Source: Alphaproteobacteria bacterium
GTDB lineage: Bacteria > Pseudomonadota > Alphaproteobacteria > Bin95
Assembly (NCBI GenBank): GCA_965205265.1
Contig: CBDBGH010000003.1
Span: 4,544,001 to 4,608,000, forward strand
DNA: 64,000 nucleotides
Direction of reading: 5' to 3'
The position numbers were made by a program, and so were the translations under genes. Of the stretch, positions 1 through 64,000 are shown one piece after another. Below the pieces are notes generated by a model that was given only the letters and a program-made list of their open reading frames with translations, did no database searches and was not told the origin of the DNA. Position 1 is the stretch's first letter. Each line of letters opens with the position of its first letter.

Positions 1-968
1 TGCAGGCCGGGGGCGATCCCGGCCGGTCGGCCGTCATCGCGGCCGAGCCGCTCGAGCGCGGCTTCGGCATCACGCTCGGCAACGCGCTTCGGCGGATCAT
101 GCTGTCCTCGCTGCAGGGCGCGGCCGTGACGCGGGTGCAGATCGACGGCGTGCTGCACGAATTCTCCTCGATTGCGGGCGTCCGGGAGGACGTCACCGAC
201 ATCGTCCTCAACATCAAGGGGCTGGCCCTGCGCAAGCATTCCGAGGGCCCGAGGCGGATGGTGCTGGACGCGACGGGACCGGGCGTGGTGACCGCCGGAC
301 GCATCCAGGCCGGCTCCGACATAGAGATCATGGACCCCGACCATGTCATCTGCACGCTCGACCGGGGCGCCAGCCTGCGCATGGAAATGACGGTCGAGAA
401 CGGCAAGGGCTATGTCCAGGCGGCAGACAACCGGCCCGAGGACGCGCCCATCGGCATGATTCCGGTGGACGCCATATACAGCCCGGTCCGCCAGGTGTCT
501 TACCGCATCGAGCAGACCCGCGTCGGCCAGGCCACGGACTATGACAAGCTGCTGCTCGACGTGCAGACGGACGGCTCCGTCTCGCCGGAGGACGCCGTCG
601 CCTTCGCCGCGCGCATCCTGCAGGACCAGCTGCAGTTGTTCGTGAATTTCGAAGACCTCCAGCAGTCGCAGCCGGAGGGCCGGGCCGTCGATCTGCCGTT
701 CAACCCGCATTTGCTGCGCAAGGTCGAGGAACTGGAACTGTCGGTCCGCTCGGCGAACTGCCTGAAGAACGACAACATCATCTATATCGGCGACCTGGTG
801 CAGAAGACCGAGAACGAAATGCTCCGCACGCCCAATTTCGGCAGGAAGTCGCTGAACGAGATCAAGGCGCTGCTGAAGCAGATGGAGCTGGACCTCGGGA
901 TGGAAGTGCAGAACTGGCCGCCGGACAATATCGAAGAGCTGGCCAAGCGGCTCGACGAGCCGTTCTGA
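1..968 (+). CDS. rpoA: DNA-directed RNA polymerase subunit alpha (5' end outside window)
   Basis: Frame is open upstream of 99 ([21 protein letters not shown]); motifs [15 protein letters not shown] and [13 protein letters not shown]...[13 protein letters not shown]; followed by rplQ. Confidence 0.98.
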
Positions 969-984
969 GCGGGAGGGGCAAGCG

Positions 985-1413
985 ATGCGCCATCGCAAAC
1001 AGGGCCGGCGGCTCAACCGGAGCTGGGCTCACCGCAAGGCGATGTTCTCCAACATGGCGAACGCGCTCATCAAGCATGAGCAGATCCGCACCACCCTGCC
1101 GAAGGCCAAGGAGCTGCGCCCCGTAGTGGAAAGGCTGGTCACGCTGGCCAAGCGCGGCGACCTCCACGCGCGCCGGCAGGCCTTCGCCCGGCTCCGGGAC
1201 GACGCCATGGTCGCAAAGCTGTTCTCGACCCTGCGGGAGCGCTATGCGGACCGCCCCGGCGGTTATACGCGCGTGCTCAAGGCCGGCTTCCGCAAGGGCG
1301 ACATGGCGCCGATGGCGCTGATCGAATTCGTGGACCGGGACGTCGCCGCCAAGGGTCAGGACAGCGGTCCGACCCAGGAGCGCGAGGACGCCGCCTTGGA
1401 CGACGCCGCGTAG
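985..1413 (+). CDS. rplQ: 50S ribosomal protein L17
   Basis: [12 protein letters not shown]...[10 protein letters not shown]...[10 protein letters not shown]; follows rpoA. Confidence 0.98.
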
Positions 1414-1450
1414 CGCCCGGCCGGGCCGCGGCGCCGCCGTCCGGCCTCCC

Positions 1451-2326
1451 ATGCGCTCGCATTACGCTCGCGGCCTTGCGCTGACATTTGCCGGCGTCCT
1501 CGCCGTCACGCCCGATACATTGCTGGTGCGCCTGGTCGATGCCGACCCTTGGACCCTGGTGTTCTGGCGGGGGCTGGGCATTGCCGGCGCCCTTGCCGTT
1601 ATCGTCGGGGCGGTCGAGGGACGGGCGGGGCTGCGCAACATTTTCCGCTTCGGCCCGCGCCGGCTGCTGGGGGCCGCGCTTATGGTCGCGGTCAGCCACT
1701 GCTTCGTCTGGGCGCTGGCGCTCACCGCCGCGGCGAATGTGCTGGTGGTGCTTGCCGCCTCGCCGCTCGCCGCTGCGGTCATCGGGCGGCTCTTCCTGGG
1801 CGAGCCGGTGCCGGCCCGGACATGGGTGGCCGCCATTGCCGTGGCCGGCGGGGTCGCGGTCATTTTCGCGGACGACCTGGAGAGGGGGCGGCTTGCCGGC
1901 AATCTCTGCGCCGCCATAGCGACCGTCGCGCTCGCCGCCTATTTCGTGCTGCTGCGCTCGATCCGGGCGGCGAGCACGCTTCCGGTGCCCATCTGGGGCA
2001 ATCTGGCGGCGGCGCTTGTGGCGCTTCCCTTCGCCTCGCCCTTCGCAGTGTCGGAAACGGGGGTGCTCTGGCTGGTGCTCATGGCCGGCCTGCTGCTTCC
2101 GGCGGGGATCGGCCTCATCAGCACCGGGCCCCGCTACATTCCAGCTGCGGAGGTGGGTCTGCTGCTCCTGCTCGAAACCCTGCTCGGGCCGCTATGGGTG
2201 TGGCTCGGCACGGGCGAGGCGCCGACAAAGGCCGTGCTGGCGGCGGGCGCGGTGATCGTCGCGGCGCTCGCCATGAACTCCGCTCTTGGGCTACGCTCCG
2301 CCGCCCCGAGGGAGATGCCGCCATGA
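1451..2326 (+). CDS. DMT/EamA family transporter
   Basis: 291 aa, about 10 hydrophobic segments, two EamA-like halves (FLGEPV; LLETLLGPLWVWLGTGE). Confidence 0.85.
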   Translation: MRSHYARGLALTFAGVLAVTPDTLLVRLVDADPWTLVFWRGLGIAGALAVIVGAVEGRAGLRNIFRFGPRRLLGAALMVAVSHCFVWALALTAAANVLVVLAASPLAAAVIGRLFLGEPVPARTWVAAIAVAGGVAVIFADDLERGRLAGNLCAAIATVALAAYFVLLRSIRAASTLPVPIWGNLAAALVALPFASPFAVSETGVLWLVLMAGLLLPAGIGLISTGPRYIPAAEVGLLLLLETLLGPLWVWLGTGEAPTKAVLAAGAVIVAALAMNSALGLRSAAPREMPP

Positions 2327-3930
2327 CCCGCCCCGCCATGATCGTCGCCGCCCAGCCCGAGGCCGCGGAGGCCGGCGCCCGCGTGCTGCAGCGCGGCGGC
2401 AATGCCGTGGATGCGGCCATCGCCGCCGCCCTCGTGCAGGGCGTGGTCGATCCGCAGATGTGCGGCATAGCCGGCTTCGGCTCCTGTCATCTCTTCCTGC
2501 CGTCCCGGGGCGTTCATTGCTGCATCGACTTCCACGGAAAGACGCCGCTCGCCGCGCATCCGGCGATGTGGGAGGACCTGCTCGAAGGCGAGACGCGGGA
2601 CGGCTTCGGCTTCATCCTGAGGGGTCGCGTCAACGATCTCGGCTACCAGTCGATCGCCACGCCGGGCGCGCTCAAGGCCTATTTCGAGGCCGCAACGGAG
2701 TTCGGAAGCTGGGACTGGGCGGATATCTGCGCCCCTGCCGTGGCCCGGGCCCGCGAGGGCTTCACCGTGCGCCCGCATGTCGATTTCTGGTGGCGGCAGA
2801 CGGAGCAGCTCGGCCGCACCGCCAACCGGGAGCGCAATGCGTTCTCCGCTACGGGCCGGGCCGTCTATTTCCACGAGGACGGACGCCCGAAGGGCACGGG
2901 CGACCGGGTCGTCAATCCGGACCTCGCGCACACGCTGGAGCGCGTGGCCAGGAACGGCTCGGATATCTTCTACACCGGCGAGATCGCCGAGGAGATCGAC
3001 GCCGACATGCGCGCCAATGGCGGGCTGATGACGGCCGCCGACCTCGCCGCCTACCGCACGATCCGCACGGAGCCCATCTGGACGGGTTACCGGGGTCGGC
3101 GCGTCGCCTCCAACCGCCCGCCCGGCGGCGGCGTGCAGGTGTTGCAGATTCTGAACCAGCTCGAGCATTTCGACCTGGCCGCCATCGGGCACAACAGCAC
3201 GGAATATCTGCGCGTTGTCAGCGAGGCGATGAAACGGGCGACGCGCGACAAGGACGCCCATGTCGGCGACCCGGCCTTCTACGACGTGCCGCTGGACTGG
3301 CTGCTTTCCGGGGACTACGGCGCGGAACTCGCGGGCGAGATCGGGCGCGGCGAACAGGCGTCGGTCGCCCGGATTGCGCCGGAGCCGCCGGACACCACCC
3401 ATGTCGCGGTCGCGGACCGCGACGGCGGCATCGTCACCATGACCCACTCGCTCGGCATGCCGTCGGGCGTCATCACGCCGGGGCTGGGCTTCATGTATAA
3501 CGGCTGCATGGCGGTCTTCGATCCGCGCCCCGGCCGGGCCGGGTCCATCGCGCCCGGCAAGAGCCGGTTTTCCTCGCTCTGTCCGACAATCGTCTTCGAG
3601 GGCGACCGGCCCTGCCTCGCGCTCGGCGCGCCGGGCGGCACGCAGATCGCGATGGGCGTGACGCAGGCGATCCTGAATGTGCTCGACCACGGCATGACCA
3701 TGACCGAGGCGGTATCGGCGCCGCGTTTCTCCTCGACCTCGAACGCCATCGACATCTCGAACCGCATTCCGGGCTATGTCGTCGAGCCTCTGGAGCGGAT
3801 GGGCTATGAGATCGTCCGCAGCCCGCTCACCTTCGGCTTCGCGGCCGTCCATGGCATCAGGCTGCTGGCCGACGGCAGTCTCGACGGCGGGGCCGATCCG
3901 GGCCATGACGGCGTGGCGCTGCAGGTCTGA
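2323..3930 (+). CDS. ggt: Gamma-glutamyltransferase family protein
   Basis: ATG 2323 overlaps upstream stop (ATGA); GGNAVDAAIAAA, PQMCGIAGFG, catalytic DTTH, GAPGG. Confidence 0.9.
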   Translation: MTRPAMIVAAQPEAAEAGARVLQRGGNAVDAAIAAALVQGVVDPQMCGIAGFGSCHLFLPSRGVHCCIDFHGKTPLAAHPAMWEDLLEGETRDGFGFILRGRVNDLGYQSIATPGALKAYFEAATEFGSWDWADICAPAVARAREGFTVRPHVDFWWRQTEQLGRTANRERNAFSATGRAVYFHEDGRPKGTGDRVVNPDLAHTLERVARNGSDIFYTGEIAEEIDADMRANGGLMTAADLAAYRTIRTEPIWTGYRGRRVASNRPPGGGVQVLQILNQLEHFDLAAIGHNSTEYLRVVSEAMKRATRDKDAHVGDPAFYDVPLDWLLSGDYGAELAGEIGRGEQASVARIAPEPPDTTHVAVADRDGGIVTMTHSLGMPSGVITPGLGFMYNGCMAVFDPRPGRAGSIAPGKSRFSSLCPTIVFEGDRPCLALGAPGGTQIAMGVTQAILNVLDHGMTMTEAVSAPRFSSTSNAIDISNRIPGYVVEPLERMGYEIVRSPLTFGFAAVHGIRLLADGSLDGGADPGHDGVALQV

Positions 3931-3983
3931 CCCGGACGCCCTATACTGGCGTTGTTGCGGGACCTGCAGGAGAGGAGGGCGCC

Positions 3984-4889
3984 ATGTGCGGCATCGTCGG
4001 GCTGTATCTGAAGAACCCCGCCCTGGGCCCGCATCTGGGCCGCCTGTTCGCGCCGATGATGGGCGAGATGACCGAACGCGGCCCGGACAGCGCCGGTTTC
4101 GCGGTCTATCGCGAGGACGGCGGGAGGGAACGGGCGAAGGTCACCGTTTGCTCTTCCGTCCCCGGCTATGACTGGACCGGGCTCGCGGAGCGGGCCGGGC
4201 GCGAGCTCGGCGTCGAGGCGGCGGTCGAGCCGGCGTCGAACCATGCCGTTCTGAGCGCCGCCACCGACTCCGCCACCCTCCGCGACTGGGTCGAGGCTGG
4301 CCATCCCGAGCTCAGCGTCACGAGCTCCGGCGCGGCGCTCGAAATCTACAAGGATGTGGGCCTGCCGGCGGATGTCCTCGAACGCTTCGGGGTGAGCCAG
4401 ATGGCCGGCTCGCACATGATCGGCCACACCCGCATGGCGACCGAGAGCGCCGTGACGACCGAGGGCGCCCATCCCTTCAATACCGGCGACGACCTCTGCC
4501 TCGTGCATAACGGCTCGCTCTCCAACCACCACCGCCTGCGCGACTGGCTCCGGGACCGGCAGGGCGTGCGCTTCCGGACGGACAACGACACCGAGGTCGC
4601 CGCAGGCTACCTGACCTGGCGGATCGGCGAGGGCGCCAGCATCGCCGAGGCGCTGGAGGCCGGCATCCGGGACCTGGACGGCTTCTACACCTTCGCCGTC
4701 GGCACGAGGGACGGCTTCTCTGTGCTGCGCGACCCGATCGCCTGCAAGCCCGCCGTGATGGCCGAGAACGACGACTGGGTGGCGATGGCGTCCGAGTTCC
4801 GGGCGCTCGCCTGCCTGCCGGATGTCGAGGCCGCTTCCGTCTGGGAGCCGGAGCCGGGCAGGGTCTATAGCTGGGGCGGCGGCGCGTGA
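3984..4889 (+). CDS. glxB: Class II glutamine amidotransferase, N-methylglutamate synthase subunit A-like (MgsA)
   Basis: MCGIVG N-terminal nucleophile, RGPDSAG, GHTRMATES, HNGSLSN; good RBS; cluster context. Confidence 0.9.
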   Translation: MCGIVGLYLKNPALGPHLGRLFAPMMGEMTERGPDSAGFAVYREDGGRERAKVTVCSSVPGYDWTGLAERAGRELGVEAAVEPASNHAVLSAATDSATLRDWVEAGHPELSVTSSGAALEIYKDVGLPADVLERFGVSQMAGSHMIGHTRMATESAVTTEGAHPFNTGDDLCLVHNGSLSNHHRLRDWLRDRQGVRFRTDNDTEVAAGYLTWRIGEGASIAEALEAGIRDLDGFYTFAVGTRDGFSVLRDPIACKPAVMAENDDWVAMASEFRALACLPDVEAASVWEPEPGRVYSWGGGA

Positions 4890-5575
4890 CGGCGGAGACC
4901 ATAGACCTCGACGCGGCCGGCGTCCGGGCGCTGAACCGGCGCCTCCAGGGGCGCGAGGGGCCGGTGGCCGGCAGGCGTTTCGTCGTGACCAATGCCAAAG
5001 GGCGCCATGCGATCGCCGCCGGGCTGACGGAACGGATGGACGTCCGGATCCACGGCCATGTCGGCTATTACTGCGCGGGCATGAACCAACTTGCCGATGT
5101 GACGGTGGACGGCAATGCCGGCACCGGCGTCGCGGAGAACCTGATGTCGGGCGCCGTCCGGGTGACGGGCGACGCCAGCCAGTCGGCCGGTGCGAGCGGG
5201 CGCGGCGGCCTGCTCGTGATCGAGGGCAGCGCCAGCGCCCGCTGCGGCATAACGATGAAGGGCATCGACATCGTGGTGGGCGGTTCCATCGGGCATATGT
5301 CCGCCTTCATGGCGCAGGCCGGGCGGCTCGTGGTCTGCGGGGACGCGGGCGCCTATCTCGGCGACTCGATCTACGAAGCGGAGATTTTCGTCCGGGGCCG
5401 GGTGGAGAGCCTGGGCGCGGACTGCATCGAGAAGGAGCTGAGCGCGGAGGACGCAAGCGCGCTGGAGGCGCTGCTGGCGGAGGCCGGCATGGACGGCGAT
5501 GCGAGCGGGTTCCGCCGCTACGGCTCGGCGCGCCGGCTCTACAATTTCCGTATCGACAATGCGGCGGCCTATTAG
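4886..5575 (+). CDS. glxC: GXGXG beta-helix protein, N-methylglutamate synthase subunit B-like (MgsB)
   Basis: GYYCAGMN, GVAENLMSG, GDSIYE repeats of glutamate-synthase C-terminal type. Confidence 0.9.
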   Translation: MTAETIDLDAAGVRALNRRLQGREGPVAGRRFVVTNAKGRHAIAAGLTERMDVRIHGHVGYYCAGMNQLADVTVDGNAGTGVAENLMSGAVRVTGDASQSAGASGRGGLLVIEGSASARCGITMKGIDIVVGGSIGHMSAFMAQAGRLVVCGDAGAYLGDSIYEAEIFVRGRVESLGADCIEKELSAEDASALEALLAEAGMDGDASGFRRYGSARRLYNFRIDNAAAY

Positions 5576-5585
5576 GGAAGACATC

Positions 5586-6899
5586 ATGGCAGGCGATTAC
5601 CCGGAGCGGTCCTGGGCCACCTTCCCGCCGCATGTCATCTCGGAGATTCACCGCGCGGCGGACCAGGGCCTCTATTACATCCGCGGTGCGGGCGCGCGCC
5701 GGGCGCTGCCGACATTCGACGACCTGGTTTTCCTCGGCGCCTCCGTCTCGCGCTACCCGCTGGAGGGCTACCGGGAGCGCTGCGACACGAATGTGACCAT
5801 AGGCGCCCGCCATGCGTCGCGGCCGGTCGAGCTCAAGATCCCGATCACCATTGCCGGCATGAGCTTCGGCGCGCTCAGCGCCAATGCCAAGCGCGCGCTC
5901 GGCCTCGGCGCGAGCGCCATGGGCACCAGCACGACCACCGGCGACGGCGGCATGACGATGGAGGAGCGCGAGGCGTCGGAAACGCTCGTCTATCAGGTGC
6001 TGCCGTCCCGTTACGGCATGGACCCGGACCATCTGCGCCTCGCCGACGCGATAGAGGTCGTGGTCGGGCAGGGCGCCAAGCCCGGCGGCGGCGGGATGCT
6101 GCTCGGCCAGAAGGTGACCGAGCGGGTGGCGGAGATGCGTACCCTTCCGGCCGGCATCGACCAGCGCAGCGCCTGCCGGCATCCCGACTGGACGGGACCG
6201 GACGACCTCGCGATCAAGATCCTGGAACTGCGCGAGATCGTGAACTGGGAAAAGCCGGTCTATGTGAAGGTCGGCGCGACGCGGACCCAGTATGACGTGG
6301 CGCTCGCGGTGAAGGCCGGCGCGGACGCCGTTGTGGTGGACGGCATGCAGGGCGGCACGGCCGCCACCCAGGAAGTGTTCATCGAGGATGTCGGCATCCC
6401 GACGCTGCCCGCAGTCCGCCTCGCCGTGGAGGCGCTCAAGGAGCTCGGCGTCCACCGCGAGGTGCAGTTGATCGTGTCGGGCGGCATTCGCACGGGCTCC
6501 GATGTCGCCAAGGCGCTCGCGCTCGGCGCCGATGCCGTCTCCATCGGCATGGCCGCGCTGATGGCGCTCAATTGCAATGCCCCGCTCCATGTCGAGGACT
6601 ACGAAGCGCTCGGCACCCGGCCGGGGGCGTGCAATATGTGCCAGACGGGCCGCTGCCCCGTCGGGGTCGCGACCCAGGACCCGCTTCTGGAAGCGCGGCT
6701 CGACCCGGAAGAGGCCGGGCGGCGCGTGCGCAACTACCTGTCCACCCTTACCATGGAATGCCAGACCCTCGCGCGCGCCTGCGGCAAGAGCCATGTCCAC
6801 AATCTGGAGCCCGAGGACCTTGCCGCCCTCACTGTCGAAGCGGCGGCGATGGCGCAGGTGCCTCTGGCCGGCACCGACTGGATTCCGGGCCGGCGCTGA
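5586..6899 (+). CDS. glxD: FMN-binding glutamate synthase family, N-methylglutamate synthase subunit C-like (MgsC)
   Basis: AGMSFGALS, GQGAKPGGGG, CNMCQTGRCPVG Fe-S motif; ATG 5586 chosen. Confidence 0.9.
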   Translation: MAGDYPERSWATFPPHVISEIHRAADQGLYYIRGAGARRALPTFDDLVFLGASVSRYPLEGYRERCDTNVTIGARHASRPVELKIPITIAGMSFGALSANAKRALGLGASAMGTSTTTGDGGMTMEEREASETLVYQVLPSRYGMDPDHLRLADAIEVVVGQGAKPGGGGMLLGQKVTERVAEMRTLPAGIDQRSACRHPDWTGPDDLAIKILELREIVNWEKPVYVKVGATRTQYDVALAVKAGADAVVVDGMQGGTAATQEVFIEDVGIPTLPAVRLAVEALKELGVHREVQLIVSGGIRTGSDVAKALALGADAVSIGMAALMALNCNAPLHVEDYEALGTRPGACNMCQTGRCPVGVATQDPLLEARLDPEEAGRRVRNYLSTLTMECQTLARACGKSHVHNLEPEDLAALTVEAAAMAQVPLAGTDWIPGRR

Positions 6900-6932
6900 A
6901 AGCGCCCGCCCCTGCAGACCGAAAGGACGACC

Positions 6933-8237
6933 ATGACCGGCAAGCTGGAAGCCTTCGCGAAGGCGAACGACGTCAGGTATTTCCTGTTCAACTTCACCGA
7001 CATTCGCGGCATGCAGCGCTCAAAGCTGGTGCCGGCGGCCGCCGCGCCGGCGATGGAGGAGGCGGGCGCGGGGTTTGCGGGCTTCGCCACCTATCTGGAC
7101 ATGACGCCCGCCCATCCCGACATGCTGGCCGTACCCGATACCGCGAGCGTCATCCGCCTTCCTTGGCAGCCGGACGTGGCGTGGGTCGCCGGGGACCTCG
7201 TGATGGACGGCCGGCCGGTCGGGCAGGCGCCGCGCGTCGTGCTGAAGAACCTCGTCGCCAGGGCTGCGGCCGAGGGCTTCCGGATGAAGACCGGCGTCGA
7301 GGCTGAATACCACCTGATCGACGCCGACGGCGCCGGAATTTCGGACCCGCGCGATATCGACGCGAAGCCCTGCTACGACCAGCAGGCGCTGATGCGCCGC
7401 TACGATGTCGTCTCCGAGATCTGCGACGCCATGCTGGAGCTCGGCTGGGGGCCCTACCAGAACGACCATGAGGACGCCAACGGCCAGTTCGAGATGAACT
7501 GGGATTATGACGACGCGCTGGTGACGGCGGACCGGCACGCCTTCTTCAAATTCATGGTGAAGTCGATTGCCGAGAAGCACGGGCTGCGCGCGACCTTCAT
7601 GCCGAAGCCGTTCCTGAGCCTCACAGGCAACGGTTGCCACGCGCATGTGTCGGTGTGGGATACGGACGGGCGGACCAACCTGTTCCACGATCCGGACGGG
7701 GAGCTCGGCCTCTCGGAACTGGCCCTCAACTTCCTCGGCGGCGTGCTCCACCATGCCGAGGGGCTCTGCGCCATCACCAACCCCATCGTGAACTCCTACA
7801 AGCGTATCAACGCGCCGGTGACGGCCTCGGGTGCCACATGGTCGCCCAACACCGTGACCTGGACGGGCAACAACCGCACCCACATGGTGCGCATCCCCGA
7901 CGAGGGCCGCTTCGAGTTCCGGCTCGCCGACGGCGCGGCCAACCCCTATCTGCTGCAGGCGGCCTGCCTGGCGGCCGGCCTCGACGGAATCGCGAACAAG
8001 CGCGACCCGGGCAGGCGCAGCGACCTCGACATGTATGCCGAAGGCCACAGGCGCCGGGTCAGGCGGCTGCCGAACTACCTGCTCGATGCGGTCCGGGCGT
8101 TCGACCGGAATACGGTGCTGAAAGACGCGCTCGGGGCGGAGTTCTCGTCCGCCTATGTGAAGCTGAAGATGCAGGAATGGGACGCCTATTCCCGCCATCT
8201 GAGCGACTGGGAGCGGGAGACCTCGCTGGACATCTGA
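6933..8237 (+). CDS. glnT: Type III glutamine synthetase-like, gamma-glutamylmethylamide synthetase (GmaS)
   Basis: GAGFAGFA, KPCYDQQALMRRY, QNDHEDANGQFEMNW, SGATWSPN; adjacent to glxBCD. Confidence 0.9.
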   Translation: MTGKLEAFAKANDVRYFLFNFTDIRGMQRSKLVPAAAAPAMEEAGAGFAGFATYLDMTPAHPDMLAVPDTASVIRLPWQPDVAWVAGDLVMDGRPVGQAPRVVLKNLVARAAAEGFRMKTGVEAEYHLIDADGAGISDPRDIDAKPCYDQQALMRRYDVVSEICDAMLELGWGPYQNDHEDANGQFEMNWDYDDALVTADRHAFFKFMVKSIAEKHGLRATFMPKPFLSLTGNGCHAHVSVWDTDGRTNLFHDPDGELGLSELALNFLGGVLHHAEGLCAITNPIVNSYKRINAPVTASGATWSPNTVTWTGNNRTHMVRIPDEGRFEFRLADGAANPYLLQAACLAAGLDGIANKRDPGRRSDLDMYAEGHRRRVRRLPNYLLDAVRAFDRNTVLKDALGAEFSSAYVKLKMQEWDAYSRHLSDWERETSLDI

Positions 8238-8270
8238 ACCGGAGGTCCGCAGCAGATTCGGGGCAACGGC

Positions 8271-9020
8271 ATGGACCGGATGGAGCGCGAATACGGGCCC
8301 GGCGGCTGGGTCGGGGTGGGGGTGCCGCAGGCGAACCCGACGGTCGAGGCGGAGATGCGCCGGCTCATGCCTGCCGATGCGGAAATCCTGACCGCCCGCC
8401 TCGTGAGCCGCGCCCCGACTTCGGTGGAGCGGCTGGTTGACTACTATGACGGGCTGGACCGCACGCTGGACAGCTACGACGTGCTGCGGCTGGACGTGTT
8501 CGGCTTCGCCTGCACCGGGTCCTCCTATCTCGTCGGCGCGGAGCGGGAGGCGGAGTTCGTCGCCGAAGCGGAGGCGCGGCTCAGTTGCCCCTTCGTCACG
8601 GCCGCGCAGGCCATTCTGGATGCGTTGGCGGCGCTGGCCGTCGAGCGCGTCGCGCTGCTGGCGCCTTATCCGGCCGATATCGTCGAGGCGGGGGTCGCCT
8701 TCTGGCAGGCGGCGGGGCTGTCCATCGTCCAGGTCATGGCCATCGACCTCGGCTCGAAGGACACGCGCCGGATTTACGGGCTGCGAAGCGCCGACGCGCT
8801 CGCCGCGCTGGATGGCGGCGTATCCGGGCAAGCCGAGGCGCTGCTGATGAGCGGCACCGGCATGCCGACCCTGGCGGCTCTGGCGCCGGCTGCGGCGCAG
8901 CTTGGCAGGCCCGTGCTGTCGTCCAACTACTGCCTCGCCTGGGCGCTGCGCCGGGCGCTGGGCGAGGATGTCGGCCTCTGGTCGGCGGACGGTCCCGAAC
9001 TTCTCCGGGCTGCTCCCTGA
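8271..9020 (+). CDS. Asp/Glu racemase superfamily (maleate isomerase / arylmalonate decarboxylase-like)
   Basis: PQANPTVEAE, FACTGSS, LLAPY, SGTGMPT, PVLSSN. Confidence 0.8.
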   Translation: MDRMEREYGPGGWVGVGVPQANPTVEAEMRRLMPADAEILTARLVSRAPTSVERLVDYYDGLDRTLDSYDVLRLDVFGFACTGSSYLVGAEREAEFVAEAEARLSCPFVTAAQAILDALAALAVERVALLAPYPADIVEAGVAFWQAAGLSIVQVMAIDLGSKDTRRIYGLRSADALAALDGGVSGQAEALLMSGTGMPTLAALAPAAAQLGRPVLSSNYCLAWALRRALGEDVGLWSADGPELLRAAP

Positions 9021-9221
9021 TGCGCCGCTAGACCCGGTCGCCTTGCGGGGCAGTCGGCTGCGGGAGCGCGGCATGGCCGGGCAGGCGGGCGCACTGCGAA
9101 CAAGCCGGAACGGGATGTGCATCCGGTAGCCGCCCTGCGGGAGGGGGGCAGGCAGGCAGGACGGAGGGCCGCGCGAAGCGCGGAAGACGGTTCCCGCCAA
9201 TTCGGGTGCAGCCGCCTTCCC

Positions 9222-10538
9222 TCAGAACAGCGCGCCGTAGGTGTCCAGAATATCCTCGAAGGCCGCCGTCAGGCCGTCGAATTCCTCCGGGCCCATGGGG
9301 AGCGAGAGAACCATCATGCCGCGGCGCGAGACATAATGGGCGCGGGCCATCATCTCCAGGTGGAAGAGGGCGCGGGCTTCCTTCGGCGCGGCGTCGGTGT
9401 CCTTCGGGCCGGTGAGCTCGGCGTCGGTCGGGTGGAACATCATCATCGAGCCGCAGCCGGTCACCTGCGCGGGCAGGTTGCGGGCCTCGATGGCGCCGTT
9501 GAGGCGCTGGCGCAGCAGGTCCCCCTCGGCGTTGATCTCCACCGCTGCCTGCTCGGTGAACACCTCGCTCATCCCCGCAATCGCAGCCTGCATGGTCAGC
9601 ACATTGTTGTTGAAGGTGCCGGCATGGCCGAAATGCCCGGCCTCGCGCGGGTCGAAGCGCGACATCACCTCCGCCTTGCCGCCGAACGCGCCGAAAGTGA
9701 GCCCGCCGCCGATATACTTGCCGAAGGACGTCATGTCCGGCGTGATGCCATGCACCTTCTGCAGGCCGCTGGGGCCGAGCCGCGAGGTCATCACCTCGTC
9801 GAATTGCAGCAGGATGCCGTGCTCGTCGGCCGCGTCGCGCAGCATTTGCAGGAATTCGGGCTCGGCCGGGATGCAGCCGCCGCTGCCGGTCATCGGCTCG
9901 ATGATGATGGCGGCCAGATTGTCCCTGTTCTCCTCGATGAGCGCGCGCGCGCCTTCCATGTCGTTGTAGCGCCCCATCACCCACTCGAACGGCACGTTCA
10001 TCCGGTTCCCGTAGGCGCCGAAGGAAAGCACGCTGCCGTGGTAGCTGCCCTCGAAGGCGAGAATGGCGGTGCGCCCGGTGAAGGCGCGCGCCGCGGAGAG
10101 CGCCATCAGGTTCGCCTCGGTGCCGGAATTGGTGAAGCGCACCATGTCGAGCGAGGGGAAGCGCTCGCACATGATCTCCGCGAGCCGGCCCTCGCGCGGG
10201 GTCGGGCCGCCGAGCGTGATGCCCTGGGCGAGCGCGGAGGAGATCGCGCGCTGGATCGCCGGCTCCGAGTGGCCGTAAATGCCGGCGGTCTGCTCGACGA
10301 CGAAATCCGCATAGCGATGGCCGTCGGCATCCTCGACATAGCAGCCGTCGCCGCGCGCGAGCGAGACCGGGAAGGGCGGGTAGTAGAGCACGGTGCGGGT
10401 GTTGCCGCCCGGCATGGCGCGGCAGGCCTGTTCATAGAGGCCGGCGCTGGTCGGGTTGGCCTCGGCGAAGCGGGCCTCGGCATCCTCCAGGGCGGCGGCG
10501 AGGTCGAAATTCGTGCGGTCGGCGGGTGTGTCCGGCAT
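9222..10538 (-). CDS. Class III PLP aminotransferase (GSA aminomutase-like / beta-transaminase-like)
   Basis: MPGGNTR, RFTNSGTEAN, FDEVMTSR, FGKYIGGG, HAGTFNNN. Confidence 0.88.
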   Translation of the reverse strand: MPDTPADRTNFDLAAALEDAEARFAEANPTSAGLYEQACRAMPGGNTRTVLYYPPFPVSLARGDGCYVEDADGHRYADFVVEQTAGIYGHSEPAIQRAISSALAQGITLGGPTPREGRLAEIMCERFPSLDMVRFTNSGTEANLMALSAARAFTGRTAILAFEGSYHGSVLSFGAYGNRMNVPFEWVMGRYNDMEGARALIEENRDNLAAIIIEPMTGSGGCIPAEPEFLQMLRDAADEHGILLQFDEVMTSRLGPSGLQKVHGITPDMTSFGKYIGGGLTFGAFGGKAEVMSRFDPREAGHFGHAGTFNNNVLTMQAAIAGMSEVFTEQAAVEINAEGDLLRQRLNGAIEARNLPAQVTGCGSMMMFHPTDAELTGPKDTDAAPKEARALFHLEMMARAHYVSRRGMMVLSLPMGPEEFDGLTAAFEDILDTYGALF

Positions 10539-10595
10539 GGGCGTGTCTCCGGGAATGGCTGCCGCGGCGGGGCGCATTCAACCCCGTTCGCCGCC

Positions 10596-11468
10596 TCAGG
10601 GCAAATCGCGCAGGAAGCGGATGATAGCGGTGTTGAAGGCGTCGTTCCGGTCGCCGGCGACCATGTGGCCCGCGCCCGAGACATCGACGAAACGGGCATG
10701 CGGCACGAGGTCGAGGAAGGCGCGCGCTTCCGCTTCGGTCACGAGGTCGCTGCTGCCGCCGCGCACCAGCAGGGTGGGGGTGCGCCGCCGGGCGAGCACA
10801 AGCGCGCAGGCCTCCAGCCGCTCGGGGTCGCGATCCTCCTGCCGGTCGCGCATATCGGTGATGAAGGCCGGGTCCCAGTGCCAGTACCAGCGCCCGTCCG
10901 TACCCTCGCGGAGGTTCTTGCGCAGCCCCGAGAGGTCACGCGGGCGGCGCCGGTTCGGCAGATAGGCGGCGACGGCATCGGCCGCCTCTTCCAGCGAACC
11001 GAAGCCGGTCTCGACATGGGCCTTCATGAAATCGACCACGCGCGCCGCCCCCTCCGGGCGCACGCGGGGCGTGATGTCCACCAGCACGACGGCGCGCAGC
11101 ACCGCCTCCGGCGATTCACCCTCGGCGATGAGCGAGGCGATGCCGCCGAGCGAGGCGCCGACCGCGACCGGGCGGTCGAGCCCGCGGGCGACGGCGCGCA
11201 GGTCCGCGCCGAAATGCCCGATCAGGTAGTGGCCTTCCGGCGAGCGGTCGCTGTCGCCATGGCCGCGCTGGTCGATGCTCACCGCCCGCCAGCCCCGAAG
11301 CGCAAGCGCCAGCGCGGCCGCGCCCCAGGCATGGCGCGTCTGCCCGCCGCCATGCGCGAGCAGCACGGTCGGGCGGTCTTCGTCGCCCAACACATCGGCG
11401 GCGAGCGAAAGCCCCTCCGTGCCTTCGAAACGCTCGAAGCGCGGCGGGATCGGTCCGGGATCGGTCAT
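10596..11468 (-). CDS. Alpha/beta hydrolase
   Basis: HGGGQT, DQRGHGDS, GASLGG, GAGHMVAGD. Confidence 0.88.
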   Translation of the reverse strand: MTDPGPIPPRFERFEGTEGLSLAADVLGDEDRPTVLLAHGGGQTRHAWGAAALALALRGWRAVSIDQRGHGDSDRSPEGHYLIGHFGADLRAVARGLDRPVAVGASLGGIASLIAEGESPEAVLRAVVLVDITPRVRPEGAARVVDFMKAHVETGFGSLEEAADAVAAYLPNRRRPRDLSGLRKNLREGTDGRWYWHWDPAFITDMRDRQEDRDPERLEACALVLARRRTPTLLVRGGSSDLVTEAEARAFLDLVPHARFVDVSGAGHMVAGDRNDAFNTAIIRFLRDLP

Positions 11469-11508
11469 CGGGCCTCGGTCGGGTGACGGTCGGGTGCTGC
11501 TGCGGCGG

Positions 11509-11982
11509 TCATCCGGCACGGAGCGGGGCGAGCGCCTGCCGGAGCGCCTCCGCGACCTCGACCCGCTCCCAGGGCGCGAGAAACGCGCCCACGGTCTCGC
11601 GCCGGCCGTGGGTGGCGAGCGTCAGCGGCCCCGGCCGCTCGCCGCTCCGGTCGATCTCGACCCGGAGCCACCAGGGCGGCAGGCGCACCTGTTCGACCCT
11701 GCCGGCGGGGCTTATGCGCTCCACGGTCAGCGCGTCGGGCGTGAGCCGGAGCCGTTCGCGCCGCCGCCCCTGGCGGTAGTTCGCATGGAAGCACCAGGCG
11801 AGCAGCGCAATGTCGAGGCCGAAGAAGCCGAGCACCGGCCAGGCGCCGAGCATGAGGAAGGCAACCCCCGCTGCCAGGCCGATCAGCGTGAGCGCGCCGA
11901 TCAGCAGCCGGAAACCGGCAGGCGGCAGGGAGCGGTGCGGCGTCAGCACCGCGTCGAACAGCACGGGTTCGGCGGCGGACAA
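11509..11982 (-). CDS. DUF2244-like membrane protein (start uncertain)
   Basis: FDAVLTPHRSL...GAWPVLGFFGLD...GAFLAPWER pattern; TTG 11982 assumed. Confidence 0.75.
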   Translation of the reverse strand: MSAAEPVLFDAVLTPHRSLPPAGFRLLIGALTLIGLAAGVAFLMLGAWPVLGFFGLDIALLAWCFHANYRQGRRRERLRLTPDALTVERISPAGRVEQVRLPPWWLRVEIDRSGERPGPLTLATHGRRETVGAFLAPWERVEVAEALRQALAPLRAG

Positions 11983-11996
11983 GGGCGCGGAGCCGG

Positions 11997-12761
11997 TCAG
12001 AAATTGTCCTTGCGGCGGCGGATTTCCGCAAAGACGGCCTCGGGCGCCTCGCCCTCCATGCCGACCAGGCGCTGCATTTCCGGCAGGTCGGCGCGCAGGA
12101 AGGGGTTGGCGAGTTTCTCCTCGCCGAGCTCGGAGGGGATGGTACGCTCGCCGCGCGAGCGCAGCTCGTCTATGCGCCGGCAGGCCGCCTGGAGCGCCTC
12201 GTTGTCCGGGTCCACCGAAATGGCGAAGCGCGCATTGGACTGGGTGTATTCGTGCCCGCAATAGACGCGCGTGTCGTCGGGAAGCGCACGCAGCTTGCCG
12301 AGCGAGGACCAGAACTGCTCCGGCGTGCCCTCGAACATCCGCCCGCAGCCGAGCGCGAACAGCGTGTCGCCGCAGAACAGCGCCCGGCTTTCCTCGAACC
12401 AGAAGGCGATATGGCCGCTGGTATGGCCCGGCACGTCGAAGACCCGCGCGGTCTGCGTGCCGACCGTGTAGCTGTCGCCCTCGCCGACCTCGACATCGAG
12501 CCCCGGAATGCGCGCCGCATCCGCCCGCGGCCCGATCACCGGCGCGCCGTAGCGCTCGACCAGCTCCGCATTGCCGCCGATATGGTCGAAATGGTGGTGG
12601 GTGTTGAGGATATGGGTGAGCTTGAGGCCCCGACGCTCCAGCGCCGCGAGCACGGGTGCGGCCTCGGCCGGGTCCACCACGGCGGTGGCGCCGGCGGCGG
12701 CGTCATGCGCGATATAAACATAATTGTCCGACAGCGCGGGGACGATCTCGATCTCGAACAT
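11997..12761 (-). CDS. gloB: Hydroxyacylglutathione hydrolase (glyoxalase II)
   Basis: DNYVY, THHHFDHIGG, PGHTSGH, GDTLF..GCGRMFEG, CGHEYT, RRRKDNF. Confidence 0.95.
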   Translation of the reverse strand: MFEIEIVPALSDNYVYIAHDAAAGATAVVDPAEAAPVLAALERRGLKLTHILNTHHHFDHIGGNAELVERYGAPVIGPRADAARIPGLDVEVGEGDSYTVGTQTARVFDVPGHTSGHIAFWFEESRALFCGDTLFALGCGRMFEGTPEQFWSSLGKLRALPDDTRVYCGHEYTQSNARFAISVDPDNEALQAACRRIDELRSRGERTIPSELGEEKLANPFLRADLPEMQRLVGMEGEAPEAVFAEIRRRKDNF

Positions 12762-12896
12762 GGGCGGCAACACCTCCGGCACAGGGTCTTGCGGATGCTA
12801 AAGCGAAAGTCCCCTGGGCGGAAGGACCCGGAAGCCTGCCGGACCGCTTTGCCGCAGCCGCGTGACGAGGCGTCCGGGCTGCGATATGGAGGGGCG

Positions 12897-13544
12897 GTGA
12901 CGCTCCGCCTCGCCCTTTTTGCCGCCGCGCTCTTCGCCGCCCTGCCGGTCCGGGCCGAGCCGCTTGTAGTGGGCCGCTTTTCGGCCGGCGATCTGGAAGG
13001 CTGGCAGGTCCGGCATTTCGAGGGCGAGACGCGCTACCGGATCGTAGAGGACGGAGGCGCGAGCGTGCTGGAAGCCGAGAGTTCGTCCGGTGCGTCGAGC
13101 CTTTATCTGGAGCGCGAAATCGACCTCGCCGCGCGCCCGGTGCTGGAATGGCGCTGGCGGGTGGAGGCGCCGCTCAGCGTGCCGGACGAGCGCGTCAAGG
13201 CGGGCGACGACTTCGCGGCGCGCGTCTATGTCGTGGCGCCGGGCGAGGGGCTGTTCGCGCTGCCGATCGCGATCTCCTATGTCTGGGCCGGGAACGCGCC
13301 GGTGGGCGCGGACTGGCCGAACCCCTTCACTTCCAAGGTGCGGATGGTCGCGGTCGAGTCCGGCCCGGACCGTGCCGGCGCATGGCGCACCCATCGCCGC
13401 AATCTCCGGGAGGATTTCCGCCGCCTGTTCGGGCGCGAGGTGGACGAACTGGAGGGCATCGCGGTGATGACGGATGCCGACAACAGCCGCCAGCGCGCCC
13501 GCGCCTGGTACGGCGACATCCTGCTGCGCGCGGAGGGCGGCTGA
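12897..13544 (+). CDS. DUF3047-like exported protein
   Basis: GTG after GGAGGG; signal peptide; WRWRV, KAGDDFAARVYV, YVWA, IAVMTDADNS. Confidence 0.8.
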   Translation: MTLRLALFAAALFAALPVRAEPLVVGRFSAGDLEGWQVRHFEGETRYRIVEDGGASVLEAESSSGASSLYLEREIDLAARPVLEWRWRVEAPLSVPDERVKAGDDFAARVYVVAPGEGLFALPIAISYVWAGNAPVGADWPNPFTSKVRMVAVESGPDRAGAWRTHRRNLREDFRRLFGREVDELEGIAVMTDADNSRQRARAWYGDILLRAEGG

Positions 13545-13558
13545 TGGGCGTTCGGGCT

Positions 13559-15896
<2,338 letters not shown>

Positions 15897-15909
<13 letters not shown>

Positions 15910-16406
15910 GCCTTGTCGATCGCCTTGTAGGCGGCGGTAAAGCCCCTGAGCGAATAGCTGTCGGTGACCACGGTGCCGCGCGCCGAAGTCGCCGTAAAGG
16001 CCATTGTGCTGCCGGCCTTCATCGCCTCCACCACCGGCGCGTTCTTCTGATCGACCACCCAGGCGGAGCTGTCCTTCACGAAGAAGCGGAAATCCTGCCT
16101 CTTCTTCTTGATCCTGACGCGCGCGCGGGGCCGGCTGTTCGGCTTCAGCGGATAGCCGACCTCGACATGGATCTCGCCCCTGAGGTTCCGGCCCGGAAAA
16201 TGCGCTACCTGGAAATAGGCCGGGTCCCGGTTGATGCCCTTCGGTTTCCAGCTTGTCGGACTGGACGCGATGTAGCAGATCTTGTCGTCGCCAGACCCGT
16301 ACACATAAGCCACCCAGTCATGATGCGCGGCAATGCGCTTCGGCTCCTGCGCCGCAGCGGGGCCGGCCAGGATCACTGACAAAACGATCAGCGGGCGCGC
16401 CAACAT
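15897..16406 (-). CDS. Invasion-associated locus B (IalB)-like exported protein
   Basis: Signal peptide, W..Y......[19 protein letters not shown]; usual neighbour of rlmN in alphaproteobacteria. Confidence 0.8.
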
Positions 16407-16467
16407 TCTAGACATTCCGATTGGTATTTCCGCACACTCCGGATTGCGGACCATAGCGCCGTTCGCC

Positions 16468-17706
16468 CTACGGGCCAAGACTTCCGGGCCCGTTGTCGGG
16501 CCCCCTGACCACGCCGTCGTCATGCAGGCGGCCGATCTCGGAATCGGGCAGGCCGAGTATGCCGGCCAGAATCTCGTCCGTGTGCTCGCCAAGGCGCGGC
16601 GCGGGCTGCGGCCGGCCGCGCGCGAGCCCGGCGAAATCGAGCGGCGCGCCCGGCACCGGCCAGGCGCCCATGCCCGGCTGCTCGATGCGCTCGAAGAGCG
16701 GATTGTCCCCGACAAGCCCCGGGTCGTCCGCCATCTCGCGGAACGTCCGGTAGGGCCCCCACAGCACGCCATGCGCATCGAAGGCTTCGGCCGCCGCGGC
16801 GAGCGGCCGCGCGGCGATCCAGGGCTCGACGACAGCGGCGATCTCCTCGCGCAGGCGCCAGCGGTCCGCCTCGTCGTTCAGGTCTGCGCCTTGCTCCGCC
16901 TCGATCCGGCTGAAGGCGAGGCCGAGGTCGGCCGCCTCCGCAATACCCCGGAGATTGCGCGAGGTGAACAGGCAGACCATGACGTCGCGCCCGTCGGCGG
17001 TGCGGAAATCGCGGCCGAAGGTGCCGAAGATATGGTTGCCGACCCGCGCCCGGTCCTCGCCATTGACCGCGGCCTCGCCGACATAGCCGAGCGTTGCCGT
17101 CGCCCAGAGCGCGACATCGAGCAGCGGCAGGCGGATGAGCCCGCCCTCGCCCGTGCGCACCCGGCGGCGTTCGGCCGCGAGCAGCCCGGCGGCGGCGGTC
17201 ATGCCGGTCGCGATGTCCCAGGCGGGAAGCACGTTGTTGACCGGGCCTTCCCGGCCTTCCGGCCCGGTGACATAGGGGAAGCCCACAGATGCGTTGACGG
17301 TGTAGTCCACCTGCGGGGCGCCGCTGCGGGCGCCGAGCACGTTCAGCAGGATGAGGTCCGCCCGCATGGCCGAAAGCGTCTCGTAGCCGAGCCAGCCGCG
17401 CGCGGGCAGGTTGGTGAGGAAGATGCCGCCCCCCGGGCCCGGCGCGGCAATCAGCGCCTGCACCAGTTCGCGCCCGCGCGGGCTGCGGATATCGACGCGG
17501 AAGGACCGCTTGCCCTTGTTGAGGCCGGCCCAGTAGATGCTGTCGCCCTTGTCGGTCACGGGCCAGCGGCGGTAGTCGAGCCCGCCCTCCAGCGCATCGA
17601 AGCGGATCACATCGGCGCCGAGCTGGCCGAGCGCCATGCCGCCGAGCGGCGCGGCTACGAAAGCCGAGCCCTCCACGATGCGCAGGCCTTCCAGCAGGTC
17701 GTACAT
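16468..17706 (-). CDS. Family III CoA transferase, mesaconyl-CoA (2-methylfumaryl-CoA) C1-C4 isomerase-like
   Basis: MYDLLEGLRIVEGSAFVAAPLGGM, GGLDYRRWP, YWAGLNKGKRS, VDYTVN, VLPAWD. Confidence 0.8.
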   Translation of the reverse strand: MYDLLEGLRIVEGSAFVAAPLGGMALGQLGADVIRFDALEGGLDYRRWPVTDKGDSIYWAGLNKGKRSFRVDIRSPRGRELVQALIAAPGPGGGIFLTNLPARGWLGYETLSAMRADLILLNVLGARSGAPQVDYTVNASVGFPYVTGPEGREGPVNNVLPAWDIATGMTAAAGLLAAERRRVRTGEGGLIRLPLLDVALWATATLGYVGEAAVNGEDRARVGNHIFGTFGRDFRTADGRDVMVCLFTSRNLRGIAEAADLGLAFSRIEAEQGADLNDEADRWRLREEIAAVVEPWIAARPLAAAAEAFDAHGVLWGPYRTFREMADDPGLVGDNPLFERIEQPGMGAWPVPGAPLDFAGLARGRPQPAPRLGEHTDEILAGILGLPDSEIGRLHDDGVVRGPDNGPGSLGP

Positions 17707-17786
17707 GCCTCTCCCCTCCGGGCAACGGGCGCGGGACGGCGGAACCGATATATCGCCGGCGGCGGAAAGGGAAGCGGGCAAGGAAA

Positions 17787-17810
17787 ACCCCGGAGGCGAC
17801 CCTCCGGGGC
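17787..17810. terminator. GC-rich hairpin between lipoprotein and CoA-transferase genes
   Basis: CCCCGGAGG-CGAC-CCTCCGGGG followed on the minus strand by TTTT. Confidence 0.55.
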
Positions 17811-17840
17811 TTCGCAGGTTTCCGTGCAGGTGCGGGGCGG

Positions 17841-18536
17841 TCAGGCCGCGGGTTCGATGCGGATGAGCTCGCGGCGGTAGCGGCTGCTCTTCTTGCCCGG
17901 CAGCGGCGCCTTGGAGGATATGACCGTGAACCCCAACTCCGGCGCGAACCAGTAGTCGTAGCGCGCCGAGTTTTCCCTGCAGACCACATGATAGGCGTCG
18001 AAATTGCCTGCCGGGACTGTGACATTGGCCGTTCCCGCCACCTTGCAGCTCCTCATGTTGGACCAGGTCTTTCCCTTGCTGTTCCGGCCGGTGAATTGCC
18101 AGCTTTCGGTATTGCCCACGGCAAGCGGGAACAGACCGCCGGCACGTTTTTCTATCTTTCGGGAACCGGTGCTTCCCGAACAATCGCGCCAACTCAACGC
18201 GGGCGAGTAGCTGGACAGGTCGAGTACGACCTTGCAGCCCCCTGGGCCGTGAAATTCCGCAATCGAGCCGTTCAGCTTCACGGTTTCCCAGACCACTTCC
18301 TTGCCGTCTTGTTTCCAGACACCCTTGTCGCCGACCGCGGAAGGCCGACGAACGCCGGGAGGCAGTTCGGCCTTGGCTGGCGCAGTTGCCACCTTGGCGG
18401 CGGGAGCCCGCTCGGACTTGACCACGGCCTTGGCGGCCGTTTTCGGCGCCTGCCCGCTCGGGCCGCAGCCGGAAAGCGCCAACGCCAGAACGGCGGCGGC
18501 AAGCGCGGAGGTGCGCACAAATGGAATGGAGAGCAT
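17841..18536 (-). CDS. Putative lipoprotein of unknown function
   Basis: Signal peptide with lipobox LSGC; VTVPAGNFDAY...WFAPELG motif. Confidence 0.7.
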   Translation of the reverse strand: MLSIPFVRTSALAAAVLALALSGCGPSGQAPKTAAKAVVKSERAPAAKVATAPAKAELPPGVRRPSAVGDKGVWKQDGKEVVWETVKLNGSIAEFHGPGGCKVVLDLSSYSPALSWRDCSGSTGSRKIEKRAGGLFPLAVGNTESWQFTGRNSKGKTWSNMRSCKVAGTANVTVPAGNFDAYHVVCRENSARYDYWFAPELGFTVISSKAPLPGKKSSRYRRELIRIEPAA

Positions 18537-18580
18537 GGATCGTATCCCCCTTAATTCGGTCAGTTCGCAGAGTGAGGAGC

Positions 18581-18619
18581 CGGCCGGACGGGGAGGCGGG
18601 TCCGCCCTTCATCCGGCCG
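18581..18619. terminator. Long hairpin downstream of fasciclin gene
   Basis: CGGCCGGA...GGCGG-GT-CCGCC...TCCGGCCG. Confidence 0.45.
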
Positions 18620-18631
18620 TCTCGGCGGCGG

Positions 18632-19417
18632 TCAGCCGCTCTTTTCTGCCATCTCCATGGCGGGCTGGGGCAGGGCCACCAGCGGGCTGGCAATGATGTG
18701 GATGACGCTGCCGTCCGGCGCGGTCACGGTCCGGTCGAGCACGACGCCGTTAACCCTGACGCTGCCGTCGCCGCTGAGCGCGTAGAACGAAAGCGGCGCC
18801 GCCGCTGTCTGCCAGCCGCCGGCGAGGGTCCACACCTTGCCGTTGGCGTTCCGGAAGGCGCCCTTCGCCATCGGCTCGTTCAGGGCGTGGGATCCGACCG
18901 CCGCTGCGACTTCGGCCATGACCGCATCGCGCATCTCCTCGTTCTTCATGGCCTCCGACAGGGCCGCCACGACAGGGGCCAGAACGGAGTCGGGAATCGC
19001 GAACACCGTCCCCGGCGTGCTCTTGAGAGCGTCGCCGAAGCCTCCCGCCTCGATGAGGGTCGCCATCAGGGAGAAGGTTTCCGCCTTCGCTTCCATGACG
19101 ACCTCGCCCGATTCCGACATGACCGGATTGCCGTTTTCGTCCAATTTGGCCGCCTCATACGGAATACTGTAGGCGCGCAGGGTAGAGAGCACATCCGTCG
19201 GGCATTCTGCGCCCTCGGCTTTGGGGACCTCAACGCCCGCCAGCATGCACATGGCGGCTTCCTGCATTTCCGCCTTCATCTCAGCCTTGGCCTGGGTCTG
19301 GGCCGCAGCCGGCGTTCCCAGGGCCAGGGCCGTCATGGCCGACGCAGCGACGAGGCCGCCCAGCAGCTTCCGGGAACGGTTTGCCGCATTGGCGGGAGAT
19401 GAGGAGAGGGTTTGCAT
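18632..19417 (-). CDS. Exported fasciclin (FAS1) domain protein
   Basis: Signal peptide; TFSLMATLIEAGG, TVFAIPD, VNGV, GSVIHII; AGGAG RBS. Confidence 0.65.
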   Translation of the reverse strand: MQTLSSSPANAANRSRKLLGGLVAASAMTALALGTPAAAQTQAKAEMKAEMQEAAMCMLAGVEVPKAEGAECPTDVLSTLRAYSIPYEAAKLDENGNPVMSESGEVVMEAKAETFSLMATLIEAGGFGDALKSTPGTVFAIPDSVLAPVVAALSEAMKNEEMRDAVMAEVAAAVGSHALNEPMAKGAFRNANGKVWTLAGGWQTAAAPLSFYALSGDGSVRVNGVVLDRTVTAPDGSVIHIIASPLVALPQPAMEMAEKSG

Positions 19418-19858
19418 GTTTCACGTCTCCTTTCTTGCTCCAGAGCACGGCGCGTCCGGGTGGTGGCCGTATTGCCGACAGAAATGACAAGGATATATTG
19501 TCCATCTACCATGGTCAATAAGCAAATACCGCTTCGGGATCGCCCGGTATATGAGCGGATATTGAGGGTTGTTCAGCTCGGCGGCCGGCGTACTTCTGGA
19601 CGGGTCGGGGCCGATAGCGAAATGGCGCCGACCCTCTTCAACTTTCGCGCAGGCGGCCTACAAGTGTTTTCAAGCAGGAAATGGATGCCTTTCCCCGTTG
19701 CTGTTGGAAGTTGGCGGCAGCGGGCAGCCGGGGCGAACTAGGATTAGCCAGTCATTCATCCAGCTGCGCCCAATTGCCTGACTTGGTGGCCTGCCGAGAC
19801 GATAAATATCTGGTCTAATTTTGACTAAGCTATTGAAATAACTTGCTATTCTCTCCAA

Positions 19859-20770
19859 ATGCATATACTTGGAGTTGAAGTTGCAACTGCAAAACCGAGG
19901 AACCCGGGTTTGGCGAGGCAGCAGGCAGCCCATTCGCGCATCCACGACCATTTCGTCGAGCAGATCCGGCAGGGCAAATTCGGGGATGGCAAGCGACTGC
20001 CGACGGAAGCGGAGATCGCGGACGAGTTCGGCGTCAGCCGGGCGACGGTGCAGTTCGCCATGTCGCGGCTGGCGTGGGATGGGTGGATCGAGAGGTTTCC
20101 AGGCAAAGGCACGTATGCCAGCGCTACGGGCGGGGAGCGCGGGTCCCTTGCTCGTGACATTCTGGTCCGTGGAGTGATCCGCCCAGACGGTTCGGCGGAG
20201 CCGCGCGATCCCGATAATCCATTTGAAGGTCTGGAGGATTTTGCAAGGGGCCCAAAGATTACCCGGCATACATTGGATGCCATAACCGGAATTCTGGACG
20301 AGTATCGAGCAACGCCGGTCGAGGGGTATATCGGCGAATCGGAATCCGGTGTGCACTATCAGTTGATGTCCTATGGAATAGTCGGCGCGTCGGGGTATCT
20401 TGCTGAGCAATTGGGAACTGAGAAACATGTGATTGTATCGAGCTTCGAAAGAACAAAAGTCGTAAATGGACATGTAACGGAAATTGAGCGACATTACTTT
20501 GCTCCCGATGTAGCGCCGCAATTTGGTCCAAAAGACATGGAATCCCTTTCCATGGAAGAACTTTTTGTCGAAAGCCGAATAGGAGAAGAAGTGGATTGTG
20601 TGGAGGTCACAATGGATACATTAAGGATACCGATGGTTGGATTAACTTTAACGTCTATTTTGTCGGAAAACCCCAAGTTTACTGCTAAGTGGATTTCCAA
20701 GGAAGGAAGAGTGGTTGTTGTTACAAACTGGACCATCAACAGCTTACCGCAAGTGAACTTGGTAGGGTAA
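19859..20770 (+). CDS. GntR family transcriptional regulator (UTRA-like C-terminus), AT-rich
   Basis: RLPTEAEIADEFGVSRATV...ERFPGKGTY winged HTH; start uncertain. Confidence 0.8.
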   Translation: MHILGVEVATAKPRNPGLARQQAAHSRIHDHFVEQIRQGKFGDGKRLPTEAEIADEFGVSRATVQFAMSRLAWDGWIERFPGKGTYASATGGERGSLARDILVRGVIRPDGSAEPRDPDNPFEGLEDFARGPKITRHTLDAITGILDEYRATPVEGYIGESESGVHYQLMSYGIVGASGYLAEQLGTEKHVIVSSFERTKVVNGHVTEIERHYFAPDVAPQFGPKDMESLSMEELFVESRIGEEVDCVEVTMDTLRIPMVGLTLTSILSENPKFTAKWISKEGRVVVVTNWTINSLPQVNLVG

Positions 20771-21001
20771 ACCTGCTGACTTCGGGTAATCTTGCAGACG
20801 GGACCGGGCGCAGTTGCCCCCGCCCTCACTCGGTGACTGTATGGGGCGGGATTGGCCCCGCGAGGGGGGCAGAGGTCCCCGGTGCCCTGGCGGAACGGGC
20901 ACCATACGCCTCGGACCTTGGCGCAGAGGGTCGGGCCGCTTAAGCTTGGATATGGGGAGTCGCCGCCCGCGCCTGGCGGCTGAGCCGGAGACCTGTCTTT
21001 C

Positions 21002-22492
21002 ATGCTTTCGCTCGCCACAATTCTCGAGACGAGCGCGCGCGACCTGCCGGACAAGGCGGCGATCGTGCAGGGGCCGGCGCGGATCAGCTACCGGGAGCTG
21101 GACGCCCGGGCGCAGGCAGTTGCGGCGGACCTGGCGGGGCGCGGGATCGGGCCGGGCGACATCGTGGCGCTCGCCTGCCCTAATGTGCCGGCCTTCCCGG
21201 CCTTCTATTTCGGCGTGCTGAAGGCCGGCGCGACGGTGCTGCCGGTCTCCATCCTGCTCAAACGCGACGAGATGGCCTATCTGCTGAACGACAGCGGGGC
21301 GAAGGCGCTGGTCTGCCACGAGGGCTCGGCCGAACTGCCGCTGGGCGAGGTCGGCCGCGCCGCCTTCGACGATGCGCCGGCCTGCAGGCATTTCATCGAG
21401 GCGGATGCGCCGGTGGCGGAGGCTTCCTTCGACACCGTGCAGCGCGGCCCCGACGAGGTGGCCGTCGTGCTCTACACCTCCGGCACGACGGGGCGGCCCA
21501 AGGGCGCGATGCTGACCCACTCCAACCTGCTGATGAACGCCGAAATCTGCGTGGAGCTCGGCGAGGTGCGCCCGGAGGACGTGGTGCTGGTGGCGCTGCC
21601 GCTGTTCCATGTGTTCGGGCAGGTGGTGCAGATGCTGGCGGCGTTCCGCAAGGCGGCGACCGTGGTGCTGGCGCCCCGGTTCGAGCCGGGCCTCTGCCTC
21701 GGCCTCATGGAGAGCGAGAAGGTGACGCTGTTCTCCGGCGTGCCGACCATGCTCTGGGCGCTGCTGACCTATCCTGACGCGGAGAAGCACGACCTTGCCG
21801 CCATCGCCGCCAGTCTCAGGCAGGTCACGGTGGGCGGCGCCTCGACGCCGGTCGAGATCCTGCGCGGCTTCGAGACGAAGTTCGATGTGACGGTGCTGGA
21901 AGGCTACGGCCTCTCGGAAACCTCGCCGGGCGTGAGTTTCAACCGGCGCGACCGGGAGCGGAAGGTGGGTTCCGTCGGCCTGCCCGTCTGGGGCGTCGAG
22001 GTGCAGGTGGTGGACCCGGAGGACAATCCCGTGCCCGTCGGCGAGCCGGGCGAGGTGGTCGTGCGCGGCCATTGCGTGATGAAGGGCTATCTGGGCCGCC
22101 CGGAGGAAACCGCCGAGACGCTGCGCGGCGGCTGGTTCCACACCGGCGATATCGGCCGCTTCGACGAGGACGGCTACCTCTATATCGTGGACCGGCTGAA
22201 GGAGATGATTATCCGCGGCGGGTTCAACGTCTATCCGCGTGAGGTGGAGGAACTGCTGGCGACACACCCCGAGATTTCGCTCGCTGCCGTGGTCGGCGTG
22301 CCGGACGAGCAGTATGGCGAGGAGGTCAAGGCTTTTGTCGTGCCCGCCGCCGGAGCCAGCCCGGAACCGGAGGCCATTGTCGCCTGGGCGCGCGAGCGCC
22401 TGGCAGGGTATAAGTATCCCCGGATCGTCGAGCTGCGCGAAAGCCTGCCGCTGGGCGCGACCGGCAAGATTCTGAAACGCGACCTGAACTAG
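21002..22492 (+). CDS. Long-chain acyl-CoA ligase (AMP-binding)
   Basis: YTSGTTGRPKG, EGYGLSET, WFHTGD, RGGFNVYPREVEE, TGKILK. Confidence 0.92.
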   Translation: MLSLATILETSARDLPDKAAIVQGPARISYRELDARAQAVAADLAGRGIGPGDIVALACPNVPAFPAFYFGVLKAGATVLPVSILLKRDEMAYLLNDSGAKALVCHEGSAELPLGEVGRAAFDDAPACRHFIEADAPVAEASFDTVQRGPDEVAVVLYTSGTTGRPKGAMLTHSNLLMNAEICVELGEVRPEDVVLVALPLFHVFGQVVQMLAAFRKAATVVLAPRFEPGLCLGLMESEKVTLFSGVPTMLWALLTYPDAEKHDLAAIAASLRQVTVGGASTPVEILRGFETKFDVTVLEGYGLSETSPGVSFNRRDRERKVGSVGLPVWGVEVQVVDPEDNPVPVGEPGEVVVRGHCVMKGYLGRPEETAETLRGGWFHTGDIGRFDEDGYLYIVDRLKEMIIRGGFNVYPREVEELLATHPEISLAAVVGVPDEQYGEEVKAFVVPAAGASPEPEAIVAWARERLAGYKYPRIVELRESLPLGATGKILKRDLN

Positions 22493-22507
22493 AGGAGGAG
22501 CGGAGCG

Positions 22508-23296
22508 ATGCAACTCACCCCCGAACAGGTCTCCCGCTACCACCGGGAGGGCTACCTCTTTCTCGAAGGCGTGTTCAGCGCCGAAGAAGCCGCGCTGCTG
22601 CGCCGCGAGGCCGACACCGTGTTCGCCAGCGGGCGCGAGGAGGTCTGGCGCGAGGACAACGGCGCGCCGCGCACCGCGTTCGCCGCGCACCGCTATAACG
22701 GCATGTTCGGGCGCCTCGGCGCGCATCCGCGGCTCATCCGCCCGGTCGAGCAATTGCTGGGCGAGCCCGTCTATATGCACCAGTACAAGGTCAACGCCAA
22801 AGCGGCCTTCGACGGCGATGTCTGGCAGTGGCACCAGGATTTCGGCACCTGGCACCGCGATGACGGCATGCCCGAGCCGCGCGCCATGAATATCGCCGTC
22901 TTCCTCGATCCGGTGACGGCGGCTAACGGGCCGCTGATGTTCCTCGTCGGCAGCCACCGGGATGGCGTCTTCGAGGCCGGGCACGACCTGGAGACTACAA
23001 GCTACCCGCTCTGGACGCTGGATCGCGGGACGGTGAAGCGGCTGGCGGATGAGGGCGGCATTGCGGCCCCGACCGGCGCGCCGGGCTCGGTGGTGATGTT
23101 CCACGGAAACCTCGTCCATGCGAGCCCACCCAATATCAGCCCGTGGGACCGGGTGATCGTCTATCTCAGCCTCTGCGCGGTCTCCAACCGCATCACGCGC
23201 TTCAAGCGCGCCGAGTGGATCGCGCACCGCGATTTCGACCCCATCCGCGTGCTGCCCGACGACTGCCTGATGCAGCAGGCGGTCGCGGCGGAATAG
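22508..23296 (+). CDS. PhyH-family Fe(II)/2OG dioxygenase (ectoine/proline hydroxylase-like)
   Basis: WQWHQDFGTWHRDDGMP, NGPL, HASPPN. Confidence 0.88.
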   Translation: MQLTPEQVSRYHREGYLFLEGVFSAEEAALLRREADTVFASGREEVWREDNGAPRTAFAAHRYNGMFGRLGAHPRLIRPVEQLLGEPVYMHQYKVNAKAAFDGDVWQWHQDFGTWHRDDGMPEPRAMNIAVFLDPVTAANGPLMFLVGSHRDGVFEAGHDLETTSYPLWTLDRGTVKRLADEGGIAAPTGAPGSVVMFHGNLVHASPPNISPWDRVIVYLSLCAVSNRITRFKRAEWIAHRDFDPIRVLPDDCLMQQAVAAE

Positions 23297-23335
23297 ACGG
23301 CTCCGATCCGCGCCCCGGAACAGCGCGGAGAAGGC

Positions 23336-24292
23336 ATGAGTCCCAGCCTGCGCCTCGTCTTCGAGGACGGCACGGAGCGGGAGATCGCGGGCCTGCCCTG
23401 GCAGACGGTGTTCCAGGCGGCCCAGGCCCACGGCATCGAGCTGGCGACCGACTGCCGGGAAGGCGCCTGCGGTACCTGCAAGGCGCGCTGCACAGAGGGC
23501 GAATACGATGTGGGCGACGCCAGCCCGGAGGCGTTGACCGCCGAGGAGGAAGCCGCCGGCCTTGTGCTGACCTGCCAGATGCTGCCGCTCGGCGATTGCA
23601 CGCTCCGTTTCCCCTATCCCTTCTCGCTGACCGGCGGACCGCTGCGCCGGCAGGCCGTGCTGGAGGCCGTGGAGCGCGTGGCCGAGGACACGGTCCGGTT
23701 CGAGTTTGCGCTCGATGCGGAGCTGCCGTTCCTGCCCGGCCAGTATGCGCGCATCGGCGTGCCCGGTACGGGGGCGGAACGGGCCTTCTCTTTCTCCCGC
23801 CGGGACCGGGCCGAGTTCCATGCGCGCCTGCTGCCGGACGGCCTGATGTCGAACTATCTGGCGGCGCGCGCGAAGCCCGGCGACCGGCTCGACCTGTCGG
23901 GGCCCTTTGGCGGGTTCTTCCTGCGGGAGCCTGTGCGGCCCGTCCTGATGGCGGCGGGCGGCACGGGCCTCGCCCCGATCCTCGCCATGCTGGAGGCGCT
24001 GGACGGCCGCCAGCCGGCGGTCGTTCTCTTCGGCGCGGCTGCCGAGGGGCGCCTGTTTGCGCTCGACCGCCTGGCTGCGACCGGCGCGGAGCTGCGCATC
24101 GCCGTGGAGGAGCCGGGCGAAGACCCGTCCTTCCATACGGGCTTCGTCACCGACCTGATCGACCCGCCTGCGGGCGACATGGACGCCTATGTCTGCGGGC
24201 CGCCGGCGATGATCGACGCGGCCCGCATGCGGCTCCGCGCCGCGGGCATGGCCGAAGAGTGCATTCATTGCGAACGCTTCCTGCCGAGTTGA
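23336..24292 (+). CDS. 2Fe-2S ferredoxin/FAD-NAD(P)H reductase (BenC-like)
   Basis: CREGACGTC...LTCQ, RAFS, GLMS, AGGTGLAP, YVCGPPAM, ERF. Confidence 0.88.
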   Translation: MSPSLRLVFEDGTEREIAGLPWQTVFQAAQAHGIELATDCREGACGTCKARCTEGEYDVGDASPEALTAEEEAAGLVLTCQMLPLGDCTLRFPYPFSLTGGPLRRQAVLEAVERVAEDTVRFEFALDAELPFLPGQYARIGVPGTGAERAFSFSRRDRAEFHARLLPDGLMSNYLAARAKPGDRLDLSGPFGGFFLREPVRPVLMAAGGTGLAPILAMLEALDGRQPAVVLFGAAAEGRLFALDRLAATGAELRIAVEEPGEDPSFHTGFVTDLIDPPAGDMDAYVCGPPAMIDAARMRLRAAGMAEECIHCERFLPS

Positions 24293-25716
24293 GGCAAGCG
24301 GGCCGGCGGCGCCTGGCGGCGCTGGCGCTCTCCGCCGCGCTGGCGCTGGCGCCCCTTTCGGCCGCGCAGCCGGAAACGCTGCCGCCCGCCGAGGCGTCGA
24401 TCGCCGCCGCCGGGCTCGAAGGCGCCAGCACCGGCTATATCGTGGCCGACCTCGACGGCGGCGCCGTGCTGGCGTCGCGGCGGGCAGACGAGGCCTTCCT
24501 GCCCGCCTCCACCGCCAAGATCGCCACCGCCGTCGCGGCGCTCGAGATCCTGGGCGGCGAGCACCGCTTCGAGACGAGCCTCCGGCTTTCCGGCGACCGG
24601 CTCTATCTGGTGGGCGGCGGCGATCCGCTGCTCGCCGTGGAGGACCTGATGTCGCTCGCGCGGGCCGGCGCCGAAGCCGGCATCGGCCGGGCCCGCTTCT
24701 TCCACGACGACAGCCTGCTCGCGCCCGCCGCCGAAATCGACGCCGGGCAGAGCGACCGCGCGACCTACAATCCGGGCGTTTCGGCGCTCTCGCTGTCCTT
24801 CAACCGGCGGCGCCTGGTCTGGGGCGCGAAACCGGGCGGCGGGTTTGCGGCCTTCGCCCTGCCGGACGGCGACCTGGCGCCGCTGCGGGCTGCCCTGGGC
24901 AAGGGCGAGCCGCTCTTCCACCGCCTGGAAACGCCGGACGGGCCGAGCTGGCGCGTGACGGCCCGGAGGCCCGGCCGGACATGGGTGCCGGTGCGCCGGC
25001 CGTCGCGCTTCACGGCCTCCCTCTTCCGCGAGCTTGCGGCCTTTCAGGGGCTCGCGCTGACCGAACCGGAAGCAGGAACCGCGTCGGCGGATGCCCGGCC
25101 CGTCGCCCGCCATCTCGGTCCGCGGCTGGTCGATATCGCAGCTCTTTCCCTGCAATACAGCAACAATCTCGTCGCCGAGCTGATGGGCCTCGGAGCCTCC
25201 CGCAGGCTGGCCGGCCGGCCCGAGACGCTGGCGGCCTCCGCCGCCCGCCTGCAGGCGGAGCTCGACCGGCGCCTCGGCGGCGGCGGGGCGGGCTGGCTGC
25301 TCGACCGCCATTCCGGCCTCAGCAGCCGGTCGCGCGCCTCGCCCCGGCGGATGGCGGCGCTGCTGCGCTATGCCGACGGCCGACGCTACGGGGGCCGCAG
25401 CTTCGGGTCGCTCCTGCCGGTCTCCGGCTGGAAGGGCTCGCTTGCCGGCTGGGAGGAGGAGCCCGCGCTGGCGTTCCGCGTCTGGGCCAAGACCGGCAGC
25501 ATGTATTACGGGCGCGGACTCGCCGGCTACCTCCACGCGGCGTCCGGACGACGGCTGGTCTTCGCACTGTTCACGAGCGACCTCGACGAGCGCCGGCGCC
25601 TCGACGCGCTCGGCCCGGAGCCGGGAGAGGAGGAGCGCGACCGGGGCGAGGCCTGGCTCGAACGGGCGCGGGACTTGGAGCGGGCCCTGCTCAAGCGCTG
25701 GGCGTCGGCGTTTTAG
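24289..25716 (+). CDS. dacB: D-alanyl-D-alanine carboxypeptidase/endopeptidase (PBP4, peptidase S13)
   Basis: PASTAK (SxxK), SNN, AKTGS; TTG start overlapping upstream stop. Confidence 0.88.
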   Translation: MRQAGRRRLAALALSAALALAPLSAAQPETLPPAEASIAAAGLEGASTGYIVADLDGGAVLASRRADEAFLPASTAKIATAVAALEILGGEHRFETSLRLSGDRLYLVGGGDPLLAVEDLMSLARAGAEAGIGRARFFHDDSLLAPAAEIDAGQSDRATYNPGVSALSLSFNRRRLVWGAKPGGGFAAFALPDGDLAPLRAALGKGEPLFHRLETPDGPSWRVTARRPGRTWVPVRRPSRFTASLFRELAAFQGLALTEPEAGTASADARPVARHLGPRLVDIAALSLQYSNNLVAELMGLGASRRLAGRPETLAASAARLQAELDRRLGGGGAGWLLDRHSGLSSRSRASPRRMAALLRYADGRRYGGRSFGSLLPVSGWKGSLAGWEEEPALAFRVWAKTGSMYYGRGLAGYLHAASGRRLVFALFTSDLDERRRLDALGPEPGEEERDRGEAWLERARDLERALLKRWASAF

Positions 25717-25851
25717 GGCGCGAGCCGTTCCGACAGCGCCGCATTCCGGCCTCGCGCCTTCTCCCCGGGTATGACGGAAGAAATGTCGTTGGTTTATTCC
25801 GTCAACCTATCTTTGTTATCCCCATCCGTTTCAACCCGGACGGACCGGCCG

Positions 25852-26823
25852 CTATGCTTCTTCGGTCAGTTCCGGCACGACCCATAGCGGGTCGGAGCCG
25901 CGCGCGACGCGCTGGACATTGTCGAAGGCGTTGCGCACCCGCGCCGTATTGCTCTCGAAGGTCGGGCCGGCGAGATGCGCCGTGAGCGTGACGTTCTCCA
26001 TGTTGAAGAGCGGGTTGTCGGCCGGCGGCGGCTCCTGGTCGAACACGTCCAGACCCGCTGCCGCGACAGTCCCGTCCGCCAGCGCCGCGCATAGCGCCGC
26101 CTCGTCCACGACCGGCCCGCGCGACGTGTTCACGAGGATTGCCGAGGGCTTCATCAGCGCGAGTTCCCCGGCGCCGACCAGATGACGGGTCGATGCGTTC
26201 AGCGGCACATGCAGGGACACGATGTCCGCCTCGCGGAGCAGCTCCCGCAGCAGGCGGAAGCGCACATTGAGCGCGTCCTCCCGGTCCTCCGGCAGCCGCT
26301 CGATGTCGTAGTAGACCACCTCCATGCCGAAGGCGAGCGCAAGCCGGGCGGTCTTCTTGCCGATGGTGCCGAGCCCGACGATGCCGAGCGTGCGCCCGCG
26401 CATCTCATGCAGGCGCGGCGTGCTGTTGCCCCGCCAATTGCCGGCCGCCACCGTCCGGTGCTGGCGGACGAGCTGGCGCGAGGCGGCCAGCGCGAGCAGG
26501 ATCGCATGTTCGGAAACGGCGGTGGAGTTGGCGCCGCCATTGTTGCAGAGCGGCACGCCGGCACGCCTTGCGGCGGAGAGGTCGGCCTGGTCGTAGCCGG
26601 CGCTCAGCAGCTGGATCAGCTTCAGGTTCGGGCCGGCCTCGAACAGCGCGTCGTCCACGAGCCCGTCCACGAAGCCCACGAGATATTCGGCGTCCCGCAT
26701 CGCGTCCAGATATTCGGCGCTCTTCGCCGGCACGACGGCCAACTCGAAGCCCGAAGGCGCCATGTCCCGCGCGACATCGGCGGCGTCGGGAAACATGGTG
26801 ACGAAAACGATCCTGGGCTGCAT
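25852..26823 (-). CDS. D-2-hydroxyacid dehydrogenase
   Basis: GIVGLGTIG, SLHVPL, VNTSRGPVVDE, LDVFDQEP. Confidence 0.9.
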   Translation of the reverse strand: MQPRIVFVTMFPDAADVARDMAPSGFELAVVPAKSAEYLDAMRDAEYLVGFVDGLVDDALFEAGPNLKLIQLLSAGYDQADLSAARRAGVPLCNNGGANSTAVSEHAILLALAASRQLVRQHRTVAAGNWRGNSTPRLHEMRGRTLGIVGLGTIGKKTARLALAFGMEVVYYDIERLPEDREDALNVRFRLLRELLREADIVSLHVPLNASTRHLVGAGELALMKPSAILVNTSRGPVVDEAALCAALADGTVAAAGLDVFDQEPPPADNPLFNMENVTLTAHLAGPTFESNTARVRNAFDNVQRVARGSDPLWVVPELTEEA

Positions 26824-26937
26824 GGGCTCCGTCCGTTCCTGCTTGTGTCGGGGGCGGCCGCCGCTGCGGGCCGCCGAAGGGTTCGGGGCGAAAAACGGTA
26901 GCGGCGGCGGGACGGCCTGTCCATCCGCCGTCCCGCC

Positions 26938-28635
26938 TCAAGCGTGCTGCTTCGCCTCGAACGCGGCGACCTCGCTCATGAACGGGGCGGCGACATCGGC
27001 ATTGATCTTGCAGTCCAGAAAGACCGGGCCGTCCGGCGCCGCCAGCAAGGGGCCGAGCGCCTCCAGGTCATCGGGCGTGCGCACCGTGCGGGCGTCGTAA
27101 CCGAACGCCTCGGCGACCGGCGCGAAATCGACATCGGGGAAGACCGACTTGGCGACCGGGAGCTGGCGCAGCCTCAGATGATGAAGTTCGGCGCCATAGG
27201 CGCAGTCGTTCATCAGCACGATGACCAGCGGCAGGTCCTCGCGCACGACGGTTTCGAGCTCGCCCATCGTCATCAGGAAGCCGCCGTCGCCCACCACGAA
27301 GACCGTCGGAATGTCCGGACGCGCCCGGGCGAAGCCGAGCGCCGCGCCGAAGCCGAGCCCGATGGAGGCGAAATCGTTGGTCATCTTGAAATGCGCCGGA
27401 TCCGGGACGGACAGGTAGGGCACGACGCCGAGGAAATTGCCTGCGTCGTAAACGACATTCCGGGCGTCGGGCAGCATCCGGTCCAGCATGGCGGCGAGCG
27501 AGCGCGGGTCGATCGTGCGCGCCGTGTTGGCCGGCTGGAAGTCGTTCGCGATGGAGAAGCCGTCGAGCGCGGCCATGCTCCCGGCGCTGTGCCAGGGCTT
27601 GTCGGCGGCCGCCTTTTCCGCCGTTGCTTCGAGAAGCTGCTCGGCCGCCAGCTTCGCGTCGCCCACCACGGCGATATCGGCCGTGGTCCAGCGGCCGATG
27701 CTGGCCCGCGAGGCGTCGATCTGGATCAGCGGCGCATCGGGCAGGGATTCGCCGAAGCTCATGGTGAGGATGTTCAGCCCTGCGCCGACCGCGAGCACGC
27801 AATCGACCTCGGCCGCCATGCGCCGCGCCGCGGAATGCGAGAACGAGCCGATGATGCCGAGGTTCAGCCGGTGGCCGCGGAACATGTCCTTGCCCCTGGC
27901 CGTCGTGGAGAGCATGGCTCCCGTCCTTTCCGCCAGGCGGACCAGCGCCTCGCGCGCGCCCGACTTCCAGGCGCCGTGGCCGGCCAGGATGAGCGGCCGC
28001 TTCGCCCTGTCGAGCAGGGACGCCGCCGCCCGGACGGCATGCGCGCGCGCCGGCTCGGCCCGCCGCGCGGGAACCGGCCCGGCGTCCAGCGGCTCCGGCG
28101 CCGCCTCGTCCGGATCGACGGCGATCTCCCTGTGTTGCACATCGACCGGCAGGAGCAGCGCAACCGCCTGCCCCGTCCGCGCCAGGGCGGCCGCATCCGC
28201 CAGGGTGGCGCGGGCCGTCGCGGCGCCGGTCGGCGCAAACACCCGGACCCCGGCCGCCTTCAGCACGCCGGCGCCGTCCAGTCCCTTGTAGTCGGGCCCG
28301 AGCGCATTCGCCGGCCCGGTCGGCAGCGCCGCCTCGCCATAGACGATGAGAACGGGATTGCCGGTCCGCGCGGCGAAGGACGCGGCCTGCAGGCCGTTGG
28401 CGAGCGCCGGCCCCCGCCCGACCAGGGCCACGCCGAGGCGCCCGGTCGCGGCCGCATAGCCGTCCGCCATGCCGATGGCGACATTCTCGTGCCGCGCGCC
28501 GAGAAGCGCGATCCCCATGGCGTCCAGGGTCACGGCGAACGCCGCCGTGTCGTCGCTCATCAGCCCGAACACCGTGTCGACGCCCATCGCCGCAATGTCT
28601 TCGGCCAACGCCTGGTAGATCGGAACAGTCCGCAT
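26938..28635 (-). CDS. Thiamine pyrophosphate-binding protein (acetolactate synthase-like)
   Basis: ARHEN..MADGY, GDGGFLM...MND TPP motif. Confidence 0.9.
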   Translation of the reverse strand: MRTVPIYQALAEDIAAMGVDTVFGLMSDDTAAFAVTLDAMGIALLGARHENVAIGMADGYAAATGRLGVALVGRGPALANGLQAASFAARTGNPVLIVYGEAALPTGPANALGPDYKGLDGAGVLKAAGVRVFAPTGAATARATLADAAALARTGQAVALLLPVDVQHREIAVDPDEAAPEPLDAGPVPARRAEPARAHAVRAAASLLDRAKRPLILAGHGAWKSGAREALVRLAERTGAMLSTTARGKDMFRGHRLNLGIIGSFSHSAARRMAAEVDCVLAVGAGLNILTMSFGESLPDAPLIQIDASRASIGRWTTADIAVVGDAKLAAEQLLEATAEKAAADKPWHSAGSMAALDGFSIANDFQPANTARTIDPRSLAAMLDRMLPDARNVVYDAGNFLGVVPYLSVPDPAHFKMTNDFASIGLGFGAALGFARARPDIPTVFVVGDGGFLMTMGELETVVREDLPLVIVLMNDCAYGAELHHLRLRQLPVAKSVFPDVDFAPVAEAFGYDARTVRTPDDLEALGPLLAAPDGPVFLDCKINADVAAPFMSEVAAFEAKQHA

Positions 28636-28702
28636 CCCGCCTCTCCCGCACCGGTTCGCCGGCCATCATACCCGATATCGGCAAACCCGCTGCCGGGGCG
28701 GT

Positions 28703-29407
28703 TCAGCCCTGCTCGTCCATGGCCTCCGTGCCGCTCATCAGCCGGGAGAAACGCACCGGCAGTATCTCCGTCGTCTGCAGCCGCCCGCCCGCCTCCCTGG
28801 CGACCAACATCAGGCGCTGGTCGTCGTCCAGGCCCGCCGGGACGACCATCCGCCCGTCCGGCTTCAGCTGCTGCAGCAGCGCCGGCGGGATGAGGTCGGG
28901 CGCCGCGGTGACGATGATGCGGTCGAAGGGCCCGTGCTCGGGCCAGCCCAGGCTGCCGTCGCCGATGCGGAAGCTCACATTGGCGTAGCCCCGCTCCGCG
29001 AGCCGGCGGCGGCCGTCCCGCGCCAGCTCTCCGATCACCTCGACGGTGAACACCTCGCCCGCGAGCTCCGCCAGCAGCGCCGTCTGGTAGCCGAGACCCG
29101 TGCCGACCTCCAGCACCCTGTGCCCGGGACCGATCCCGAGCAGGTCGGTCATCAGGGCGACGATGAAGGGCTGCGAGATGGTCTTGCCGCTGCCGATGGG
29201 AAGCGGCCGGTCGAGATAGGCGTAGGGCGCCATCTCGACCGGCACGAAGGCATGGCGCGGAACCCGCCCGACCGCCTCCAGCACCGGTGCGGAGATCGCG
29301 GCGCGCCCAGTCCTGTCGGCGACGCGCTCGGCGTGGCGCTCGATCTGCTCGACCATCGCGCGGCGCAGGGCCGCAAACGCATCGTCCTTGCCTTCCGCCG
29401 CCGTCAT
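28703..29407 (-). CDS. pcm: Protein-L-isoaspartate O-methyltransferase
   Basis: VPRHAFV, TISQP, VLEVGTGLGYQ, PFDRIIVTAA. Confidence 0.93.
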   Translation of the reverse strand: MTAAEGKDDAFAALRRAMVEQIERHAERVADRTGRAAISAPVLEAVGRVPRHAFVPVEMAPYAYLDRPLPIGSGKTISQPFIVALMTDLLGIGPGHRVLEVGTGLGYQTALLAELAGEVFTVEVIGELARDGRRRLAERGYANVSFRIGDGSLGWPEHGPFDRIIVTAAPDLIPPALLQQLKPDGRMVVPAGLDDDQRLMLVAREAGGRLQTTEILPVRFSRLMSGTEAMDEQG

Positions 29408-29453
29408 GTCCGCCGCCCGGCCATCGCCCCGCCGGTCTAAACGCCCGTGGACG

Positions 29454-30572
29454 CTAATTCAATGTCTGGAAGAGCCGCCGCAGCAGCATCATGCGGGGAA
29501 CCAGCGAGGAGACGTAGAGATGCTCCTCCAGCGTGTGCGCGCCGGCCCCGTCCACTCCCAGACCGTCCAGCGTCGGTGCGACCGGCGCGGTGAAATTGCC
29601 GTCGCTGCCGCCGCCGGTGAAGGTCTCGCCCAGCTCGAACCCGATCTCGGAGGCCAGCCCGCGCGCATGTTCGTAGAGCGAGGCGATGGCGTTCGATTTC
29701 CGGTAAGGAGGCCGGTTCATCCCTCCGCTGACGGTCAATTCGACCGCGGGATTGTAGGGCCTGATCCCCTGCACCCTGGCGACCGCGGCCGCGCCGTCCT
29801 CCGGCCGGGTCATGCGGATGTCCAGTTCCGCCGTGCAATGTTCCGGCACGACATTGACGCCCGTGCCGCCGGAAAGCAGCCCGACATTGACGGTCACGCC
29901 GGTTTCGTAGTCCGTCATCGCCTCCAGATCGACGATCTGCCGGGCCATCTCCAGCACCGCGCTCTCGCCGTCGCTGTGCGACACGCCGGAATGGGCGGGT
30001 TTCCCGCGCGCCACGATCTTCATCCGCGCCGCCCCCTTCCGGCCGGTCACGCAGCATCCGCCATCGCGGGCGGGTTCCGTCACCAGCACGTATTTCGCCC
30101 GCTCCGCCGCCGCGACGATACGGGATTGCGAAGTGGGAGAGCCGACCTCCTCGTCGGACACCACGAGGAAGCGGACCGGCAGCGGCGTCTTCTCCCCCGC
30201 ATCGGCAATCGAGCGGATCGCCGACAGCGCGATCCACACACCGCCCTTCATGTCGTAGATGCCGGGGCCGTAGGCCCTGTCGCCTTCGGTGCGCAGCGGG
30301 TTGGCGGCCAGCGTCCCGGCCGGGTGGACCGTATCGAGATGGCAGAGCACAAGGATGCCCTCGCCATCGCCGCCCCAGGGCGCGCGCGCCGCCAGATGGT
30401 CCCCGAAGCCGTCCCGGGCGGGTATCGTCTCCGTGACCAGCCCGGCCGCGCGGAAGTCCGCCTCCGCCACCGCCATCATCCGGGCGATGCCGTCGCGGTC
30501 GTCCGTCTTGCTCTCGATGGCGGCCCAGCGGTTGATGCCGTCGAGCAGCTCTTCGGTGTCCGGGATCGTCAT
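29454..30572 (-). CDS. M20 family metallopeptidase (glutamate carboxypeptidase-like)
   Basis: CHLDTV, GPGIYDMKGG, SDEEVGS, GGGSDGNF. Confidence 0.9.
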   Translation of the reverse strand: MTIPDTEELLDGINRWAAIESKTDDRDGIARMMAVAEADFRAAGLVTETIPARDGFGDHLAARAPWGGDGEGILVLCHLDTVHPAGTLAANPLRTEGDRAYGPGIYDMKGGVWIALSAIRSIADAGEKTPLPVRFLVVSDEEVGSPTSQSRIVAAAERAKYVLVTEPARDGGCCVTGRKGAARMKIVARGKPAHSGVSHSDGESAVLEMARQIVDLEAMTDYETGVTVNVGLLSGGTGVNVVPEHCTAELDIRMTRPEDGAAAVARVQGIRPYNPAVELTVSGGMNRPPYRKSNAIASLYEHARGLASEIGFELGETFTGGGSDGNFTAPVAPTLDGLGVDGAGAHTLEEHLYVSSLVPRMMLLRRLFQTLN

Positions 30573-30712
30573 CGGGTCCGGGGCTCCTGTCCGTCCGGTG
30601 GCCGGCAGAGCATAGGCGCGCGCCCTCGCGCCGCAAGCGCGCGGGCCCTAGAATGAAACGGAGTTCGCGAAACCTGTCCGCGAACCGCCGGCGCAGCAGG
30701 GAGGAGGCAGCC

Positions 30713-31462
30713 ATGCCGTTTTACGAGAAGGGCGATGTCCGCATCCGCTACGAGGAGGCCGGCAGCGGCTTTCCGCTTCTGGTCACCCCGGGGGGCGGCC
30801 TCAACTCCCGTATCGGCAACTGGCCGACGGCGGTCATCAACGCGATGGATGTCTTCAAGGACGACTTCCGCTGCATCACGATGGACCAGCGCAACGCCAA
30901 TGGCGGCGAGAGCACGGGGCCGGTCGCCGTGGACGACCCGTGGGGCGCCTTCGCCGACGACCAGCTCGGGCTGATGGACCATCTGGGCATCCGCGAATTC
31001 GCCTTCATGGGCTACTGCATCGGCGGCTGCTTCGCCGGGTCGCTGCTCGACCGGGCCCCCGAGCGCGTCGCCGCCGCGGTATTCTGCCAGACGGTGGGGC
31101 ACCGTCCGGAAGACCCCGATGTCATGTACCGGTCCGGCCGGGACGGGTGGGCTCCGGGGCTGCTCGCGGAGCGGCCCGACGTGACGCAGGACGAAATCGA
31201 GCGCTACCTGCACAATCTCTACCGGGTGAACCCCGACTTCCTCTACAGCGTCTCGCGCGACGTAATCCGCAACTGCCGCACGCCGATCCTCGTGCTGCCG
31301 GACGACACCCCGGCCCACCCGCACCGGACCTCGGTCGAGGTCGCCTCGCTGGCGCCGAACGCCGAGATCACGGTCTTCCCCTGGACCTCCCCGCCCGAGC
31401 TGAAGGAACGCACGGTCGAGCGGGTGCGCCAGTTCATCCGCAAGCACGGCGCGGCGCCGTAG
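30713..31462 (+). CDS. Alpha/beta hydrolase (Cys nucleophile)
   Basis: GGAGG RBS; PGGGLNS, MDQRNA, GYCIGG. Confidence 0.85.
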   Translation: MPFYEKGDVRIRYEEAGSGFPLLVTPGGGLNSRIGNWPTAVINAMDVFKDDFRCITMDQRNANGGESTGPVAVDDPWGAFADDQLGLMDHLGIREFAFMGYCIGGCFAGSLLDRAPERVAAAVFCQTVGHRPEDPDVMYRSGRDGWAPGLLAERPDVTQDEIERYLHNLYRVNPDFLYSVSRDVIRNCRTPILVLPDDTPAHPHRTSVEVASLAPNAEITVFPWTSPPELKERTVERVRQFIRKHGAAP

Positions 31463-31464
31463 GG

Positions 31465-32097
31465 TCAGCCCTTCAGCCGCTCTGCCGTTTCCGCGTCCGC
31501 TTTCACCGCCGCCGCGTAGGACGGCAGCGCCGTCACCCTGTCGAACCAGGCCTGAGTCGCCGCGGGCAGCGTTTCGCCGACCATGCGGCGGTATCCGCGC
31601 ATGGTGTAGCAGGTGCTTATATCCACCGCGCTCATCGCCTCGCCCAGCAGCCAGGGCCGGTCCGACAGCGCCGCATCGAGCGCCGCGACGCAAGCCGTCG
31701 CCCGGCCCTTCATCTCCGCCACCACGGCATCGAGCTCCGGGTCGAACTCGCGGCGGTGATTGACGATCTCGCCCAGCGGCCGGGCGAAGGTCGCCTCCGC
31801 AAACCAGCTCCATTGCAGGTAATGCGCGTAGCCGGGGTCGTCCCTCGGCGGCTGCAGCCGGCCGCCGCCATAGCGGTCCAGGACGTATTGCAGCATGGCG
31901 CAGGACTCGAACATGACCATGTCGCCATCGGCCATGACCGGCACCTTGCCGACCGGGTTGAGCGCCCGCCATTCCGGCGTCGCGCGATACTCGGCGGCGA
32001 AGTTCACCGGCACGACCTCGTAGGGCACCGACAGCTCCTCGCATATCCAGATGACGCGAAAACCGCGGGTCTGCGGGGCATGGTAGATTTTCAGCAT
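31465..32097 (-). CDS. Glutathione S-transferase family protein
   Basis: LNPVGKVPV, MFESCAMLQY, WLLGEAMSAVD. Confidence 0.9.
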   Translation of the reverse strand: MLKIYHAPQTRGFRVIWICEELSVPYEVVPVNFAAEYRATPEWRALNPVGKVPVMADGDMVMFESCAMLQYVLDRYGGGRLQPPRDDPGYAHYLQWSWFAEATFARPLGEIVNHRREFDPELDAVVAEMKGRATACVAALDAALSDRPWLLGEAMSAVDISTCYTMRGYRRMVGETLPAATQAWFDRVTALPSYAAAVKADAETAERLKG

Positions 32098-32193
32098 GAT
32101 GACGCGCCTCCGGTCTTATGTGCTTATATGGCGCATAGTACGACAAACACGCCGCCGTTGAACCGAAGCCTTCGCAACCGGAGAGTGGCCGAC

Positions 32194-33420
32194 ATGCAGG
32201 AGTTTTCGTTGAATACCGCGCCGGAGGACCTGGAAGACCGGTTCGCGGCCGCATTCGGCGGACAGGTCTCGGTCGAGCGCCCGCTCGCCGCCAGCGGCAT
32301 GGGCGTGCGCGTGTCAGGCATCGACCTCAGCCGCCCCTTGCGTCCGGCGCAGGTGGAACTGCTGCTGGATACGCTCAGCCACTGCCGGTTGATGACGCTT
32401 GCCGGACAGGACCTCGGCCGGTTTTCGCTCGCAGCGTTCGAACGCTTCGCGAATCACTGGGGCGCGCCGGTCGCGCATCCCTCGAACTTCCTGCGTGGCG
32501 GCAAGCCGGCGCAGCAGGACGGCGCCAGCGACGGCGCCATCGCCTGGCGGCCCTACGCGGAGCGCAAGGTTGCCGCCGCCGACGCCACTCTGCCCGGGGA
32601 GGTCGAATGCCTGCCGCACGAATCGCCGGCGGTGCTGGTCGCAACGAACCTGCTCGGCAACGGCGAGAGCGACGCGCCGACGCTGAAGAATGGCGGTTCC
32701 TGGCACACCGACATTGAATACGAGCCCTTGCCGATCTATGTGTCGATGTTCCTCGTCCACCATGTGCCGGTGGCGCGCGAGGCATCCAACGGGCAATGGG
32801 TCGAGCCGCCTGCCGATACGGGCCCGGCCCCCTACCATCCCGGTTCCGACGACGAGCTCATGGCGCTTCGCAAACGCCTGCCGCTGAACGGGGAGACCGC
32901 CTTTGCCGACACCGCCGCCGCATTCGCCGCCCTGCCGCCGGAAGAACGGGCAAGGCTGGAGGCGCTCCGGGTCCGCCGCCGCCTGAACGCGGGCGACGAA
33001 GGCTGGCTGACGGAACTCGTGCGCACGGACCCGCGTTCCGGGGTCAAGTCGCTGCACAGCCCGGTCTGGGCCTCGCGGCCGGGAGTCCGCCCGCCGATCG
33101 AGGTCGACGGCATGACGCCGGAGGCCTCCCGCGCCTTTCTGGACGGCCTCGAGAAGCATGTCCTGCAGCCGCAATTCCGCTACGACCACCTGCACAGGCC
33201 GGGCGACGTCACCATCTGGAACAACTACATGTCCCTGCACAACTCGCCGCCGATCAAGATCGGAATCGACAAGGCGGACGATGCGCGGCTGCTCTACCGG
33301 CTGAGCTGCAAGGGCGCGCCCGCCCTCGTGCTGCCCCGCGACGACGATCCGTCCTGGATCGAGAGCCACATCACCGCAGGCTACCGCTCGCCGGACTCCA
33401 TCGTCGGCGGGGCGCGCTGA
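32194..33420 (+). CDS. TauD/TfdA family Fe(II)/2OG dioxygenase with insertions
   Basis: GVRVSGIDL, WHTD, GETAFAD, GDVTIWNN..LH. Confidence 0.85.
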   Translation: MQEFSLNTAPEDLEDRFAAAFGGQVSVERPLAASGMGVRVSGIDLSRPLRPAQVELLLDTLSHCRLMTLAGQDLGRFSLAAFERFANHWGAPVAHPSNFLRGGKPAQQDGASDGAIAWRPYAERKVAAADATLPGEVECLPHESPAVLVATNLLGNGESDAPTLKNGGSWHTDIEYEPLPIYVSMFLVHHVPVAREASNGQWVEPPADTGPAPYHPGSDDELMALRKRLPLNGETAFADTAAAFAALPPEERARLEALRVRRRLNAGDEGWLTELVRTDPRSGVKSLHSPVWASRPGVRPPIEVDGMTPEASRAFLDGLEKHVLQPQFRYDHLHRPGDVTIWNNYMSLHNSPPIKIGIDKADDARLLYRLSCKGAPALVLPRDDDPSWIESHITAGYRSPDSIVGGAR

Positions 33421-33636
33421 ATCGGGCCGGAGCCGATATGAACCGCTCCGGCTTTCCCGGAGGCTCCATCCTGTGAGCGGGGAGGAGCTGTCACGGGAAG
33501 ACTTCCGGCGCGATTTGACAACACGCAACGGTCTGGGCCTAACTGCCGCGGCGATGGGGGAAATTGACGCCCGCCGCCTTCGTGCATCTGGCGTACGACT
33601 CGCGCGCACGGTTAACGACACAGTGGGGAAACCGGA

Positions 33637-34671
33637 ATGAGAACCAAATCGACAATCGCCGCGGCCGCAGTGCTGTTCGCCGGTCTCGGCGCGTCCAGCG
33701 TGCCTGCGAGCGCAGCAGAGCAGTGGAGCATGGCCACGCCGTGGGGCGGCGGGCCGCTGCTCGAATACACCGCCAAGGGCATTGCCCAGGAGATCGAGTT
33801 CCTCACAAACGGTGAGATCAAGGTCGAGGTGTTCCCGGGCGGCACGCTCGGCAAGGCGCTCAAAGTGACCGACACCGTGCGCAAGGGCGTCGCGGAAATC
33901 AGCCACAACTGGGCCGGTTACGACTGGGGCGTCGACCGGACGGGCGTGCTGTTCGGCGGCTTCGCCGGCACCATGGAACACGAGAAGATGGTCCACTGGA
34001 TGTTCCGCGGCGGCGGCGCCGACCTGCTGATGGAGTGGCGCCTGGCGAAGTTCGACGTGGCCTCCGTTCCTTGCGGTTCCGCGCCTCCGGAAGTGTTCAT
34101 GCACAGCCACAAGCGCGTTTCCTCGCTGGCCGACTACGAGGGCATGAAGGTACGCACGTCCGGCGCCTGGGCCGAGATCGCGCAAACGCTCGGCGCGTCC
34201 ACGGTCATCCTGCCCGGCGCCGAGGTCTATCCGGCGCTCGAGCGCAAGGTGGTGGACGGCATCGAGTGGGGCACACCGTGGATGAACGAGTCGGCCGGCT
34301 ATGAGAAGATCGCCAAATACATCGTCGTGCCCGGCATCCATCAGCCGACCGCGTTCCACGAGTGCCAGATCAACAAGGCCGTCTGGGACAAGCTCTCCGA
34401 CCGCAACAAGACGCTGCTTCGCCGTGCGGGCGAGCGCATGACGTTCAACTTCTGGATGGAAATCGGCCATCAGGACGCGCCGGCCTTCCAGAACTTCCTG
34501 AAGGGCGGCAACGAGGTCGTGGATCTCGATGCGGACTTCATCGCCAAGGCCAAGACCGCCACGGACGAGTGGGCTGCCAAGCAGGCCGGCGAGAACGAGT
34601 GGTTCGCGCGCGTCTGGAAGAGCCAGCAGGACTACGCCGCGACGTGGTCCGAGGCGCACCGCTACCGCTAG
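33637..34671 (+). CDS. dctP: TRAP transporter substrate-binding protein
   Basis: Signal peptide; TNGEIKVEVFPGG, GMKVRT, EVYPALERKVVD. Confidence 0.9.
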   Translation: MRTKSTIAAAAVLFAGLGASSVPASAAEQWSMATPWGGGPLLEYTAKGIAQEIEFLTNGEIKVEVFPGGTLGKALKVTDTVRKGVAEISHNWAGYDWGVDRTGVLFGGFAGTMEHEKMVHWMFRGGGADLLMEWRLAKFDVASVPCGSAPPEVFMHSHKRVSSLADYEGMKVRTSGAWAEIAQTLGASTVILPGAEVYPALERKVVDGIEWGTPWMNESAGYEKIAKYIVVPGIHQPTAFHECQINKAVWDKLSDRNKTLLRRAGERMTFNFWMEIGHQDAPAFQNFLKGGNEVVDLDADFIAKAKTATDEWAAKQAGENEWFARVWKSQQDYAATWSEAHRYR

Positions 34672-34681
34672 CGGCGGCCAG

Positions 34682-34715
34682 CCGGGCGGGCCATGAGGCC
34701 CGCCCGGTTCCTTTT
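34682..34715 (+). terminator. Intrinsic terminator/attenuator after dctP
   Basis: CCGGGCGGGCC-ATGA-GGCCCGCCCGG followed by TTCCTTTT. Confidence 0.7.
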
Positions 34716-34784
34716 GCGGTGTCCCCGGCCGTCGCGGCCGGGGCTTCACGCCCGGTTTGCCTCAGCGATGAGGAGTGACACGGC

Positions 34785-35321
34785 ATGGTTGCCCTCATCA
34801 GGGGAATAGAGCGCCTCTCCCAGTCCCTTGGCGTGGTCGGCGGCTGGGTCATGGCGCCGCTCATCTTGTCCATGGTCTATGAGGTGCTGGCGCGCCACCT
34901 GTTCGACGCGCCGACCTTCTGGGCCTATGAGGTAGGCTACATGCTCGCCGGCACCTGCTACCTGTGCGGCATGGCGTATTGCATGAAGGAGCGCGGCCAC
35001 ATCCGCGTCGACTTCATCTACGACAATATCGGGCCGAAGGGCCGGGCGGCGGTGGATGTCTGCGGCTTCGTGTTCCTGATGTTGCCGGGCGCGATCTGGG
35101 TCACCTTCGGACTCTACGAATATGCCCGGGAGGCATTCGAGAGCGGTGAGGTTTCCGGTGAATCCGCCTGGAACCCTGTGATCTGGCCGTTCAGGACGGT
35201 CTGGGCGGTGGCCTTCACGGTGCTCTGCCTGCAGGCGTTCGCCGAGCTTCTCAGGTCGGCGCGCGTGCTGCTGGGCCTGGCCGAGGAGGAAGGCTTCGAG
35301 CCGCATGGAGCCGAGCTGTGA
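34785..35321 (+). CDS. dctQ: TRAP transporter small permease
   Basis: YEVLARHLFDAPT, HIRVD, 4 TM. Confidence 0.9.
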   Translation: MVALIRGIERLSQSLGVVGGWVMAPLILSMVYEVLARHLFDAPTFWAYEVGYMLAGTCYLCGMAYCMKERGHIRVDFIYDNIGPKGRAAVDVCGFVFLMLPGAIWVTFGLYEYAREAFESGEVSGESAWNPVIWPFRTVWAVAFTVLCLQAFAELLRSARVLLGLAEEEGFEPHGAEL

Positions 35322-36640
35322 CCCTCGGCATCGGCCTCATGATGTTCCCCGCCCTGATGGTGGCCATCTTCATGGGCTTCCCCGTGGCGTGGTCGCTGAT
35401 GGGAATCGCCCTCATCTTCGGCTACTACCGCTTCGGCGACGCGCTCGTCTATCAGCTCGTGGCGAAGGTGGACGACGTCGCCTCCTACTACGTGCTCGCC
35501 GCCGTGCCGCTGTTCGTCTTCATGGGCGTGATGCTGGAGCGCTCCGGCATCGCCGAGCGCCTGTTCGAGGCCATTCACCTGTGGACCCGCCGGCTGCCGG
35601 GCGGCCTGGCGGTCGGCACCGTGCTGCTGTGCGTGGTATTCGCCGCGGCGAGCGGCGTTGTGGGGGCGACCGAGTCGGTGGTCGGGCTGCTCGCCATCCC
35701 GATCATGCTGCGCTACGCCTACAACAAGGGCCTCATTTCCGGCACCATCTGCGCGGGCGGCTCGCTCGGCACCATCATCCCGCCGTCGGTGGTAGTGGTC
35801 ATCCTCGGCCCGGTGGCCGACGTGTCGGTAGGCGACCTGTTCGTCGGCATGCTGTTCCCGGGACTGCTGCTCGCGCTGTCCTACGTGCTCTACATTCTGG
35901 TGCGGTGCATGCTGAAGCCCGAGGACGGACCGCGCCTGCCGCCGAGCGACGACGACCCGCCCCTGGCTCAGCGCATCTACATAACGGCGACGGCCATGAT
36001 GCCGCCGCTGGTGCTCATCTTCGCCGTGCTCGGCACGATCATGCTCGGCTGGGCGACGCCTACCGAGGCGGCGGCGATGGGCGCCATCGGCACCGTCATC
36101 CTGACCGTCGTATATGGCCGGTTCAACGTCGCCACCCTGCACGCCGCGTTCATGAAGACGCTCCAGGTGACGGCCATGATCCTGACCATTCTGCTCGGCG
36201 GGACCATGTTCGCCGGCGTGTTCGTCGCGCTCGGCGGGATCAGCGCCGTGGAAGGGCTGCTGGCGGCGGCGAACCTCTCCGCGACCGCGACCATCTTCAT
36301 CCTGCTGTTCATCGCCTTCATCGCCGGCTTCGTGCTCGACCTGATCTCCATCGTGCTGATCATCATCCCGGTGGCGGTCGCGGTGCTGCGCAAGATGGGC
36401 GTCGATGACGTGTGGTTCTGCATCATGTTCCTGATCGTCATCCAGACCAGCTACCTGACGCCGCCGATGGCGCCTGCCATCTTCTACCTGCGCGGCATCA
36501 GCCCGCCGGAGATCAAGCTCGCAGACATGTATCGCGGCGTGATCCCGTTCATTGTCCTGGAACTGGTGGTGCTGGCGCTGGTGTACTGGTTCCCGGGCCT
36601 GGCGCTGTGGCTGCCGAGCGTGGTGTTCAAGACGTTCTAG
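35318..36640 (+). CDS. dctM: TRAP transporter large permease
   Basis: AVPLFVFMG, GSLGTIIPPS, ATPTEAA, LTPP. Confidence 0.92.
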   Translation: MTLGIGLMMFPALMVAIFMGFPVAWSLMGIALIFGYYRFGDALVYQLVAKVDDVASYYVLAAVPLFVFMGVMLERSGIAERLFEAIHLWTRRLPGGLAVGTVLLCVVFAAASGVVGATESVVGLLAIPIMLRYAYNKGLISGTICAGGSLGTIIPPSVVVVILGPVADVSVGDLFVGMLFPGLLLALSYVLYILVRCMLKPEDGPRLPPSDDDPPLAQRIYITATAMMPPLVLIFAVLGTIMLGWATPTEAAAMGAIGTVILTVVYGRFNVATLHAAFMKTLQVTAMILTILLGGTMFAGVFVALGGISAVEGLLAAANLSATATIFILLFIAFIAGFVLDLISIVLIIIPVAVAVLRKMGVDDVWFCIMFLIVIQTSYLTPPMAPAIFYLRGISPPEIKLADMYRGVIPFIVLELVVLALVYWFPGLALWLPSVVFKTF

Positions 36641-36692
36641 CCGCGGTGCGATGGTGGTGGAGTGCCGATCGATCTCTGAGGTTGGGTAATTC

Positions 36693-37508
36693 ATGGCCGG
36701 AGCTCATTCCACCGGATCGTCGGGCAGGAATGCGCCGCTATCGGGCGGCGGCGTCGATATCCGCTTCGACGCCGGCGGCAGCGGGGCGCCGGTGCTGGTC
36801 ATGCTGCACGGCATCGGCGGCAATGCGGCGGTGTGGAGCCGGATGCTGCCGGTTGTGGAGCGGCGCTGGCCGGGACGCTGGGTCGCCGTCGATCTGCGCG
36901 GCCACGGGCGCTCGGCCCACGCGCCGCCTTACGGCTACGGCGTCTTCGCCGCCGACCTGGCAGGCGCGATCGGCGACCCGGAGGACGAACCGGTCCTGCT
37001 CGGCCATTCGATGGGCGGCGTCGTGGCGATGGCGCTGGCGACCGGGTGGTTCGGCGTCAAGGTGCGCCATGTCTTCGCCTTCGGCGTCAAGATCGGCTGG
37101 ACGGCGGACGAGGTCGCGCGGATGAAGGCGCTGGCCGCCAGGCCGGCACGCGTCTTCGACAACCGCGCGGAAGCGGCCGAGCGCTATCTCAGGGTCTCGG
37201 GCCTCGCCGGCCTTGTGGACCCCGCCGCGCCGGAGGCTCTGGCCGGCATCGTCGAGGCGGAGGGCGGCTTCCGGCTGGCGGCCGACCAGGGCATCTACGC
37301 CGCCGCCGGGCCTGAGGTCGGCAATCTCTACCGGGCTGCGGCGGCGCCGGTCCGGCTCGCCGCCGGCGAAGCCGACCCGATGGTGTCGCTGGCCGAGATG
37401 CAGGCGCTCGATCCGCAGGCCGCGCTGCTGCCCGGCCTCGGCCACAACTGCCATGTCGAGGCGCCGGAGCGGGTCTGGGAGCAGTTGGAAAGGACCCTGG
37501 AGGGTTGA
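36693..37508 (+). CDS. Alpha/beta hydrolase
   Basis: LHGIGG, DLRGHGRS, GHSMGG, GHNCHVE. Confidence 0.85.
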   Translation: MAGAHSTGSSGRNAPLSGGGVDIRFDAGGSGAPVLVMLHGIGGNAAVWSRMLPVVERRWPGRWVAVDLRGHGRSAHAPPYGYGVFAADLAGAIGDPEDEPVLLGHSMGGVVAMALATGWFGVKVRHVFAFGVKIGWTADEVARMKALAARPARVFDNRAEAAERYLRVSGLAGLVDPAAPEALAGIVEAEGGFRLAADQGIYAAAGPEVGNLYRAAAAPVRLAAGEADPMVSLAEMQALDPQAALLPGLGHNCHVEAPERVWEQLERTLEG

Positions 37509-37516
37509 AGGCGAGG

Positions 37517-38830
37517 ATGAAGCGCCAACTCCACCTGAACCTGTTCATCTATGCCCGCGGGCACCATGAGGCGGCCTGGCGGCACCCCAGGGCTCCCCGG
37601 CGCGAATTGCTGGACATAGACCATATCGTCGAATGCGCGCGGAAGGCCGAGGCGGCGCACATGGACTCGATCTTCCTCGCCGATACGCTGGGGCTGGCGC
37701 CCGACTCGGACCGCACGGCGCGCATGTATCTGGACCCGTTCACCACGCTGGCGGCAACCGCCATGGCGACCAGCCGTATCGGGCTCATCGGCACGGCTTC
37801 GACGACGCATTCCGAGCCCTTCAATATCGCGCGCATGTTCGCCTCGCTAGACCATATCAGCCGGGGGCGGGCAGGCTGGAACATCGTGACGTCGTTCAGC
37901 ATCGCCGGGGCCAACAATTTCGACAGCAGGGGCCGGCGCTCCCATGCCGACCGGTACGAGCGCGCGGACGAGTTCGTGGAGGTCGCCAAGAAACTCTGGG
38001 ACAGCTGGGCGGACGACGCCATCCTGGACGACCGCGAGGCCGGCTACTACTACCGCCGCGAACGGGTCAGGCCCATCGACCACCACGGCCCCCACTACGA
38101 TGTGGCGGGACCCCTGAACATTCCGCGCGGCCCCCAGGGGTGGCCGGTGCTCGTCCAGGCCGGGTCGTCGGACACCGGCAAGAGCTTCGCGGCAAGGCAT
38201 GCCGAGGCGGTTTTCACCGCCCACATGACCAAGGCGACCGCGCAGGAGTTCTACAAGGACCTGAAGGCGCGAACGGTGGCCGGCGGACGGCCCGCGGACC
38301 AGTGCCTGGTCCTGCCCGGCATCAGCATGGTCATAGCCGGCACGGAGGCCGAGGCCAGGCGAATGGAACGGGAGCTCAACGAGATGGCGGATGTCGAGTC
38401 GAGCCTCTCCCGCCTCTCCCAGCGTTTCGACGGCCATGACTTTTCGCATATCCCACTCGACCGCGTGCTCACCGCCGGCGATTTCCCCGACCCGGCCGAG
38501 AACCAGAGTTCGCGCGGCCGCACGGAGTTGATTGTCGGCGCCGTCATGCGGGAGAATCTGACCATGCGGCAGCTGCTGGGGAAGCTGGCCGGCGCACGCG
38601 GGCACTTCGTCATGGCCGGAACGCCCGAACAGGTCGCCGACACCATCGAAGAGTGGATCGACGACGGCGCGGCCGACGGTTTCAACGTCATGCCGCTGCT
38701 TCTCCCGCATATGCTGGATGCGTTCGCCGACGAGGTGGTGCCGATCCTCAAGCGCCGCGGGCGCTTCCGCACGGCGTATGCTGGCGCGACGCTGCGCGAC
38801 CATTACGGTCTGCAGCGGCCGGCGGCGTAA
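37517..38830 (+). CDS. LLM-class flavin-dependent monooxygenase (NtaA/DszA/SnaA family)
   Basis: GHHEAAWRHP, FASLDHISRGRAGWNIVTS, QAGSS, TLRDHYGL. Confidence 0.9.
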   Translation: MKRQLHLNLFIYARGHHEAAWRHPRAPRRELLDIDHIVECARKAEAAHMDSIFLADTLGLAPDSDRTARMYLDPFTTLAATAMATSRIGLIGTASTTHSEPFNIARMFASLDHISRGRAGWNIVTSFSIAGANNFDSRGRRSHADRYERADEFVEVAKKLWDSWADDAILDDREAGYYYRRERVRPIDHHGPHYDVAGPLNIPRGPQGWPVLVQAGSSDTGKSFAARHAEAVFTAHMTKATAQEFYKDLKARTVAGGRPADQCLVLPGISMVIAGTEAEARRMERELNEMADVESSLSRLSQRFDGHDFSHIPLDRVLTAGDFPDPAENQSSRGRTELIVGAVMRENLTMRQLLGKLAGARGHFVMAGTPEQVADTIEEWIDDGAADGFNVMPLLLPHMLDAFADEVVPILKRRGRFRTAYAGATLRDHYGLQRPAA

Positions 38831-38865
38831 CGCCCCGGCCCGATTTCCAGAAAGGAACACGAGAC

Positions 38866-40170
38866 ATGGCGGACGGCAGGCGGGCGAATGGCGGGGCCGC
38901 ACGGCACATCGACGAGGCCGTGCGCGCGATGACGCTGAACTACGGGGACGCCAGCGGCTGTCTGGCCGAGGCGCGCGAAGCCGATCCCGGCTGCGCGATG
39001 GCGGACCTCCTCGAAGCCTGGCTCCTGGCGCTGACCAAGGACGGAGCCCAGCTGGCGCGCGCGCGGGAGCTGCTCCCCGGCGTCGCCGGGGCCGGACTGA
39101 CGGAGCGCGAAGCGCGGCATCTGGCGGCGCTGCGCTTTGCTGCGAACGGCCGATGGGCGTCGGCGGTCGCCGTGCTCGACCGCCATCTGATGGACGACCC
39201 GCACGATCTGGCCGGCCATCAATGCGCGCTGCGCCTCGACGGCTATCTCGGCCGCTTCCATCGCGAGGCCGCCCGCGCCGCCCGCGCCTTGCCGTTCTGG
39301 TCGAAGGACGAGCCCGGCTACGGCATCATGCTGTCGTTCTACGGTTTCGGCCTGGAGGAGCTGGGAGATTTCGCCCGCGCGGAGGACGTCGCCCGCACCG
39401 CAGCGGAACTGGAGCCCTACGGCTACTGGCCGCACCACACCGTCTCCCACGTGCTGGAGATGACCGGCCGGCCGGAAGAGGGCATCGCCTGGATGGACGG
39501 CCGCCTGCCCTACTGGTCGGACCCGAAATGCAACAACCGGGTCCATATCTGGTGGCACAAGGCGCTGTACCACATCGAACTCGGCGAGTTCGAGGAGGCG
39601 CTTGCGCTCTATGACGACGAAATCCTGCCTGCGATGCGCGTGGCCGGCACACAGCTTTGCAATGCCGCGTCGCTGCTCTGGCGGCTCGAGACGCTCGGTT
39701 GCGAGGCGGGCGAACGCTGGAGCCGGCTGCTCCCGCTCTGGCAGGGGCTGCTCCCCGGCATGACGAGCCCGTTCAACGAGGTCCATGCCGCGATGACCGC
39801 GCTGCGCGCCGGCGACAGGGCCGCCTACGAAACGGTGCTGGACGGCATGAAGCGAACGGCTGCCGCGAACGGCGAACTCGCGCCCGCCTATCGGAACATT
39901 TCCATCCCCGCCGCCGAGGCCATGGCGTGCTTCACCGACGGCGACTATGCCGGCGCCGTCGATGGCCTGCTCACGGCCGAAACCCATCTCTGGCGCATGG
40001 GCGGCAGCGTTGCGCAGCGCGACCTTGTGGCGTGGACGCTCGCCGCAGCCGCCATCCGCACAGGCCGGCGCAATGTTGCGCTGTCGCTCGCCAACGAACG
40101 GCTGGCGCTCAGGCCCGGGAGCGCCGTGAACCGGCGCTTCCTGCAGGAGGCCCAAGCCATCGCGGCCTGA
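38866..40170 (+). CDS. TPR protein, TTC38-like
   Basis: FGLEELG, HTVSHVLEM, HIWWHKAL, MGGSVAQRD; AAAGGA RBS. Confidence 0.75.
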   Translation: MADGRRANGGAARHIDEAVRAMTLNYGDASGCLAEAREADPGCAMADLLEAWLLALTKDGAQLARARELLPGVAGAGLTEREARHLAALRFAANGRWASAVAVLDRHLMDDPHDLAGHQCALRLDGYLGRFHREAARAARALPFWSKDEPGYGIMLSFYGFGLEELGDFARAEDVARTAAELEPYGYWPHHTVSHVLEMTGRPEEGIAWMDGRLPYWSDPKCNNRVHIWWHKALYHIELGEFEEALALYDDEILPAMRVAGTQLCNAASLLWRLETLGCEAGERWSRLLPLWQGLLPGMTSPFNEVHAAMTALRAGDRAAYETVLDGMKRTAAANGELAPAYRNISIPAAEAMACFTDGDYAGAVDGLLTAETHLWRMGGSVAQRDLVAWTLAAAAIRTGRRNVALSLANERLALRPGSAVNRRFLQEAQAIAA

Positions 40171-40250
40171 CGCTCACGGATGCAAACCGCGACCGGCGGG
40201 GGGCAATATTCCCGGCGCCGGGCAGGGATGACGGCGCCCGGCGGCAGCTA

Positions 40251-41302
40251 GAGCAGATTCGTTTCATTTGGGTTCATATCCGCATGCAGTGAAGAAGCTT
40301 CGGGCGTCCTGTGGAGTGACAGCATCGATGGCGTCGCGGATCGCATCCCAGAGCGTATGGACGGAGCGTGCTGCGGCCTTTTTCAGGAGAGCCTTGATTT
40401 TGGAGAAGGCCATCTCGATGGGGTTGAAGTCGGGGCTGTAGGGCGGCAGGAACAGGATGCCGGCGCCTGTGGCCTCGATAGCTTCTCGGATGGCGATGGG
40501 CTTGTGGGCCGGCAGATTGTCGAGGATGACGGTGTCGCCTGGCCTCAGGGTCGGGGCCAGGACCTGTTCGACATAGGCAAGGAAGGCTGCCCCGGTCATC
40601 GCCCCATCGATGGTCATGGGGGCGAGGATGCCGTCGAGCGTGAGGCCGGCGACCAAAGTGGTGGTCTTCCAGTGACCATGGGGGACGGGAGCGCGGCAAC
40701 GCTCGCCCCTGGGAGCCCGGCCATACATGCGGGCCATCTTGGTCGAGGTCCCGCTTTCGTCGATGAAGATCAGGCGCTCGGGGTCGAGCCCGGGCTGGTC
40801 TTCGAACCAGGCCTGACGCCGGCGTGCGACGTCCGGTCGGTCCTGCTCGGCAGCATGGGCCGTCTTTTTTTGCGCGTGATGCCGCGACGCTTGAAGAACC
40901 CATGCACCACGCTGGGCGGCGGCCGGTAGCCGACCGCCTCCTCAAGCCTGGCCGCGATCTCCTGGAGGGTCAGGTCGGGCTCCACCTCAACCCACCCCAT
41001 GATCAGATCGCCGTGACCCTCAATGCGCCCTGGACGGCTACCGCCGCGTGGCTTCGGCGAGAGGTCGCCTGTCAGGCGCGATTGGCTCACCCAGCGGATC
41101 GCAGACGACACCCCGACGCCAAAACGCGCCGCAGCCTGCCGACGCGACATCCCGGACTCAACCGCTGCAACCACGCGCCGACGAAGATCAACAGAAAGAG
41201 ACTGCGCCATGCGAGCTGGCCTCCTTCACCAGCCCCCATCGTGAATCACATAATCCGCCAATTGGGAATCCCTCAACGATTCAATCGCCCGCGAATTCGC
41301 TC
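40251..41302 (-). mobile_element. IS630 family insertion sequence (~1052 bp)
   Basis: Both ends lie in CTAG with duplicated TA (40249-50, 41303-04); imperfect IRs GAGCAGATTCG / GAGCGAATTCG; transposase inside. Confidence 0.9.
40264..41210 (-). CDS. IS630 transposase, OrfA+OrfB joined by a probable -1 frameshift
   Basis: OrfA HTH ([20 protein letters not shown]); AAAAAAAG at 40871-40864; Orf[25 protein letters not shown]. Confidence 0.9.
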
Positions 41303-42129
41303 TAGTGATAGGGGCGGTCGCCCTTGACGGTCACGCGCACGCCGCTTCTCGTTTCGGGATAGTAGTCCCAGGTCGCATGGTGCTGCGTGCAGCGGTTGTC
41401 CCACATGGCGATCGAGTTCGTCTCCCATCGGAACCGGCACTGGAACTGCGGATTGGCGTTGTGCGCATAGAGGAACTCGAGCAGCGCGTTGCTCTCCGCC
41501 TGCGTCATGCCCACGATGTTCTGCGTGAAGGGCCGGTTCACATAGATCAGCTTGCGGCCGGTTTCGGGGTGGGTGCGGATCACCGGGTGTATCGCGTGCG
41601 GATGTTCCTCCCGGCGCAGGCCGCCGCCGATCTGTTCGTAGCGGTTGATATGCACGTCGGCGGTGTGCAGCGCCTCCAGCGGCTCGAGGACGCTCTTCAT
41701 GGTGTCGGAGAGAGCGTCGTAGGCGGCATACATGTTCGCGAACAGCGTGTCGCCGCCAACCGACGGCACCGTGCTCAGGTGCAGGATGCTCGCCATCGGC
41801 GGCTCTTCGTCGGCGCTCACGTCCGAGTGCCAGTCGGTGCCCTCGGCGAAGGGCGAGGTCGCGTCGGCGTGGATCTTCATGAGCTCCGGCCGGTCGTCCA
41901 CGCATGGCGCGGACGGGTGGATGTGGAGCTCGCCGAAGCGGCTGCCGAACGCCACATGCTGGTCGTGGGTGATGTCCTGATCGCGAAAGAAGAGCACAAG
42001 ATGCTCGAGCAGCCCCCCGTGCAGCGTGCGGAAAGTCTCGTCGTCGAGCGGCTCACGCAAGTCCACGCCATGCACTTCCGCGCCGATATGGCGAGTGAGC
42101 GGCCTGAACTCGATAACGTCGTTCCGCAT
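41302..42129 (-). CDS. TauD/TfdA family dioxygenase (taurine/alkylsulfatase-like)
   Basis: IGAEVHGVDL, WHSD, GGDTLFA, HPVIRTHPETGRK, WDNRCTQH. Confidence 0.92.
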   Translation of the reverse strand: MRNDVIEFRPLTRHIGAEVHGVDLREPLDDETFRTLHGGLLEHLVLFFRDQDITHDQHVAFGSRFGELHIHPSAPCVDDRPELMKIHADATSPFAEGTDWHSDVSADEEPPMASILHLSTVPSVGGDTLFANMYAAYDALSDTMKSVLEPLEALHTADVHINRYEQIGGGLRREEHPHAIHPVIRTHPETGRKLIYVNRPFTQNIVGMTQAESNALLEFLYAHNANPQFQCRFRWETNSIAMWDNRCTQHHATWDYYPETRSGVRVTVKGDRPYH

Positions 42130-42369
42130 TTTCTCCTCCTTTTGCGCACGGACATACCAGTGCCGGCAATCATGCGCAATCCGGCAGGGAGGCGTCAACG
42201 ATTCCATTCGCCCCGCTCGGAGCCGGTTGCGCCGGACGGCTTCGAACGCAGGAGGACGAGAGTCTACCGACCGACAGGCGGACGCAGGGCCGGCAGCACC
42301 ATGCAGGCCATGACCGCGATGAGAAATGCGGGTTAGGGTAGGCGGCGGCTCGGACGGGAGGGCGCGGCG

Positions 42370-43014
42370 ATGAACGAAGAGGGCGGGTTGCACATTGTCC
42401 ACGACGAGATCGTGGCGCCCGGCGCTCCGTGGTCGGCGCGCGTGAGGCGGGACCAGGTGTTGCGCATCGTCGATCTGGAGGGCGCGCAGGGCGTCGATTT
42501 CCTGTGTTACGACGCGGCCGACCCGCAGGAACGCTACTACGCGCCGAACACGATCAAGAAGAGCGGCACGCTTCGCCTGACCGAGGGCCATGCGCTCTAC
42601 TCGGACCGGGGACGGCCGCTTTTCACGATCGTGGCCGATTCCTGCGGCCACCACGATACCATCGCCGGTTGCTGCAGCGCCCCCAGCAACGCCATGCTCT
42701 ACGGCGTGGAAGGAGCGCCGGGTTGCCGGGAGAACTTCCTGGCCGCCCTGGCGGAGCACGGCCTGGGATGGAAAGACATCGTGCCCAATGTCAACTTTTT
42801 CTGCGCCGTGCCGGTCCGCGAAGGAGGCCGTCTGGCGGAGCGGACCTTCGTCAGCAGCCCGTCCAGGCCCGGCGACCATGTCGATCTGAGGGCCGAACGC
42901 GACGTCCTCGCCATCGTCTCCAACTGCCCCCAGGTCAACAATCCGGCCGCCGGGGGCCGACCGACCCCGATCCGCGTACAGATACTCGAATCCGGCGTCG
43001 TTCGGCCCCTGTAG
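42370..43014 (+). CDS. DUF1989 urea carboxylase-associated family protein
   Basis: LRIVDLEGAQGVD, HDTIAGCC, CRENF, SNCPQVNNP. Confidence 0.88.
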   Translation: MNEEGGLHIVHDEIVAPGAPWSARVRRDQVLRIVDLEGAQGVDFLCYDAADPQERYYAPNTIKKSGTLRLTEGHALYSDRGRPLFTIVADSCGHHDTIAGCCSAPSNAMLYGVEGAPGCRENFLAALAEHGLGWKDIVPNVNFFCAVPVREGGRLAERTFVSSPSRPGDHVDLRAERDVLAIVSNCPQVNNPAAGGRPTPIRVQILESGVVRPL

Positions 43015-43103
43015 AATTTCACGGCCATCCAGGCGCCGCAAATCCTGCGTCCGCTATCGTCCGGTGCGGACCGGCCGCAGGGAGCAGGCCGAGGAGATAG
43101 CCC

Positions 43104-44474
43104 ATGCCCGTCATTCGCAGCCTCGCCATCGCGTTCGGCGTCTTCCTGGTGCTGGCGGCAACCGTCGTTCACGCCCGGGCGGAGAGCACGGACCGCGCCG
43201 TCGTCCGGGCGTTCCTGACCCTGCTCGCCGGGGAGGCGAACGATAAAGGGCACGCGGTTCAGCTGATCGAGACGCAATGGGAACCGTCATTCCTGCCGAT
43301 GGCTCTCGAGGCAATCCGCCTGACCCGCAGCGCCGAGGTCTCCGGCGCCCTGGTGAGAATCATGGAACGGGAAACCGGCGCCCGGCTCGGCCACGACCTC
43401 AACGCCTGGCAACGCAGGATGTGGAACGCGCCCGAGGCGCGGCACCCGCGCTATGCTGCCTTCAAGAGCGCGCTCTACAGCCTCATCGACCCGCGGTTCT
43501 CGGCCTATTTCGACACGGGCGGCGAAACGCTCATCCGGCTCGACGAGATCGTCTGGGGCGGTGTGCGGCAGGACGGCATCCCGCCGCTTCGCGACCCGGC
43601 GATGCTGGCCGCGGAGGACGCCGGCTATCTGGAGGACGACCACATCGTGTTCGGCCTCTCCGTCAACGGCGACGCCCGCGCCTATCCGAAGCGCATCCTC
43701 GGCTGGCACGAGATGTTCGTCGACACCGTCGGCGGCGTGCCGGTCGCCGGGGTGTACTGCACGCTCTGCGGCACCGTGATCCTCTACTACACAGAGCATG
43801 AAGGCGTGAATCACGAACTCGGCACGAGCGGCTTCCTCTACCGTTCCAACAAGCTCATGTACGACCGGGCAACCCAGTCGCTGTGGAGCACGATGCTGGG
43901 CGCGCCGGTCGTCGGGCCGCTTGCCGGGAAGGGCATCGCGCTGAAGAGCGGGGCCGTGGTGACGACCAGTTGGGGCGAGTGGCGCCGGCGGCACCCCGGA
44001 ACCCGGGTGCTCTCGCTCGATACCGGCTTCCTGCGCAACTACGCCGAAGGGGCCGCCTACCGCGACTACTACGCGACCGACGAACTGATGTTCCCGGTCC
44101 CGGTCCTCGACACCCGGCTGAAGAACAAGGACGAGGTGTTCACGCTGCTGCTCCCCGGTCACCCCGAGGCGCCGCTCGCCATATCGGCCGCGTTCCTCGC
44201 CGCAAAGCCCGTCCATCACGATGCGATCGAAGGCACGGCGCTGGTGGTGCTCACCGATCCGTCGGGCGCGAACCGCGCCTATGCGAGCGAAGAGGTGACG
44301 TTCGCGCGGTGGGACGGCGACCGGCGCGCGGAGGACAGCTCCGGTGCGATCTGGACGATGGACGAGCACGCGCTGACCGCCGAGGACGGGCGTGCGCTCC
44401 GCCGTATCCCGGCGCAGCGGGCGTTCTGGTTCGGCTGGTACGCCGCGTTCCCGAACACACGGCTGGTGCAATAG
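43104..44474 (+). CDS. DUF3179-like exported protein with CxxC
   Basis: DGIPPL, ARAYP, WHEM, YCTLCG, GTSGFLYRSNKLMYD, FWFGWYAAFP. Confidence 0.82.
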   Translation: MPVIRSLAIAFGVFLVLAATVVHARAESTDRAVVRAFLTLLAGEANDKGHAVQLIETQWEPSFLPMALEAIRLTRSAEVSGALVRIMERETGARLGHDLNAWQRRMWNAPEARHPRYAAFKSALYSLIDPRFSAYFDTGGETLIRLDEIVWGGVRQDGIPPLRDPAMLAAEDAGYLEDDHIVFGLSVNGDARAYPKRILGWHEMFVDTVGGVPVAGVYCTLCGTVILYYTEHEGVNHELGTSGFLYRSNKLMYDRATQSLWSTMLGAPVVGPLAGKGIALKSGAVVTTSWGEWRRRHPGTRVLSLDTGFLRNYAEGAAYRDYYATDELMFPVPVLDTRLKNKDEVFTLLLPGHPEAPLAISAAFLAAKPVHHDAIEGTALVVLTDPSGANRAYASEEVTFARWDGDRRAEDSSGAIWTMDEHALTAEDGRALRRIPAQRAFWFGWYAAFPNTRLVQ

Positions 44475-44854
44475 CGGGCCGGCTCACCCTGCGGCGCCGC
44501 GAAGGGGTTCCGCAACCCGTACGCGAACAGGCGGACAGCCACTGTCAGCCGGACGCAACCCGATGAATTTCAGCAATATTTTTGGAAGCAGCGTTTAACA
44601 TGTATCGGGATCAGATGTGCCGCTGAATTCGGAATGGCGAAATGAGACTGCGCGGACCCGCTCGGCCGCATCGGCCGGGTTTGGACGCCGGACCGACGCG
44701 GATATTGACTGCGGGCTATTGCGACGACGCCCGCCACTGACACAAGAGCCTGCCGACCATAGGCGGAGACGATAGGGGGATATGGGGCGACGATGACGCC
44801 CAAGCCCGCAGCAGGCGTGATCGATCCAGCGTTGCGGACTGGTGCGGGTGGACT

Positions 44855-45025
44855 GGAGCTGGGTTTCGCCTATACCGTCGCTGACCGAGTGCTGTTTCTC
44901 CAGAACGGCAGGATTCTCGAGCAGAGCGACCCGAAATCCGTGCTGCTCGACCCCGAAGAGGAAGGGACCCGGAATTTCCTGCGCGGCCACAGTTCGTTCC
45001 GTTTGCCCTGTCCGCAGGAGAATAG
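44855..45025 (+). pseudogene. C-terminal remnant of amino-acid ABC transporter ATPase
   Basis: ELGFAYTVADRVLFLQNGRILEQ...TRNFL, no Walker A/B upstream. Confidence 0.65.
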
Positions 45026-45036
45026 GCGGCAAGTTC

Positions 45037-45960
45037 ATGAAAGCAGAATTCCCCCGGACGACGCATGAGGCGGAGGAAGACGACCGCAACCGCGACATCC
45101 GGATCTATGTCAATGGCGAGATCCTGCATCGCGACGAGGCGAAGGTCTCGGTTTACGATTCCGGCTTCCTGCTGGGCGACGGCATGTGGGAGGGCATGCG
45201 GCTCCATAACGGCAAATGGGCCTTCTTCGACGACCACATGGACCGGCTGTTCGACGGCTGCAAGGCGGTCTCTCTGGATATTGGCATGGACCGCGGTGAG
45301 ATTGCGGCCGCACTCCACCGGACGGCCGAGGCGAACGGCATGACGGATGACGCGCATTGCCGGTTGATGGTCACGCGCGGCGTCAAGGCCAAACCCTTTC
45401 AGCATCCGAGCCTCTCGCGCTCCGGGCCGACAGTGGTCATCATCATCGAGCATTCCCGCCCGGTGGACCGGTTCGCGGAACGCGGCGTCCGCCTGGCGAC
45501 GGTGCCGCAGGTGCGCGGCCTGCCGCATTCCCAGGACGCCAAGCTCAACTCGCATTCCAAGCTGAACTGCGTCATCGCGAGCCTCCAGGCCGAGGCGGCC
45601 GGCACCGACGAGGCGCTAATGCTCGACCCGCACGGCTTCGTCAACACGACCAACTCCTGCAATTTCTTCGCGGTCCGGCGCGGCGAGGTCTGGACCTCGC
45701 CCGGCGCCTACTGCATGAACGGCGTCACGCGGGGCAAGGTGATCGAACTTTGCCGGGCGAACGGCATCCCGGTGTTCGAGAAGAATTTCTCGCTTTACGA
45801 GGCCTACAGCGCGGATGAGGCGTTCCTGACGGGCACGTTCGGTGCACAGACGCCGGTCGGCGAAATCGACGGCAGGCAGCTCGGCTCGGGCTATGCCGGG
45901 CCCGTCACAAGGCGTATCCGCGCCCTCTATGAGGACCTTGTCAGGACCGATACGGAATAG
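45037..45960 (+). CDS. Class IV aminotransferase (D-amino acid / branched-chain type)
   Basis: VSVYDSGFLLGDGMWEG, KLNSHSKLN, GVTR, ADEAFLTGT. Confidence 0.9.
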   Translation: MKAEFPRTTHEAEEDDRNRDIRIYVNGEILHRDEAKVSVYDSGFLLGDGMWEGMRLHNGKWAFFDDHMDRLFDGCKAVSLDIGMDRGEIAAALHRTAEANGMTDDAHCRLMVTRGVKAKPFQHPSLSRSGPTVVIIIEHSRPVDRFAERGVRLATVPQVRGLPHSQDAKLNSHSKLNCVIASLQAEAAGTDEALMLDPHGFVNTTNSCNFFAVRRGEVWTSPGAYCMNGVTRGKVIELCRANGIPVFEKNFSLYEAYSADEAFLTGTFGAQTPVGEIDGRQLGSGYAGPVTRRIRALYEDLVRTDTE

Positions 45961-46192
45961 GCGATGACCGCAGCGCTTTCTTCCCGCGAGCCGCTGGCCG
46001 GCGCAGCGAGGCACGGACAGATCGTCCACGCCCTGCGGGCGGTCGCAGCCGACGCCCGCCCGGATCCGGAGACGCCGCAACAATACGTCCTGTTCGGAGA
46101 CCGGATGGAGCCTTGCCGAAAGCAGTGCCATACATCCAGAACGCCCGGGGACTTGCGGGCGGTCCGGGGTCTTTCGGGGAGGAAGCGGCCGG

Positions 46193-48124
46193 CTAGGATT
46201 CGGCCCGCTTCCGCATGAAGCGGCCGGCGGCGAAGACCCCGGCCAGAACCGCCAGGCCCACGGCGTCGCTTTCGAGCCCCGGGAAGAGGAAGGCGGCGGC
46301 GGCGGCAAGAAGCGGCAGGCGCAGCGGCCATTCGATGCGGCCGACGCCGTACAGCCATCCTTCGAACCCGGCGGCCATCAGCCAGACGGCGATAATCGCC
46401 GTGCCGGTATCGTGCAGGATATCGAAGAACCCGCCCTCCAGGATCAAGGTCGGAGTCAGCACGAACAGGAAGGGCAAGATGAAGTTGATGATGCCCATGC
46501 GCATCGCCGTGAAGCCGGTGCGCAACGCATTGGAGCCGGAGATCGTCGAGGCCGCGACCGCCGCCAGCGCCACCGGCGGGGTGATGTAGGAGAGCATGCC
46601 CCAATAGAGGATGAACAGGTGGCTTGCGATGACATTCAGGCCGGCTTCCTGCAGCGCCGGGCCGAGCACGATCGCAAGGAAGATGTAGCAGGCGCTGACC
46701 GTCATTCCCATGCCGAGCACGAAACTCGTGACCGCGCCCATGGCGAGCAGAAACAACACGTCGTCGCCGGCGAGCAGCACCAGTTCGCTCGAAAAGGCGG
46801 GACCCACGCCGGTGAAGGAGAGCGCGCCCACGATCATGCCGATGCCGACCAGTATGCCGACGATATTGGCGATATTGCGCGCCGCATCGTCGAGCAGGTC
46901 GAGAAGCTGAACGGGACGAAAGGGGATACGGCCCGGCGCGAGCTTCGACATAACCGCCGAGGACAGAAGCAACACCAGGGTTGCGTAATAGGGCGCCTGG
47001 CTTTCCACGCCGACCCAGATCAGCAGGTAGATCAGTACGGCGAGACTGAACAGGAAGTGCCAACCGTCCGCGAGAACGGCGCCGAGTTTGGGAATTTCCG
47101 AACGATCCTGACCCACGAGGCCGTTTCGGGCGGCGAAGTTATCCGCCTGCAACAGCAGCGCCAGGTAAAACAGCACGGCCGGCACAAGCGCCGCGATAAC
47201 GACCGTCGCGTAGGAGATGTTGAGGATCTCGGCCATGATGAAGGCGACCACGCCCATAACCGGCGGCATCAGCGCGCCGCCGGTCGAGGCGCAGGCTTCT
47301 ACCGAGGCCGCATAGGTCGGCGGATACCCTGTGCGCCGCATGGTCGGGATGGTGAGTTTCCCGGTCGTTACGACATTGGAGATGACGCTGCCGGAAAGCG
47401 AACCGAAGAAGCCGCTGGAGAGCACGGCGACCTTCGCCGGCCCGCCCCGCGTCGTGCCCATGAGCGCGGTTGCAAACGACATGAAGAACTCGCCGCCGCC
47501 GGTAATCGCCAGCGCCGAACCGAAGACGAGGAAGCCGATCAGGATCGACGACACCGCCCGCATCGGCACTCCGATAATGCTCTCGGTGCCCATGGCATGA
47601 ACCCGCACGACTTCTTCGAACGGGCTTTCCGGCCCCCACATGAAGCCCGGCATCTGCTCTGCGAACAGCGGGTAGAGGAAAAAGAATCCGCAGATCGCGA
47701 AGAGTATCCAGCCGCCGATGCGGCGCACGGCTTCCAGTGCAAGCAGGCAGACCAGTCCGGCAATGACCGTGGCGTCGGTCGGGGCCAGGATGTCCCATCC
47801 CTCCTGAATGATGCGCTCGCCGTTCCAGGCAAGGTACAGTCCCGACGCGATCGCCAGGGCGAAGAGGGCCCAATCGTAGATGGGTATATGGTGGAAGGCC
47901 TTCTTGTGCGCCGGGTAAATGACAAAAACAAGCGACAGAAAGAGCGCGACGAGAATGTAGTAATAGGAGGTGTCGATCATCAGGTGGTCGACGAAGAACT
48001 GGAGATTGTAGATCTGGTTTATATGCAGAAAAATTCCCACAAAACCGAAAACCATAATCAATGGACGGGCGATTCCTCCTTTGCCGCGAACCGGCAGTCC
48101 CGAGGGTTCTTTGGCTTCGGTCAT
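46193..48124 (-). CDS. TRAP fused 4TM/12TM permease (TAXI system)
   Basis: GGPAKVAV, EACASTGGALMPPVMG, ITPPVAL. Confidence 0.92.
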   Translation of the reverse strand: MTEAKEPSGLPVRGKGGIARPLIMVFGFVGIFLHINQIYNLQFFVDHLMIDTSYYYILVALFLSLVFVIYPAHKKAFHHIPIYDWALFALAIASGLYLAWNGERIIQEGWDILAPTDATVIAGLVCLLALEAVRRIGGWILFAICGFFFLYPLFAEQMPGFMWGPESPFEEVVRVHAMGTESIIGVPMRAVSSILIGFLVFGSALAITGGGEFFMSFATALMGTTRGGPAKVAVLSSGFFGSLSGSVISNVVTTGKLTIPTMRRTGYPPTYAASVEACASTGGALMPPVMGVVAFIMAEILNISYATVVIAALVPAVLFYLALLLQADNFAARNGLVGQDRSEIPKLGAVLADGWHFLFSLAVLIYLLIWVGVESQAPYYATLVLLLSSAVMSKLAPGRIPFRPVQLLDLLDDAARNIANIVGILVGIGMIVGALSFTGVGPAFSSELVLLAGDDVLFLLAMGAVTSFVLGMGMTVSACYIFLAIVLGPALQEAGLNVIASHLFILYWGMLSYITPPVALAAVAASTISGSNALRTGFTAMRMGIINFILPFLFVLTPTLILEGGFFDILHDTGTAIIAVWLMAAGFEGWLYGVGRIEWPLRLPLLAAAAAFLFPGLESDAVGLAVLAGVFAAGRFMRKRAES

Positions 48125-48150
48125 GTCGGTCTTCTCATCGTATCGGGAGG

Positions 48151-48200
48151 CTCACAAGAAACTCCCCCGCCCGCATGGGGCGGGGGAGCGCCGTTGTGAG
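48151..48200. terminator. Long intergenic hairpin between TAXI binding protein and permease genes
   Basis: CTCACAA...CTCCCCCGCCC-GCATG-GGGCGGGGGAG...TTGTGAG. Confidence 0.6.
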
Positions 48201-48211
48201 TCGAAAACGGC

Positions 48212-49378
48212 TTAGAGGTGTTCGTCGCGGTAGCGCTGCCACCAGGCGGGCCATTCCGCAGCGACATCCACTTTCTCTTTCTTTTCCCGCTTCTCCAGGC
48301 GCATGGCGTCGAAATCGGCGTTTGCCATCTCCCAGACCTCGATGACCTTTTCGAGCCGCGCAAGCCGCTCGTCGTGCCACGCCTGGTCTTCCGCCGTCCA
48401 GTAGCCCTTTTCCTTGGCGTAGCGGATCGAGCCTTCGTGCCAGGGCGCGTCCGCCGGCGGGCGGCCCGCCTTGTCGAGGGCCCAGTTGAAGGAGCTCGCC
48501 GTGGTGTTCTTGTAGTCGTCGAAGCTCATGTCGAGAGCCTTGACGAGGTTATAGACCTCATCGGCGCTCTGACGGGCATAGGTGGTAATCATCGGGTAGC
48601 GGTAGCCCACCAGCCATGCCGGATTCTCTTCCGAAAGGCCTGCGCCCCGCGTTTCTTCGACCGGCTTGACGAAGCTGATGATGCTCTTCATCGCGTCCCA
48701 GCCGGCCTTGTTCTCCGGCCGGAAGGGCGGCCAGTAGAGGCCGCGCGGGCTGGCCTCGATCTGGCGCATGTTCGCCGAAGTCGTCACGCTGCCGAAGGCG
48801 TCGAGCTGATTGGCCAGCAGCGCATCCTTCATGGCCCGGTAGCTGCCGAACCAGACCTGCTGTACGTCGTCCCGGGTGAGGCCGCCGAAAGCCAGGTAGC
48901 CGTCGTTCTTGACGTTGACGGAGGGGTTGGCCTTCACGAAGCCGATGCGCTTGCCCTTGAGGTCGGAGATTTCCTTGACGCCGATATCCGCAGCCGTCGC
49001 GAGCCCTACCGCAGCGACACGCCCGACGACGATCCGGAGGTCCTGCGGCCCCCATTCGCGCACGCCGAAATCGTATGTGCCTTCGGCGGCGAAGAAAGCC
49101 TCGTTGGCGAGGAAGCCGTAGGACACCTTGCCGGTCGTGATCGGCAACAGGCGGCCGATCGAAGTGCCGGCGGGCACGATTCGGATACGGGTTCCGAAGT
49201 TCTTCCTGAAGGCATTGGCGATGCCTGCGGCTTCGGCATAGCCGGATGAGCCGAGGTCGTAGGCGCTCCAGACCATGGATTTGGGAAGTTTCGGCGCGTG
49301 GCCATCAGCAGCAGCGACGCCCGCAAAGGCGATCGCGGCAGCGCCGGCGACGAGGCCGGTTGCGATGCGCGAAGTCAT
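48212..49378 (-). CDS. TAXI family TRAP solute-binding protein
   Basis: Signal peptide, YDLGSSGY, DLKGKRI, PWHEGSIRY; upstream of fused permease. Confidence 0.9.
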   Translation of the reverse strand: MTSRIATGLVAGAAAIAFAGVAAADGHAPKLPKSMVWSAYDLGSSGYAEAAGIANAFRKNFGTRIRIVPAGTSIGRLLPITTGKVSYGFLANEAFFAAEGTYDFGVREWGPQDLRIVVGRVAAVGLATAADIGVKEISDLKGKRIGFVKANPSVNVKNDGYLAFGGLTRDDVQQVWFGSYRAMKDALLANQLDAFGSVTTSANMRQIEASPRGLYWPPFRPENKAGWDAMKSIISFVKPVEETRGAGLSEENPAWLVGYRYPMITTYARQSADEVYNLVKALDMSFDDYKNTTASSFNWALDKAGRPPADAPWHEGSIRYAKEKGYWTAEDQAWHDERLARLEKVIEVWEMANADFDAMRLEKREKKEKVDVAAEWPAWWQRYRDEHL

Positions 49379-50033
49379 ATTGGGTCGATTCTCCCGTTTG
49401 CGAAAAAGCGGTCGCCTATGTGAGGACGACCGCCCGGCCGCGTCCGTCCGGGACGCGACGAAGATCGACTATAGCCTTTCTCGTCGAGTTTGAGGAGCGG
49501 GTGGGCGCTGAATTCCGAGGCCAGGGCGGTGAGGCCAGGGCGGGCCAGGTATTCGGGGCCGAGGTCCTGCCGGCCTGTGCAACCCATCGGGTCGAGCGCG
49601 GTCACTACCTCGTCCTTGCGTCCACGGCGCATCGGAGCCCGATATTGCAGAACGGCCAGGCCTCAAGAGTGCCAATTTCAGCTTGCTCTCGGCCTTTCGG
49701 TGCTCTCCCGACCTTGTCCCGCTTGCAGCCGCCTTTGTGGCCGCCCCTGAAGACCGGCGTCTATTCGCGAAGCAGTCCGGCACTCTGTCCGGTGCGCGCC
49801 CGCTCCGGACAGAGAGTTCGTGCGTCGCACTTCGACCTGCAATTGCATTCGCGTCGAGGGCGGGGGTCCGGTTTGTGGCGGGGCGGCCCATGGCTCCCAT
49901 TTCGCGGTGCGGTTGCTGCTGGCGTTGCGGACGCGGGCGCCGATGAATCCGGTCCTGCCGGAGCGGAAGAGGGCCGGTTTCCGCCGGAGCCGTCCCCGTT
50001 CAGCAACCGGCGGATCCGTTCAGGACATGATGT

Positions 50034-50597
50034 TTACGAAGAGAACCTTGCAGCCGCCCGGGAAAACCCTGGCGGGTTCTCACGCCGCGGGTTCCTTGAT
50101 GGCGTCCGGCCAGATCCGCACGAGCGTCCGGTTGCGCTCCTCCGTCGAGTGGCCCCACTCGACATCCTTGAGCCCCGCGCCGACCCCGTAGCCCGACCAG
50201 CCGGTCCAGACAATGCGTTCAGATCCTCAAGGCGGGCATAGACATAATAGTTGTCCTGCCGGGTCCAGACCACGTCGAGGCGGCTGCCGTCGGGAAAGTC
50301 GAACCGGAGAGGTTCGAGGCCTCCGCGGTCGGCCCGGTCGAGAATGTCGAGGACCGGTTCGCAGGGCTCGCCGTTCCGGTCCTCGGTCCGGACGACCTCT
50401 TCGGGCAGATCGATGCCGTGTTCCAGCAGGTCGAGCTTCTGTCCGTTCAACCGGACCCAGACATCGTCCTGCTTATAGAGGCCGACATGGAGCGGCCCGT
50501 CGCCGAGCACGACATGGCCGTGGGGATTCTCCCGGATCTCCTTGTTGACCTCTTCCCGGGGCACGTCCTGGGCCGCGAAGGCGAAGCCGGGCCACAC
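50034..50597 (-). CDS. Hypothetical protein, possibly frameshifted/degraded
   Basis: Protein-like composition for about 130 aa; best RBS+ATG (MAYSS, ~50649) is in another frame. Confidence 0.4.
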   Translation of the reverse strand: MWPGFAFAAQDVPREEVNKEIRENPHGHVVLGDGPLHVGLYKQDDVWVRLNGQKLDLLEHGIDLPEEVVRTEDRNGEPCEPVLDILDRADRGGLEPLRFDFPDGSRLDVVWTRQDNYYVYARLEDLNALSGPAGRATGSARGSRMSSGATRRRSATGRSCGSGRTPSRNPRRENPPGFSRAAARFSS

Positions 50598-52093
50598 GCC
50601 TGGAACGGTTTCCGCCCGGTCGGAAATCTCCGTGGGAACTGTAGGCCATCGTCTCGTTCTCCTGCTCCGGCCTCCAACCGGGGTCGATCGGCCGGGCGCC
50701 GGAAACCGGTTTGCAGTTCGGGAATTTTACAAGAGCCTCTTCCCGTAATATCGTCGTCCCATCTTCAGGGGGAAGCTGTGGCTCGCCCGCGAGGCCGAAC
50801 GGTCCCGGGGGCTTCCCTGTCATTGAACCGACTTCGAGAGCGCCGCTTCGCTGTCATCGACTGCGGCCTCCATTGCGGCCGAGGCGCCGCAACGAGCCCC
50901 TGCCGGCATCCTTGCAACGGCGCAAGCGCTTAGGCTGGCAGGACGCGCCGGACTTTCGAGGGGACGGGGCCGAATTGCAGGCCCGGTTCCGGCTTATGGC
51001 GCAAACCGCATCCGTGGCGCGTCGGTCCGAAGCCGGGCCGACCCATGACATGCCGGTCCGGACAGGACCGGCGGATAACCGGGAGTAGGATCGAGCTATG
51101 GAAAGTGTGTCCCTGTCGACGAAGAACTCGGAGTTTGAACTCGAACGCCAGAGCTACAGCGACGACCCGCTGGAGGATCGCGAAACCGATCTCTACCGCG
51201 GCGAGTACATCCTGTCCTTTGTGGAGAAGTGGGACGAGCTGATTAACTGGGCGGCGCGCGCCGAGAGCGAGGGACAGTTTTTCATCGATGTGCTTCGCGC
51301 CCGGGGCAAGGCATCCGTGTTGGATGTCGCCTGCGGCACGGGGTTCCACTCGGTGCGCCTGACCGAGGCCGGCTTCGATGTGACATCGAGCGACGGGTCG
51401 GCCACGATGCTGGCCAAGGCCTTCGAGAACGCCAGGGCGCGCGGGCTGATCCTCAAGACGGTCCAGGCCGACTGGCGTTGGCTGAACCGTCACATCCAGG
51501 GCAAGTACGATGCGATCATCTGCCTCGGCAACTCGTTCACCCACCTGCATGAGGAGCAGGACCGCCGCCGCGCCCTGGCCGAGTTCTACGCCGCGCTGAA
51601 GCATGACGGGATGCTGATCCTGGACCAGCGCAACTACGACGCCATGCTGGACGAGGGCTTTTCATCGAAGCACAAATACTACTACTGCGGCGACGAGGTG
51701 AATGCGGAGCCCGAATATATCGACGACAGCCTCGTCCGGATGAAATACAGCTTCGCCGACGGTTCCGACTACACGCTCAACCTCAGTCCGATCCGCAAGA
51801 ATTACATGCGCCGGCTGCTCGGCGAGGCCGGGTTCGCGCGGGTACGCACCTATGGCGACTTCCAGGAGACTTACGCCGAGAACGAGCCGGACTTCTTCAT
51901 TCATATCGCCGAGAAATCCACGCTGCATGTCGTGCGCTGGGGCGGCGGCGTCCGCGAGGAGGGCGAGAGCGACGTTCGCGACATCACCGAGGACTATTAC
52001 GACAGCGACGACGCCGACACGTTCTACTCGATGGTCTGGGGCGGCGAGGACCTGCATCTCGGCATCTACGAGACGACGCAGGACATTCGCGAG

Positions 52094-52308
52094 GCCAGCG
52101 CCGAAACCGTCGACCGGATGATGGCGATGCTGCCGGGTATCGGCCCCGGCTCCCGCGTTCTGGACATCGGCGCCGGCTATGGCGGCTCGGTGCGGCGCGT
52201 CGTCGGGCGGACCGGCTGCACGGCGACATGCCTCAACATCTCCGAGACGCAGAACGACACCAACCGGGCCAGGAACCGGCAGGCGAAACTCGGCAGCCGG
52301 ATATCGGT
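52094..52308 (+). repeat. 215-bp target duplication, left copy
   Basis: GCCAGCGCCGAAACC...GGATATCGGT repeated at 56232-56446. Confidence 0.95.
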
Positions 52309-52427
52309 CCTGACTTCGACGGTTGGGCTGACTTCTGACCGATCTCGCGTCTGGAGTTTTCAGTAAAGCCAATGAGTTGGCAGTTGCGGTGCGGTCAAGC
52401 TGCGTTGTAGTGCCTAGTAAATCTTTG

Positions 52428-52518
52428 AGACTGTCAATGCCTCCGCCACGCGCTACACTCCCCCCATGTTCGTGCGCATCAAGACCTCCCCCAACAGCCC
52501 GCGACGCTCGGTCCAGAT
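52428..52518 (+). repeat. 91-bp target duplication of inner IS, left copy
   Basis: AGACTGTCAATG...GTCCAGAT repeated at 54435-54525 directly after the inner right IR. Confidence 0.93.
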
Positions 52519-52640
52519 CCTGACTTCGACGGTTGGGCTGACTTCTGACCGATCTCGCGTCTGGAGTTTTCAGTAAAGCCAATGAGTTGGCAGTTGCGGT
52601 GCGGTCAAGCTGCGTTGTAGTGCCTAGTAAATCTTTGAGA

Positions 52641-52669
52641 CTGTCAATGCCTCCGCCACGCGCTACACT
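52641..52669 (+). promoter_or_regulatory. Putative sigma70 promoter of transposase (probably leaderless)
   Basis: CTGTCA-17 bp-TACACT, 6 C then ATG, no SD; also at 52431-52459 and 54438-54466. Confidence 0.5.
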
Positions 52670-52675
52670 CCCCCC

Positions 52676-54331
52676 ATGTTCGTGCGCATCAAGACCTCCC
52701 CCAACAGCCCGCGACGCTCGGTCCAGATCGTCGAGGCCGTGCGCGACGGCGGCAAGGTCCGACAGCGCATCGTCCGCCATGTCGGCGTGGCCATGGACGA
52801 GGACGAGCTCGAGCGCCTGAGGCAGCTCGGCGAGTACGTCAAGGCGAAGCTGGAGGACGAGCGTCAGCCGGCATTGTTTGCGCCCGAGAAGATCGCTGAG
52901 CAGGCGATCCGTGTCGGCCGCCGGGGGGACGGCAAGGAGGAACTCCCGGTCGACCTCAAGCAGCTTGAAGAGGAGCAGCGCCTGATCACAGGCATCCACG
53001 AGGTCTATGGCGAGATCTACCGGCTGCTGGGCCTCGACGCGCTGCTGCCGCGCTCGCGCTACCGGGCCTCCCATGACGCGCTGTTCCATGTGGTGATGGC
53101 GCGGGTAGCCAACCCCGACAGCAAGCGGGGCAGCGTGCGCCGGCTCGAGGAGGACTTCGGCGTGAGTCTTCCGCTCGAGAAGGTCTACCGGATGATGGAT
53201 CAGCTCGACGCGACGGTGATCGAGCGACTGCGCACGCGCGTCGGCGAGGCGAGCCGGTCGCTGCTGCCGGAGCCGGTCGCGATCCTCTTCTTCGATTGCA
53301 CCACGCTCTACTTCGAGACGGCCGCCGAGGACGAGCTTCGCCAGCACGGCTTCAGCAAGGACGGCAAACACAAGGACTCGCAGGTTCTGCTGGCGCTGAT
53401 GGTGACGCGCGAAGGGCTGCCGATCAGCTACGAGGTCTTCCCCGGCGCCACCTACGAGGGACACAGCATGGTCCCGGTCCTGCAGGACATGCAGCGCCGC
53501 CACCAGGTGGAGCGCACGGTATGCGTGGCCGACCGGGGCATGCTGAGCGCCGACAACCTCGACGCCATGGACGCCATCGGCGGCGAGTATGTCGTCGGCG
53601 CGCGGCTGCGCAAGCTGCCGCTCGCGCTGCTGGGGCAGGTTCTCGACCCCGGGACCTATGCCCCGCTGGAGGGCTCACAGGACCGCCGGGTCGGCGAGTG
53701 GGAGTACAAGGGCCGTCGCCTGATCGTCGTCTTCTGCCCCCAGCGCGCACGCAAGGACGCGCACGAGCGCCGCCATCAGGTGGAACGCCTGCTCGACAGG
53801 CTGGCCCGCAGCGACAATCCCAGGGAACTGCTCTCCAATCACGGGGCGAAGCGCTTCATCGCCGTCGAGGGCGACGCACGGCTCACGGTGAACCCGGAGA
53901 AGATCGCCGAGGCCGCACGATGGGACGGGCTCACCGGCGTCATCACCAATCTGCGCGACGCGCGCGTCACCGAAGTGATGGCTCACTACCAGGGGCTCTG
54001 GCAGGTCGAGGAGAGCTTCCGGATCACCAAACACGACCTGAAGATACGTCCCATCTGGCACTGGAACCCGGACCGGATCCGCGCTCACATCGCCATCGCC
54101 TTCCTGGCCTTCGCCTGCGTTCGACACCTTGCGTACCGCGTCGCCATCCAGAAGCGGCGGATGTCCCCGGAGGTCATCCGCTCCGCCCTCGTCCACCGCC
54201 AGTGCTCCCTGCTGCGCTGTCGGCAATCGGGCAACCGCTACGTCATCCCCTCGAAGCCGACACCGGCGGCGGAGCAGATTTACGCAACCATGGGGCTGCC
54301 CCTGACGATCACCCCGTATCAACTCGCCTGA
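52676..54331 (+). CDS. IS1634 family DDE transposase (copy 1)
   Basis: FFDCTTLYFE, GFSKDGK, VADRGM, WQVEESFRITK, IRAHIAIAF. Confidence 0.93.
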   Translation: MFVRIKTSPNSPRRSVQIVEAVRDGGKVRQRIVRHVGVAMDEDELERLRQLGEYVKAKLEDERQPALFAPEKIAEQAIRVGRRGDGKEELPVDLKQLEEEQRLITGIHEVYGEIYRLLGLDALLPRSRYRASHDALFHVVMARVANPDSKRGSVRRLEEDFGVSLPLEKVYRMMDQLDATVIERLRTRVGEASRSLLPEPVAILFFDCTTLYFETAAEDELRQHGFSKDGKHKDSQVLLALMVTREGLPISYEVFPGATYEGHSMVPVLQDMQRRHQVERTVCVADRGMLSADNLDAMDAIGGEYVVGARLRKLPLALLGQVLDPGTYAPLEGSQDRRVGEWEYKGRRLIVVFCPQRARKDAHERRHQVERLLDRLARSDNPRELLSNHGAKRFIAVEGDARLTVNPEKIAEAARWDGLTGVITNLRDARVTEVMAHYQGLWQVEESFRITKHDLKIRPIWHWNPDRIRAHIAIAFLAFACVRHLAYRVAIQKRRMSPEVIRSALVHRQCSLLRCRQSGNRYVIPSKPTPAAEQIYATMGLPLTITPYQLA

Positions 54332-54397
54332 CCGTCGACGAAGCACGGCTCGAAGAAATGCCGGATGTAGTGCCTAGCCGAAATGAGAACCAGGCAA

Positions 54398-54410
54398 TAT
54401 CAACTACTTA
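54398..54410 (+). promoter_or_regulatory. IHF consensus site near IS right end
   Basis: TATCAACTACTTA matches WATCAANNNNTTR; also at 56195-56207. Confidence 0.55.
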
Positions 54411-54434
54411 TGCGAATCAACCGTCGAAGTCAGG

Positions 54435-54525
54435 AGACTGTCAATGCCTCCGCCACGCGCTACACTCCCCCCATGTTCGTGCGCATCAAGACCTCCCCCA
54501 ACAGCCCGCGACGCTCGGTCCAGAT
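54435..54525 (+). repeat. 91-bp target duplication, right copy
   Basis: Matches 52428-52518. Confidence 0.93.
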
Positions 54526-56128
54526 CGTCGAGGCCGTGCGCGACGGCGGCAAGGTCCGACAGCGCATCGTCCGCCATGTCGGCGTGGCCATGGACGAGGA
54601 CGAGCTCGAGCGCCTGAGGCAGCTCGGCGAGTACGTCAAGGCGAAGCTGGAGGACGAGCGTCAGCCGGCATTGTTTGCGCCCGAGAAGATCGCTGAGCAG
54701 GCGATCCGTGTCGGCCGCCGGGGGGACGGCAAGGAGGAACTCCCGGTCGACCTCAAGCAGCTTGAAGAGGAGCAGCGCCTGATCACAGGCATCCACGAGG
54801 TCTATGGCGAGATCTACCGGCTGCTGGGCCTCGACGCGCTGCTGCCGCGCTCGCGCTACCGGGCCTCCCATGACGCGCTGTTCCATGTGGTGATGGCGCG
54901 GGTAGCCAACCCCGACAGCAAGCGGGGCAGCGTGCGCCGGCTCGAGGAGGACTTCGGCGTGAGTCTTCCGCTCGAGAAGGTCTACCGGATGATGGATCAG
55001 CTCGACGCGACGGTGATCGAGCGACTGCGCACGCGCGTCGGCGAGGCGAGCCGGTCGCTGCTGCCGGAGCCGGTCGCGATCCTCTTCTTCGATTGCACCA
55101 CGCTCTACTTCGAGACGGCCGCCGAGGACGAGCTTCGCCAGCACGGCTTCAGCAAGGACGGCAAACACAAGGACTCGCAGGTTCTGCTGGCGCTGATGGT
55201 GACGCGCGAAGGGCTGCCGATCAGCTACGAGGTCTTCCCCGGCGCCACCTACGAGGGACACAGCATGGTCCCGGTCCTGCAGGACATGCAGCGCCGCCAC
55301 CAGGTGGAGCGCACGGTATGCGTGGCCGACCGGGGCATGCTGAGCGCCGACAACCTCGACGCCATGGACGCCATCGGCGGCGAGTATGTCGTCGGCGCGC
55401 GGCTGCGCAAGCTGCCGCTCGCGCTGCTGGGGCAGGTTCTCGACCCCGGGACCTATGCCCCGCTGGAGGGCTCACAGGACCGCCGGGTCGGCGAGTGGGA
55501 GTACAAGGGCCGTCGCCTGATCGTCGTCTTCTGCCCCCAGCGCGCACGCAAGGACGCGCACGAGCGCCGCCATCAGGTGGAACGCCTGCTCGACAGGCTG
55601 GCCCGCAGCGACAATCCCAGGGAACTGCTCTCCAATCACGGGGCGAAGCGCTTCATCGCCGTCGAGGGCGACGCACGGCTCACGGTGAACCCGGAGAAGA
55701 TCGCCGAGGCCGCACGATGGGACGGGCTCACCGGCGTCATCACCAATCTGCGCGACGCGCGCGTCACCGAAGTGATGGCTCACTACCAGGGGCTCTGGCA
55801 GGTCGAGGAGAGCTTCCGGATCACCAAACACGACCTGAAGATACGTCCCATCTGGCACTGGAACCCGGACCGGATCCGCGCTCACATCGCCATCGCCTTC
55901 CTGGCCTTCGCCTGCGTTCGACACCTTGCGTACCGCGTCGCCATCCAGAAGCGGCGGATGTCCCCGGAGGTCATCCGCTCCGCCCTCGTCCACCGCCAGT
56001 GCTCCCTGCTGCGCTGTCGGCAATCGGGCAACCGCTACGTCATCCCCTCGAAGCCGACACCGGCGGCGGAGCAGATTTACGCAACCATGGGGCTGCCCCT
56101 GACGATCACCCCGTATCAACTCGCCTGA
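54473..56128 (+). CDS. IS1634 family DDE transposase (copy 2, same 551-aa translation)
   Basis: Translation matches copy 1; start codon supplied by the 91-bp duplication. Confidence 0.93.
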   Translation: MFVRIKTSPNSPRRSVQIVEAVRDGGKVRQRIVRHVGVAMDEDELERLRQLGEYVKAKLEDERQPALFAPEKIAEQAIRVGRRGDGKEELPVDLKQLEEEQRLITGIHEVYGEIYRLLGLDALLPRSRYRASHDALFHVVMARVANPDSKRGSVRRLEEDFGVSLPLEKVYRMMDQLDATVIERLRTRVGEASRSLLPEPVAILFFDCTTLYFETAAEDELRQHGFSKDGKHKDSQVLLALMVTREGLPISYEVFPGATYEGHSMVPVLQDMQRRHQVERTVCVADRGMLSADNLDAMDAIGGEYVVGARLRKLPLALLGQVLDPGTYAPLEGSQDRRVGEWEYKGRRLIVVFCPQRARKDAHERRHQVERLLDRLARSDNPRELLSNHGAKRFIAVEGDARLTVNPEKIAEAARWDGLTGVITNLRDARVTEVMAHYQGLWQVEESFRITKHDLKIRPIWHWNPDRIRAHIAIAFLAFACVRHLAYRVAIQKRRMSPEVIRSALVHRQCSLLRCRQSGNRYVIPSKPTPAAEQIYATMGLPLTITPYQLA

Positions 56129-56231
56129 CCGTCGACGAAGCACGGCTCGAAGAAATGCCGGATGTAGTGCCTAGCCGAAATGAGAACCAGGCAATATCAA
56201 CTACTTATGCGAATCAACCGTCGAAGTCAGG

Positions 56232-56446
56232 GCCAGCGCCGAAACCGTCGACCGGATGATGGCGATGCTGCCGGGTATCGGCCCCGGCTCCCGCGTTCTG
56301 GACATCGGCGCCGGCTATGGCGGCTCGGTGCGGCGCGTCGTCGGGCGGACCGGCTGCACGGCGACATGCCTCAACATCTCCGAGACGCAGAACGACACCA
56401 ACCGGGCCAGGAACCGGCAGGCGAAACTCGGCAGCCGGATATCGGT
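56232..56446 (+). repeat. 215-bp target duplication, right copy
   Basis: Matches 52094-52308. Confidence 0.95.
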
Positions 56447-56967
56447 GGTGCACGGCGTCTTCGAGGACATCCCCGACCCGGACGCCAGCTATGACGCGGT
56501 ATGGAGCCAGGACGCCCTCCTGCATTCCGACCAGCGCGACAGGGTGCTGGCCGAAGTCTGGCGCGTGCTGAAGCCGGGCGGCCACTTCGTGTTCACCGAC
56601 CCGATGCAGGCCGACGACGTGCCGGACGGCGTGCTCCAGCCCGTTTACGACCGGCTCCAGCTCAACAGTCTCGGCTCCATGCGCTTCTACCGGGAGGCGG
56701 CGCAGGCGCTGGGCTTCGAGGTGTTGGCGCAGGAGGACATGACCCGTCATCTCCGCACCCACTACGACCGGGTGCGGGAGGAGCTCACGGCCGGTTACGA
56801 CAAGCTGCGGGAAAACGGCGCCTCGGCGGCGTATCTCGACAAGATGACCGTCGGCCTCGAGAACTGGGTGAAGGCCGCGGATGCCGGACACCTGGCCTGG
56901 GGCATCCAGCTTTTCCGCAAGCCGGAGTGAGGCGCCGGCGCGCCCGCCGCACCGGCCCGTTTGCATC

Positions 56968-57867
56968 ATGAACCGGTATATCCATGACAAAGAGACCGGC
57001 TGCTCCGGCATTCGGGTATCGTTCGAGCTGTTCCCGCCGAAGACGCCGGAAGGCCTGCTCAGACTGTACCGCGAGGTCGACCGGCTGGCGGCGCTGGAGC
57101 CGGAGTATTTCTCCGTCACCTACGGCGCCGGCGGTGCGACGCAGGGCCGCACCGGCGGCGTCGTCGACCGGGTGGCCGAGCGCACCGGCCTGCCCGTCGC
57201 CCACCATCTGACCTGTGTCGGGGCGAGCCGGGCCGGGATAGACGCGCTCGCCCGCAAACTCCGGGACTCCGGCATCCGGCGCATTGTCGCATTACGGGGC
57301 GATCCGCCGGGCGGCGGGTCTTACCGCCCGTCCGCGGGCGGTTATCCCTTCGCAGTCGATCTGGTCGAGGGGCTCATGCGCGTCGCCGACTTCGACATCG
57401 CTGTGGCCGCCTATCTGGAGGTTCACCCGGAGGCGGCGAGCCCGGAGGCGGATATCGACAATCTCAAACGCAAGTTCGACGCCGGCGCCCGCTTCGCGAT
57501 CACGCAATATGCCTTCGACACGGACACGGTGCTCCGCTTCATCGACCGCGCCAGGGCGGCCGGGATCGGCGCGCCGATCGTGCCGGGCATCATGCCGGTC
57601 AGCCATTTCGGCGGATTGAAGCGCTTCTCGGCCAGGTGCGGGGCATCGATCCCCGACTGGATGGAACGCATGTTCGAAGGACTGGACGAGCGGCCCCGGG
57701 CGCGCGCATCCGCCGCCGCGGCGGTGGCGATCGAGCAATGCCGGCGCCTCGCCGACGAGGGCCTGACCGACTTCCACATTTACACCCTGAACAAGGCGGA
57801 GGTCAGCATCGCGCTCTGCCGGGCCCTGCGGACCGGCGCCGGGCAGCCCGGCCTAAGCGCGGCCTGA
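56968..57867 (+). CDS. metF: 5,10-methylenetetrahydrofolate reductase
   Basis: SFELFPPKT, SVTYGAGG, HLTC, ALRGD, AITQ, PGIMP, HIYTLN. Confidence 0.93.
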   Translation: MNRYIHDKETGCSGIRVSFELFPPKTPEGLLRLYREVDRLAALEPEYFSVTYGAGGATQGRTGGVVDRVAERTGLPVAHHLTCVGASRAGIDALARKLRDSGIRRIVALRGDPPGGGSYRPSAGGYPFAVDLVEGLMRVADFDIAVAAYLEVHPEAASPEADIDNLKRKFDAGARFAITQYAFDTDTVLRFIDRARAAGIGAPIVPGIMPVSHFGGLKRFSARCGASIPDWMERMFEGLDERPRARASAAAAVAIEQCRRLADEGLTDFHIYTLNKAEVSIALCRALRTGAGQPGLSAA

Positions 57868-58114
57868 AGTGTGGAAATCGATATGGCGACCGGTACCAGG
57901 CCGACATGGCTGCTGGACGTTAACTGCGGCGGAAGCGGAGCGCGGGCTTTGAGTAACACGAAGGCGGCGATAGTTGTTGAAGAGCGTGCCTGTGTCCGCC
58001 GGCGAAGAAGCGCACCGCGCCCGGTCCCGCCAACCGGACCGAACGGCTCCCGGAAGAGCATGGCAAGCCTGTCGACGGCGGCGGCATGGCAGGCGGGACG
58101 GTCGCTGTCCGCTA

Positions 58115-58310
58115 GGCAAAATCGACATTCATCGCATCCGCACGATAGCGGAAGCGATGTGTATAAAGGCGAGGAAGCATATTGCTTTTCGGTCGTATCG
58201 GGTTGCGATGCGCCGGAAGTGTTTGATCTTGTTGAAGTAGCGCTCGATGCGGTTTCGGTGTTTGTAGATTTCGGCGTCATAGCCGATGAGGCGCTTTCGG
58301 GTGCGGGGTT
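58115..58310 (-). pseudogene. IS5-family transposase 3' remnant
   Basis: Minus strand reads YDAEIYKHRNRIERYFNKIKHFRRIATRYDRKAICFLAFIHIASA, stop at 58129-31; CTAG at the end. Confidence 0.8.
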
Positions 58311-58646
58311 CCTTTCGTGGTTAGAGTTTGTAGCTCTCACCACTGTTTCCCCGCACCGCGCTCCGAAATCAGGTCAGCGCCATTTCAAAATGACGCACGA
58401 CCCGCCGCTCGAACGACTACGACAGGCTTCATGGCAAGTTGACGTTCGACAGGCCCGCGGGCCCCGGTGGCGGAGACGGCGCTCGCACGCAAGCCGCCCG
58501 GCAAGGTCGGCAGCCGAGCGCCGCCGGTTCGCAAAGATGATTTCAGTGGCGCAAAATTCCCGGCTAATGCCTGGAAAGAAACCGCTATAATTCAACAGGT
58601 CGCGGGGACGGTTCGCGGCAGGTTCCTACAAAACGAGCACCGGCTA

Positions 58647-58736
58647 TGGCGGTGGGGGTGGGATTCGAACCCACGGTACGCTTGCGCGTACAACGGTTTT
58701 CGAGACCGCCCCGTTCAACCGCTCCGGCACCCCACC
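58647..58736 (-). tRNA. tRNA-Ser (CGA)
   Basis: 90 nt; acceptor GGTGGGG/CCCCACC, anticodon arm GCGGT-CTCGAAA-ACCGT, long variable arm, GGTTCGAATCC, encoded CCA. Confidence 0.97.
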
Positions 58737-58845
58737 GCTGACGGGTCGTCGCGCGGCTTCTTACAGGCCGGCCCGCTTTCCGCCAACCTCTTTCTGCAGG
58801 GAAAGGCGCCGCGGCGCCCTGCCCGCCCGCGAGGCCGCAGGCTTG

Positions 58846-61664
<2,819 letters not shown>

Positions 61665-61668
<4 letters not shown>

Positions 61669-62921
61669 GCGAAGATGCAATCGAGATCGTGGCCCGGCTC
61701 GGCCGGGAGGCGCGGGCCGCAGCCGACAGGCTGGCGGTGACGCCGGGCGAGGTGAAGGACCGGGCGCTCAGGATGGCGGCCCAGGCGGTGCGGGACCGCT
61801 GCCCGCGCCTGCTGGAAGCGAATGCGCGCGACCTGGAGAGCGCGGCCCATCTGCGCGCCTCGCTGCTGGACCGGCTCCGGCTGGACGAGGCGCGGGTCGA
61901 GGCGATTGCAGAGGGGCTGGAGGAAGTCGCCGGCCTTCCCGACCCCGTGGGCTCCGTGGCCGCCTCCTGGACGCGGCCGAACGGCCTGCGCTTCGAACGC
62001 ATCCGCACGCCGCTCGGCGTGGTCGGCATCATCTACGAGTCCCGCCCCAATGTGACGGCCGATGCAGGCGGGCTCTGCCTCAAGTCCGGCAATGCGGCGA
62101 TCCTGCGCGGCGGCTCGGAGAGCTTCCATACCAGCACGGCCATCGTCGAGGCTCTTCACGAGGGACTGGCTGCGGCCGGCCTGCCGAAGGGCTGCATCCA
62201 GATCGTGCCGGTGCGGGACAGGGCGGCCGTCGGCGCCATGCTCTCCATGCGCGGCGCGGTCGATGTGGTGGTGCCGCGCGGCGGCAAGGGGCTGATCCAG
62301 CGCGTGCTGGACGAGGCGCGCGTGCCCGTGATCGGCCATCTGGAAGGGCTCTGCCACGTCTATGTGGACGGCGCGGCGGATCTGGAGAAGGCGCGGCGGG
62401 TGGCGCTCAACGCCAAGATGCGCCGCACGGGCATTTGCGGCGCGGCGGAAACCATCCTGTTCGACCGTGCGGTTGCCGAAAGCCACATGCCGGCGATCCT
62501 CGACGACCTGATCGCGGCCGGCTGCGAGGTGCGCGGCGACACGGAAGTCTGCGCCATGGAGGGCCGGGCCGTGCCTGCGGGCGAGGAGGACTGGAACACG
62601 GAATATCTGGACGCCGTGATCTCGGCCCGGGTGGTGGACGGTGTGGAAGGCGCGGTCAGCCATATCCGGCGTTACGGCTCGCAGCACACCGACACCATCC
62701 TGACCGAGGACGAGGCCGCCGCGGAGCACTTCCTCGCCCATGTGGACAGCGCCATCGTGCTGCACAACGCCTCGACGCAGTTCGCGGACGGAGGCGAGTT
62801 CGGCTTCGGAGCGGAGATCGGCATCTCGACCGACAAGTTCCACGCGCGGGGTCCGGTCGGGGCCGAGCAGCTGACCAGCTACAAATATGTGGTGCGGGGC
62901 GACGGCACGGTGAGGCCCTGA
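61665..62921 (+). CDS. proA: Gamma-glutamyl phosphate reductase
   Basis: [41 protein letters not shown]. Confidence 0.97.
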
Positions 62922-62924
62922 CCG

Positions 62925-63923
62925 GTGCAACCGGCGCGTGTCCGCCTCGCGCCGGCGGCGGGGCGCGTCCGCATTACGCCGGCCGCGGGGCGTATCGGCC
63001 TTCTCGGCGGGTCCTTCAACCCCGCCCATGCCGGCCACCGGCATATCTCCCTCGAAGCGCTGAAGCGCCTGCGCCTCGACCGGGTGTGGTGGCTGGTGTC
63101 GCCGCAGAACCCGCTCAAGGAAGAGGACGGCATGGCGCCGCTGGCCGAGCGCGAGGCGCTTGCCGCCGCCGTCGCCGACCACCCGCGCATCGCCGTGTCC
63201 TCGCTCGAAACCGGTCTTGGCACCCGCTATACGATCGACACCGTTCAGGCATTGAAACAGCGGTACCCGGCGGCTGATTTCGTCTGGCTGATGGGGGCCG
63301 ACAACCTCCGGCAACTACCCCGCTGGCGGGGCTGGCAGCAGCTGTTCCGCGAGGTACCGATTGCCGTTTTCGCGCGCGCGCCCTATCATGCCAACGCGGC
63401 GTCCGGCAAGGCGGCGCTCCGGTTCGCAAGGGCGCGGCTGCGCCCGGAACGGTCCGCGCTTCTGGCCGGCGGCAAGCCCCCTCTGTGGTGCTACCTGCCG
63501 GTCCGCCGCCACCCGGCTTCCGCAACGGCGATAAGGAGTCTCCGTTCGTCGATGCAGACATTCATGGCGCCCGCGCCCGCATCGCCCGGCAGTCCCGACC
63601 TCATGGGGGCCGTGCGTGCGGTGCTGGACGAAATGAAGGCGCTCGACGTGGTGGAAATCGACATGCGCGGCAAGACGGCCGTCTGCGATGACATGGTCGT
63701 CGCCTCCGGCGGCTCGCAGCGCCATGTCCAGGCGATCGCCGACAAGCTGGTCGAGGCGCTGAAGCCGATACTGCCGGCGGTTCCGCCGGTCGAAGGCGCG
63801 GCCCAGGGGGACTGGGTGCTCATCGACGGCGGCGACGTCATCGTCCACCTGTTCCGCCCGGAGGTCCGCGACTTCTACCGGCTTGAGAAGATGTGGGGCT
63901 CGCTGCCGCAGGAGCGCTCCTAG
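62925..63923 (+). CDS. nadD: Nicotinate-nucleotide adenylyltransferase fused in frame to ribosome silencing factor RsfS
   Basis: GGSFNPAHAGH, SPQNPLK, WLMGADN, SATAIR, then with no stop LDEMKALDV...SQRHV...WVLIDGGDVIVHLF...FYRLEKMW. Confidence 0.9.
   Translation: MQPARVRLAPAAGRVRITPAAGRIGLLGGSFNPAHAGHRHISLEALKRLRLDRVWWLVSPQNPLKEEDGMAPLAEREALAAAVADHPRIAVSSLETGLGTRYTIDTVQALKQRYPAADFVWLMGADNLRQLPRWRGWQQLFREVPIAVFARAPYHANAASGKAALRFARARLRPERSALLAGGKPPLWCYLPVRRHPASATAIRSLRSSMQTFMAPAPASPGSPDLMGAVRAVLDEMKALDVVEIDMRGKTAVCDDMVVASGGSQRHVQAIADKLVEALKPILPAVPPVEGAAQGDWVLIDGGDVIVHLFRPEVRDFYRLEKMWGSLPQERS
63552..63923 (+). CDS. rsfS: Ribosome silencing factor domain (possible internal start)
   Basis: Iojap/RsfS motifs; AAGGAG at 63533 precedes in-frame ATG 63552. 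Confidence 0.75.
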   Translation: MQTFMAPAPASPGSPDLMGAVRAVLDEMKALDVVEIDMRGKTAVCDDMVVASGGSQRHVQAIADKLVEALKPILPAVPPVEGAAQGDWVLIDGGDVIVHLFRPEVRDFYRLEKMWGSLPQERS

Positions 63924-64000
63924 ATGCGCTTCGCCGTGGTCGCGGTCGGCCGGATGCGCGGCGATCCGGCGGCGGCGCTGTTCGAACGCTACCGCAAGCG
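63924..64000 (+). CDS. rlmH: 23S rRNA pseudouridine-1915 methyltransferase (5' part)
   Basis: MRFAVVAVGRMR...LFERYRKR directly after rsfS; conserved gene order. Confidence 0.8.
   Translation, partial: MRFAVVAVGRMRGDPAAALFERYRK

Follow-up and report, generated by a model that had tools for sequence, protein, structure and literature searches.

IS1549 and IS1634, for which long variable repeats were reportedly described in 1998 and 1999, respectively, raised the question of how a DDE transposase gives rise to target duplications that vary in length and can reach hundreds of bases. The same question is raised by a locus in the 64,000-nucleotide stretch of alphaproteobacterial DNA analysed here (the window), where two copies of an insertion sequence (IS), one nested in the other, interrupt a methyltransferase gene and are bracketed by direct repeats that a sequence-only reading had assigned to a single transposase. 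The locus is organised as follows:

51098–52308, + strand: 5′ part of the host gene, encoding a fused glycine/sarcosine N-methyltransferase and sarcosine/dimethylglycine N-methyltransferase
52094–52308, no strand: 215-bp target-site duplication of the outer IS, copy 1; 100% identical to 56232–56446, single in relatives
52309–52518, + strand: left 210 bp of the outer IS (IS positions 1–210), with the left inverted repeat at 52309–52325
52428–52518, no strand: 91-bp duplication by the inner IS, copy 1; IS positions 120–210 of the outer copy
52519–54434, + strand: inner IS, complete, 1916 bp, with inverted repeats at 52519–52535 and 54418–54434; genome position C3:4596519–4598434
52676–54331, + strand: transposase gene of the inner IS, 551 aa, IS1634 family (NF033559, PF01609; D207, D286, E445)
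54435–54525, no strand: 91-bp duplication, copy 2; exact match to 52428–52518
54435–56231, + strand: remainder of the outer IS (IS positions 120–1916), with the right inverted repeat at 56215–56231
56232–56446, no strand: 215-bp target-site duplication, copy 2; 100% identical to 52094–52308
56232–56930, + strand: 3′ part of the host methyltransferase gene (NF041675, profile positions 57–277)

Self-comparison of the window gives a host repeat of 216 nt at 100% identity (52093–52308 and 56231–56446). With the ends of the outer IS set at CCTGACTTCGACGGTTG (52309–52325) and its reverse complement (56215–56231), the repeat becomes an exact 215 bp (52094–52308 and 56232–56446), the one-base ambiguity arising because the base preceding the repeat and the final IS base are both G. 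The flanks of the inner IS (52428–52518 and 54435–54525) form an exact repeat of 91 bp that corresponds to positions 120–210 of the outer IS. Both repeats adjoin the inverted repeats without a gap, and the two lengths and the direct contact read earlier from the letters are confirmed for both IS copies. The inner IS, which sits in the left end of the outer copy (52309–56231), is identical to it, at 100% over positions 1–211 and 119–1916. The outer transposase frame (54473–56128, in an open frame of 54383–56128) is complete, with a 100% match over 551 aa, because the 91-bp duplication contains the start codon.

In a profile search, the 5′ part of the host gene matches NF051855 at 454 bits (cut-off 350) over aa 18–274 and NF041675 partially over aa 295–404; in the ORF list its open frame extends into the IS as far as 52366, and the ORF at 56256–56930 begins within copy 2 of the 215-bp duplication. 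This fused gene serves glycine betaine synthesis. One IS copy entered the betaine methyltransferase gene with a 215-bp stagger, and a second later entered the first with a stagger of 91 bp.

The 215-bp sequence is present once in the uninterrupted methyltransferase gene in all five congeneric genomes compared, where exactly 215 bp are common to both flanks. The uninterrupted site is also found in contigs of other sequencing runs, of 1744 bp (X22), 3821 bp (X23) and 1087 bp (X1), which read across 51700–52308 and then continue with the letters following 56446. Since the 215 bp occur once in uninterrupted genes, this repeat, the one that the empty-site comparison covered, is a true target-site duplication. 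In run X19, the 216-bp repeat forms a contig of its own at a depth of 82, against 51 for the flank, and a loose end carries the right end of the IS ahead of 52093; X19 may be the source sample of the assembly and so lends no independent support. The ratio of contig depth between IS and flank is about 34 in X19, 1.6 in X22 and 16 in X23, depths that are not to be read as copy numbers. The insertion in the methyltransferase gene is polymorphic between samples. Both window insertions look recent, as had been proposed, since there is 100% identity between the repeats and between the IS copies, and 0-difference contigs in two other studies lack the insertion.

The genome contains about 60 near-identical copies of the element, 55 of them full-length with 99.9–100% identity; the host bacterium is sponge-associated. 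Forty-eight of the 55 carry their own exact flanking repeat, of 6–573 bp, and the repeats in the window are therefore far beyond chance. Across the whole genome, exact repeats of 5–573 bp (median 143) bracket the IS in 57 insertion events, a set that includes five interrupted copies, the window's outer copy and three pairs whose flanks were exchanged by recombination. All 57 repeats are 100% identical and touch both IS ends to the exact base. Their lengths differ from copy to copy, as they do in 50 further events in relatives. With an empty site that is single-copy and other copies that behave alike, both window repeats can be taken as target duplications by the same element; genome-wide, the other copies show long variable duplications, not the exclusively short ones that the sequence-only reading had named as evidence against this.

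The polarity is marked, 57 duplications standing against three full-length copies and two single ends without a repeat or partner. In a comparison with five congeneric genomes, aimed at deletion-type insertions, one of the three repeat-less copies found no match and two found only one conserved flank, which speaks neither for nor against such insertions. All the events are survivors, none having been observed live, and selection or loss could have shaped the length range and polarity; for instance, insertions with long repeats might be lost when those repeats recombine with each other.

Recombination between copies is evident in the three exchanged-flank pairs, one of which is a reciprocal inversion, and a 1.3-kb tandem duplication adjoins one IS copy. 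These observations would fit a history in which a short duplication was made at insertion and the long repeats arose later by unequal recombination, gene conversion or segmental duplication. We regard such a history as highly improbable in view of the base-exact contact and full identity in 57 of 57 cases, the lack of any short duplication within the long repeats, and a cut-site preference at the outer boundaries that recombination would not be expected to produce. Both duplication boundaries prefer a cut between G or C and A. At 114 ends in this genome, whose base content is 16% A and 68.2% G+C, position +1 is A in 87, position −1 is G in 74, C in 32 and T in 2, and position −2 is A in 53. 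The same logo is obtained at the repeat boundary remote from any IS end, and relatives share the core, with A at +1 in 74 of 100 ends.

The element is a 1916-bp IS with 17-bp perfect terminal inverted repeats and one 551-aa DDE transposase. The transposase matches the NCBIfam profile NF033559 (IS1634 family) at 341.3 bits, against a cut-off of 100, over profile positions 1–482 of 483, and PF01609 (DDE_Tnp_1) at 54 bits; its score of 46 bits with the IS4 model is under the cut-off. Residues D207, D286, E445 and K452 are invariant in the transposase alignment, and position 441 is L, not R. This incomplete YREK motif, together with the long stretch that separates the second D from the E (159 aa from D286 to E445), matches the IS1634-family description in a 2008 review (PMC2266710), and the length and ends (CCTGACTT) fit the family size of 1500–2000 bp and consensus C-----YT given there. 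The same review describes an AT-rich duplication of 5–6 bp as typical and names IS1549 and IS1634 as exceptions (PMC2266710); here, 2 of 57 events are of 5–6 bp, and the median is 143 bp. The element is thus an IS1634-family member and a further case of the long-duplication type already described for IS1549 and IS1634, and the earlier comparison with those two elements was apt.

IS1634, from Mycoplasma mycoides subsp. mycoides SC (also ISMbov3), is the namesake of the NF033559 family. Massive copy expansion is common to both elements, IS1634 having 60 copies in strain PG1 according to PMC3053259, but its host is a low-G+C Mollicute rather than a 68% G+C alphaproteobacterium, and the two are compared here by description and family profile. 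IS1549, from Mycobacterium smegmatis, is placed in the IS1634 family (formerly named after IS1549) and leaves long direct repeats upon insertion, as stated in the 2008 review (PMC2266710); its host is actinobacterial rather than alphaproteobacterial, and the comparison is again by description. The long variable repeats of IS1634 and IS1549 span 8–514 bp in that review (PMC2266710), as against up to 573 bp here and 1318 bp in close relatives. A literature search found no report of a cut-site preference or length distribution for IS1634. The catalytic domain of Tn5/IS50 and other IS4-family transposases is likewise of the DDE_Tnp_1 type, but the review gives them fixed duplications of 7–13 bp (8–9 bp for IS50) and a complete YREK motif (PMC2266710), whereas the present transposase has a leucine (L441) in place of the motif arginine and a long D-to-E spacer of 159 aa.

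Other elements of the IS1634 family make short duplications. Fixed 6-bp duplications are given for ISPfe2 (Paracoccus) and ISGka5 (Geobacillus) in PMC3281130 and PMC8024623. In congeneric genomes, groups B, C, D and E match NF033559 at 296–372 bits; group A, whose transposase frame is unclassified, is placed with group C because their ends are near-identical (CCCAACTTCAACAG and CCTGACTTCGACGG, respectively) and they share a 5-bp repeat. Groups A and C have a 5-bp duplication in 16 of 16 loci, and a 4-bp duplication is found in 14/19 loci of group B, 12/12 of group D and 4/4 of group E. These elements are similar in size to the present one (1.9–2.1 kb), but their transposases align with it at 24–29% identity and lie on the opposite side of a 99/98 split that, in a tree of 15 sequences (IS1549 and IS1634 prototypes not included), separates the long-repeat elements from all 4–5-bp elements. 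On the long-repeat side lies a Mycobacterium plasmid element, assigned to the IS1634 family at family level only, with a 45-bp exact repeat and ends beginning CCTGAG. In this tree, the long-duplication trait is restricted to one branch of the IS1634 family, and the alignment of long- and short-duplication transposases shows no whole domain that one set has and the other lacks.

In other Proteobacteria, relatives with identities as low as 50% have repeats of 16–1318 bp, such exact repeats being carried by 50 of 72 loci with an inverted-repeat pair, in at least seven genomes; those of 1309 and 1318 bp stem from metagenome-assembled genomes and are taken from the assembly sequence alone. Single copies in two genomes, G005 and G001 (87–89% protein identity), have no repeat within about 1.3 kb, and a plasmid collection contained no relative above 32% identity. 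The family search covered 14 control genomes, Mycobacterium and Mycoplasma being absent among them. Another reading is that the repeats are assembly artefacts around a high-copy repeat. The assembly, of three contigs, holds about 60 identical 1.9-kb repeats, and its contamination estimate of 7.28% shows duplicated markers. We nevertheless give this explanation next to no credence: the X19 short-read contigs yield the graph expected for repeat–IS–repeat, the phenomenon recurs in at least seven other assemblies and in the Mycobacterium plasmid record (45 bp), and the sequence preference is present at boundaries remote from the IS.

Overall, we conclude, with a probability of about 0.9, that this is an active IS1634-family IS whose ends join the target strands at sites without fixed spacing, producing long duplications. 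The two 3′ ends would attack opposite strands, each preferentially between G (or C) and A, and the 5′ stagger would range from 5 to about 570 bp here and reach about 1300 bp in close relatives; the staggered interval, once copied by host synthesis, would become the long direct repeats. We infer that the two strand transfers are uncoupled. In Tn5, both ends are said to be joined within one dimeric complex.

The repeat lengths are compatible with an exponential distribution (KS p 0.48 for the 57 events and 0.17 for 107 pooled with relatives). No helical periodicity was found in either set (best-period p 0.47 and 0.57; power at 10.5 bp 0.66 and 1.86); this check, suggested by the sequence-only reading, counts against loops of stiff duplex DNA that are in phase with the helix. 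Neither near-ties among the lengths nor their clustering, such as the six values at 198–205, exceeded jittered controls (p 0.38, 0.27), and a gap at 15–32 bp, with no events in this genome, was dropped on finding repeats of 16, 21 and 25 bp in relatives.

We tentatively prefer, at less than even odds, a sequential course in which joining of the first end is followed by synthesis or unwinding that is primed from the nicked target 3′-OH and travels along the target in a single direction until, after a random delay, the second end is joined to a permissive site. One-way travel with a random delay would give fixed polarity and exponential lengths, the two features on which this preference is based. 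A model of scanning to the first good site was rejected: in site-matrix scoring of every interior position, repeat interiors contained 369 and 311 permissive sites (score ≥3) against 259 expected, with similar results at scores of 4 and 5. As the interiors are not depleted, the second end does not simply join at the first good site, and scanning would need a low chance of capture per site.

It is possible, though in our judgement unlikely, that both ends join in concert onto a target that is looped, wrapped by nucleoid proteins or unwound (a transcription bubble or R-loop), the stagger reflecting the size of the loop or bubble. Looped or single-stranded DNA had been put forward as a possible target in the sequence-only reading. 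G+C content is lower in the repeats and around them (63.4% and 65.7%, respectively) than in the genome (68.2%), and a crude caller based on high-GC3 open frames places both ends in non-coding DNA in 31 of 56 events, where 13.7 would be expected; sites mostly outside such frames would fit easily melted or protein-bound DNA. Against concerted joining, 10–11-bp periodicity is absent from both 57 and 107 events, and about half of the staggers are below 140 bp, many of them 33–100 bp, a range (33–140 bp) in which naked duplex DNA, being stiff, loops poorly. Concerted joining alone also leaves the excess of duplications over deletions unexplained.

We think it improbable that the ends join two sister duplexes behind a replication fork, slightly offset, so that the interval appears twice in one recombinant. 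The largest repeats, of about 1.3 kb, approach the size of bacterial Okazaki fragments, which is of that order, and the many copies imply that the element is itself copied. Without an added constraint, however, this course predicts deletions about as often as duplications, where 57 duplications were seen against at most three full-length copies and two single ends with no repeat. Nor is there an orientation bias relative to replication, the second check that had been suggested (25:29), a weak result because the GC skew is not a clean V and the origin estimate is unreliable.

Returning to sequential joining, a more specific version, which we hold to be rather unlikely, is that one IS1634 branch abandoned coupled target capture and that host strand-displacement or restart synthesis, primed from the first nick, provides the moving junction to which the second end is joined. 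If so, duplication length would be a stopwatch reading of the delay between two chemical steps, and this new mode of DDE transposition would account for fixed polarity, exponential lengths and duplications as long as 1.3 kb. According to the 2008 review, no mechanistic model had been proposed for long variable repeats (PMC2266710), and a literature search found none since. The present data set offers 57 clean natural events in one genome and 50 in relatives, a cut-site preference that each boundary shows independently, a negative test for helical periodicity, and a contrast with same-genus sister elements that make fixed 4–5-bp duplications; the transposase, being proteobacterial, could be tried in Escherichia coli.

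For the bacterium, the insertion disrupts a gene of glycine betaine synthesis. Long duplications can preserve open frames, as with the outer transposase gene here, and may permit exact loss of the element by recombination; if the moving-junction mechanism is true, long repeats would make insertions reversible via homologous recombination.

Repeat searching of the window and direct reading of its sequence define one insertion sequence (IS) lying inside another.

Layout of the nested insertion (window positions)
up to 52308: host DNA, left
52094-52308 = 56232-56446: 215-bp host repeat, exact
from 52309: outer IS, left end CCTGACTTCGACGGTTG
from 52519: inner IS, left end with the same 17-mer, 210 bp after the outer start
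52519-54434: inner IS, complete, 1916 bp, terminating in the reverse complement of CCTGACTTCGACGGTTG
after 54434 to 56231: rest of the outer IS, from its position 120 to its own right end
52428-52518 = 54435-54525: 91-bp repeat (outer IS positions 120-210), exact
from 56232: host DNA, right

Both repeats directly abut the inverted repeats, so that the description of 215-bp and 91-bp duplications in the sequence-only reading stands as written; the repeat search returns 216 nt for the longer one, the base before it and the last base of the IS both being G. There are two junctions, IS position 210 to 1 and 1916 to 120, from which we conclude that a complete copy inserted within another copy. A simple tandem duplication was rejected as the origin of this layout, as it would not yield these junctions. 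The 91-bp duplication takes in the start codon of the transposase gene (IS position 158), so the outer IS, although interrupted, retains an entire transposase frame of 551 aa, contained in the open frame 54383-56128.

The 551-residue frame of the inner copy (52676-54331) matches the NCBIfam IS1634-family model over the entire profile with a score of 341 bits (cut-off 100), and also contains a Pfam DDE_Tnp_1 domain. Residues D207, D286 and E445 are invariant among its relatives, the arginine of the YREK motif is replaced by leucine, and the D-to-E spacer is 159 residues long. An altered YREK arginine and a long spacer are given as traits of IS1634-type enzymes in the family review (PMC2266710). 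The interrupted host gene is a fusion of a glycine/sarcosine N-methyltransferase (454 bits, cut-off 350) and a sarcosine/dimethylglycine N-methyltransferase, a route of glycine betaine synthesis, and it is the latter part that the insertion splits. The upstream open reading frame (ORF) retains the entire glycine/sarcosine methyltransferase domain, and a second ORF (56256-56930), beginning within the 215-bp duplication, covers positions 57-277 of the sarcosine/dimethylglycine methyltransferase profile, including the SAM-binding domain. The fused gene may thus have been split rather than destroyed.

The 215-bp repeat is a true target duplication. The methyltransferase gene is present in ten congeneric genomes at 90-97% identity, and in all five of those retrieved for flank mapping the left flank (to 52308) and the right flank (from 56232) fall on one unbroken gene with an overlap of exactly 215 bp. 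As independent support, three contigs from public sequencing runs span 51700-52308 and then read GGTGCACGGCGTC..., the letters that follow 56446. These contigs, from runs X22 (1744 bp, 0 differences), X23 (3821 bp, 0 differences) and X1 (1087 bp, 11 differences), represent the empty site; since contigs prove presence and not absence, we claim only that the empty form exists in those runs. X22 and X23 belong to other studies than X19, a run possibly made from the source sample, in which the contig graph is as expected for a repeat-IS-repeat arrangement. There, the flank contig terminates 30 bases into the repeat, the repeat forms a separate 216-bp contig at a depth of 82 versus 51 for the flank, and a loose end ahead of 52093 reads the IS right end. 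A 56-bp contig spans 52308/52309 with 30 and 26 letters on either side, slightly below the 31-letter bridging rule. The pair of events in the window is polymorphic and evidently recent.

A BLAST search of the whole genome (5.70 Mb, three contigs) with the element identified 55 full-length copies of 99.9-100% identity and some eight more that are interrupted or truncated. All lie on the 5.46-Mb contig, C3, where they are unevenly distributed, with 14 in one 0.5-Mb bin; the small contigs C1 and C2 (193 kb and 43 kb) hold no full copy, and two partial matches to the IS1634 family, both under the cut-off, lie on C2. An exact flanking repeat of its own, 6-573 bp long, accompanies each of 48 of the 55 full-length copies. 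Pairing each left end with each right end revealed further events: five copies interrupted by other insertions (5, 151, 161, 187 and 374 bp), the outer copy of the window (215 bp) and three cross-pairs in which flanks are exchanged between two copies (76, 100 and 172 bp). The same comparison of all left with all right ends gave no repeat or partner for three full-length copies and two single ends. The resulting 57 events have a mean of 179 bp, a median of 143 bp and a maximum of 573 bp; clearly, the short-only duplications that would have told against the sequence-only reading are not what the other copies show.

The 100- and 172-bp repeats are swapped between C3:4892940-4894855 (-) and C3:5202993-5204908 (+), the signature left when two inverted IS copies recombine, here in a reciprocal inversion of some 310 kb, and the 76-bp repeat is common to copies at C3:2317705 and 4290172, 2 Mb apart. 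At C3:4811944-4814566, adjoining a full copy with a 287-bp repeat, is a tandem duplication of about 1.3 kb (96.4% identity) made up of some 600 bp of host DNA and bases 1-696 of an IS copy. The copies at C3:690261-694973 and 4216736-4221452 are both interrupted at IS position 1333/1334-1341 by an insert of some 2.8 kb that shows an overlap of 8-9 bp, a site that seems to be targeted by another mobile element.

Alignment of 114 strand-transfer sites, taking +1 as the base joined to the IS 3' end, revealed a distinct preference. Position +1 is A at 87 sites in a genome whose A content is 16%; position -1 is G at 74, C at 32 and T at only 2; and A occupies -2 at 53 sites and -3 at 44. Both duplication boundaries yield the same logo. 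As one of the two positions in each event is the far edge of the repeat, remote from any IS end, the preference is not an artefact of the placement of IS ends, nor would later recombination produce it. Among relatives of the element, A is found at +1 in 74 of 100 ends and G or C at -1 in 81. The G+C content is 63.4% in the repeats, 65.7% in their flanks and 68.2% in the genome, and, as judged with a crude gene caller based on GC3, 31 of 56 events have both ends in non-coding sequence, where 13.7 would be expected.

The 57 lengths fit an exponential distribution (KS p 0.48). The periodicity that the sequence-only reading proposed to test for is absent from them (best period 14 bp, p 0.47 versus jittered controls; power 0.66 at 10.5 bp), and near-ties or clusters are not in excess. 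Pooling with 50 events from relatives gave the same outcome (KS p 0.17, periodicity p 0.57). Good sites are not depleted from the repeat interiors, which argues that joining of the second end is not just a matter of the closest permissive position.

The relatives come from a scan of species-representative genomes, which gave 78 loci, mostly in long-read metagenome-assembled genomes (MAGs), from Alphaproteobacteria, Candidatus Poriferihabitaceae, Pseudohongiella, Pseudomonadales and Paracoccaceae. At the termini, the motif CC[TC]GACTT[CT]GA[CT] is kept even where protein identity falls to 44%. Exact flanking repeats of 16-1318 bp are present in 50 of the 72 loci with paired ends, and near-exact repeats of 217-609 bp in 4 more, so that long repeats are a trait of the whole clade. 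The host gene and the IS clade were encountered almost exclusively in metagenomes of sponges and in sponge-associated MAGs (runs X1-X24, record titles), and the spread of the element appears to take in sponge symbionts from several orders of Proteobacteria.

Other IS1634-family elements of the same genus, in contrast, make short repeats. Four groups from congeneric genomes, B-E, match the family model at 296-372 bits; a fifth, A, whose submitted frame matched no model, was placed with C by its near-identical ends and repeat length. Exact 5-bp repeats flank 10/10 loci with both ends in A and 6/6 in C; 4-bp repeats flank 14/19 in B, 12/12 in D and 4/4 in E. Genomes G005, G015 and G016 (loci L017-L073) carry their own expansions of such elements, roughly 10 to more than 25 matches each, with strict 4-bp YTAR or 5-bp TCAAG-like target duplications. 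Short repeats are also what published work describes for ordinary members of the family, with 6 bp each for ISPfe2 (PMC3281130) and ISGka5 (PMC8024623). A Mycobacterium plasmid carries an IS1634-family element with an exact 45-bp repeat. In a maximum-likelihood tree of 15 sequences, a small sample, unrooted and with the IS1549 and IS1634 prototypes left out, a 99/98-supported split places all long-repeat elements on one side and all 4-5-bp elements on the other. On the Rhodococcus sp. DMU1 plasmid NZ_CP050953.1 (2718-5906), an IS1634-family element is nested in a relative of 86-89% identity from which about 310 bp are missing instead of duplicated; this may reflect an insertion of opposite polarity or a later rearrangement.

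In DDE transposase chemistry, direct repeats of n bp arise when the 3' ends are joined to opposite strands with an n-base 5' stagger and the interval is then copied. The difference in this element is that n is not fixed. Several features suggest that no single rigid complex, acting on one short piece of duplex, carries out both joinings: the ends share a site preference, helical phasing is absent, many staggers measure 33-140 bp, the lengths are exponentially distributed, and the polarity is almost always that of duplication. The argument from polarity counts for less, since products of the deletion type might simply be lost. We tentatively favour sequential joining, at a probability of roughly 35%: the first joining would leave a target 3'-OH, from which synthesis or unwinding would advance one way only, and the second end would follow after a delay of random length, joining wherever a site is permissive. 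Concerted attack of both ends on looped or unwound DNA is an alternative that we rate as only slightly less likely, and joining across sister duplexes at a replication fork is improbable; sequence alone cannot decide among the three.

Long direct repeats of variable length were the founding oddity of IS1549 and IS1634, and the present element shares this trait; it adds to a known type and founds none. The family review gives their repeats as 8-514 bp and states that no mechanistic model had been put forward (PMC2266710), and our search of later literature on IS1634, IS1549 and variable-length or long target duplications found no model and no survey of lengths or sites. What is added is a proteobacterial clade with the trait, repeats reaching 1.3 kb, a cut-site preference with a length distribution devoid of periodicity, sister elements of the same genus with fixed short repeats for contrast, and one locus with a polymorphic, evidently recent pair of insertions. 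Long duplications can, furthermore, leave the reading frame of their target intact.

Follow-up and report, generated by a model that had tools for sequence, protein, structure and literature searches.

Probable insertion of an IS1634-family element into an identical copy of itself, with a second transposase gene apparently rebuilt by the target duplication

Introduction

Members of the IS1634 family of insertion sequences (ISs) are described, in the part of PMC2266710 that deals with the family, as elements of 1500-2000 bp with ends of the form C-----YT that usually duplicate 5-6 bp of target DNA. Their DDE transposases have the second D and the E spaced far apart, and carry a variant of the YREK motif, Y-x2-(non-R)-x3-E-x6-K, that usually lacks the arginine, which is present in just 5 of 32 members (PMC2266710). 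ISGka5 of Geobacillus kaustophilus, for instance, makes a 6-bp duplication (PMC8024623). Two members, IS1549 of Mycobacterium smegmatis and IS1634 of Mycoplasma mycoides, themselves depart from this norm; the same account gives them direct repeats of 8-514 bp and, in its passage on these elements, proposes no mechanistic model (PMC2266710). A precedent for nested copies is IS1, for which the portion of a laboratory-evolution study that covers the subject reports that self-insertion happens at the rate expected by chance, that target immunity is lacking, and that nested copies give rise to new variants (PMC12065110).

Here we analyse a locus in the window, that is, the whole stretch of 64,000 nucleotides of alphaproteobacterial DNA under study. 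An earlier note on this DNA had described an IS1634-family element lying inside its own copy, and had taken long, variable repeats to be known for IS1634/IS1549-type elements, a background that the range of 8-514 bp bears out (PMC2266710).

Results

The nested unit occupies 52309-56231 (3923 bp) and consists of two copies of one element, both on the forward strand. The inner copy is complete (52519-54434, 1916 bp); its perfect inverted repeats, 17 bp each, occupy 52519-52535 and 54418-54434. The outer copy is divided into a left part at 52309-52518 (element positions 1-210), identical to 52519-52728, and a right part at 54435-56231 (element positions 120-1916), identical to 52638-54434. Element positions 120-210 are thereby present on either side of the inner copy as a perfect 91-bp target-site duplication, 52428-52518 and 54435-54525. 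With this interval counted once, the outer element (52309-52518 plus 54526-56231) also sums to 1916 bp and has 0 mismatches to the inner copy; 1.9 kb of perfect identity cannot be chance. The coordinates and lengths in the earlier note were all reproduced.

As terminal inverted repeat, the element has a perfect 17-mer, CCTGACTTCGACGGTTG. The window contains this repeat in its left-end form at 52309 and 52519 and nowhere else, and right-end copies finish at 54434 and 56231; the inverted repeats of the outer element accordingly lie at 52309-52325 and 56215-56231, and the order of ends across the unit is left, left, right, right. A tandem IS dimer, (IS)2, in which a right end would abut a left end at a distance of a few bp, was rejected on the grounds that the unit has no right-left junction anywhere, and a composite transposon was rejected on the grounds that 52309-56231 is element sequence only, without passenger genes. 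Open reading frames on the other strand and in other frames across the element matched no Pfam family.

Each junction is uncertain by 1 bp, because adjoining bases match by chance, which gives 91-93 bp for the inner duplication and 215-216 bp for the outer one. A nested self-insertion is the sole parse that places all four junctions exactly at element ends. Pairing these ends gives units of 1916, 2126, 3713, and 3923 bp as an arithmetic consequence of the coordinates; the element may be mobile at present, and so may the four pairings, as the earlier note had suggested for the latter.

The outer copy interrupts a gene for a two-domain glycine/sarcosine/dimethylglycine N-methyltransferase of 564 amino acids, recognised by its Pfam methyltransferase domains and by an intact 564-residue homologue (P0003). 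On the forward strand, the left piece of this gene (51098-52308) encodes residues 1-403 and the right piece (56232-56930) residues 333-564 and the stop codon, each with 96% identity to the homologue. The whole unit is bracketed by a perfect repeat of 215 bp, 52094-52308 and 56232-56446, or of 216 bp if 52093 and 56231 are counted as its first bases. Because the repeat encodes residues 333-403, which the intact homologue has only once, it is a true target duplication. In the earlier note this outer repeat was merely implied, through the coordinates 52094-56446.

The inner transposase gene (52676-54331, forward strand) and the outer one (54473-56128, forward strand) encode the same 551 residues, so that both transposases are intact, as had been claimed. 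The frame of the outer gene is also open upstream as far as an ATG at 54383. Family membership, likewise proposed earlier, is upheld by the NCBIfam IS1634 model (NF033559, cutoff 100 bits), against which the protein scores 341.3 bits (E = 1.1e-101); the match covers positions 1-482 of the 483 in the model. The Pfam family DDE_Tnp_1 also matches, scoring 54 bits (cutoff 23). The IS4 model was the next best and was set aside at 45.8 bits, under its own cutoff. D207, D286, and E445 are the probable DDE catalytic residues, as assigned from motifs. The protein carries Y438-Q-G-L441-W-Q-V-E445-x6-K452, the arginine-less YREK variant with leucine at the arginine position, and 159 residues separate D286 from E445. 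The element thus shares with typical IS1634-family members the DDE transposase, the motif, the length (1916 bp within 1500-2000 bp), and the C-----YT ends, which here begin CCTGACTT; it differs from them in its target duplications, for instead of the usual 5-6 bp (PMC2266710) these measure 91 and 215 bp in the window, and those of relatives 16-1318 bp. Solved structures searched with the transposase gave no match at E values up to 1. The element is an IS1634-family IS, probably not catalogued before, that measures 1916 bp, ends in perfect inverted repeats of 17 bp, and has a single gene for a 551-residue DDE transposase.

A simple consensus scan of 52000-56600 for promoters and terminators found nothing, the hexamers ahead of the inner gene scoring below its threshold. 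Comparison with relatives nevertheless reveals a -35-like hexamer (element positions 123-128) and, 6 nt ahead of the ATG, a -10 hexamer of the form TAnnnT (146-151). Both are conserved among the relatives, with their spacing fixed (-10 in 73/76, TTG -35 in 64/76). In the inner copy, the putative promoter is at 52641-52669 on the forward strand (-35 CTGTCA, 17-nt spacer, -10 TACACT), and the position of the ATG suggests a transcript that would be leaderless or have a very short leader.

Both hexamers fall within element positions 120-210. The right-hand copy of the 91-bp duplication, therefore, contains promoter-like hexamers (54438-54466) together with the ATG at 54473; because the conserved arrangement of -35, 17 nt, -10, and ATG lies within the duplication, the rebuilt gene keeps these hexamers, which are its likely promoter. 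This agrees with the earlier suggestion that the duplication holds a putative promoter and start codon, with the hexamers recognised by conservation in relatives and not by the simple scan. The left-hand copy has the same hexamers at 52431-52459, and after them a remnant frame of 36 codons (52466-52576), which continues into the inner element. Either transposase gene may be expressed. The CTGTCA of the window is the sole -35 hexamer starting with C among the elements compared, and the rebuilt copy has lost two features that lie upstream of the native promoter, an AT-rich stretch and a conserved box (by comparison with relatives, the box is at 52405-52417 in the left part of the outer element). 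Because of the atypical -35 and these upstream losses, the rebuilt gene may be poorly expressed, or may need transcripts that read through from the inner gene.

Relatives of the element place its duplications in context. There are 33 full-length matches in other genomes with 84.7-99.5% nucleotide identity, and these close relatives reside in uncultured marine Alphaproteobacteria. More distant ones occur in metagenome-assembled genomes of Poriferihabitaceae, Pseudohongiella, and Pseudomonadales, and among annotated IS1634-family transposases encoded on plasmids of cultured bacteria, even the nearest show just 28-31% identity. Flanking repeats were measured from exact ends in 63 copies with consistent ends, namely 61 relatives and the two copies in the window. 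Perfect flanking repeats of 16-1318 bp (median 137.5 bp) are present in 46 of the 63, and because of this distribution the 91- and 215-bp duplications are typical. The other 17 copies have no perfect flanking repeat of at least 16 bp; in one of them, L024, the repeat is 217 bp long and contains 5 mismatches. Of the 33 full-length close relatives, 27 are flanked by perfect repeats, whose lengths range from 21 to 1318 bp; close relatives reach 978, 1309, and 1318 bp.

Repeat length varies widely between copies of one element, as in IS1549 and IS1634, which belong to the same family by model and whose repeats likewise vary from copy to copy over tens to hundreds of bp. The repeats of 978, 1309, and 1318 bp in close relatives exceed the published range of 8-514 bp, in a comparison made by family model and by published description (PMC2266710). 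The target shows a preference that is alike at both ends: T occupies position -1 at 44/60 joints at each end, and a pyrimidine occupies -2 at 43/60 and 51/60 joints at the two ends. Of the window's own joints, three out of four carry this T. No helical phasing was detected in the 46 repeat lengths (Rayleigh test, periods of 9.5-12 bp), the lowest p value being 0.05 at 10.0 bp, uncorrected over 26 periods.

Two further nested insertions were found among the relatives. L038 has inner and outer copies that share 92-95% identity and differ at 137 positions, and its repeats, both perfect, are 254 bp around the inner copy and 211 bp around the outer one; in L051, the nested insertion has an 86-bp repeat. 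In both, the duplication lies in mid-gene and the outer gene is broken. The idea, put forward in the earlier note, that long duplications make self-insertion harmless holds only where the duplicated interval reaches one end of the gene, as here, and fails for these two. Within about 4.8 kb of each of the 33 close relatives there is no extra element fragment of at least 100 bp.

Since the window shows a self-insertion and relatives contribute two cases of insertion into related copies, the element does not display target immunity of the Tn3, Tn7, or Mu type. The lack of immunity proposed in the earlier note is consistent with these data, but it is no special trait, since this is the normal state for ISs.

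Discussion

Our preferred reading, to which we assign a probability of roughly 0.8 and which is drawn from assembled sequence alone, is that an IS1634-family element with long target duplications entered the methyltransferase gene and that an identical second copy then entered the first, its own duplication rebuilding the transposase gene. The first copy would have inserted into the chromosomal gene with duplication of 215 bp. The second could have come from the resident copy itself, the sister chromosome, or another locus, and its two strand transfers would have struck the resident element at positions 119/120 and 210/211, some 91 bp from each other. Positions 120-210, which comprise the promoter-like hexamers and the first 17.7 codons, would then have been doubled by gap repair. 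On the right, the duplicated interval joined to the rest of the outer element would constitute a complete transposase gene; on the left, it would leave the 36-codon stub. The outer insertion presumably preceded the inner one.

The same biology could have taken another order, in which the nested unit formed elsewhere and then moved as a whole, by its outermost ends (3923 bp), into the methyltransferase gene. The 215-bp duplication at these ends fits such a move equally well, and elements with intact ends but an interrupted gene do spread, as L037, L047, and L060 show by carrying one common unrelated insert of about 137 bp at different loci; variants arising from nested copies of IS1 have also been published, in the portion of the study cited above (PMC12065110). 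Nevertheless, this order requires an extra step, and no second copy of the 3923-bp unit, nor of the 2126- or 3713-bp unit, was found among the 33 close relatives, and we consider it unlikely.

An assembly artefact, in which reads from several identical copies of a single element were mis-joined, is more improbable still. The copies are 100% identical, which is where assemblers err most, and mis-assembly usually stems from repeats; yet a mis-join is unlikely to hit element termini at both internal junctions and to leave a perfect 91-bp duplication of correct polarity. Moreover, the independent assembly containing L038 has the same architecture with distinguishable copies. The structure, 4.1 kb with its repeats, is also short relative to long-read lengths in general, a point that applies if the window was assembled from long reads. 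The first 210-211 bp are tandemly repeated, as would be expected if recombination or slippage during replication had duplicated part of the element in tandem, with no second transposition, but we give this explanation almost no credence: slippage or unequal crossing-over produces head-to-tail repeats of one unit, whereas here a complete element bounded by inverted repeats interrupts another with an overlapping 91-bp duplication, and the region has no parse as simple tandem units.

Transposition of an element into a second copy of itself therefore remains our preferred reading, and the nested structure is real but a fairly ordinary outcome for such an element. As in the self-insertions of IS1 seen in laboratory evolution, an IS lies in its own copy, self-avoidance is absent, and nested ends could furnish variants, in line with what the relevant part of that study describes (PMC12065110). 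What differs from IS1 is that the 91-bp duplication of the window re-creates the promoter-like region and start of the interrupted gene. The duplications made by IS1 are short, so that a nested insertion within its gene breaks that gene. The nested copy is a natural example of how long target duplications allow a gene to be restored by an insertion close to its start, and it has left four ends, predicted to be usable, within 4 kb.

The surrounding family is the more useful result, with dozens of copies in independent assemblies whose perfect repeats reach 1.3 kb and whose two joints show a symmetric preference for YT. To our knowledge, every characterised DDE transposase acts with a fixed stagger set by a single synaptic complex. 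We tentatively raise the possibility, itself rather doubtful, that the two ends of this element integrate uncoupled, each picking its own 5'-YT site (both strands alike) about 16 bp-1.3 kb from the other. The symmetric YT preference, the broad spread of repeat lengths without significant helical phasing, and the rebuilt gene are compatible with uncoupled ends, without proving the idea. If it is true, the fixed stagger of a single synaptic complex would be absent, and kilobase duplications would be built into transposition, regenerating promoters and gene starts, even inside the element, and softening the cost of transposition. The clade supplies many clean insertion sites and a defined element for bench tests.

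Elsewhere in the window, a low-GC stretch at 18-22 kb was considered as a mobile element and rejected, and Rfam and tRNA scans of the window returned one tRNA-Ser only, unrelated to the element. The low-GC stretch instead holds ordinary genes, for a GntR regulator, an AMP-binding enzyme, and a PhyH dioxygenase.

Structure and family of the nested element

Repeat search and direct string comparison resolved two copies of a 1916-bp insertion sequence, an inner element at 52519–54434 and an outer element divided between 52309–52518 and 54526–56231 (1916 bp in total), with 0 mismatches between them. The termini form a perfect 17-bp inverted repeat, CCTGACTTCGACGGTTG; within the 64-kb window, its left-end version is confined to 52309 and 52519. 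Across the unit, the ends follow one another in the order left, left, right, right. A perfect 91-bp direct repeat surrounds the inner copy (52428–52518 and 54435–54525), and a perfect 215-bp repeat (216 bp with one ambiguous base) surrounds the whole unit (52094–52308 and 56232–56446); each junction carries a one-base ambiguity because the adjoining bases happen to match. All junctions coincide with element termini in a single parse only: a complete copy entered another between positions 210 and 211, and element positions 120–210 were duplicated. The coordinates and lengths of an earlier note were reproduced exactly, and its interpretation of the structure as a copy inserted in its own copy is right.

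The inner transposase gene (52676–54331) encodes 551 residues. The outer gene, rebuilt by the right copy of the 91-bp duplication (54473–56128, 551 residues), encodes the same protein, and its frame extends 5' without a stop as far as an ATG at 54383, within the inner copy's right end. The outer gene's left remnant starts at 52466 as a 36-codon frame that continues into the inner element. ORFs in other frames or on the opposite strand matched no Pfam family. Membership of the IS1634 family, as had been proposed, was confirmed by a score of 341.3 bits against the NCBIfam IS1634 model (cutoff 100; model positions 1–482 of 483) and by the Pfam domain DDE_Tnp_1, while every other NCBIfam transposase model scored below its own cutoff. 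By sequence reading, the transposase contains D207, D286 and E445, together with Y438-x2-L-x3-E-x6-K452, in which L stands in place of the arginine found in the IS4-type YREK motif. According to PMC2266710, IS1634-family transposases mostly lack this arginine, and the elements measure 1500–2000 bp and have C-----YT ends; the window element agrees in all three respects. Among annotated IS1634-family transposases encoded on plasmids from cultured bacteria, the closest reach only 28–31% identity, all 126 matching records are below 60% identity, and no solved structure matched the protein by sequence. The window element is a new IS1634-family member that makes long repeats, as IS1549 and IS1634 do.

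Long target duplications and recurrent nesting among relatives

One scan of genome contigs yielded 76 loci with related elements. A full-length element with the same ends is present in 33 of them (L001–L032 and L066; 84.7–99.5% nucleotide identity), and none of these 33 loci carries extra element fragments of at least 100 bp within ~4.8 kb on either side. With flanking repeats measured from exact ends, perfect repeats of 21–1318 bp surround 27 of the 33 close relatives; of the remaining six, L024 is flanked by a 217-bp repeat containing 5 mismatches and the other five by no repeat. A distant clade (50–59% protein identity; Poriferihabitaceae and Pseudohongiella genomes) has perfect repeats of 16–408 bp in 17 of 28 copies with consistent ends; L055, truncated at its right end, was excluded from this count. 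Including the window's two, 46 of 63 copies have a perfect repeat of at least 16 bp (median 137.5 bp), which makes the 91 and 215 bp of the window typical for the element. On the contig of L024, L022 has the same flanks and shares the 217-bp repeat in perfect form, which suggests that a larger element-bearing segment was duplicated.

Five repeats, all perfect, measure 1309 (L009), 1318 (L030), 978 (L014), 751 (L010) and 684 bp (L029), around elements located at about 4844–6766 in each locus. These five lie well above the 8–514 bp given for IS1549/IS1634 in PMC2266710, which proposes no mechanism and gives 5–6 bp duplications for most family members; ISGka5 has a 6-bp duplication (PMC8024623). 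No report of kilobase duplications in the IS1634 family was found in open-access literature.

A T adjoins the element at 44 of 60 left joints and, read on the opposite strand, at 44 of 60 right joints (binomial p = 6e-12 for 44/60 against a background of 0.3, copies in duplicated flanks being not fully independent). The position before the T is a pyrimidine at 43/60 left and 51/60 right joints, and three of the window's four joints have the T. Repeat lengths gave no significant signal of helical periodicity. This pattern fits two strand transfers that share a common local preference with no fixed spacing.

Two arguments favour the nested structure as a real event. Both internal junctions fall exactly at termini, with the 91-bp duplication in the polarity of transposition, and nesting recurs in other assemblies. 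L038 has a complete copy (4866–6758) within an outer copy (3301–7355), with perfect inner and outer repeats of 254 and 211 bp; 108 + 29 differences separate the two copies (92.1% and 95.1% identity), which therefore cannot be mixed up in assembly. In L051, the copy that encloses a complete one is reversed, and the repeat is 86 bp and perfect. L044, where neither the far half nor any repeat is present, may be a third nested case among the relatives. Given the long-repeat behaviour, the nesting in the window is tidy but no surprise, and a more interesting lead is offered by the wider clade, in which perfect repeats reach 1.3 kb and the YT preference is symmetric.

Duplication of the putative promoter and consequences of self-insertion

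A simple consensus promoter scan found nothing. When 5' ends of eleven elements representing all clades were aligned, they revealed an invariant left-end box, TTGTAGTGCCTA (element positions 97–108), a −35-like hexamer (123–128), a 17-nt spacer and TAnnnT (146–151), then, after six bases, the start codon (158). In the fetched loci, 76 elements carry both box and start; TAnnnT is at the fixed offset in 73 of them and TTGnnn in 64. In elements without TAnnnT there, the arrangement is displaced by one base, and eight elements without TTGnnn read TTTACT; across the set, the spacer is variable in sequence. In bacterial promoters generally, a short distance from −10 to ATG goes with a leaderless or near-leaderless transcript, which suggests that the element's transcript has no leader or almost none. 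The duplicated positions 120–210 span both conserved hexamers and the ATG, so the comparison supports the earlier proposal that the duplication carries the putative promoter and start codon.

Two features of the window qualify this support. Its −35 hexamer (52641–52646 and 54438–54443) reads CTGTCA, the sole C-initial hexamer among those compared, and may represent a promoter-down change; that of L001 (99.5% identical) is TTGTCA, and nearly all other relatives begin with TT. In the rebuilt copy, the right end of the inner element takes the place of the upstream box and AT-rich stretch. About 100 bp in from the left end (52405–52417 and 52615–52627) is a 13-nt box, TTGTAGTGCCTAG, which recurs with one mismatch, in the same rather than inverted orientation, ~70 bp in from the right end (54365–54377 and 56162–56174). 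The left-end box does not vary between clades at 50–59% protein identity, and the right-end box is conserved as well; the box may be a binding site.

The suggestion that self-insertion is harmless holds only conditionally. Both genes are kept in the window, but not in L038 and L051, in which mid-gene duplications (reference positions 1297–1551 and 1258–1348, respectively) leave the outer gene split; both genes are kept in one of three clear nested cases. The outer gene survives complete only if the duplication spans from the insertion point back beyond the promoter or forward beyond the stop codon. The absence of target immunity is expected. A laboratory-evolution study of IS1 reports IS-within-IS insertions at chance rate, describes ISs as typically lacking target immunity, and finds that nested copies gave rise to new variants (PMC12065110).

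The four end-pairing lengths of the earlier note (1916, 2126, 3713 and 3923 bp), there put forward as potentially mobile units, are arithmetically correct. Three loci with differing flanks (L037, L047 and L060) carry the same element, each broken in its transposase gene by an unrelated ~137-bp insert (6400–6527, 6400–6527 and about 6449–6576, respectively) that has its own inverted repeats (AGACTGTGCAA...) and a 7–8 bp duplication (CTCAAGAG). As the same insert is found at all three loci, the interrupted element has spread, which may be taken as indirect support for movement of an element unit with a broken gene.

The interrupted methyltransferase gene

The surroundings of the element are ordinary chromosome. 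Neighbouring genes encode methylenetetrahydrofolate reductase, ribosomal protein L21 and, between them, a tRNA-Ser (anticodon CGA; 58647–58736, minus strand), the only hit of Rfam and tRNA scans of the window; others encode amino-acid-kinase/PUA, aldehyde-dehydrogenase, cytidylyltransferase-like and RsfS domain proteins.

The element splits a gene with two methyltransferase domains (51098–52308 and 56232–56930), whose best homologues have 564 aa and, if named by the source, are called glycine/sarcosine/dimethylglycine N-methyltransferase; the insertion target is a fused two-domain betaine-pathway methyltransferase. An intact homologue (P0003, 96% identical) aligns through residues 1–403 with the left piece and 333–564 with the right piece, and therefore residues 333–403, present once in the intact gene, occur twice in the window. 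This alignment identifies the outer repeat as a genuine target-site duplication. Owing to the 215-bp duplication, the right piece retains the second domain's SAM-binding motif, along with an in-frame ATG at 56256. It lacks ~40 residues at the start of that domain and is therefore probably inactive.
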